Virus record (IMG/VR): IMGVR_UViG_3300005805_000235 | Coordinates: 1 to 35,922 of that record | Direction: 5' to 3' (one strand) | Source of the DNA: a virus | Taxonomy: Duplodnaviria > Caudoviricetes | Length of the DNA stretch: 35,922 bases | Shown: piece after piece, positions 1 to 35,922 of the stretch | Layout of the letters: each line of letters opens with the position of its first letter | How positions within the stretch are numbered: the first letter of the stretch is position 1 | Notes under the pieces: generated by a model | Seen by the model: only the letters and a program-made list of their open reading frames with translations | Databases searched by the model: none | Told to the model about the DNA's origin: nothing | Made by a program: the position numbers and the translations under genes

Positions 1-153
1 ACTACTAGTACTACTAGAGCTACTACTACTACTACTACTACTAGTACTACTAGAGCTACTACTACTACTACTACTACTACTAGTACTACTAGAGCTACTA
101 CTACTACTACTACTACTAGTACTACTAGAGCTACTACTAGAACTACTACTACT
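1..153 (-). repeat. (AGT)n microsatellite encoding a poly-serine tract, with a 36-39 nt higher-order repeat
   Basis: 51 codons: 38 AGT, 5 TCT, 4 AGC (Ser) and 4 ACT (Thr). The Thr codons lie at + positions 7, 43, 82 and 118, giving periods of 36, 39 and 36 nt. Confidence 0.95.
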
Positions 154-3100
154 ATCGCAATAACAATCCATAAATCTAATAATTTTCCAAAAATTTATGC
201 CTTTAGAACCGTCTCCACCAGGATAATATTTATCAAAAATAGCCTCTACATATTCACCGGGTATTGCTGGTGTGCCACGACTTTTATTAAGAAACATATT
301 ATGAAGATCAACTACTCCAGCAATATCGTATAGTGTCGAAGATTTTGCTTTACATGGTGTAAAAAATGCTGGACACTCACTAATATTACTTAATCTTACC
401 TCAGTGGCATTTGCTGATCCACAAGGATTAAGAGGATAATCAAGTTTAAAATATTTATTTTTTGGTTGATTATTATCGTGATCTAATATAATGTATTTAT
501 TATCATTATAATATGCATATACGATAGTATCAATATATAATTCTTCATTTAAAAAATCATAAACAGTAATTTTTGCAGATTTTAAATTGGATCCTATATC
601 TTCTCCTTTTGGACCAATAATTTTATAATCATCATAAAAAGTTGCATCACCAGACTCTGGGTTTATTAAAACAGCATTAGCAGAACCCATAGCGCTTAAA
701 TCTTCTAATAATTTAGCTACAACAATTCGTTCTTGTGGAGGAGATACCCATACTCCTCTATCTCTATCAAATCTCAGGTCAATAGGTCCAACAGGCCAAG
801 AAGCTGGGTTATCTAACCAATTGGACATAAATGCATTTTTAGTTTTATTATTAAAAATTCCATCTTCAGCAGAAGATACGTTATCTGTTATATTTGGTAT
901 CGGCTTATTTTGTGTGTCATAACCCCAAGATTGTAAAACCAAAGGACCTCTTAATGCAAAAAAACCAAAATCTGTCTTAGTTTGTCTCACATCTGAGAAT
1001 GTAATATCTTTAATACTATCTCCAAAAGATAAATAGAAAATATTCTTGGCTTCTGTGGTATTTGATTTTCTATCATCCCAATCATTTAGAATTGCTGTAC
1101 TTAATATTGGATTTAAATATTTCTGATTAATAGATAAACAATTAGATTGTGATGAATTGCTAGATAATATAAGCGGAGGCATGGAGGGTCTAGATTTACT
1201 TAAACAAGTAATCTTATTCCAAGATTGACAATATCTTGGAAGTTTATTGGTTCCGTTGTGTTTTCTTCCTTCTGTAGATACTGGGGATATAATAGCATCT
1301 AAAGACATTACTGCTGTAGCTTTATATTTTTCTTGATGATAAGATGCTTCTATAAAATATTTATGACTTAAACATGTTTCATATGTTTTTTTAGTATAGC
1401 TAGAAAATCCATTAGTAGCCTCGTTTAGTGATGATGGTGAATAATTACATATTTCTTGTCTGCTAGGATCATATTCTTCTGGACTTTGTGGAGAATCATA
1501 TATACTACCCTCGCCGAGATCAGCGTCTAGATATCCTCCTACCAACACAAAACCAGGACTAGGTGCATTAATTGGTGCTTGGGCATTATTATTAGGATTT
1601 ACAACAAACTTTAATTTACCTTTAGCTATATTAGAATTAAGATTAGCTGCTAATGTTAATGTTTTTCTTCTTTCACTTTTAATTTGTTCAACAACTTTTG
1701 ATCTAATTTGAGTTATTTGTTTAACCCTATCAGCTAATGCTTGACCATATTGACCAAATTTAGACACAGCTGTTTTAAATGAATAGTCTGTAGTAACACC
1801 ATTAGCTCCATATGTAACATTAATACTATCTAAAAGAATTCCAGCATTTAAAAAATACTGTATACTATATCCTGGTGGTTCAGCTAAAGTAAATGATCCT
1901 GTTTCTTCTATATTGCTTCCTCTTAATCCTATTTGTGCTAATGATTGTCCTACCATATCCATATTGCCCCAGCCTCCAAAATTCCAAGGATTTAAATCTG
2001 ATATAATATCAACCTTGGTAGAGCCAATAGGGCCTTTAGTTGCTGTCCAAGGTCCATAAACATAAATATTACTTCGCAAAGGAATAACAATACCTTGAAA
2101 TACTCCTGCTACAGGATTAATACGTAATAAATTAATAGTACTATTATCACTAAAACCCTTTCCATCCTTAGTCATTTCATCAAAAATTGCAGGCTTAAAT
2201 AAACCAGCTAATGCTGTCATACCATTATTTAATAAATTACCATTATTAATATTAACAATCATTGGTATAGTACTATCAAGATGTATTAATAATTCACCAT
2301 TATTCGTTCTAGGATTGATATGAAATTCGCCATCTCCAACGCTCATTTTTAAATAAAGTGTTTTATTCTTAACTAAGCATGAACTAGGATTGATACTAGC
2401 TGTATTAAATTTAAAATTCTGAGGTTGTGTATTAATAGTTCTTTGAGTTACTTGGTCAATATTAGAATCAACAAATCCAGATATCCTGTTATCAGATGTT
2501 TCAAATAAGAATGTTTCAACCCAGGTTTTTAATCCTCTAATTTGTTGTGATTGTGTAATACTAGGAAATCCAGAATCAGCAGGAGAGTCTGACAAAGCAA
2601 ATTCTCCAGTGTCTCCTCGTATAATTTTAACATTAGATCTTGGATAAGCGCAAACACCATTAAGGGGCACTAGCCATTTTTTACCATAATACTCATCTAT
2701 AAATGATTTAAACCAATCAAAAGCTGTTTGATATTTTATATTAGCTTCTGAAAAAGCTGCTTGACCAACAAGATTAGCTAATTCTGTTAATTTTTCTTTC
2801 CAATCTTGTGTATTATTTGCTCCGGTTAAAGCTGTCCATATTATTATCGCCTGGTTAAGCATCTGTTGATTAGCTATATTAAGAAAGTCTAATAATTTTC
2901 TAGATAAACTATTAGCATTAGCTGGCTGCAAACCCCATGCCATCCACATATTATAACTACCTGCAATTATAATTTCTTCTTCACTAATTTCAAACATTTC
3001 ATGAGGAAATCCTAATACTTGTTGTAATTGTTGTGTATTAATTCTAACTCTAAAATTTGGTCCACTAGCCCTAATAACTTGACCATTAGTATCGTATCCT

Positions 3101-4041
3101 AACATCATATCTGGAGGATTAAGATACTCTCTTTCTGCTAAATATGATACTTTATCACCAATAACAACTTTATTACTATCAGCATATAATTCTTGAAAAC
3201 CGTTTTCACTTCTAATTAATGTGCCAGATGACTCAGCATCTGCTATAATTGATCCTATAATTCCTAGTGTTGGTTGGGTAGATCTATCAATCAGATATAC
3301 AGTAGCTACTGTATTATTTAATGCAATAAAAAAATCACAAGCACCATAGTCGCATGCTGTTTGAATAATACTCATCAATGACATATCTGACGCATTAACA
3401 GTAGCATATGTAAGATTAGATAGTTTAGCTAATAGCTGAGATAAATCTAGAGTAATAGCTTCTCCAACAGTAGTATATATGGTTTGTCCATTTAAAACCG
3501 AACATAGTTTAAATAATGAAATTCCATTATTGGAACTAAATCCATCGGATCCAGATGTTCCAAAAACAGCACAATTACCATTTCTTGGCCAATTTTGTGT
3601 ATCTCCGCCAGGAGGACATATTGCTGCTGCTCCTTCTAAAAGATAGGCGGCATTAATAAAATTTGGAGCAGCGAGTGGGCAATAATAATCTTTAATTAGA
3701 ACTGTAACATTTTCAATAATTTTATTAGCATCTAGTAATTTTACTTTATATAAGAATCCATTTTCACTAACGGTGTAGGTCACATTATTAACTATTCCGG
3801 AAAAAACAAAATCATTACAAGCAAAATTAATAATTCTACCCACAGAAGGTAGTGTTGTTGGGATATTACTGAAATTATTGCAACCCCCCTCTAATAGAGT
3901 AATATCTAAGCTTGAACTATTAGAAGCAATACCTAAATTAGAATTAAAATCATAAAGAGTTAAAGACCCTGAAAATGGGCTTCCACCATATGCATAAGTT
4001 ATAGAGAAAGATGCTGCGGCAGATGAGCATGCTGTAGTCAT
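1..4041 (-). CDS. Large tail tip / baseplate-hub-like virion protein, partial (>=1347 aa, runs off the window end)
   Basis: Not in the supplied ORF track because it has no stop in the window. ATG at 4041 (MTTACSSAAASFSITY...). I read the frame through to base 1 and spot-checked it (YGPWTA near 2050, WPVGPIDLRFDRDRGVW near 790). Ends in DCYCD followed by a poly-Ser tract. Function inferred from position after the tape measure and distal tail genes. Confidence 0.7.
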   Translation of the reverse strand, partial: MTTACSSAAASFSITYAYGGSPFSGSLTLYDFNSNLGIASNSSSLDITLLEGGCNNFSNIPTTLPSVGRIINFACNDFVFSGIVNNVTYTVSENGFLYKVKLLDANKIIENVTVLIKDYYCPLAAPNFINAAYLLEGAAAICPPGGDTQNWPRNGNCAVFGTSGSDGFSSNNGISLFKLCSVLNGQTIYTTVGEAITLDLSQLLAKLSNLTYATVNASDMSLMSIIQTACDYGACDFFIALNNTVATVYLIDRSTQPTLGIIGSIIADAESSGTLIRSENGFQELYADSNKVVIGDKVSYLAEREYLNPPDMMLGYDTNGQVIRASGPNFRVRINTQQLQQVLGFPHEMFEISEEEIIIAGSYNMWMAWGLQPANANSLSRKLLDFLNIANQQMLNQAIIIWTALTGANNTQDWKEKLTELANLVGQAAFSEANIKYQTAFDWFKSFIDEYYGKKWLVPLNGVCAYPRSNVKIIRGDTGEFALSDSPADSGFPSITQSQQIRGLKTWVETFLFETSDNRISGFVDSNIDQVTQRTINTQPQNFKFNTASINPSSCLVKNKTLYLKMSVGDGEFHINPRTNNGELLIHLDSTIPMIVNINNGNLLNNGMTALAGLFKPAIFDEMTKDGKGFSDNSTINLLRINPVAGVFQGIVIPLRSNIYVYGPWTATKGPIGSTKVDIISDLNPWNFGGWGNMDMVGQSLAQIGLRGSNIEETGSFTLAEPPGYSIQYFLNAGILLDSINVTYGANGVTTDYSFKTAVSKFGQYGQALADRVKQITQIRSKVVEQIKSERRKTLTLAANLNSNIAKGKLKFVVNPNNNAQAPINAPSPGFVLVGGYLDADLGEGSIYDSPQSPEEYDPSRQEICNYSPSSLNEATNGFSSYTKKTYETCLSHKYFIEASYHQEKYKATAVMSLDAIISPVSTEGRKHNGTNKLPRYCQSWNKITCLSKSRPSMPPLILSSNSSQSNCLSINQKYLNPILSTAILNDWDDRKSNTTEAKNIFYLSFGDSIKDITFSDVRQTKTDFGFFALRGPLVLQSWGYDTQNKPIPNITDNVSSAEDGIFNNKTKNAFMSNWLDNPASWPVGPIDLRFDRDRGVWVSPPQERIVVAKLLEDLSAMGSANAVLINPESGDATFYDDYKIIGPKGEDIGSNLKSAKITVYDFLNEELYIDTIVYAYYNDNKYIILDHDNNQPKNKYFKLDYPLNPCGSANATEVRLSNISECPAFFTPCKAKSSTLYDIAGVVDLHNMFLNKSRGTPAIPGEYVEAIFDKYYPGGDGSKGINFWKIIRFMDCYCDSSSSSSSSSSSTSSSSSSSSSSSTSSSSSSSSSSSSTSSSSSSSSSSSTSS

Positions 4042-4127
4042 TATATTTCCTTAATAAATATTATCTTAATATTATCTGTGGTATTATTGATTTTTTGATA
4101 TAAAATCCTACTTTCCTCATATTCTAT

Positions 4128-4134
4128 ATACACC
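4128..4134 (-). promoter_or_regulatory. Putative late promoter motif GGTGTAT
   Basis: Intergenic, GGTGTATATAGAAT, about 90 nt upstream of the ATG at 4041. Confidence 0.5.
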
Positions 4135-4200
4135 TTCAATTATTAATAATTTAAGTATCTTTATATCTTCTTCTATTAGTATTAGGCCAAATTACTATTT

Positions 4201-5661
4201 TTATACATCACACTTAACATATGTTGCTGTTATTGTATAAGAAAAAGTTGCATCTTTTACATTATAGCTAGTTCTAATAAATGCTCCAAAATTAGATTCT
4301 GCTTTATTAAATGCCTCTGTTACACATGATATAAGGTCTGCTTTTTTAGTTAGATCACAACTTTTTAATGAACCTCTAGAAGTAATTGTGGCCCTATACG
4401 GGGTCTCTCCAAAATATTGTACTACAGCTCCATTATTATTAGGCACTATAAATTCTTTATACCTAGCAACAGGCAGTTCTTCCTCTATGGTGGTTTCTAT
4501 TAAAGCATCATTATTAGCACAGCTATCTATTGGACCAAATTCTGCATTAACGCTAATTTCACCACTAACTTTAGAAATATTTATATTACTACTTAATCTT
4601 TGATAACAATAATTATTACTGGGAGGACATGAACTAGACAAACACAAACCTTCTGTACCAGATATGGTGTTAACATCTCCTGGCCAAGCTCCAGATTTAA
4701 TTAATCCTTCTAGAGTTGACCATGCTGAAATAGCATTACCTAGTCTTTCATTGCCAGATGACTTATTAGACAAAAGATCCGTGGTGGCTGAGGATATTCC
4801 AACTATTGATGCATTAATACTCCTATTAGGAATTGTTGTAATTTTATGATTATCTATTCTATCTTCAGTATTAATATTTATTCTGGCTATTGGTTGGCAT
4901 TCTCCTTTTGTCATATAAAGTTCAAAAGAGCATGAAACAGTACCATCCTCATCTATAGTAAAAGACTTGCTATCTAACCATTTTGTCCAACCATTATATT
5001 CAGATAAGATATGATCAGAATTTAAATTAAACTGTATTAATTCAGCAAATCTCTTTTTAATAATGCCTATGGCCTGATCAATGCCATTAAAACCTGAAAT
5101 TCCACATAATTCTGCTGTTCCACAAGCCACAGACAACTGTCCAGAAGCTTTGATAAAAGATGTAGATATTCCTAGTTGATTATCAACAGAACCTATTACT
5201 GTAGCATCTCCATCGATACCTATTTGTTCAGAGTATGATTTGAGGAATTTCGTATTTGATGGTAGATTATATCTTTCAATAAATTCTGAGTCTGGTAAAA
5301 CCGCTGGTTGTCCATCAACAGTATCTAATGAGACTACTATAGTATAGTTTGCTGTAAAAGGAGCATTATCTGATGTGCTTATAGAAATGTCTGTTACTCT
5401 ACCAGAACCAGATAAAAATGTTGGGGAACCAGCACAGCCAACAGTTAAATTTAAACAGCTATTGTTGGCAGATAGTTGATTGATACTATTAATTTGATTT
5501 AAAATATCTTCACTTACAATAGTGCCATTAAGACTTACATTAAGAGTACCTCCTATAATATAGGATCCTGATCTTTCGTATTCATATGCTGTGCTAACAT
5601 ATGGTGCGGGTCTGAGACTTGTTCCACCTAATATAACCGATGAGCTTTGTGTATTAGACAT
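4201..5661 (-). CDS. Distal tail / baseplate-region structural protein (486 aa), paralog of 5685..7097
   Basis: Beta-rich composition (Ser/Thr/Gly/Cys); second gene after the tape measure; shares the motifs YEY.R..G..IIGG and EF(I/V)(V/I)P with its neighbour. Confidence 0.6.
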   Translation of the reverse strand: MSNTQSSSVILGGTSLRPAPYVSTAYEYERSGSYIIGGTLNVSLNGTIVSEDILNQINSINQLSANNSCLNLTVGCAGSPTFLSGSGRVTDISISTSDNAPFTANYTIVVSLDTVDGQPAVLPDSEFIERYNLPSNTKFLKSYSEQIGIDGDATVIGSVDNQLGISTSFIKASGQLSVACGTAELCGISGFNGIDQAIGIIKKRFAELIQFNLNSDHILSEYNGWTKWLDSKSFTIDEDGTVSCSFELYMTKGECQPIARININTEDRIDNHKITTIPNRSINASIVGISSATTDLLSNKSSGNERLGNAISAWSTLEGLIKSGAWPGDVNTISGTEGLCLSSSCPPSNNYCYQRLSSNINISKVSGEISVNAEFGPIDSCANNDALIETTIEEELPVARYKEFIVPNNNGAVVQYFGETPYRATITSRGSLKSCDLTKKADLISCVTEAFNKAESNFGAFIRTSYNVKDATFSYTITATYVKCDV

Positions 5662-5684
5662 ATATTATATATTATATACAAAAT

Positions 5685-7097
5685 TTAACATTGTATATAT
5701 CCTTTATCTATTACTATGGATGTGGGGCTTCTTGTTATTTTATCATTAATTAAAATATAATTTGCTCCTCCTCCGTATTGTTGTAAAATTTGACTTATAT
5801 TTATATCTATAGGGCAAGAATCTGTTGCACACGCATTGGGAAAAGTTTTATTAATTTGAATATTAATACGAGTAGCATTTACAGTATTTAAATTTTGCAA
5901 TAGTGTACCTCTTAGTGGAATAACAAATTCTACTATTTGTGGTTGAGGAGCAATTACTTCTACACTAATGTCTGTTTGAATACCATTTGCATCAGTACAA
6001 TCCCCACTATTAGATGACCATTCAAATGTAAAATTAATAGAACCTTCTGTTCTTGATCTAGCAATTAGACTACTTTTAGGCTCTATACAAATTAACGCAT
6101 CATCATTAGGACTACTGATATCACAAATGGGTGCGTTATTACCTGTTGCTGGCGGAGGACAAGCTGGTATTTCTGTTAATTCTAAAGATATTCCTTCCCA
6201 CGAGGTTAGAGAAGAATACAGTGAACGAATAACGCCTAATGCACTTTCAGCATTGGCTAGCTTAGAAGCTACACAGGTGCCGTTGATGCTATTATTAGAA
6301 AAAACACTAGCGTCTGTTAATCCATTAATAGTACCACTAATTATTTTACTTTTAGATTTTTCTTGATATGATCTTTGATATTCAAACTGTAATTCTACAA
6401 AAGCAGAAGATGGATGTGGAGTAATTAAATATTGTTTACTAATAGTAGCACTATTTTCTGGTCCAACTTGTACAGATAATGACCGTGCATATTTATTCCA
6501 ACCATTGTATGTGGATAATTCTGGATGAACTGTGTTCGTAGCTAATTTGTTAATAACAGAAGAAAAACTATTAGCTCCGCATAAAGGTTCACATTTTACT
6601 GTTAATTCTGTTGATAAAACCCCATAAACCTTAGAAAAGCTCCCTCCCCCATAAACATATCCATGACTATCTTCTGGTAATTCTAATTTAGAAGATCTGC
6701 TAATTTCAGTAACACAATCTTGAGCAACTATACCAAAAGAATTATTTGGAATAGTTTGTAATGGCACCTTAATTTCTATACTAAAATCAGCTTTATTTAC
6801 CCATGTTGGATCTGATCCTTCGTCAACACTAACATTATTAATTTTAGCTTGACCAAAATAATATCCTGTAATATTCACAGATATACATTCTGTTTTCTTC
6901 CCAAGATCCACAATCTGTCTGGCTTTAGACATAACAATAGAGCCCGTTTGACCTGGGCCACCTACTACTATCGATCCTTTAACTTGAATAAGTTGATATC
7001 CACCAATAATTTCTCCACCAGTAGTTCTATAGTATTCATACTTACTAGTAACTACCGCTGAACTGTCATCTAATGATAGTGAGCCTATTGATATCAT
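5685..7097 (-). CDS. Distal tail (Dit-position) structural protein (470 aa)
   Basis: Immediately downstream of the tape measure gene; beta-rich; paralogous to 4201..5661. Confidence 0.6.
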   Translation of the reverse strand: MISIGSLSLDDSSAVVTSKYEYYRTTGGEIIGGYQLIQVKGSIVVGGPGQTGSIVMSKARQIVDLGKKTECISVNITGYYFGQAKINNVSVDEGSDPTWVNKADFSIEIKVPLQTIPNNSFGIVAQDCVTEISRSSKLELPEDSHGYVYGGGSFSKVYGVLSTELTVKCEPLCGANSFSSVINKLATNTVHPELSTYNGWNKYARSLSVQVGPENSATISKQYLITPHPSSAFVELQFEYQRSYQEKSKSKIISGTINGLTDASVFSNNSINGTCVASKLANAESALGVIRSLYSSLTSWEGISLELTEIPACPPPATGNNAPICDISSPNDDALICIEPKSSLIARSRTEGSINFTFEWSSNSGDCTDANGIQTDISVEVIAPQPQIVEFVIPLRGTLLQNLNTVNATRINIQINKTFPNACATDSCPIDINISQILQQYGGGANYILINDKITRSPTSIVIDKGYIQC

Positions 7098-7118
7098 ATT
7101 ATTATATCCTTATTACTA

Positions 7119-10100
7119 TTATTGTCCCCTGGTGCTTAATACCTCTATATTAAGATTGCCATTCGTGGCTCTTCGAATACCATCAGCCACTTTATTATAA
7201 ATTTCATCAGCAAATGGTTGTAGATTTTGTTCTAGCCCCTCGCCTCCATTTACTTCTACTGTTACTAATACTGGAATTGATCCACTGGCCACCAATTTAA
7301 TTTCCGAAGGAACTTTAGTCAAAACAGAAGATACAGAATTCAAGGCTGCTGTAAATGCTGAAATTGGACTAGCCAAGTTTCCAGCAGCACCATTTAACAA
7401 GGATGATGCTGTTGATAATGTAGCCGCTGCTGTGTTAATACCTCCTAATGCTGTTGATAGATTAGCAAGCTGTGATAATCCTTGTGTTAAACTAGATAAT
7501 GAACCTACTGATCTATTAAAATCAGCAACCGCTGCTGTAAATGCTGATGAATCTAAAACAAAGGATGACGATCCACCAGATTGACCACCGGATGCTGTTC
7601 CTCCATTTTGTAAATAATTAACTTGACCACCCTTACTATATCCTTGAACTTGATTATTATTAATAGCTTTTAATAATGGCAAGTTTCTTTGAGTGGCTGC
7701 TTTATTAATAACAAATTCACCAGGAGTTAACATGGCGGGTACGGTGTCTGTTCCATGAGGTTGGTAAGGAATTAAACTTCCTTGAGAAGCATAAATTATT
7801 CCTCCGTTAGCTCTTGATATTGGTCTTCTTAGCATAGTCCCTGCTCTTTTAACGACCTCAGGATCTTTCATTAATATTTCATATATATCTCTATCTGATC
7901 CAACAGGATTTCCAGATCGTATTAAATCTTGTAGCCTAGCTACTTTTCTATTTAATTCTTGTTCTTTTATTTGAGCTAATACATTTTGTTCTTTACTGGT
8001 TAAGGATATTGGTGAGGTTTCTTTTTGTGCAATCTCTACAGAAGAATTTTTGGCTTCTTGAATAATTTTTTCTGTTGCTGATGATGATCTTGCTGTTTGA
8101 GAAATGGTTTGCGTTGCTGGTTGTGGAGTAAATGGCTCTACCGGATTAGCAAACGAAGACCTAGTTCGTGTTGTCCCTCTTTGTGTACCACCAGATGTAA
8201 AATTTCTCAAAGCTTCTTCTGCTAATTGTCTTTCTTCTGTTGATAATGCAATACTAGAGGTTGTTGTTCCGGAACCTTTTGCTGCCGCATCAGCGGCCGA
8301 TGACCTAGCTCGTGTAGCAATAGTAGTTGATGCTTCAACAGCTGATGTGGCCGCTTCGTCACTAAAACTAATAGGTTCTAAACCCATAGCTCTCATTCTA
8401 GTCGCCGATTCTTGTCCTCTAGTAACAGACGCTGATACATTTGCTTGTCTCGTAGCCATTTCAGCATCTATAGCTTCAGCGCGTCGTAGTCCTTCTGCTG
8501 CTAGCGCTTTTTCTTCAGCTTCTGCTAAAGCTTGTTTAGTTAATGCTCCTTGTCCTCTTCTAGTTTCTCTAGCTATTCGGCGTGCTTCTAAAGCGTCTGT
8601 TAATCTTTGAGGAACTTTTAGCTGTGGTAATAGAGGCTTATTGGTAGCGGCTGCATTTATACCAGCTTCTGCAAAATCTGTTAATTTATTCCCAAATCCT
8701 TCTATTCCTCTATTAGCAGTATCAGCTGCTCGTGTCAGACCTTTAGCCACAGCAGCTTCATCTGCGGTAAGTGGTTTTGCTGATGTAGTTAGTTTTCTAC
8801 CTCTTATACTAGAGAGTCCTCTTGAGGCAGCACCAAGACCAACAGTAAAAGCAGCTTGGGCAAATGCTTGATTAGTTAATTCTTGATCTCCTGTCGCAAG
8901 ACCCGCAGCAACACCACCAACCCCGGCCGCTGTATCAGCTAAAAAGCCAGCCGTATAACTCAATCCAGCAGGACTAGCAAAATTTGTAGGATCTGCCACA
9001 CCACCCAATAATCCAACACCAAACTGAGCTGCTACGCCAACAGCCTTTGATCCGGTTAATTTTTCTGCTCCAACGCCCGCTCTTGCTGCTAATTCACCAG
9101 TAACCTTGTCATAAAAACTAGTTTGTTTTTCTTTTTTCAATTCTTCTTTAAACTTTTTCAGTTCTTTTTTCTCTAATTTTCTACGATTTTCCTCTCCTAT
9201 TCCTTCGTCTCTTAGTTCTCTTTCAGCTTCTAGTGTTCTGCCACCAGCAATTTCTTTAGGTTTAACTCCTCTAACAAGAGATAATCTAGCATATCTTTGA
9301 GCATCTTGAGGTCTGAGTTTTCCTGATTTTGCTGATTTATCTAATTCTTGATATTCTTTATTAGTATCTTCAATTTCTTTAGCTCTTAAGATTTGATCTT
9401 GACTAATAGCTATTTCTGTGCCTCTTTTAGTTGTTTCTAATTCTCTGATTCTAGCTAATAATTGAGGATCAGCTCGTTGTAAAAGTTCTTCACTACCAAT
9501 TTCTTTTATTCTTTTTTGTTTAATCTCATTTAATCTATCCAGTTCTGCTTGAATATCGGACGGATCTCTTTCGTTTAAAATCTGTCTAGTAATAGGGTCT
9601 ATTAAAATTAAACTAGCAATACCATTAGCTATTGACTCCTGCTGATCTGCTTCCATCTTGAGTTTATCTTGTTTTCTCTTTTCTCTATTAGCTCTATCCA
9701 TATCAAATCTGTCTTTGTATCCTAAAGATTGAGCTTTATTATCTTGTTCAGCTTCTCTAGCTGCTAATTCAGCAACTCTCGCATCAGACCTAGCTTTAGC
9801 TTCTGCTATCTTTTTATCTTTTTCTGCTTGTAGTCTAGATGGAATATTGTCTATTTCTGTTTGAAATTTTTTATCTCTTAGCCTTTGTTCTTCAGCATAT
9901 TTTTCTTCTAGAGCAATCTTATTAGCTTCAGCAGCAGCATCCTGCGCCTGTGCTTGTCTAAGTAGAATCATAGATGGAGAATCTTCCGGAAGAGAAGAAT
10001 CTTGGGTGGGATCAGTCGGTGTTTCCTCTATTGGTTGTTGTGGTAAGTTTCTCTGAGCAGCTCTATTTCTATCAGAATTGGCCATCTGAGAATTTCTTTG

Positions 10101-13100
10101 TTGTATTCTTTCTCTTCTCTTCTGTTTATAAACCTTTTCTTCTTGAGACATTTTTCGTTGTCCCGGAACAGAGCCACCATCAGCTAAATAAACCACTCCA
10201 CCCCTACTAAATCCACCAATCTTACCACCTTTATTAATTTGCTGTAATAATCCTAAATTTTGCTTCGTGGCCTTAGCATTGACCACAAACTCTCCCGGAG
10301 TTAACATAGCAGGAACAGTATCTGTACCCTTTGGTTCAAAATTAACATATCTGCCTTTATTTGCGTATATTAAACCACCATTATGATTATTTCCTGGTTG
10401 AATTGGGTTTTGGCCAGCAGGTGGTTGATTATTATTTTGTTGTTGTGCTGCTAAACTCGTTTTAATATCTGAAGCAACCTGTTTACCAGCATCAGTAACA
10501 TTTGTGTAAAATGTACTAGATGAATCTGTCGTTGCTTTAGCGAGTATTTGCGCAGCGGCTTCCATATCTGCATTAGCTTTTTTAGCAGCGTCTTCTGCTG
10601 CCTTTTCTGCTGGATTTGCCCCAAAAAATTGTGCTCCAAACTCTTTCTGAAGCTCAGGAGGAATACGTAAAATATCAGCAACAAATTTAGTAAATTCCGT
10701 TTTTGCAGAGTCTCTTTCTCCTTCTGGTAGCGTAGATAACCTGGTCTCAAACGCTCTTCTAGCTCCTTGTATATCAAACAACTGACCTCTACCAGATAGA
10801 ACTCTTACTAAAGAACCAACATCATTAGTAAAATTCATTAAAAATTCTGGATCGTTGGCATTGCTGGCAAAATCTAAAAATGCATTTTGTTTATTTTCTC
10901 TTTCTTGTCTTAGTTTTTGTATTTCTGTTAAAGCATTAGAGAACTTAGTGGTTTCAGTAGTAACTTTTTTCAAAGCATTTTCGTATTGATTTATTTGAGC
11001 ATTAAGTCTTCCTAACTCTTTGAAATCATCTTGTGTTCTTTGTGGTTTTAATTCTAGAGCCACTCTTTGTTTTTCTGCTATTTCCAATCTACGTCCAATT
11101 TCTTGTATGTTTGTGGTGCCTGTTCCTTGTATTGGTTTGCCATCAGGACCAATAGTACGGGTAGCTGTTTGAATGGTTGTATCAGAGATAGCATTTTTTT
11201 GTTGTAAAGAAACTCTACGACCAACAGCCTCGTCTAATTGGTTAATTCCTTCAAGTCTAATTTGTTCAACTTTTATTTGAGCATCTGTTGCTTTTTCTGT
11301 TGCTTCAACAAATTGGTTTAATCTATTCACTGTTGTATCTAAAGTATTATTAGCTGTTCTAGTAATATTACTAAAATCTTGCATAGCCTTGTTATTATTT
11401 TGAGAAAATTCTTTTAAAGGTTCAGACTTATCCAAAATTTCACCAAGACTTGTGTCTGATGTGCTAAATTTACTTAAATTCTTAGTAATATCTCCTACAA
11501 TTAACCCTCTAAACTCTTTGTCAACACCAGCTTTTTCTAAAATTGGCTCTAGTTTACTAGCTAAAATATCTTCTCTACCATTGCCGAAAGAACCTTCTTT
11601 TTCCGCTTGTGTAATAGAATTTAATAGTTGTGTTAAATCAGTTTCTAATACTTTTTGAGACAATGCTGCTGAAGTAGCTTTTTGTGTTATGTCTTTATCA
11701 ACACCTAAGCTTTCTGATGTTCTTTGAATTTCTGATTTAATTAATTCATTAGAGAATCCTTTTGGATTACTTAAAACTTCTTCATTGAGTCTACTAACGG
11801 GAGCTATTCTGGCCTGCCCGCTAAATGAAGACCCAGCAACTATATCTATTTGTCTTTGTTTTTCTTGAAATATCGCTGAAGCAGCAGAAACAGCAGATGA
11901 TAGATTTTCAATTCCTCTAAGAAAATCTTTAAAAGACTGATTAACTTTAATTACTGCTTGATTAACATTAGCAAGTTGGTTTGCTGAATTTTTAAAGTCA
12001 TTATTTACTTGGTCCAATAATCCTTTTAAAATATTTCTTAATACTTTAGCTTGTGGACTATCTCTTCCTAATTCCTGCTCTGTAACAGCTAATCTTGCTT
12101 GTGTTTGGGCTATGTCTTGTCCTTTAACGCTAGCTAATCCAATAGCGGTCCTACTAGATTCTCTACTTATGCCACCTTGTTCTAATTGTTTAAATATTGT
12201 TTCAAGATCTAGTTTATCTTGTAATCCTTGATTAATAAAATCTAATATTTTATCAGAACTGTCTTTACCGGCTTCTGCAAATTGTTGTCCTAATTTATTA
12301 AAATCAAAAGCATTAACTAATGTCTCTTTTGTCCCTCCTATATTAAAAGTGGGTGAAGCAGCAGATATTTGATTTTTCTTAATAATTTGTTCAGATGAAA
12401 TATTTTTAGCGAGTGTATTTAAGAAAATATCTCTATTTTGAGCTTTTTGAGTCTGATTATTAGATTTTGTAAATGCTTCAAAAGATCTTTCTATAGTTTG
12501 AGAATTCGCAGATATTTTTTTCTGCTCTTGTTCTATTGTAGATTCTATTACAGCCTTTTTCCACGCAAATAAAGCTGGAACTACTGATACTAAAAGTGTT
12601 CCAAAAGCAGTAACAGGATTACTTAAAAGCCCAAAAGCAGCAGCTAAGCTAAATATTGTAGAAACTGTTGTTCCAACCTCAGAGATAGATCTGCCTGTAG
12701 TACCTCCAATATTTTCTCCAACAGTAGTAGCTAAACCAGCACCAGCAAAAGCAATACCAAAAGCATCTGCTGTTTGACCATAACCACTAATACCAGCTTG
12801 TCTTGCCATTTGTCCTTGATTTGTAAAATCTCTACGACCTGTTCCTCGTGCTGTTCCCTGTCCAGTTCTTGGTAGCCCCATATCAACTGAACTATTAAAT
12901 CTAGAAAAGGTTGTAGCAGTTCTCTCTATTATTCTGTCTAATCCTGTTAAACTTCTGGTTAAGAAAGCCAAGCCACCAACAATGGCAGTGATTTCTGCAA
13001 TTTGAACAGCTCCGACGGAACCTCCTTCTGCAAAGTGTTGGATATTGCCAACAGCACCACCTTTATTAAATCCTTTAATTTTATCAGCATGATTTAGTTT

Positions 13101-16100
13101 ATGAAGATTGGCTGAACCTATTCTGCTTGCGGCCTCTTTATTTATAACGAACTCACCAGGTGTAAGCATTGCTGGCACAGTATCAGAACCAGATGGTCCA
13201 CCAGAAGCAAAATGTTTAATCATACCACCATTAGCTTTAGCTTCCTCAATCACTGAATCAAAAAAACCACCGGCTCTTAATCTTCTTACAGTTTCATCAT
13301 TTTCTCGAAGCCTATCTTCAAAACCTGTTGGTACTATTCCTGCTTTTTTACCATACGTAAAAAAAAGAGGAATTGCTTTTTTACCAGATTGTTTCCCTGT
13401 ACTGAATAATATGTTATTAATTTCTTCTGCTGTTTGACTGTTTCTCGCACGAGACGCTAAGTTTCTTAATTCTGATGCTGTAAAAGTTTCTGTGGGTAAT
13501 TTATATAATCCTTTAGCTTCTGCTGCTAAAAATCTTTCTATTTGCCCAATCATACGTCCAGGACCTTTACCACCAGACCCTACAGTTCTTGTAGCATCAG
13601 TTGGTATATTGCCTTCAATATTGAATAATGACGATACTCCACCTAAACCGAACGGAAAATCCATAGATTTAGTTGATTGTTTTTTTTCAAAATATGGGGC
13701 TCCTATCATATTAAGAGCACCTTCAAATACTGATCCTACTACTTGTTGAAAACCAGAATTATTAACAATTTTATCTATAGATTCAGAAGATTGTGGTTTA
13801 ACTTCGCTTTTTAATAATGATCCAAGCTTTCTGGCTGTTTTTCTAATTGAAAGATTAAATAATTTCTTAATATCATTATCAATACTTTGAGCAAATCCAG
13901 TTTTATCTTTAGTCTCTTGTTCTTCTAGCGTACCAACTTGAATCTTGACAGGAAGAGGGCTCATGCCTTTAGGTTTAGCAACCAACGTCTGATTAAAATA
14001 AGAACCCTGTCCAGAACCACCCTTAATACCCACCAAACCAAATGTCCTAATAGCTGCGCCACTATTTAATGCTTTATTAACCTCTTTTTGATTCGCATAA
14101 GAAGGAACTTTGGAGCGTTTTTGTTTTTTAACAAATTCACCAGCCATAAATTTTTGAACCATACCACCATCAGCAAACTCTTTAGACTCCGGTATTGCTT
14201 GTCTCATAGACCATGCAAAATGAGATGCTCGTCCAGCATTTGCTGGAGAACCTCCCTCAATATACTGATCAATATCTTGTAATGCTGTGCTAGTTTTCTT
14301 AATTTGGTCTTGAAGACTTTTAATAGTTTTGGGATCTTTTTTTATTTTTGATTGTTGTTCTATTAATTGTTTTTCTAAAGACGCTCTAAAGCTTTCAAGT
14401 TGATTTTTAGCCTGTGGAAATCTATCTAATAGACTTTTAGGACTTGTAAATATTTCTTGTTTTGCTTGTGCTTCAAATTGTTTTAAAAATCCTCCCTTAA
14501 TACCAGTATCAATCCCCATAACTCTTGCAAACTCAGGGTCAGCAGCTAAGTATGCTGGGGTTTTCATAGAAAACTCACCATCTGGCCCTTTTTTACCTCT
14601 TAATTCTTCTGGCGGTCTTGGTCCTCTTTGTAATCCGGCAGCACTAAATGTTAAGGCTCCTTGTGTTTTTTTAAGCTGTCCTGCTTTGCGTCTTTTAGCT
14701 TTTGCTAATGCTACATTAACTACTTTATCTACTACAAGACCAGGACTACCTTTTGGTAAATCTTCTCGTAATCCAGTACCAGAGACTAAACGTCCTTCTT
14801 TTTCTATTTGTTCAAGTAGTTCTGGCGGAATCTGTTTAGATATTGCTACTGCTTTTTGTGTAGTAAAGGATATTTTTCTTCTACCTCCTTTTCTAGACCT
14901 AGGCATTAGAAAGTCTCTAGTAAGTTCTTTAAGTGCTGCTAAAGTTGAGCCTTCTACATATTCTCCATTTATTAATTTTTGCACACCTCCGCCACCAGCA
15001 AATTTTTGAACCAAACCTCCACTATTAAAATATTGAGGAACCGCGCCACCTCCATTTCTATTTAAAGCTGCTAATTTATCCACACCAATAGATTCTACTG
15101 CTTTTTTACGAATTACAAATTCTCCAGGAGTTAACATTGCTGGAACAGTATCTCTATTGCCGCTTCCTGGAACCATACCACCACTTGCAAAACGTCTTTG
15201 TCTACCAATACCTCCAGTAAAGCCTCTAGCAAATTGTCCTATAGCTGGAATTGCTCGTATAGCTGCTATCGCTGTTAAAGCTGGTAAAACTTCTTTAGCG
15301 GATGATGCTACCGATATAAGAGCGCTGGCAAGACTTAATGAAACATCAACAAACTTTTGAAAACTTTGTGTTTGTCCAATGTCTCTAATTAAAGCAACAA
15401 ATTCTTCTCTTACTTTATTAATTCTAATAGCTAAGGCCTCTTGTGCTTTGGCAGAATCTGCTGTAAGAGATCCTGCCCCTCTTTGTGCTACTCCTAATGC
15501 TTGTTGTGCTGTGGCGAACTGTTGAATTAATGGAATAACTTTACCAATTTGACGGAAACCACCCAATTCTTCCACGATCTGACTAAATCTTAAGTCTCTA
15601 GGATCTAAACTTGCTAATCCTTCACTAAGTCTTTTTATAGCCTCAAATGGTCCTACGAACTTACCTTCTAAATCTGTTAAAACAATTCCAACATCTTTTA
15701 AGGATTGTATTGTTCCTCCTCTTTGAATACGAGTAAAGATGGTTCTCAAACCGGTAGCAATAGTTTCGGCACTTTCACGAGTAGTAGCACGAACACTGGT
15801 AAATACAGCAATAAATTCATTTAAGGCTTGTGTACCTTCGCTAACCCCTTTGCTAGCTGTAGCAAACACACCACCAGTACGCTGAATAGCAGTAATAATA
15901 TCTCCAGCTTCTACAGCAAACTTAGCAGCAACAGCATTGATAGAACCTAATGCTCCTTCTAGTTCTCCTGCACTAATTCCGAACTGTCTCATTAATGCAA
16001 TACTACCTTCTACGGTATCATTTAAACTATCAAAAGACGGAGCAAGCGCTGATTTTGCTAGAGCTTCTAGTGCTGTTTTAGTTTGTGTGGCTGATAAGCC

Positions 16101-16718
16101 AGCTTGAGCCAATGTTGTAGAAACATTTAATAGTTCAGATGAACTAACACCAAGACCAGTAGATAATCTTGTTATTTCATCAGCTAGTCCAGATAATCCC
16201 GATGCTGAAGAATTGGTAACTTGTTGTAGTCTTACAAACTCTCTATTAAAATTAACAAATTCTGAATAAGCTGACGATATAGCTCTAACTAGAGTATAAA
16301 TACCTCCAGTGGCCACACTAAACGCAGCAAATCTACGAATAGCCAATGCTGATTGTCTACCAAATTGTTCCATTTCGGAAGCCGCATCTCCTAATCCTGT
16401 AGCAGCACCTCTAGTTTGTGTATTAAGTCTATTAAATGCATTATTAATATTACCAGCAGCAGAACCAACATTATTAATATTTCCAACTAATGTAGATAAA
16501 GTAGATGATAAAGCAGCCGCATTATTTTGAGCATCTCTTAGAGCCGCACTAAGATTTCTTACATTGCTAGTAACAGCTTGAATACCCCTAGATGTATTAG
16601 GATTAATATTTAAATCAAGAGTGACTGTAGATAATTGTCTACGTATATTAGACACAACCTGATTTAAATTTGATGGACCTCTAAGATTTAGTTCAGCTGT
16701 TAAATTAAATGCTGCCAT
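7119..16718 (-). CDS. Tail tape measure protein (3199 aa), multi-domain
   Basis: N-terminal TMP core (LAQAGLS...TALEALAK...ETIATGLRTIFTRI), long Ala/Gln/Lys helical stretches, hydrophobic Gly/Ala segments, four DTVPAMLTPGEFV motifs and many FAxGG motifs. Follows the tail tube and chaperone genes. Confidence 0.92.
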   Translation of the reverse strand: MAAFNLTAELNLRGPSNLNQVVSNIRRQLSTVTLDLNINPNTSRGIQAVTSNVRNLSAALRDAQNNAAALSSTLSTLVGNINNVGSAAGNINNAFNRLNTQTRGAATGLGDAASEMEQFGRQSALAIRRFAAFSVATGGIYTLVRAISSAYSEFVNFNREFVRLQQVTNSSASGLSGLADEITRLSTGLGVSSSELLNVSTTLAQAGLSATQTKTALEALAKSALAPSFDSLNDTVEGSIALMRQFGISAGELEGALGSINAVAAKFAVEAGDIITAIQRTGGVFATASKGVSEGTQALNEFIAVFTSVRATTRESAETIATGLRTIFTRIQRGGTIQSLKDVGIVLTDLEGKFVGPFEAIKRLSEGLASLDPRDLRFSQIVEELGGFRQIGKVIPLIQQFATAQQALGVAQRGAGSLTADSAKAQEALAIRINKVREEFVALIRDIGQTQSFQKFVDVSLSLASALISVASSAKEVLPALTAIAAIRAIPAIGQFARGFTGGIGRQRRFASGGMVPGSGNRDTVPAMLTPGEFVIRKKAVESIGVDKLAALNRNGGGAVPQYFNSGGLVQKFAGGGGVQKLINGEYVEGSTLAALKELTRDFLMPRSRKGGRRKISFTTQKAVAISKQIPPELLEQIEKEGRLVSGTGLREDLPKGSPGLVVDKVVNVALAKAKRRKAGQLKKTQGALTFSAAGLQRGPRPPEELRGKKGPDGEFSMKTPAYLAADPEFARVMGIDTGIKGGFLKQFEAQAKQEIFTSPKSLLDRFPQAKNQLESFRASLEKQLIEQQSKIKKDPKTIKSLQDQIKKTSTALQDIDQYIEGGSPANAGRASHFAWSMRQAIPESKEFADGGMVQKFMAGEFVKKQKRSKVPSYANQKEVNKALNSGAAIRTFGLVGIKGGSGQGSYFNQTLVAKPKGMSPLPVKIQVGTLEEQETKDKTGFAQSIDNDIKKLFNLSIRKTARKLGSLLKSEVKPQSSESIDKIVNNSGFQQVVGSVFEGALNMIGAPYFEKKQSTKSMDFPFGLGGVSSLFNIEGNIPTDATRTVGSGGKGPGRMIGQIERFLAAEAKGLYKLPTETFTASELRNLASRARNSQTAEEINNILFSTGKQSGKKAIPLFFTYGKKAGIVPTGFEDRLRENDETVRRLRAGGFFDSVIEEAKANGGMIKHFASGGPSGSDTVPAMLTPGEFVINKEAASRIGSANLHKLNHADKIKGFNKGGAVGNIQHFAEGGSVGAVQIAEITAIVGGLAFLTRSLTGLDRIIERTATTFSRFNSSVDMGLPRTGQGTARGTGRRDFTNQGQMARQAGISGYGQTADAFGIAFAGAGLATTVGENIGGTTGRSISEVGTTVSTIFSLAAAFGLLSNPVTAFGTLLVSVVPALFAWKKAVIESTIEQEQKKISANSQTIERSFEAFTKSNNQTQKAQNRDIFLNTLAKNISSEQIIKKNQISAASPTFNIGGTKETLVNAFDFNKLGQQFAEAGKDSSDKILDFINQGLQDKLDLETIFKQLEQGGISRESSRTAIGLASVKGQDIAQTQARLAVTEQELGRDSPQAKVLRNILKGLLDQVNNDFKNSANQLANVNQAVIKVNQSFKDFLRGIENLSSAVSAASAIFQEKQRQIDIVAGSSFSGQARIAPVSRLNEEVLSNPKGFSNELIKSEIQRTSESLGVDKDITQKATSAALSQKVLETDLTQLLNSITQAEKEGSFGNGREDILASKLEPILEKAGVDKEFRGLIVGDITKNLSKFSTSDTSLGEILDKSEPLKEFSQNNNKAMQDFSNITRTANNTLDTTVNRLNQFVEATEKATDAQIKVEQIRLEGINQLDEAVGRRVSLQQKNAISDTTIQTATRTIGPDGKPIQGTGTTNIQEIGRRLEIAEKQRVALELKPQRTQDDFKELGRLNAQINQYENALKKVTTETTKFSNALTEIQKLRQERENKQNAFLDFASNANDPEFLMNFTNDVGSLVRVLSGRGQLFDIQGARRAFETRLSTLPEGERDSAKTEFTKFVADILRIPPELQKEFGAQFFGANPAEKAAEDAAKKANADMEAAAQILAKATTDSSSTFYTNVTDAGKQVASDIKTSLAAQQQNNNQPPAGQNPIQPGNNHNGGLIYANKGRYVNFEPKGTDTVPAMLTPGEFVVNAKATKQNLGLLQQINKGGKIGGFSRGGVVYLADGGSVPGQRKMSQEEKVYKQKRRERIQQRNSQMANSDRNRAAQRNLPQQPIEETPTDPTQDSSLPEDSPSMILLRQAQAQDAAAEANKIALEEKYAEEQRLRDKKFQTEIDNIPSRLQAEKDKKIAEAKARSDARVAELAAREAEQDNKAQSLGYKDRFDMDRANREKRKQDKLKMEADQQESIANGIASLILIDPITRQILNERDPSDIQAELDRLNEIKQKRIKEIGSEELLQRADPQLLARIRELETTKRGTEIAISQDQILRAKEIEDTNKEYQELDKSAKSGKLRPQDAQRYARLSLVRGVKPKEIAGGRTLEAERELRDEGIGEENRRKLEKKELKKFKEELKKEKQTSFYDKVTGELAARAGVGAEKLTGSKAVGVAAQFGVGLLGGVADPTNFASPAGLSYTAGFLADTAAGVGGVAAGLATGDQELTNQAFAQAAFTVGLGAASRGLSSIRGRKLTTSAKPLTADEAAVAKGLTRAADTANRGIEGFGNKLTDFAEAGINAAATNKPLLPQLKVPQRLTDALEARRIARETRRGQGALTKQALAEAEEKALAAEGLRRAEAIDAEMATRQANVSASVTRGQESATRMRAMGLEPISFSDEAATSAVEASTTIATRARSSAADAAAKGSGTTTSSIALSTEERQLAEEALRNFTSGGTQRGTTRTRSSFANPVEPFTPQPATQTISQTARSSSATEKIIQEAKNSSVEIAQKETSPISLTSKEQNVLAQIKEQELNRKVARLQDLIRSGNPVGSDRDIYEILMKDPEVVKRAGTMLRRPISRANGGIIYASQGSLIPYQPHGTDTVPAMLTPGEFVINKAATQRNLPLLKAINNNQVQGYSKGGQVNYLQNGGTASGGQSGGSSSFVLDSSAFTAAVADFNRSVGSLSSLTQGLSQLANLSTALGGINTAAATLSTASSLLNGAAGNLASPISAFTAALNSVSSVLTKVPSEIKLVASGSIPVLVTVEVNGGEGLEQNLQPFADEIYNKVADGIRRATNGNLNIEVLSTRGQ

Positions 16719-16731
16719 TATTTATCCTTGT

Positions 16732-16774
16732 AAATAAAGAAAGCACCATAGTATTGAATAATACCATGATGCTT
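16732..16774 (-). terminator. 15-bp hairpin plus U-rich tail between the tail chaperone and tape measure genes (terminator/attenuator or RNase site)
   Basis: Minus strand AAGCATCATGGTATT-ATTC-AATACTATGGTGCTT then TCTTTATTT. It pairs fully only on the minus strand, using two G-U wobbles. Confidence 0.6.
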
Positions 16775-16801
16775 CCTTTGAAGTAGTAATTATTGCAGAT
16801 A

Positions 16802-17665
16802 TTAAGCTTTTTCAACCTCATTTGTAGATTTAACTGGTTCAACATTTGTTGTTACTTCCTTAGTTTCCTCTAAAATTACAGGATTACCATCATCATCTAT
16901 AAAGGGCTTAAAATCTTCTACATAATCTCCATTAATGTCAACAAGATTACCATTCTTATCAACATACTCACCTTTACTATTTATAAAACGACCAGTTTCG
17001 TCAATTAGTCTTCCTTCACTATCAACTAGATGGCCATCTTTATTCACCAAGCGTAATTTATCATCAACAAATTTATATTTAATCAAAAATTTATTTTCTG
17101 GCAACTTCTTTTCATAATCATTATCTAAACCATATAGCATATTCGCCAATACTTGGGCTGCTCTTATAGCCACAGGCTCAGAAGCTCTACCCAAATAGTC
17201 TGCATAATCTTTAAAATATTTCTTTTCTTTATTATCTGAATACACCAAACAACAAGATATCAAATAGTTAAATCTAGCATTATCAGCTTGACCTTCTGCT
17301 GTGTGATTGTCCAAATTGGTTCTTACAGAGATTAGATCTCTAAGATCGTCTCGTAATTCTCTAATTTGAACGGCCAAATCTTTAGCTGTTTTTAAACTAA
17401 TACCACCTTTTGCTAGTGATTTTTCATGATCAGAAATTTGTTGCTGAATATTGTTCATTTTGGCCTGTTTGGAATCATCCCACAAACCTTGTTCTTTTAA
17501 CAGATCGTCTAGTCTCGCTCTAACAATGCATCCCGACTTAACAGCATCAGAGAAAGCTTGATTATAAACTTTCTGAGCTTCTCTCTGATCATTTAAAGAT
17601 GGTGATTTTAATGTAAACTTTTCTTCTTTGTCCTTGATTGTGATTGTAAATGAATCTATACTCAT
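16802..17665 (-). CDS. Putative tail assembly chaperone (287 aa) with C-terminal (V/I)DxxGx(L/Y/F) heptad repeats
   Basis: Directly upstream of the tape measure; helical N-terminal part; repeats VNKDGHL VDSEGRL IDETGRF INSKGEY VDKNGNL VDINGDY. Confidence 0.55.
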   Translation of the reverse strand: MSIDSFTITIKDKEEKFTLKSPSLNDQREAQKVYNQAFSDAVKSGCIVRARLDDLLKEQGLWDDSKQAKMNNIQQQISDHEKSLAKGGISLKTAKDLAVQIRELRDDLRDLISVRTNLDNHTAEGQADNARFNYLISCCLVYSDNKEKKYFKDYADYLGRASEPVAIRAAQVLANMLYGLDNDYEKKLPENKFLIKYKFVDDKLRLVNKDGHLVDSEGRLIDETGRFINSKGEYVDKNGNLVDINGDYVEDFKPFIDDDGNPVILEETKEVTTNVEPVKSTNEVEKA

Positions 17666-17982
17666 TTTCGGTCCTTTCTGTTATCTGTATAATTAGGGTC
17701 TATAAATGTTATCTTATATTTTGCATTTGGGTCATTTTGTTCTAAGTATTCCATAATTTCATCAATAGCATCTCTCATTTGATTATTGCCATGATTAAGT
17801 ATAGATGTTCTTGTGTATTCCCACAAATCTAAAAATTCTTTTTGTTTATCTGTTAATGGTTTATCAGAATTATGTCCCCATAAGTAACCAAAGTTATCCT
17901 CAATCCTTGCTAATGATCCTATCATACTTGTTTGAAATCTTTTGGATACTTGATGTATAATACTTTTAGTAGATTTTTTCAT
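17662..17982 (-). CDS. Hypothetical tail-region protein (106 aa)
   Basis: ATGA overlap with the next gene; AGGA RBS-like sequence upstream; no recognisable motif. Confidence 0.7.
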   Translation of the reverse strand: MKKSTKSIIHQVSKRFQTSMIGSLARIEDNFGYLWGHNSDKPLTDKQKEFLDLWEYTRTSILNHGNNQMRDAIDEIMEYLEQNDPNAKYKITFIDPNYTDNRKDRK

Positions 17983-17995
17983 ATTCCTAATCCTA

Positions 17996-19027
17996 TTACT
18001 TCTTAAATTGTTTCTTTATCTTCTCTAACTCTATCTGGTTCTGTCTTTTAACCGCTGGCAAATCATTCCAGTTTGTATTTTCATTTTTCTTTGCATGTTC
18101 CAAAATTTCAGATTTGAACTGTTTTTCTTCTGGTCCATTAAGTTCATTGATCGCTTTAATTTCTTCCTCGTTATTAGTAAACACGAAAACGTGTCCTGCT
18201 CCATCCTTTATATTACCCCCAACCTTCTCTAAAATAGCATTTTTCTTCTTTTCTTTTTCTGCTTTTCTATTTTGATGTATATACCAGCCATCCAAAGCAT
18301 AGTCATCATTTATTATATCCTCTGAAGGACACTCTGGGTGTTGTCTTACATTATTATACATATTATGAAAATTTATTAAATGTTTATAATCATCATCGGT
18401 ATTAAGAATATCTCTTTGTACATTACATGATGATGAGTATGATTTCCAAACTGATGATTTTACTAATTCTCTCATTTGTTTCGCTGTAATAATATATTCT
18501 AATATTTCTTTAATAAAGTTTTGTAATATAATATAATTAGTTTCTTCATTAGTATTAAATACTAAATTATTATTTTTATCATAAAGAGTATTCATTATAA
18601 TAAATTCATTTTTAATAGAGATTGCATGATCTTCGATACTTAAATAATTAAAACTATTTTTTCTACTATTTAATTGAGATAATGCGTTTTCTAAATATTT
18701 AATATTTTTATAAAAAAGTTCTTTTTTCCTAGAATTACTAAAGTTTAAATATAAATCAACTTTAGTATCATCAACTTGCTGCTCTAGATTCTTAATTTTT
18801 TGATCATCATTAGGACTCCACACCCCATTATTTATTAAATAAATTTTAATTTCTTCATTAGTTAATAATCTTTTATCAAACTTATTTTCTTCAATAATAT
18901 TATCATATAAAGTTTCAGCATCATATTTTAATTTAAAATCAGGAACAACAACTTTATAAGTTTCTTCATTAATCTTTAAAAAATAATAACCTAATATTAT
19001 TCTATATAATAATTTTTCTAAATTCAT
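17996..19027 (-). CDS. Putative tail assembly chaperone-like protein (343 aa), paralog of 16802..17665
   Basis: LINNGVWSPNDDQKIKNLEQQVDD aligns by eye with LKEQGLWDDSKQAKMNNIQQQISD; lies between the tube genes and the TMP. Confidence 0.5.
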   Translation of the reverse strand: MNLEKLLYRIILGYYFLKINEETYKVVVPDFKLKYDAETLYDNIIEENKFDKRLLTNEEIKIYLINNGVWSPNDDQKIKNLEQQVDDTKVDLYLNFSNSRKKELFYKNIKYLENALSQLNSRKNSFNYLSIEDHAISIKNEFIIMNTLYDKNNNLVFNTNEETNYIILQNFIKEILEYIITAKQMRELVKSSVWKSYSSSCNVQRDILNTDDDYKHLINFHNMYNNVRQHPECPSEDIINDDYALDGWYIHQNRKAEKEKKKNAILEKVGGNIKDGAGHVFVFTNNEEEIKAINELNGPEEKQFKSEILEHAKKNENTNWNDLPAVKRQNQIELEKIKKQFKK

Positions 19028-19029
19028 AC

Positions 19030-19869
19030 TTAATCAAATAAAATGATGGGTTTTAAGCCTGGTATTTCATCGTAACTAGTATATGTTATAGAGATAGTTT
19101 GTGGACTACCATTAGGAGATGCTTCTCCTCCTCCATATTCAATAGACGTAACATAAGCATTACTAATTCCATAACTTATTCCACAGGCCCCTATACTTGC
19201 ATCATATTTAGTACTATCTGGATTTTCACAAGCTTGATATAGATCATCTATAACTACAGAATCCATAGAGGATGCAATAACATCATAAGTTATGCTTTGT
19301 TTAATAGGATATGTAACTACGGAAGCATAAGGTCTTCTGGTGGCAAATTCTCCTACAATATCTCTAGATATAGATATTTCAGCACTTACTTTAGTTAAGT
19401 AATTACCACTAATACCAGAGGGTAATCCGCCACTATAATCTGCTCTCTTAATAACATATGGTAATAAAGATCCTTCTCCTTCCCCTCCTCCCTGTGGCTT
19501 CGAATATCCTGTAAATGTTTTAGTAATTGTAAATGGCTCATCCACAGACATATCAAATCTTACAGATGACAACACAGCCAAACCACAACCTACTCCTCCA
19601 TTTGATCCATTAATAAATATTGTTGTAAATGTGTTTGCTTCACTAACATCGAATCCTCCTATGCTACCATTAGCGTAGCCAGTATATGACACTTCTATTT
19701 CTGGTAACGACCCATAATTCGCCACAGGGTTCGATGATCCTAATTTAAATATATTATTAACATCTCTATTTAAAGAGTATCTAGCAGATACCAGTCCGTT
19801 GATCGGTGATCCTGCCTTACTAACTGATAAATCTTTAAATCTATTAATTTGTATATTAGGTCCTGCCAC
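19030..19869 (-). CDS. Tail tube-like protein 2 (279 aa, GTG start)
   Basis: AAGGA RBS upstream of GTG; INGLVSARYSLNRDVNNIFKLG...LPEIEV parallels the neighbouring tube gene. Confidence 0.55.
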   Translation of the reverse strand: MAGPNIQINRFKDLSVSKAGSPINGLVSARYSLNRDVNNIFKLGSSNPVANYGSLPEIEVSYTGYANGSIGGFDVSEANTFTTIFINGSNGGVGCGLAVLSSVRFDMSVDEPFTITKTFTGYSKPQGGGEGEGSLLPYVIKRADYSGGLPSGISGNYLTKVSAEISISRDIVGEFATRRPYASVVTYPIKQSITYDVIASSMDSVVIDDLYQACENPDSTKYDASIGACGISYGISNAYVTSIEYGGGEASPNGSPQTISITYTSYDEIPGLKPIILFD

Positions 19870-19925
19870 AAACTTTTCCTTTTAGTTTGTTGTTAAATTT
19901 AATTAACTATTTATTTTAAATAATA

Positions 19926-20732
19926 TTAGCCAATACTAACATTATTATATGATGTATAGGTATATGTTACTGTAACATTACCACCACCAGTATCACCACC
20001 ACTATATCCAATATTACTCAATTTAGCTTTACCTATACTAAATGATGTGCCGCAAGCACCAATAGTAAATATTTGGTTGCCCTCTGGATCAGCGGCACAA
20101 TTTGGGGGATCAGCAGGTGAACTACCACCATCTGGTAGTAAATACCCAAGTTCTAGAGTTGTTTCAATAGGAAACTGTACGAAACGCTTTAGAGGTTTAT
20201 ATTGACCAAGAACGAAAACTGGATCTCTACTAAGATTAAGCGTTAATCTAGCACTAATAGCACCGCTTGGACCAGTCCAGTCTTGTCTACGAGGCATATG
20301 AATATCACTATCATTATTAGGAGAAAATGACCCTCCAGACACCAAAGTATCGCCAACATATGTTAATTCTTCTGTAAATACTCCGTCTGTACTAAAGTTA
20401 ACTGTATATCCAGACAATAAAGCGTTTTGCACAGTAAAACCACCAGCATCACTACCGATAATAATATCTTTTTCTTCATTAAGTAACTCTTCAGCTGTTG
20501 AGCATGCTGTGTTACTTAATTCTAATGATAATGCTGAACCACCATATAAAGCTCTTGTAATAGTTACTTCGCACTCTGGAACGTTTGGAACATATTCAAC
20601 TACGTCGCATTGACCTAATTGAAACACTGGCTCAATACCGAAATTTGATGATAAGCTAACACTCTGAACGCCTTTTAGTGAACTACCACCTAAAGTTACG
20701 TTGTGTGTTGCGTAAAAAATACGTTCTGGCAT
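19926..20732 (-). CDS. Major tail tube protein (268 aa)
   Basis: GGAG RBS and its own GGGTGTAT motif upstream; beta-rich; LKGVQSVSLSSNFGIEPVFQLGQ is typical of tube-fold proteins; follows the tail terminator position. Confidence 0.65.
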   Translation of the reverse strand: MPERIFYATHNVTLGGSSLKGVQSVSLSSNFGIEPVFQLGQCDVVEYVPNVPECEVTITRALYGGSALSLELSNTACSTAEELLNEEKDIIIGSDAGGFTVQNALLSGYTVNFSTDGVFTEELTYVGDTLVSGGSFSPNNDSDIHMPRRQDWTGPSGAISARLTLNLSRDPVFVLGQYKPLKRFVQFPIETTLELGYLLPDGGSSPADPPNCAADPEGNQIFTIGACGTSFSIGKAKLSNIGYSGGDTGGGNVTVTYTYTSYNNVSIG

Positions 20733-20802
20733 TTTAGATCTCCATTTCGAAGTGGTTATTTTATGCTATGAGAATTAAATCTAGCTGATTTCTATTTTTA
20801 GA

Positions 20803-20809
20803 ATACACC
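20803..20809 (-). promoter_or_regulatory. Putative late promoter motif GGTGTAT
   Basis: Intergenic, GGGTGTATTCTAAAAAT, about 70 nt upstream of the tail tube gene. Confidence 0.55.
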
Positions 20810-20865
20810 CAAATTTATAAAAACTAAAGAGATATTTATCTTTTTTGACCAATTAAATGGTAAAA

Positions 20866-21849
20866 TTAACAATGAGCAGAATTATCATTTTGTAATATAA
20901 TAAGTTCATTAGTAATCCTAACTACAGCACCATACATACGAATATTGGTAAAATACATATCTGAAATATTAATATCACTAATTCTACAATATATCCACTT
21001 ATGATTATCATTATTAACAAAAATATTATAATTTTGACCGTTTATATTTTTTGACCCATCATAATTTAATGGGTAAATATTGTCTTTAATAATTTGATCT
21101 GTATTATATAGCGATAAAACTCTGTCTTTTTGCAATCTTAATATATCGACTATATTATTTTTATCTTTACTATTATCACATAATACATGCAACAATAGGT
21201 CTTGCTGGAGTATCTGAGATACATCTCCTAAGTGAAATGGCTTACTAGATGATCGTGCTACTGGTTCTATAATGATTGCTGGTAATTGTACTCTTTTTTC
21301 TCCAGATATTGAAAAATCTCCTTTATCTTTAAGAGAAAATCCTGTTTTATTTTCTAAAGAAGCTTGTTGTATTTCTTTCCAATAAGGAAATTCTTCCATT
21401 TTATAAACTTGTATATTACGATAAGAATATTCTATATGTGCTGTTGTTGAGGATGGTAATGGTCTATTAAAAATAATTCTACCATCAGGATAATTAATTT
21501 TATATCCTAAACTAGCATTACCTGTTGGTGCGGGATAGAATGTAGAATTAATATATACACCACTAATATTAGTAGGAGAAGTTCCGCTAAAACTAACACC
21601 AGATTCGTATATCCAGTCTTTTCTGGGTGTTTGCCATACAGTATCTGTAGTATTAATATTATCTATTGTTGGTTTTAAAATATGTAAATTAAAATTATGA
21701 ATATTATTTGTAGGAATTTTAACATTTGTAAATGCTCCAATATTTAAGAATCCCCAATCTAAAAAAGATTTATAATTATTAATTAATTCATTAAGTATAA
21801 GCGATTCGCCTATACTATTCACTCCTATAAATGATGGATTAAACGTCAT
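20866..21849 (-). CDS. Tail terminator/completion-like protein with an inserted beta domain (327 aa)
   Basis: RVQLPAIIIE motif and QDLLLHV strand resemble tail terminators; insert YKINYPDGRIIF; syntenic between neck and tube genes. Confidence 0.5.
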   Translation of the reverse strand: MTFNPSFIGVNSIGESLILNELINNYKSFLDWGFLNIGAFTNVKIPTNNIHNFNLHILKPTIDNINTTDTVWQTPRKDWIYESGVSFSGTSPTNISGVYINSTFYPAPTGNASLGYKINYPDGRIIFNRPLPSSTTAHIEYSYRNIQVYKMEEFPYWKEIQQASLENKTGFSLKDKGDFSISGEKRVQLPAIIIEPVARSSSKPFHLGDVSQILQQDLLLHVLCDNSKDKNNIVDILRLQKDRVLSLYNTDQIIKDNIYPLNYDGSKNINGQNYNIFVNNDNHKWIYCRISDINISDMYFTNIRMYGAVVRITNELIILQNDNSAHC

Positions 21850-21859
21850 ATAAAGTATC

Positions 21860-22507
21860 CTAATTATTAATTATATTGGTTATAGTTTGATCTATTGATT
21901 GTGCTGCACTATCTATAGCTCTTGTAATCCAATTATTATTTACTGTACCAGCATATTCTGGAGGAACTCTCCATGAACCACCACTTCTTTCTCTCATGAT
22001 ACCCATACCAGTACGAGAGTATGGACTAGGCCCTAAAATAAAGTCATAATTACTAATTATAACAGTATCTCCTTGAACTAATAACCATTCTAACCAATTT
22101 AATTGAACTCCTTTTTCTGTATTTATCGTTGCAGCGCCTAAACTTAATAGATCTGAAAAATCTTTTTTTACCATACCAAAAGTAAGTTTCGCAGATATCC
22201 GATTTCCTGTTAATTGAGGTGCTTGTATATTTATTGATTGTCCATTTTTAATGGTTTCTAAAATTTGGGAAAGTCTAGCAGCGGGATCAGGGATGCCAAA
22301 TTCGTACTGCAATTGTCCATTTAATAAAGCCTGATATTCAGGTTGTGCAACAATCGCTTTAACAACTATATCTGGAATAGTTCTGATTAGTTTATTACTA
22401 ATATTTGTAAAATATCTTCTAATATCAGGTAATAATGCATTAATAATATTTTTACTTATTGTTGAATTATCCTCGGCTAGTTTAAGAGAAAAAGTAAGTT
22501 TACTCAT
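21860..22507 (-). CDS. Neck/tail completion protein (about 215 aa)
   Basis: Start moved to the ATG at 22507 (MSKL), which forms an ATGA overlap with the upstream stop. C-terminal WRVPPEYAGT..NNWITRAI; neck position. Confidence 0.5.
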   Translation of the reverse strand: MSKLTFSLKLAEDNSTISKNIINALLPDIRRYFTNISNKLIRTIPDIVVKAIVAQPEYQALLNGQLQYEFGIPDPAARLSQILETIKNGQSINIQAPQLTGNRISAKLTFGMVKKDFSDLLSLGAATINTEKGVQLNWLEWLLVQGDTVIISNYDFILGPSPYSRTGMGIMRERSGGSWRVPPEYAGTVNNNWITRAIDSAAQSIDQTITNIINN

Positions 22508-23013
22508 ATTTTTTTCCAATATGTAAATATATATGAGCTATTACCAAAACCGCATGGTTGTGGCTCACTATTTCTTTGATAATAACTTTCTGTATAATCT
22601 TGTATATTACTATCTATAATTATTTTATTACAATTTTTAATTTTAGCATAAAGGTCAAACTTGCTAATAGTTTGCACAAGACCTTCTGGACTATGTATTT
22701 TACTATTAAAATTAATCCAATATTTATAATCAAACAAAACCATCATATTAACAATATCTGTTTGTTCAATATACTCGCCCCCTACACCGTTGCAATAAGG
22801 ACAAATCTGACCATCCGTAAATTGTATGGGGCCGCCAGCTTTATAATTATTGCTAGATTTGTGAGAAATAGGATCTATATAACAATTGATACATTCTGTG
22901 AATTTAGACCCTTCATATATCAACTTACAAGGTAATGATAAAGAATTCTGCCTAAGCAGTTCATCTATCATATTATGATATAGGTTTTTAAGATCGTTAT
23001 TAATAATATCCAT
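22504..23013 (-). CDS. Head closure/stopper-like protein with a CxxC...CxxC zinc-finger insert (169 aa)
   Basis: CINC and CPYCNGVG motifs; second gene after the capsid. Confidence 0.5.
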   Translation of the reverse strand: MDIINNDLKNLYHNMIDELLRQNSLSLPCKLIYEGSKFTECINCYIDPISHKSSNNYKAGGPIQFTDGQICPYCNGVGGEYIEQTDIVNMMVLFDYKYWINFNSKIHSPEGLVQTISKFDLYAKIKNCNKIIIDSNIQDYTESYYQRNSEPQPCGFGNSSYIFTYWKKI

Positions 23014-23036
23014 AATTATATTCTAAAATTATTACA

Positions 23037-23561
23037 CTATGAATAAAATCCTGTTCTATAAGGATCAAATCTAGTGCTTGATCTTTGCATAGTAGGATCA
23101 AATTTATTTCCACTAAATGGACCAAGAACAGCCGCTATAGCACTAGCATTAGCAACATCCCAATGCTCAACTAGATCATCATATAGTTTACATGGGCCAT
23201 GTTTTAAAATCATTTCCCAACCACTAGCAGCACCACTAACGCTTAAAGAAGCGGGTCCTAATGCTGCTCTAACGCCTTCCATAGCAGCTTTGGTTCGTAA
23301 AGATCCTTGGTCAATTAAACATGCTGCTTTTAAAGTAGTCAATATAATAAATATTTCATCATTGTCTACTGTTGGATCAGGAGATAGCGCATTATTTGAT
23401 ACATCAATAGTATACGGATGGTCTAACACAACATCAAATTGAACATATTTACCAGCTACTAAAATAGTTTGTTCAATGCGCTCATCACTAAATTGATAAG
23501 GAGCTACTGAATCATTGACTAAAATGCGAACCATTGTGGTCATTTCATTTTGCCAAGACAT
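23037..23561 (-). CDS. Head-tail adaptor/connector (174 aa)
   Basis: MVRILVND...YQFSDERI motif typical of adaptor proteins; first gene after the capsid; AAGGA RBS. Confidence 0.65.
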   Translation of the reverse strand: MSWQNEMTTMVRILVNDSVAPYQFSDERIEQTILVAGKYVQFDVVLDHPYTIDVSNNALSPDPTVDNDEIFIILTTLKAACLIDQGSLRTKAAMEGVRAALGPASLSVSGAASGWEMILKHGPCKLYDDLVEHWDVANASAIAAVLGPFSGNKFDPTMQRSSTRFDPYRTGFYS

Positions 23562-23607
23562 AATAAAATTCCTTTGTTATATTATAATAAAAAAGATACT
23601 ATATTTT

Positions 23608-23614
23608 ATACACC
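23608..23614 (-). promoter_or_regulatory. Putative late promoter motif GGTGTAT
   Basis: GGTGTATAAAATATAGT immediately after the capsid terminator and upstream of the adaptor gene. Confidence 0.6.
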
Positions 23615-23619
23615 GACAT

Positions 23620-23648
23620 AAAAAAAGCCGCCCCAAAGGAGCGGCTTT
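23620..23648 (-). terminator. Rho-independent terminator after the major capsid gene
   Basis: Minus strand AAAGCCGCTCC-TTT-GGGGCGGC-TTTTTTT. Confidence 0.9.
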
Positions 23649-23676
23649 CTTCATATGAAAAGATTTAATCTTTTGA

Positions 23677-24681
23677 TTATAGAGAACCGAGTAGCACTCT
23701 ACGATTATCAAGAACAGCAAAGCCTTGCTCTGCCCAGCCGTAGAAGCCAGCTCTCTTTTGACGATGTAGTGTATCGTCTTCAAAGATTTGAACTTGCTCA
23801 CGAATTGGCATTATAAAGCTATCTCTCTTGCGTAGATCAAGACCAACTACTAGTTCAGCATCGCCTGATGGTAGTGTTCCTGATAGAACATTATCATAGA
23901 ATAGTTGATATTCTTGATCTTCGCCTAGTTCATCAAGATCGTGAAGGTTGACGCCGAAAACTCTATTAAGAGTACCATCAGCAGCAACATAAATTTCACG
24001 ACGAGTAATTTCGTCAACTTGATCTAGACCCCAATTGCGAATATCTTCCATAGCTTCTGGAGAAACATAAAGATCAGTTAGCATACCACGGTTATTACTG
24101 GCTGAGTTACCGCCGCCGTTTCTACGCATAACTGTTTTCATGAGACTTACGAGACGCTTGGTGAATTGACCAGCGGCGGCATCACTATCGTATACAACGA
24201 TATTACGATCAACACCAGCAGCTAGCAATGTATGCCAACCATCGTCGTTCATCTTTTTAACAAATTGAGCTTCCATAACTTCCATAGCACGACCAACAAC
24301 ATCCCAACGAGCATCACGAGCATACTTTAGGAGATAGTCGATACTAGCGCCAATGTCATAGGTTGGAACCATGACGTAATCGCCTTCAACGTGTCTCTCT
24401 GGAATATAACCATGATTAGGAATGGTATAGGCAACGAAATCTTTTTCTGTACCAGGAGCAAGGAAATCTAATGGAAATTCTGGAGTAGCGCTTTGACTCA
24501 ATGTGATTGGCTCAAAGATACCGTCTAGAATATCTCCATTTAAAATACCTTGTCGTAAAGGTAGTTCAAGAGCTTTAGCAAATTCAGCATTTGCTGCAAT
24601 AGCTTCTTCTTTATTGGCTGAACCAGAACGAACTAGAAGATCAGTAAGCTCTGGTGTTGGTTCAAAAGCTTTGTTGGACAT
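23677..24681 (-). CDS. Major capsid protein (334 aa, probably HK97 fold)
   Basis: Strong GGGAG RBS, downstream terminator, position after scaffold and decoration genes; C-terminal GFYGWAEQGFAVLDNRRV. Confidence 0.85.
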   Translation of the reverse strand: MSNKAFEPTPELTDLLVRSGSANKEEAIAANAEFAKALELPLRQGILNGDILDGIFEPITLSQSATPEFPLDFLAPGTEKDFVAYTIPNHGYIPERHVEGDYVMVPTYDIGASIDYLLKYARDARWDVVGRAMEVMEAQFVKKMNDDGWHTLLAAGVDRNIVVYDSDAAAGQFTKRLVSLMKTVMRRNGGGNSASNNRGMLTDLYVSPEAMEDIRNWGLDQVDEITRREIYVAADGTLNRVFGVNLHDLDELGEDQEYQLFYDNVLSGTLPSGDAELVVGLDLRKRDSFIMPIREQVQIFEDDTLHRQKRAGFYGWAEQGFAVLDNRRVLLGSL

Positions 24682-24702
24682 ATTTTTATTCTCCCTCTTA
24701 AA

Positions 24703-25158
24703 TTAAGCGATGTTTACGGATACTTTGGCATAACCATCGGCATCCTTAGAACTTAAGAATGATCCGATTTGCACACTATTTGTACTACTTGTACCAATCA
24801 TACCACTGGCTCCAACATAAGCTTTGGCGCCAGCAACAGGACTAATACCAGGAACGAGCATATTTGTAGTAACTTGGCCCTGGCGTAGTAATGTTACTTT
24901 ACCATCAACCTGCACTTCATCTTTGTGCCAATTAATGTGTTGTCTGGTTAGATCATAGTTAACAACATCATTAAGTAGAACGCCGACTGGATTAACACCA
25001 GTGCCTACAGCACTATATGATACTACAGCATTGGCATCATCCATTGACACACCTTCGCCGCTTGTAACAGCGGTTACAACACCGCCTTTTTCGGCTACTG
25101 TTGTCATGAAGAAAGAAATATCTGTTAATAGTTCGATACGATCTGATTTAAGAGCCAT
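24703..25158 (-). CDS. Capsid decoration/cement protein (151 aa)
   Basis: Gly/Val-rich beta protein (PVGVLLNDV, KVTLLRQGQV) between scaffold and capsid; GGGAG RBS. Confidence 0.65.
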   Translation of the reverse strand: MALKSDRIELLTDISFFMTTVAEKGGVVTAVTSGEGVSMDDANAVVSYSAVGTGVNPVGVLLNDVVNYDLTRQHINWHKDEVQVDGKVTLLRQGQVTTNMLVPGISPVAGAKAYVGASGMIGTSSTNSVQIGSFLSSKDADGYAKVSVNIA

Positions 25159-25162
25159 ATTA

Positions 25163-25813
25163 TTATTCTCCCTTATTAAGTTTTTTACCTAGTCTAGCAC
25201 ATACAAAATCAACTAGTGCTGCGCGAGTAGTGTTAGTATTTTCAGACTCGTCACCACCAGCACTAAGATCAAGTTCATTTACCGGTTCTGCATTATCTAA
25301 AATCTTTTCTGCTTCGGTTTCTGAAGCTTTTGGTTTTTTTTCTTCTACCATTTTAACTTTTTTAGCAGCATTGCTAACAAGGTCTATCATGGCGTCAAAT
25401 GCAGAATCTTCGAGGCTTTCAAATTGATCAACAGCAGATGATGCTACTTCTTGATCTAAGCCTTTTTCAAGAAGAGAAGCCATTCTTTTCATCTTCTTTT
25501 CTTTCTTCATCATTTCTTCTTCTTTGTTCTTATAGGCAGCAACAGCTTCTAGAGCAGAGTCTAGTTCTGACTTGGCCTTTTTCATTTCTTCTTCTTTCTT
25601 CATCATCTCTTCTTCGCTCATTTTTTTAGCAGCTTCAGAGCTTTCAAAAAGTTCTGAATATGCTGATTTGGCCTGAGATAATTCGGTCTCAAGAGCAACG
25701 ATCTTGTCTTTTAGCTCGCTAATTTGAGCATATGCTTCTTGAGTTGCTGAAGCACAATCTTTCATTGCTTCTACCTTTTCTTTAATCTCGGCAATTTCTT
25801 TTTCTAAATTCAT
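25163..25813 (-). CDS. Nested in-frame scaffolding protein (216 aa, internal start)
   Basis: GGAG (25823-25826) lies 9 nt before an in-frame ATG at 25813 (MNLEKEIAEI), with GGGTGTAT about 36 nt upstream. Confidence 0.65.
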   Translation of the reverse strand: MNLEKEIAEIKEKVEAMKDCASATQEAYAQISELKDKIVALETELSQAKSAYSELFESSEAAKKMSEEEMMKKEEEMKKAKSELDSALEAVAAYKNKEEEMMKKEKKMKRMASLLEKGLDQEVASSAVDQFESLEDSAFDAMIDLVSNAAKKVKMVEEKKPKASETEAEKILDNAEPVNELDLSAGGDESENTNTTRAALVDFVCARLGKKLNKGE

Positions 25814-26632
25814 AGTATTATTCTCCGTTAGATTTGTACTTATTTCTGATACACCCGAAAAAGTTTTTTCTGTATTTTTTATATTTGAAAGACTCATAAA
25901 ATTTTCTTTATTAAATATAATACTATCTGGATTCGCTGGTCTGTCAACATATCCTTTGCCAGAAAAAGTTATTTGTCTCAAAACTCGACCAATTTTATGG
26001 TTTTCATATTTCCCACTTCCTCCATATGCTCTAAGATGTTTTGTCAAAAAAGATGTTTCTTCTGATCTAGATAAAACTTTATATTCTCCAGTTTCTTCAT
26101 TAATTAATCCATAATCAAAACCCTTAAACATACACTCCATACTTACATATTTAGAGCCATTTTCAATTTCAGCTATCAATTTAGATGTTCTTTCTTTAAG
26201 CTCTGGATTTACATAAGCCCTGTAAATTACAGATCCGGTTACAATATGAAATTTTTCAGGGAGGTTCTCTAATGGTGTGTTTGTGTCTATAAGTATGCCG
26301 TCATCAGTTATGGGCCAATTAGATACTATATGTCCGATGATCGTATTTTCGTCGTGCTCTAAATTTGTTGGTTTATCTTCTGGAGTATTTTTAGCTACCC
26401 ATACTTCGTCTTTGTTGAAAATATCATCATTTTTATTCCAAGATGATGTAACTAAAATTGATTGTACATAATATAGATCATTATCATCATAAGATGCTAA
26501 TGCTTTAATATTTTTAATATTATTTTTATTATCAACAGATATTGGTTCCGCTAAAGACGCTATACTAATAGCGGCCGATGCTGATATTTGTTTCTCAAGA
26601 CCATCTTTTATTTCTTGATTATATATAATCAT
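25163..26632 (-). CDS. Prohead protease fused to a coiled-coil scaffold (489 aa)
   Basis: N-terminal NKNDDIF, NLEHD...IIG, VSMEC, FSGKGYVDRPANP resemble HK97/assemblin-type prohead proteases; C-terminal half is an E/K/M-rich coiled coil. Confidence 0.8.
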   Translation of the reverse strand: MIIYNQEIKDGLEKQISASAAISIASLAEPISVDNKNNIKNIKALASYDDNDLYYVQSILVTSSWNKNDDIFNKDEVWVAKNTPEDKPTNLEHDENTIIGHIVSNWPITDDGILIDTNTPLENLPEKFHIVTGSVIYRAYVNPELKERTSKLIAEIENGSKYVSMECMFKGFDYGLINEETGEYKVLSRSEETSFLTKHLRAYGGSGKYENHKIGRVLRQITFSGKGYVDRPANPDSIIFNKENFMSLSNIKNTEKTFSGVSEISTNLTENNTMNLEKEIAEIKEKVEAMKDCASATQEAYAQISELKDKIVALETELSQAKSAYSELFESSEAAKKMSEEEMMKKEEEMKKAKSELDSALEAVAAYKNKEEEMMKKEKKMKRMASLLEKGLDQEVASSAVDQFESLEDSAFDAMIDLVSNAAKKVKMVEEKKPKASETEAEKILDNAEPVNELDLSAGGDESENTNTTRAALVDFVCARLGKKLNKGE

Positions 26633-28845
26633 ATTGTCTCTTTTTCTGTTTGAGTTAGATTAACATACACCATTGAATAAAAATAAGATTTAACCTGTTT
26701 AAGTTCTTGAACAGATAGGTCTCTGCCAAAAGTGGTTTTCATAGTATTTAAAAAACGATTATAGTAGTTATAAATTTGAGAAATTTGCGCAGGATTGGTT
26801 TGTAGAAATTGTAGTGTACTAATTAAATAATTATCATTAATTTCTTTATATGGAATTGACGATAATAATAGTTTTGTTTTGGTTTCTTCAATTTCATCAT
26901 ATTGGTTATTAGATAAACTTCTCATATTTTTTTTATTATAAAAATCTAATAATACTGGATTCATAATATCAGAAATTTGATCTTGTGCCGCATCCGCCCA
27001 TAGCTGTAGTTTGGCTCCTGTTTGTGGAGTAAATTTTTTCGTTTTTCTTTTTTCGGAATCTTTTGAGTTCTTTGGTCTTCCTTGTCCCGGAATACCTTTT
27101 AAAGATTCTGGCGAATCTTTAACGCTATTAGGATTAGTAAAAGATGGTGTCTTCATTTCCAGAACTGTTTTTTCTCCGGGTTTTTTCTTTTGTAGCTCAA
27201 GACCGACTTGACTCGGAGTAACTAATCCTATTTGTAAAGCTGTTTTCATTAATGATTCTTCAAACATTGGATCATACCAAGGACCAGCTTTAGGAACCAT
27301 TCTATCAGATGCTCTATCTCTTTGTTCTCTATTAAGTCTAGTTTTTTCCATCTCTGGATCAAAACCAAATCTTGTTTGTAACAATTCGTCACTGATTAAG
27401 TTTCTATCTGCTAATTGTACTAATAATGCCTTTTCTGCATCCTCGTTACTAAGATCCATTCTATCAAATTCTATTTTAGCAGCATACTTGAAACCCATTG
27501 CTTTTTGTACTAATTCAAATTCTTTTTCCCAAAATGTAACTAATATGTCACGACCGTATTGTAGTCTTTGTGTTAATGTTTTTAAACTAATAAAATTATT
27601 TGTTGTGCCAGCAGCCCCAAATGTTCCTGTCAATGTAGGGGGGATACCAAGACCCGCATAAACACTATTTAAGTGAGGAATATATTTTCCTTCTCCTAAA
27701 AACTGATGAACACTAGTTTTACTTTCAATTAACTCAATATCAGGACCCCACACAAGATCTAATGTTCCTCCGCCAACATTATTTTGAAGTATACTAGATA
27801 ATTTACTAGCAGCTGCCTTAGTTGGTGCTATCTTATGTTCTAGATTTCCTAGTTTAAAAATACGAATATTGCTAATAGCCCCATCAAGAGCAGACATATC
27901 TGCTAGTTTAAGTTTTTCGATTACTGTAATATCATCCATGATACTGTATATCATTGGGTATGCCCAACTCTGCCAATCATCTTTTTTATAATGGAAAACT
28001 AGTGTCTTATTAGGATCTAGTGGGTATGGTTTTTTCTCTTTAGCTGCTGCTATGATTTGAGCTGGTAAAGAAGAAATTATAGTTTTTTCATTCTCTGTTT
28101 TAGGACTATTAATAACTTTACGTAAACTTGTGGGAATTAATAATTCATATCGTTTTTTACCAACGAACGAGGATAGAGATCCTGCTGCAACATTTACATA
28201 TACAGGATCAATAAAAGTATATCTCCATGGAATTTCTCTTTTATCAACATTTACAGTATCGTCATCTTGTTCTGTTGTATCTGCGGTAGCATTAGTTCTA
28301 AAGAACTCATCAACTGTTTTAAGACTAATTTTTGCTGTTTGTCTGTTTATTACAACATTTGCTGTTTTATATAGGTTGTTTAAAAATCTTTCGCTTCTAT
28401 CTTTTCCATTAATTTTTTTGAACCATTTACGATAAAATCTTTCTGTTCTTTTATTCTTGCAAACGGGCTTAACTCCCTGTACAGCAAAATCTGCCATAAG
28501 ATCAATTACGTTTTTTACTAAACCAACCTTTTGATAAATTTCTTCTGCTCTACGAATAATATTTTTAATATGTGTTGGAACAGCTTCATCTGGACGAAAA
28601 TAATCATATCCTTCTCTAGTTAATCCTGGTTTGCCACTAATACCAGGCATTAAATTACTATAATCATTACCTCTTCTACGATACGAAGCAGATGTGTTAA
28701 AAAGGCCATATTCATCCAAGCATTGAGACGATTCTTTCAATGCGTTTTGCTTACTAGTCAGATCATCTCCCCATGTGACATACGCTTCAGATTCTGATAA
28801 TTGTGCGTTTTCTATCGCTTCGCTTTTTGGGTATTTTTTAGCCAT
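26629..28845 (-). CDS. Portal protein (738 aa)
   Basis: Directly follows the large terminase; YQKVGLVKNVIDLMADF, LVFHYKKDDWQSWAYP, GLGIPPTL, low-complexity PGQGRPKN tail. Confidence 0.85.
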   Translation of the reverse strand: MAKKYPKSEAIENAQLSESEAYVTWGDDLTSKQNALKESSQCLDEYGLFNTSASYRRRGNDYSNLMPGISGKPGLTREGYDYFRPDEAVPTHIKNIIRRAEEIYQKVGLVKNVIDLMADFAVQGVKPVCKNKRTERFYRKWFKKINGKDRSERFLNNLYKTANVVINRQTAKISLKTVDEFFRTNATADTTEQDDDTVNVDKREIPWRYTFIDPVYVNVAAGSLSSFVGKKRYELLIPTSLRKVINSPKTENEKTIISSLPAQIIAAAKEKKPYPLDPNKTLVFHYKKDDWQSWAYPMIYSIMDDITVIEKLKLADMSALDGAISNIRIFKLGNLEHKIAPTKAAASKLSSILQNNVGGGTLDLVWGPDIELIESKTSVHQFLGEGKYIPHLNSVYAGLGIPPTLTGTFGAAGTTNNFISLKTLTQRLQYGRDILVTFWEKEFELVQKAMGFKYAAKIEFDRMDLSNEDAEKALLVQLADRNLISDELLQTRFGFDPEMEKTRLNREQRDRASDRMVPKAGPWYDPMFEESLMKTALQIGLVTPSQVGLELQKKKPGEKTVLEMKTPSFTNPNSVKDSPESLKGIPGQGRPKNSKDSEKRKTKKFTPQTGAKLQLWADAAQDQISDIMNPVLLDFYNKKNMRSLSNNQYDEIEETKTKLLLSSIPYKEINDNYLISTLQFLQTNPAQISQIYNYYNRFLNTMKTTFGRDLSVQELKQVKSYFYSMVYVNLTQTEKETI

Positions 28846-28884
28846 AATTTTCTAATTGTAATGTAATAGGATTGTAATTATATT

Positions 28885-28890
28885 ATACAC
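28885..28890 (-). promoter_or_regulatory. Putative late promoter motif GTGTAT
   Basis: AGTGTATAATATAAT in the short terL-portal gap, 40 nt upstream of the portal ATG. Confidence 0.55.
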
Positions 28891-28892
28891 TC

Positions 28893-30896
28893 TTATTTGT
28901 AGATTCCTATATAAATATCATCATTAGCATTCTCTGTAAACCAGTTTGGACCCTTATACATTTGACCATTATTTTTTACTGATAATGAAGCATCTGTTCC
29001 TATTATTTCATAAGATATTGGAGCTATAGATCTGCTAATTTGTCTTGCTATCATATTTGCTATTAACAATGCGCTATATCGGTCTTTTCTAAGCTTGCCC
29101 TTTTTGCCATTAGGAAGTTTAATGTCTGGAGTATCCCATCTGTCTCTGGCTCCTGATCCTGTGCTAGTTTGGGTCATCACTATTGTTGTTAATTCATTTT
29201 TAAGTTCTTCTATTTCTAATACGCATTCACTAATGCTATCATAGATGGGTGTTAAATCTGCTGTTTTAATATCCCTGTTTTCCTGATCTAAAGCTAATAC
29301 TAAACTAATTTCATCAAAACGAGGTAATAATAATACTTTATCTTCTAAATCTTTGCGTAATCCATGATTAGCTTGGCTGGTCCAATCTGCTCTAGCAAAT
29401 TGCACTAATTCTAAAATGTGTAAACCTTGTTGATCATCTGTATCTTTGGGCTTATCTTCTATTACTGGCCAAATTAAAATTTCTCCATCTTCTAATTTAT
29501 CAGGATCGTGCAAAGCTTCTTCTATGGCTATACCACCACCCTGAGCATCCATTCCTATTCGTTCACAAGGAAATACTTTCATGAGATTTCTAATTTTTCT
29601 AGCACAAAACGCATAAAAATCATGTTCAGATACTAATCCTGCATTTTGTCTTTCTTTAAAATTAGTACGATTGGTTGTCCAACAATATACTATTCTGCTA
29701 TGATTAGGATGCACTTCCAAAACAACAATACTAAAATTATCTTTTTCACTAGCCGGATCCACACCATAAACATACTTATATTTAGGGTCTCCGCTAATTT
29801 TAGGATCAAAAATAATTTTTTCATTATTAATTAATATTGGATTATTATCTTTAGTAACACAACTTTCAATTAAGCTACGTTTAAAAAAACCATCGCTATC
29901 TTCTGTAAAACAAGCAGCATATTCCATATTATATATGCCAGTATGAATAGTGGCCTTGGCTCGTGCAACTTGTTTATCATCCATAAATCCTTTTGGGATT
30001 AGTTCATATGGTATGCGAATAATACTATAGTCTTTCCAATTAAAATTCTCTGGAACTTCGCTTTTAAAAATTTCTTCTAATTTATGTTTTTCTCCTTTAC
30101 TTTCTATAATAGTTTTATATCTTTTCCAATAACTAGCAAAATGTTTAAATGCATAATCGGCAGTTCCAGCAATAATCGCCTGATTACCCATACTAAAACT
30201 TAATTGTTCTAGGTCTTCGTTCCATAGACCAGCATCCTTCATGGCTTGTTTTTTAGCTTCTTTTTTAACATTTTGGATTGGTGTTGCTGATACCGCAGCG
30301 AAGCCGGATACTACGGTTTCATATATATCAGGACTAATACTAGCAAATTCGTCTGCTATAATAATATGAGCACGCAAACCTCTGATCTTACTTCCATCAC
30401 CCATAGGAATAGCAATTGTCCAACTATCTCCAAATCTCATAGTGCATCTATCAACATCTCTACGAGGACCATCGTCATTTCCATTAAAAATGCTACGAAG
30501 AATAGCGCTATTTCTCCATAGAGTTTCCATGTATTCGAAAACTAATTTGCTTTGTCTAAAAGCGGCACCAACAACAACAATCTTAGTTCCTGGAACCAAA
30601 ATGCATTTTAATGTACAATATAAGGCCATCAAAAAACTTTTACCAAAACCACGACTAGCAATGAACATAGGAAATGCTCTAATCCAAAATTCTTGTAGAA
30701 TTACAATCTGAATAGGGTGTAGCTCAATATCAAATAATAATTTACATGTTGATCCAAAGTTATCTGGATTTTTTAAAAGTTTTAATAAATGAGCATCTGG
30801 AAATTCTATATCTTTCTTGCTCCTATGTATCATAGGATTATTAGCAATATTTATTTTAGATAATTCTCCAAGATTCAGCCAAGCATCTTCGTACAT
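28893..30896 (-). CDS. terL: Terminase large subunit (667 aa)
   Basis: Walker A IASRGFGKS, IRGLRA, Walker B IIIADEF, RNase H-like nuclease YGVDPASEKD ... KDRYSAL. Confidence 0.95.
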   Translation of the reverse strand: MYEDAWLNLGELSKINIANNPMIHRSKKDIEFPDAHLLKLLKNPDNFGSTCKLLFDIELHPIQIVILQEFWIRAFPMFIASRGFGKSFLMALYCTLKCILVPGTKIVVVGAAFRQSKLVFEYMETLWRNSAILRSIFNGNDDGPRRDVDRCTMRFGDSWTIAIPMGDGSKIRGLRAHIIIADEFASISPDIYETVVSGFAAVSATPIQNVKKEAKKQAMKDAGLWNEDLEQLSFSMGNQAIIAGTADYAFKHFASYWKRYKTIIESKGEKHKLEEIFKSEVPENFNWKDYSIIRIPYELIPKGFMDDKQVARAKATIHTGIYNMEYAACFTEDSDGFFKRSLIESCVTKDNNPILINNEKIIFDPKISGDPKYKYVYGVDPASEKDNFSIVVLEVHPNHSRIVYCWTTNRTNFKERQNAGLVSEHDFYAFCARKIRNLMKVFPCERIGMDAQGGGIAIEEALHDPDKLEDGEILIWPVIEDKPKDTDDQQGLHILELVQFARADWTSQANHGLRKDLEDKVLLLPRFDEISLVLALDQENRDIKTADLTPIYDSISECVLEIEELKNELTTIVMTQTSTGSGARDRWDTPDIKLPNGKKGKLRKDRYSALLIANMIARQISRSIAPISYEIIGTDASLSVKNNGQMYKGPNWFTENANDDIYIGIYK

Positions 30897-31367
30897 TTAT
30901 AGTTCCTTATTTGTTTCTATTTTATGAATTTTTTTAAGGATAGATAAGGCCATTTTTTCAGCATTATCAGAATCTCCACAAAAGATTATATTAATATTGT
31001 GTTCTATTTGTAGCTCTAATAAATGTTTAATAATAAAATTTGGAGTTATTCTTATTTTATTCCATAGTTTTTTAGGAATAGTGGATCCAACAGGATATTG
31101 CATAACGCTTTGTAGATTAAATTCTAATAATATAAAAGGGTATTTAGTTTTACTTAATCTATCTATAACATCATCAAAACGATTTTCTGTAATATTATGA
31201 GCTATCTCTGCTACGTTACGTTTTCTTTCTATAGCAATAATGTTTTCTAGTCCTTGTATACTATAATCACCAGTATCTAGCTTGTGATGAGCTGTAGAAT
31301 AATTCTCAAAAACCCACGGCTTTTGTTCTCTGGTATCTACAACTATAGTAAAAGTATTATCTCGCAT
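30897..31367 (-). CDS. ERCC4/XPF-family nuclease (156 aa)
   Basis: VDTREQ ... LDTGDY ... IERKR signature of ERCC4 domains. Confidence 0.88.
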   Translation of the reverse strand: MRDNTFTIVVDTREQKPWVFENYSTAHHKLDTGDYSIQGLENIIAIERKRNVAEIAHNITENRFDDVIDRLSKTKYPFILLEFNLQSVMQYPVGSTIPKKLWNKIRITPNFIIKHLLELQIEHNINIIFCGDSDNAEKMALSILKKIHKIETNKEL

Positions 31368-31373
31368 ATTTAC

Positions 31374-31631
31374 CTATTTTTTAATTAAACTAGCAAATAG
31401 TGATATATAGGCATCTTCATTATTTTTAATCAAATCATGATGAATTTTACATAAACATATACCATTATTAATATCATATCTTAAAGATGGATAATTACTC
31501 CATTTCATAATATGGTGAACATGTATTTTCTTTTTACTTTTACAGTGTGGCCATTTGCAAACGCTATCGTCTCTTTTTCTAACAGCAACTCTCCATTGTT
31601 TATATAGTGGATCATTATAGTCTCTATTCAT
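31374..31631 (-). CDS. HNH endonuclease (85 aa)
   Basis: WR..VRKRD...CKWPHC...HVHHI...NNGICLCKIHH. Confidence 0.88.
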   Translation of the reverse strand: MNRDYNDPLYKQWRVAVRKRDDSVCKWPHCKSKKKIHVHHIMKWSNYPSLRYDINNGICLCKIHHDLIKNNEDAYISLFASLIKK

Positions 31632-32448
31632 TTTTATTAAGCATAACTTCTGGTGTTAATATAGGAATGTCTACATTACCATCTTGATAACTATGATATT
31701 GTTGTAATTGTTCTCTTGCTTTATCCGTGGCCATATTAAGAATAACCATTTCTCTTCCTTCTTTTTCTCTAATTTCTTCGTCTTCTAACATACGTATTAA
31801 TCCCACCCAACTACTTTTACCATCTTCTATTCGTTTGATTCTTTGCTCTCTTGTGGCTTTAAGATCTTTGCTTATCTTTTGTTGTTCAGTAAGAAGCTTG
31901 GTATACTCATTGGTGTAACTTGCTATACTATTTCGCGCAAAAGTTAATTGAGTTTCTAAATTAGCCAATTTTGGAATATCTCTCTGGTCTTCTGGTTTAC
32001 TATAAATATCATTAATAACCGCTTGAAGTTTTTCAGTTTCTTCTATATGTCGCTTACGTTCTTTCATGCTTCTATTAATAAGAATATCAATAGTAATAAA
32101 TTGTTTAATTTGAAGTTCTTCAGCTGGCAAAACGTCTTCTCTAAATTGCTTGATAAGATTTATCCAAATTTCTTCAAAATAATCTAATTCACCACTGTGC
32201 TCATCAAATTGCTTAGTAATTTCGTGCCAAAAACTTTTGCTATGTAATTTGGTGCGTAAAGTTTCATCAGTATCATCATGAGATAATAATAATTTTTGTT
32301 CTGTTATGTATCTCTTAATTGGTGCAGATGATCTGTTAAGATTTTCAGCAATTTGGTCAATAGTTAATAAAGATACATTGTCTCTGATAAATTTTTCTTC
32401 GTCTAAACTAAGCTGTCCGCGTTTTTTAGGTGAATTAGGTGATTTCAT
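31624..32448 (-). CDS. Probable terminase small subunit (N-terminal HTH plus coiled coil, 274 aa)
   Basis: HTH-like LTIDQIAENLNRSSAPIKRYI, long helical body, upstream of terL. Confidence 0.5.
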   Translation of the reverse strand: MKSPNSPKKRGQLSLDEEKFIRDNVSLLTIDQIAENLNRSSAPIKRYITEQKLLLSHDDTDETLRTKLHSKSFWHEITKQFDEHSGELDYFEEIWINLIKQFREDVLPAEELQIKQFITIDILINRSMKERKRHIEETEKLQAVINDIYSKPEDQRDIPKLANLETQLTFARNSIASYTNEYTKLLTEQQKISKDLKATREQRIKRIEDGKSSWVGLIRMLEDEEIREKEGREMVILNMATDKAREQLQQYHSYQDGNVDIPILTPEVMLNKNE

Positions 32449-33082
32449 GATCTTTTAATATTTTATGAATTTCGTTAATAAGTTTTTTAAGGTCACTCTT
32501 TATAACTTTACTACCACCTATCATTTTTAAAAAAATAGGGCGATTTTTAATACTAATATTTTTATCAATAATATTAATTATTTCTTTATTAGATAAGTTA
32601 TTTAAAAAATTATCTTGAGATAGTTCTGATGCGTTTTCAGCAATAACATCAATACCTATTGGTCTCATAATATTTTTTTTATTATCATTTCTTTTAGCCC
32701 AACTAAAATATAATGAGCAATCATTTTTATTCTCAAATTCTGTACAAACTTTATTTTTAGTATCAAATAATGGACATGTTAAACAAGGCTTGTCTGGTCT
32801 TTGATAGTTGTCTCTTTTGTAATTAAAGAGACGATTTCTAACATGAATCCACAGAAAATTTTCTAATGGGCGACTGTTATCATAATTTTTAAGTCCTTCC
32901 AGAGCAAATATTGCTGCTTGTTGTTTCATATCTTCGTGACTATGATATCCAAATTTAAATTTATATCCTAATTTTTTACTAATTTTTTCCCAAACAGATA
33001 TAAAATCTTCTTCTTTAATATTATGTGGTAGATTCTGTGGAGTTATCTTTGGCTTTTTGGTTTTGTTTATTTTTTTCTTCAT
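32435..33082 (-). CDS. Sigma70-family region-2-like protein with a four-Cys insert (215 aa)
   Basis: EDMKQQAAIFALEGLKNYDNSRPLENFLWIHVRNRLFNYKRD resembles sigma region 2.2-2.4; followed by CLTC-x9-C-x8-C. Confidence 0.7.
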   Translation of the reverse strand: MKKKINKTKKPKITPQNLPHNIKEEDFISVWEKISKKLGYKFKFGYHSHEDMKQQAAIFALEGLKNYDNSRPLENFLWIHVRNRLFNYKRDNYQRPDKPCLTCPLFDTKNKVCTEFENKNDCSLYFSWAKRNDNKKNIMRPIGIDVIAENASELSQDNFLNNLSNKEIINIIDKNISIKNRPIFLKMIGGSKVIKSDLKKLINEIHKILKDHEIT

Positions 33083-33203
33083 TTAATATTTCCTGTAAGT
33101 TTTTATCACACTCTTGTGTTAGTTCATACTCACTAACAATATTTTCACAAGCTACTGTTTTTAGTGTGGATGAAGTTAAATTATTAATTTGTTCATTTTT
33201 CAT
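33021..33203 (-). CDS. Hypothetical small acidic protein (60 aa)
   Basis: AAGGT upstream of ATG; GTGTAT motif about 50 nt upstream; overlaps the next gene by 62 nt. Confidence 0.45.
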   Translation of the reverse strand: MKNEQINNLTSSTLKTVACENIVSEYELTQECDKNLQEILNEEKNKQNQKAKDNSTESTT

Positions 33204-33212
33204 ATTTGTACC

Positions 33213-33240
33213 TTGACCAGAATTTTGTTCTATTTATACT
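33213..33240 (+). promoter_or_regulatory. Sigma70-like promoter for 33286..33498
   Basis: TTGACC-16 nt-TATACT. Confidence 0.5.
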
Positions 33241-33254
33241 ATTATAGTAGGATA

Positions 33255-33260
33255 ATACAC
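33255..33260 (-). promoter_or_regulatory. Putative late promoter motif GTGTAT at the head of the minus-strand operon
   Basis: CGTGTATTATCCTACTATAAT about 50 nt upstream of the first minus-strand ORF. Confidence 0.45.
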
Positions 33261-33285
33261 GTTTCGCAAACAAAGGAGCTTATTA

Positions 33286-33498
33286 ATGTCAAAAACATAT
33301 AAAAAATGGTCAAAAGAAGAGCTTGAATTTATTATTAATAATTCGTCATCTATGAAGGACGATGAAATCGTGTCGTACCTAAACAAAACGGATAGTACTC
33401 GATCTATCACTATTGGAATGGTTCGTAGACAACGAAGAAAACTTAATATTGTGAAACCAAGAGGACGTAAGCCATCTGTGAAAACTGTTGAGCAGTAA
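33286..33498 (+). CDS. Small Myb/HTH-like DNA-binding protein (70 aa)
   Basis: AAGGAG RBS; KKWSKEELEFI...DDEIV..L...RSITIGMVRRQRRKL; AT-hook-like PRGRKP tail; own terminator. Confidence 0.75.
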   Translation: MSKTYKKWSKEELEFIINNSSSMKDDEIVSYLNKTDSTRSITIGMVRRQRRKLNIVKPRGRKPSVKTVEQ

Positions 33499-33524
33499 GG
33501 TTTGTCAATTATAAATAAAGTGAG

Positions 33525-33563
33525 AAAGAGCGGTAATGTAAAAGTTATCGCTTTTTTTCTTTT
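33525..33563 (+). terminator. Rho-independent terminator
   Basis: AGCGGTAAT-GTAAAA-GTTATCGCT followed by TTTTTTCTTTT. Confidence 0.75.
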
Positions 33564-33690
33564 ATGGGGTAAAATTTATCGATTATAATAAATAAAGGGG
33601 TTGTATTCATAAGTGGAACTATTAACAAAAATGCGTCTTTAAAGATTTATATAAATAATAGATTCATTGCATATTCAAAAACTAGTTATA

Positions 33691-33798
33691 ATGCTACTGC
33701 TAATAGTTATAGTTTCAGTGGTATTTTGGGGCGACAATTCTTTGTTAGAGGATGGAATGTGGTATCTATCAGAAATCCTATTACGGAGTATCTATTAG
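33691..33798 (+). CDS. Possible 35-aa membrane peptide
   Basis: MLLLIVIVSVVFWGDNSLLEDGMWYLSEILLRSIY; hydrophobic N-terminus, but no clear RBS. Confidence 0.3.
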   Translation: MLLLIVIVSVVFWGDNSLLEDGMWYLSEILLRSIY

Positions 33799-33956
33799 AT
33801 TACAAGTTTGTTAGAAAAATTATATAAATATGGCTATTAAACTGGCCAATTATATATGGGTTGCTTACTATGTTTGTACCACCGCCCCATTTTTGGGGTA
33901 AAACCCCTCTATGGTGGGGAAAACAAAAAAACCCCCCATAGGTGGGGAACAGCCGC

Positions 33957-33972
33957 AGCAAAAATCGTGCCA
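33957..33972 (-). promoter_or_regulatory. Sigma54 (RpoN) -24/-12 element
   Basis: Minus strand TGGCACGATTTTTGCT, an exact match to TGGCACG-N4-TTGCW. Confidence 0.75.
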
Positions 33973-34025
33973 AAAAAATCGAGCGGCGAAACTTTCTCCA
34001 ATGGCAATTTTTCTATTTCTTTTTG

Positions 34026-34053
34026 TTGACAATGCCGATATCCATGATATAAC
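34026..34053 (+). promoter_or_regulatory. Sigma70-like early promoter P1
   Basis: TTGACA-ATGCCGATATCCATGA-TATAAC (16 nt spacer, extended TG), with a T-rich UP-like tract upstream. Confidence 0.75.
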
Positions 34054-34075
34054 AATGGAAACGGAGAAAATGACA

Positions 34076-34186
34076 ATGATTTTGCTCGAAATTAGGATTC
34101 TTGAATCCTTGATTGGTATGTTGCGGCGAAATAATTTGGATGCGGCAAAATGGAGAATATTTACCGATACGCTGGAAAATATCTAA
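34076..34186 (+). CDS. Small hypothetical early protein (36 aa)
   Basis: GGAG at 34063-34066, ATG at 34076 (alternative 34070); directly behind P1. Confidence 0.45.
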   Translation: MILLEIRILESLIGMLRRNNLDAAKWRIFTDTLENI

Positions 34187-34195
34187 TTTTTTTTC

Positions 34196-34223
34196 TGGAC
34201 AAGCCGATCATATAATGTATAAT
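34196..34223 (+). promoter_or_regulatory. Sigma70-like early promoter P2
   Basis: TGGACA-AGCCGATCATATAATG-TATAAT, preceded by a T-tract. Confidence 0.7.
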
Positions 34224-34265
34224 CGTGGCATGATGATAACGAAAACCCAAATGGAGAAAATGAAA

Positions 34266-34496
34266 ATGACTACTACGATCCAGCCCGTTTCAGGAATGTA
34301 TATCAAGGCCGTTCGGAATGATGGTAGGATTTTTGAGGGCCAGGTAGAAAATGTCCGCGAAACCTACAAAGGTACGTTGGTAGTAATCAAGAGTCACGCG
34401 AATTATGCCGGAGCATATCGTGGTGAAGTGAATTATGGTTCAGTCTATCTCGAAAATTGTTCGACTGTGACGCTGGACGACTTCCCCCTCTCGTGA
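34266..34496 (+). CDS. Small beta-barrel-like (SH3/Sm-like) early protein, RNDGRIF family copy 1 (76 aa)
   Basis: GGAG at 34253-34256; start moved downstream of P2 (alternative 34260); paralog of 34961..35176. Confidence 0.7.
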   Translation: MTTTIQPVSGMYIKAVRNDGRIFEGQVENVRETYKGTLVVIKSHANYAGAYRGEVNYGSVYLENCSTVTLDDFPLS

Positions 34497-34540
34497 GGGG
34501 TAGACCGGCGACAATGGTACTTTGAAAAAAGGGGAAAATC

Positions 34541-34738
34541 ATGGTATGGTATCCTGAAATGATGGTAGCGGTTCCGGTGAACAAATGGATAGGCGAATGG
34601 ATTCGTAGGGGGTCGCACCCCTCATATAGGGGGGAGTTGGCTTCTCAACTTCGTTTGATTCGCAAGAGGCATGGAACCCCCCATGCGAGGGGGTGGGTTA
34701 GACATCTAGACTACTTGGGGGCATACCCCCTTAAATAG
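34541..34738 (+). CDS. Small basic hypothetical protein (65 aa)
   Basis: GGGGA RBS-like sequence; Arg/Trp-rich; three CCCC-N8-GGGG palindromes lie in or overlap it. Confidence 0.5.
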   Translation: MVWYPEMMVAVPVNKWIGEWIRRGSHPSYRGELASQLRLIRKRHGTPHARGWVRHLDYLGAYPLK

Positions 34739-34768
34739 GGGGTTTATACCTCTATACCTCTAAAGAGG

Positions 34769-34882
34769 GGAGACTGCCAAAATGGCAGGCCGGGCCGCCA
34801 AACTGCCAAAATGGCAGGAGCAGCAAATGTTGTGCCAAAACCTCTGCCAAATTGGCATAGCAAATCTCATGCCACAAAAAAT
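34769..34882. repeat. Regulatory module copy A: three CTGCCA-N3-TGGCA(G) palindromes and two minus-strand sigma54 elements
   Basis: Palindromes at 34774-34788, 34803-34817 and 34844-34858; TGGCACAACATTTGCT at 34822-34837 and TGGCATGAGATTTGCT at 34859-34874. Confidence 0.9.
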
Positions 34883-34906
34883 CTTTTTTATTCTTATTTT
34901 TTTTTC

Positions 34907-34934
34907 TTGCATTGACGATATTCTAAGGTATAAC
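34907..34934 (+). promoter_or_regulatory. Sigma70-like early promoter P3
   Basis: TTGCAT-TGACGATATTCTAAGG-TATAAC, preceded by long T-tracts. Confidence 0.6.
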
Positions 34935-34960
34935 CAAAGCATAAGAAAGAGAGAAAGAAA

Positions 34961-35176
34961 ATGGAAATGCGAAATGGTGCTGTATTTCCCGGTCGTTCGA
35001 TTCGTGCTATGCGAAATGATGGTAGGATTTTTGTTGGTAAGATTGTAAAGGTTGCGGCCTATCTTACTACTGATAAGGTAAAGAGGCCGGGAGATACTAT
35101 GGTAGTAGTTCAAAACGGCAATAATCATCGTTCAATTTATCTTGGAGATTTGACCGATTGGTATGTATCAGAATAG
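34961..35176 (+). CDS. Small beta-barrel-like early protein, RNDGRIF family copy 2 (71 aa)
   Basis: IRAMRNDGRIFVG...TMVVVQ...SIYL matches 34266..34496; directly behind P3. Confidence 0.75.
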   Translation: MEMRNGAVFPGRSIRAMRNDGRIFVGKIVKVAAYLTTDKVKRPGDTMVVVQNGNNHRSIYLGDLTDWYVSE

Positions 35177-35198
35177 TAATACAGAAAGGTAATATACT

Positions 35199-35330
35199 AT
35201 GAGCGAGTTTGAGCGTATTATCAACGACACTATGCAAGCCTTTGCAGACTATAATAATTTCGACCATAATAATGGTATGGAATTAGAGGAGATCGACGAC
35301 GTTCAGGTTAATTTGGAGAATGTAACATGA
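35199..35330 (+). CDS. Small highly acidic protein (43 aa)
   Basis: AAAGGT RBS; MSEFERIINDTMQAFADYNNFDHNNGMELEEIDDVQVNLENVT; ATGA-coupled to the next ORF. Below the ORF-track cutoff. Confidence 0.65.
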   Translation: MSEFERIINDTMQAFADYNNFDHNNGMELEEIDDVQVNLENVT

Positions 35331-35461
35331 TATACTGGAATGTAACAAATAATAGTAAGGATCGGTATAGCGTGTGGATGAATGGTAAAGTTATTGCGGA
35401 ATATCTTACATTCGACGATTGTTACAATCTTGTTATGCAAATGAAGGGATATAGCAAATGA
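35327..35461 (+). CDS. Small hypothetical protein (44 aa)
   Basis: GGAG RBS; MIYWNVTNNSKDRYSVWMNGKVIAEYLTFDDCYNLVMQMKGYSK; ATGA overlaps at both ends. Confidence 0.65.
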   Translation: MIYWNVTNNSKDRYSVWMNGKVIAEYLTFDDCYNLVMQMKGYSK

Positions 35462-35685
35462 GCACGGTACACGGTATGGTTGTTGATAATAAAACTCCCG
35501 TTTATAACTATAACTGGCTTTGCCAGAAAATGCAGAATCGTGAACGTGTTTGTATTCGTTATAATCTTGGACAGATTTACGGTATCATAAATGGTATACG
35601 GCCCGAAGATGGTAGCGGCCGACACTGGCTTGTTACTATTTATGACAATGGTAATAGTAGTGAGATTTATGTAAGAGCAGAGTAA
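35458..35685 (+). CDS. Small hypothetical beta-rich protein (75 aa)
   Basis: AAGGGA RBS, ATGA overlap; ends just before repeat module B. Confidence 0.7.
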   Translation: MSTVHGMVVDNKTPVYNYNWLCQKMQNRERVCIRYNLGQIYGIINGIRPEDGSGRHWLVTIYDNGNSSEIYVRAE

Positions 35686-35707
35686 TATTACTGTAACAAT
35701 GCCGCAA

Positions 35708-35905
35708 GGAGACTGCCAAAATGGCAGGCGGCGCCGCCGAACTGCCAAAATGGCAGACTAACGTAAGCAATGTATGTATCAGCCGATCCTATCGGCTGAC
35801 AATAATGACAGTCAGCCAGCCAGAATGGCAGATCGCCCGCGAAAACTGCCAAAATGGCAGATGTAGCAAATCTCATGCCAGAGCAAATACTGTGCCACAA
35901 AAAAT
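35708..35905. repeat. Regulatory module copy B: four palindromes, two minus-strand sigma54 elements and a hairpin insert
   Basis: Palindromes at 35713-35727, 35742-35756, 35817-35831 (degenerate) and 35846-35860; TGGCATGAGATTTGCT at 35865-35880 and TGGCACAGTATTTGCT at 35882-35897. The first 49 nt match module A at 46/49. Confidence 0.9.
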
Positions 35906-35922
35906 AATTTTTCTACCGATTT

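Follow-up and report, generated by a model that had tools for sequence, protein, structure and literature searches.

Gene-less sigma-54-type boxes in helical register with early sigma-70-type promoters of an uncultured phage clade

Introduction

The closest described counterpart of the arrangement presented here is the dmp Po/Pr pair of Pseudomonas putida, in which a sigma-54 promoter (Po) and a weak sigma-70 promoter (Pr) diverge without overlapping and are accompanied by IHF and enhancer sites. Binding of IHF and sigma-54 holoenzyme alone lifts the sigma-70 partner, which stands back-to-back with Po, about 4-fold. Po transcribes an operon, the distance between the two +1 sites is 264 bp, and the effect is phase-independent and chiefly transcription-dependent (PMC5175336). 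In Escherichia coli, 'repressive' RpoN promoters form closed complexes that act on nearby sigma-70 promoters with NtrC-type aid; in the cases examined in vitro the box overlaps the footprint of sigma-70, and the effect described for the parked sigma-54 enzyme is repression (PMC8743547, PMC4551910). Many bound bacterial sigma-54 sites have no known job. The silent conserved sites of E. coli are bound yet mostly inactive, and eight intergenic ones face away from the adjoining genes; these sites are spread over the chromosome, and the available part of their description mentions neither a repeated module nor phasing (PMC4591121). Phage use of a sigma-54-type promoter is exemplified by P015 of Pseudomonas phage YuA, a single sense promoter (PMC10914365). 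Sigma-54 chaperone promoters are known in Planctomycetota and Bacteroidota (PMC12316311).

Here we describe an array of gene-less sigma-54-type boxes behind sigma-70-type promoters in the DNA of an uncultured lake phage, of which the entire contig (35,922 bases) was analysed. On its sequence features, the system is a variant of known sigma-54/sigma-70 promoter coupling, here in a phage. As at Po/Pr, the sigma-54 and weak sigma-70 elements are divergent and non-overlapping, although phages of the palindrome type show the link to a weak -35 only slightly. Unlike Po, the boxes that oppose the early genes (anti boxes) have no operon behind them, lie 31-70 bp from the -35 hexamer, are helically phased and are repeated through the early region; a lift from binding alone, such as Pr receives, is a prediction for the phage. 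A sequence-only reading of this DNA knew of no described phage with such a layout, and none appeared among the papers listed by searches of mostly open-access literature.

Overall organization of the early region

The five minus-strand 16-mers reported by the sequence-only reading are all present (Table 1). The exact pattern TGGCA-N5-TTTGC has six matches in the contig, five of them within 33958-35897, and allowing at most one mismatch raises the number to 11, whereas shuffles average 2.25 (0/100 shuffles reached 11); shuffles, spacing counts and whole-genome counts rule out a chance or low-complexity origin. That reading also described the local arrangement correctly: the boxes point against the neighbouring short genes, which are on the plus strand, no credible ORF was found behind any of the five, boxes 4 and 5 are separated by 1 nt, and boxes 1 and 3 stand back-to-back with P1 and P3, whose -35 hexamers begin at 34026 and 34907. 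The predicted +1 of box 1 (33946) falls within a C4/G4 hairpin. The partner promoter of boxes 4 and 5 would lie past the contig end; in a near relative (L079/G004), the observed spacings are 32 and 53 bp.

Two further elements were absent from the earlier reading. Seven 15-bp TGCCA-N3-TGGCA palindromes are interleaved with the boxes, the members of a pair being 29 bp apart. The other element is the C4-Nx-G4 hairpin, which occurs in groups. The hairpins were rejected as ordinary terminators, 159 of 179 having no T tail on either strand. The module comprises hairpins, palindromes (IHF-like ones in sister phages), boxes, an A/T tract, a sigma-70-type promoter and short genes.

Table 1 Features of the early region and its border in the phage contig
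Feature	Position	Strand	Remarks
Sigma-70 region-2-like protein	32435..33082	-	First of packaging and structural gene block; anchor for finding relatives
70-aa helix-turn-helix protein	33286..33498	+	In 78/80 loci; nearest fold GcrA DNA-binding domain
Three C4-Nx-G4 hairpins	33883..33947		Border of GC-richer early region; outer hairpin with minus-strand T run
Sigma-54 -24/-12 box 1	33957..33972	-	53 bp upstream of P1 -35
Sigma-70-type promoter P1	34026..34053	+	Consensus match only; 16-bp spacer, -10 ending in C
Sigma-70-type promoter P2	34196..34223	+	No upstream box
Short early gene after P2	34263..34496	+	No family match
Four further C4-Nx-G4 hairpins	34484..34742		End of first cassettes
Palindrome pair, TGCCA-N3-TGGCA	34774..34817		Start to start 29 bp; motif is that of likely host enhancer site
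Sigma-54 box 2	34822..34837	-	69 bp from P3 -35, outside common phase; palindrome core begins 6 nt past -12 C
Lone palindrome	34844..34858		Between boxes 2 and 3
Sigma-54 box 3	34859..34874	-	32 bp upstream of P3 -35; palindrome core begins 2 nt past -12 C
Sigma-70-type promoter P3	34907..34934	+	Imperfect -35, 16-bp spacer, upstream A/T tract; under trained-profile threshold
Four short early genes after P3	34961..35685	+	No family match above cut-off
Degenerate sixth box	35704..35718	-	Its TGGCA doubles as palindrome arm
Palindrome pair two	35713..35756		29 bp apart
Palindrome pair three	35817..35860		2 mismatches in first copy
Sigma-54 box 4	35865..35880	-	Palindrome core begins 6 nt past -12 C
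Sigma-54 box 5	35882..35897	-	1 nt from box 4

Conservation of the boxes among relatives

The phage belongs to a large clade, and the repeated early-promoter module is common to its members. No cultured relative was present among the records searched, the best terminase identity being about 25%. Across the clade we counted 144 boxes in 44 non-redundant loci; the loci are akin and the modules arose by duplication, so these counts are not independent. The match to the sigma-54 consensus proposed earlier is upheld, as far as sequence can tell, by fixed spacing and flanks in the relatives: the early side holds 147 sites at N6 and at most nine at any other spacing, compared with four N6 sites on the late side (44 loci). 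Positions outside the search pattern also follow the sigma-54 flank consensus, which is present in E. coli site tables as well, with T before TGGCA in 121 of the 147 sites, Y in 144, R in 144 and A/T after TTGC in 135. Strict boxes number 8, 5 and 9 in whole genomes, where chance would give no more than 0.17, and every one lies at a single edge of a 15-kb early region. The boxes are restricted to the first 5-8 kb of that region; of 28 long loci, 3 lack boxes altogether.

The co-orientation noted for the five boxes is not a rule of the clade, because both orientations are present (95 boxes against the early genes and 49 with them). An RBS and ATG lie behind 5 of the 95 anti boxes. No same-strand gene or RNA was assigned to the boxes of the source phage, whereas five co-oriented boxes in four relatives resemble sole promoters of early genes, with an ATG 32-43 nt past the -12 element. 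Activator sites would be expected about 50-150 bp upstream, but the palindromes of this phage are downstream, 2-6 nt past -12, and upstream ones are ~800 bp off. In the clade the palindrome core begins 2-7 nt past the -12 C in 20/27 cases and the IHF-like palindrome 7-17 nt past it in 20/46; the IHF-like type occurs in 22 loci and the enhancer-like type in 10.

RpoN, sigma-54 activators, Fis-type HTH proteins and HU/IHF were found in none of the four complete relatives (for G004, 111 of about 160 ORFs were scanned). Matches to Sigma54_activat were partial, and in G004 the matching protein is RuvB. Contig depth gives a hint of two copies of the early region and of a long terminal repeat; the late side of G004 remained uncovered by reads because the strains differ.

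Helical register with sigma-70-type promoters

Most boxes lie at most 120 bp from a -35 hexamer (77/95 anti and 38/49 co-oriented), although a box accompanies only 83 of the 407 promoters called. The distances step by helical turns, at 32/43/54/64 bp for anti boxes and 27/37/48/58 bp for co-oriented ones, with Rayleigh R of 0.68 (27 sequence clusters) and 0.67 (17), respectively; 0/2000 permutations reached such values, and a control motif gave 0.10. The phasing persists in phages of both the palindrome and the IHF type, as it does when a plain pattern is used for the promoters. Two box-promoter spacers are made up of 11-bp repeats. The distance from box to next start codon is unphased (R 0.15), and thus the register is to the promoter. 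Off phase are box 2 (69 bp) and, in a near relative, one member of the 1-nt box pair (49 bp).

Promoters with a box also differ in their hexamers. A perfect -35 hexamer is present in 21/76 of them versus 113/192 without a box, the -35 is weaker in 23 of 29 phages and the -10 better in 24 of 25. In palindrome-type phages, to which the source phage belongs, the -35 difference is slight (perfect in 8/19 versus 16/28). A/T content upstream of box-bearing promoters is 0.74 and 0.69, compared with 0.60. Anti boxes keep a distance of 31 bp or more from the downstream -35 and overlap neither it nor the -10; the shared part is the A/T tract only.

Likely host

One phage gene of a relative leads us to infer a Gemmataceae-like planctomycete as host. 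In line with a sigma-54 function, 37 of 41 genomes from the family to which the host is assigned (that of G270) carry RpoN, and 41 of 41 carry sigma-54 activators. In Planctomycetota, a TGCCA-N3-TGGCA palindrome precedes the sigma-54 boxes of chaperone genes; 11 of 16 palindrome-pair loci flank hsp20, dnaK, groEL or clpB. The palindrome is upstream of the box in 25/26 host pairs, at 52-143 bp in 21/26. Strict boxes number 21 per host (median), and across the genomes of the inferred family a loose palindrome pattern shows hardly any enrichment (365 versus 294 in controls). By shared pattern searches, the box pattern and palindrome of the Planctomycetota and Bacteroidota chaperone promoters appear identical to those of the phage. 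The layout differs: at the chaperone promoters described, the palindrome is upstream and a gene follows the box, whereas the phage palindrome and the start predicted for the anti box overlap.

Discussion

Because the boxes stand back-to-back with early promoters at whole-turn spacings, host sigma-54 RNA polymerase is likely to park there and tune the promoter, transcribing no genes of its own. Helical phasing and the weak -35 class favour a local effect on the adjoining promoter over the decoy, entry and antisense roles first suggested. Our leading but tentative reading is that the boxes dock the host enzyme as a closed complex that may boost transcription from the neighbouring promoter with its weak -35. 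Host RpoN would bind the boxes and a host NtrC-family activator would occupy the palindromes; the palindrome-bound protein would mask the melting region of an anti-oriented box, which would therefore mostly stay closed. The parked enzyme could then partner the sigma-70 enzyme architecturally and in phase, a partnership that could link the first genes to host sigma-54 and stress state. As a sequence feature, the phase kept by natural spacings argues against a phase-independent effect of the Po/Pr type. A bolder version, which we consider doubtful, is that these large planctomycete phages, as a clade, rebuilt the host sigma-54 heat-shock toolkit (RpoN box, activator palindrome and IHF site) as an inverted gene-less module, the parked polymerase itself acting as a face-of-helix-dependent activator of the sigma-70 promoter, so that the first-injected genes would read host stress without a phage-encoded regulator.

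The same docking could instead repress. An activator on the palindrome would hold the parked sigma-54 enzyme, and competition for the shared A/T tract would damp or delay the early promoter until the host state shifts. The A/T-richer upstream DNA of box-bearing promoters is consistent with this, as is the competition of E. coli RpoN holoenzyme, helped by NtrC, with RpoD (PMC8743547, PMC4551910). The in vitro cases described there overlap the sigma-70 elements, however, whereas the phage boxes are clear of them, and weak -35 hexamers fit activation better; we judge repression unlikely. Slightly more improbable in our view are divergent promoters fired by the activator, whose leftward transcription would silence the upstream cassette through antisense RNA or collisions, or boost the sigma-70 promoter through negative supercoils. 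Topological coupling has been demonstrated for Po/Pr, the five co-oriented boxes of four relatives look like true sole promoters, and box 1 heads into a terminator-like hairpin on the minus strand. Yet the phage palindrome is close behind -12, opposite to the host layout, a terminator follows just 10/95 anti boxes (5/95 on the other strand) and supercoil coupling does not need phasing. The antisense switch-off is further weakened by the overlap of another site with the predicted start of anti boxes.

Titration is a poor candidate. The boxes, together with the roughly 20 palindromes of an early region (8 and 20 in G004), would draw sigma-54 holoenzyme and the heat-shock activator off host chaperone and protease genes, and both the host median of 21 strict boxes and the hint of two early-region copies suit such a decoy. 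It requires neither a fixed phase to the promoter nor the weak -35 link, and in most typed loci IHF-like palindromes replace the enhancer-like one. Equally poor is a phage protein, rather than RpoN, reading the TGGCA half-sites of boxes and palindromes. The candidate is the nearly ubiquitous 70-aa protein, whose profile matches the C-terminal HTH of host RpoN (probability 55%, pairwise E 1.2e-4) and whose fold matches include the RpoN domain (Z 4.7-4.8). In the profile alignment, however, both arginines of the RpoN-box recognition helix are replaced. By fold, the GcrA DNA-binding domain comes first (Z 7.1, rmsd 1.5, 48 aligned), RpoN ranks 30-32 amid generic HTHs and all matches are below Z 8; Foldseek gave no match at E <0.001 and a PDB sequence search gave nothing. 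The hosts, moreover, carry the same motifs in standard sigma-54 layout. Least probable, and very much so, is a ratchet for genome entry made of stable complexes on first-injected DNA. Confinement of the boxes to the first kilobases and the hinted terminal repeat would suit it, but it needs neither phasing to promoters nor weak -35 hexamers, and closed sigma-54 complexes were no roadblocks in E. coli (PMC4591121), which also disfavours a roadblock role of the boxes.

In dozens of natural variants a sigma-70 promoter and a gene-less box keep helical register, so that cis regulation of a neighbour by a closed sigma-54 complex, including its direction, can be tested on a 150-bp fragment. The palindrome is a candidate heat-shock enhancer of Planctomycetota, and the analysis brings to light a phage group for which the records searched contain no cultured relative.

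An Rfam scan of 33000-35922 gave a single weak L20-leader match, far under cut-off, and nothing near gathering score. For three of four starts, the folding of the predicted antisense transcript is no better than that of shuffled sequences (z -1.2 to -1.7); an inverted repeat near 35782-35804 accounts for the z of -3.7 at the remaining start.

Sigma-54-type boxes in the early region

The window is the entire contig of a tailed phage. To the left of 33.1 kb is a block of minus-strand genes, with the terminase and a sigma-70 region-2-like gene among them. Beyond 33.9 kb, GC content climbs from ~30% to 43%, and short plus-strand genes lie downstream of the sigma-70-type promoters P1, P2 and P3. 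The five boxes (matches to the sigma-54 −24/−12 pattern) reported by a sequence-only reading are present at the coordinates it gave. The box pattern has six exact matches in the window, five of them inside the final 2 kb, and 11 when one mismatch is allowed (shuffle mean 2.25); the sixth exact match, within a 1347-aa ORF, is probably due to chance. That reading overlooked two further elements of the box-bearing stretch: seven C4-Nx-G4 hairpins and seven 15-bp palindromes, which have a TGCCA-N3-TGGCA core and include pairs spaced by 29 bp. Hairpins of this type close many cassettes across 34 related loci and the window, and in 159 of 179 neither strand has a T tail.

Features located in the window
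Feature	Position	Strand	Remark
Sigma-54-type box 1	33957-33972	-	
Sigma-54-type box 2	34822-34837	-	
Sigma-54-type box 3	34859-34874	-	
Sigma-54-type box 4	35865-35880	-	
Sigma-54-type box 5	35882-35897	-	
Box-like match	2928-2942	-	within ORF
P1	34026-34053	+	GCCGAT in spacer
P2	34196-34223	+	GCCGAT in spacer
P3	34907-34934	+	
C4-Nx-G4 hairpins	33883-33947 and 34484-34742		
70-aa HTH protein	33286-33498	+	AT-hook-like C-terminal tail
GCCGAT motif	35782-35804		strong inverted repeat
Early genes	34263-34496 and 34961-35176		common 41-nt repeat, 78% identity; look like paralogues

Relatives were gathered through the sigma-like gene; 80 of 181 related stretches were retained and, with the window, gave 44 non-redundant loci. 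Across these loci, 294 kb of early-side DNA contain 147 copies of TGGCA-N6-TTGC, compared with 4 in 451 kb of late-side DNA; spacings other than N6 number at most 9 each on the early side, and positions outside the search pattern also agree with the sigma-54 consensus. At least one box is found in 25 of the 28 loci whose early DNA spans 5 kb or more. Three complete relatives contain 8, 5 and 9 boxes where no more than 0.17 would be expected, and every one of these lies along one edge of a ~15-kb GC-richer early region; five more complete genomes contain 1–7 each, with 3 of the 19 located elsewhere. The early region of G004, a near relative, is 97–98% identical to that of the window across two stretches. 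The co-orientation on which the sequence-only reading had remarked does not extend to the clade: among the 144 strict boxes, 95 run against the early genes (anti boxes) and 49 with them (co boxes).

The boxes form part of a repeated unit ordered as hairpins, palindrome pair, boxes, A/T tract, promoter and genes. The palindrome pair is present in 10 loci and is replaced in 22 by a 29-bp CGTAAG...CTTACG palindrome, the arms of which resemble IHF boxes; no long locus has both kinds within the stretch examined. In the IHF-type phages (L003–L078), a TGTCAA-Nx-TTGAC palindrome has its end precisely 21 nt ahead of the −35 hexamer in all 16 cases, and a short CCTTAC/GTAAGG palindrome is mostly found 11 or 22 nt ahead of it; both are further phased sites. 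Among the papers listed by literature searches, none showed a phage with such a layout. The nearest case, Pseudomonas phage YuA, is described in PMC10914365 with a single sigma-54-like promoter. None of the components is itself of a new kind; the novelty lies in their arrangement within a phage, which is inverted, phased and repeated.

Phasing with sigma-70-type promoters

A called −35 hexamer lies within 120 bp of 77 of the 95 anti boxes and 38 of the 49 co boxes. Distances from the nearest box cluster at 32, 43, 54 and 64 bp (anti) and at 27, 37, 48 and 58 bp (co). Phasing, computed at 10.5 bp on spacers clustered at 70% identity, gave R = 0.68 for anti (27 clusters) and 0.67 for co boxes (17 clusters), values not reached in any of 2000 permutations; a control motif gave R = 0.10. 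The phase is kept in both palindrome-type and IHF-type phages and under a plain promoter pattern, and 11-bp repeats compose two of the spacers. In the window, boxes 1 (53 bp) and 3 (32 bp) are in phase and box 2 (69 bp) is off phase.

The promoters themselves differ. The −35 is perfect in 21 of 76 promoters with a box versus 113 of 192 without. Box-bearing promoters also more often have a perfect −10 and a spacer of 16 bp. Compared within each phage, box-bearing promoters have the weaker −35 in 23 of 29 phages and the better −10 in 24 of 25, the −35 difference being slight in palindrome-type phages (perfect in 8 of 19 versus 16 of 28).

A start codon rarely follows an anti box (5 of 95). In 20 of 27 cases a palindrome starts 2–7 nt after the −12 C of the anti box, where it would cover the region that must melt. 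Five co boxes in four relatives are followed by a start codon 32–43 nt on, with no −35 between; from this arrangement they look like true sigma-54 promoters, which supports RpoN as the reader of the boxes.

The same motifs in the presumed hosts

The closest named cellular relatives of the DUF1552 protein of G004 are Gemmataceae (66–67%). We infer a host of this kind and sampled it through the family of G270, which matched best out of 121 genomes of the class. RpoN is found in 37 of 41 genomes of this family, and activators in all 41. Upstream of hsp20 or groES in this family, a box occurs in 18 of 57 regions (control 2) and the palindrome, with at most one mismatch, in 19 (control 3). Against this stands the genome-wide count, in which the loose palindrome is barely enriched (365 versus 294 in the control).

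A genome_contigs scan for two close palindromes, covering 8 of 64 parts, returned at least 120 loci, 24 of them titled Planctomycetota. A Pfam search took in 48 of the 67 ORFs that neighbour 40 chosen loci; of the 16 Planctomycetota loci in this set, 11 flank hsp20, dnaK, groEL or clpB; in an independent phylum sample, chaperone genes flank 11 of 20 single-palindrome loci. Where palindrome and box are paired in hosts, the palindrome is upstream in 25 of 26 cases, at 52–143 bp in 21, which is the standard enhancer layout. Its core is common to an NtrC site, TGCACCAnnnTGGTGCA, given in PMC8743547, and one report predicts sigma-54 control of chaperones for Planctomycetota (PMC12316311).

Two dispersed elements were also seen. 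The host-family genome G343 has many copies of one identical sigma-54-like 15-mer, probably within a mobile element, and in G006 (Planctomycetia; for example L452–L471) a ~130-bp dispersed repeat couples the same palindrome with an IHF-like palindrome, the exact palindrome 15-mer having 42 copies.

Possible readers and roles of the boxes

RpoN is probably the protein that reads the boxes. In four complete relatives of the phage, searches for an RpoN domain, a Fis-type HTH and HU/IHF found none of them. A phage-encoded binder is an improbable reader; the lead is the 70-aa HTH protein, which is present in 78 of 80 loci and aligns weakly with the C-terminal HTH of host RpoN (probability 55%), but it lacks the arginine pair, and the closest fold match of its predicted model (pLDDT 86) is the GcrA DNA-binding domain (Z 7.1, rmsd 1.5, 48 aligned), with RpoN at Z 4.7–4.8 and all scores below Z 8. 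The protein is also a candidate for a phage regulator that acts on sigma-70 promoters.

As to what binding does, we tentatively favour a sigma-54 enzyme that would park at the box and boost the adjoining sigma-70-type promoter. Promoters that depend on an activator typically combine a poor −35 hexamer with upstream sites in phase. There is precedent in P. putida, where binding of sigma-54 enzyme and IHF raises Pr ~4-fold without activator (PMC5175336). Repression of the neighbouring promoter is unlikely; in E. coli, those repressive sites that were assayed in vitro overlap the sigma-70 footprint (PMC8743547, PMC4551910). Activator-fired antisense transcription or supercoil coupling seems a little less likely still, the Po/Pr coupling described for P. 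putida being phase-independent (PMC5175336). A decoy for the enzyme, also proposed by the sequence-only reading, is doubtful and an entry ratchet for the genome highly implausible, since neither requires register with a promoter. Closed sigma-54 complexes are reported to be no roadblocks in E. coli (PMC4591121).

Depth and gene content of the early region

Early-region contigs have about twice the depth of late-region contigs in three runs of one study (34 versus 11–15, 23.5 versus 9–12 and 30 versus 14), with a step between 33.9 and 34.7 kb. This is no more than a hint of a long terminal repeat: the depth of a contig does not equate to copy number, and the window itself may derive from one of the runs. 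G004 (L285, L290–L292) encodes a ribosomal L7/L12-like early protein, volactin, bacterioferritin, a SET domain, ClpP, PhoH and DUF1552. Ten tRNA genes are found in the relative G001, and eight plus a tmRNA in G002, the majority of the tRNAs lying in the early region.
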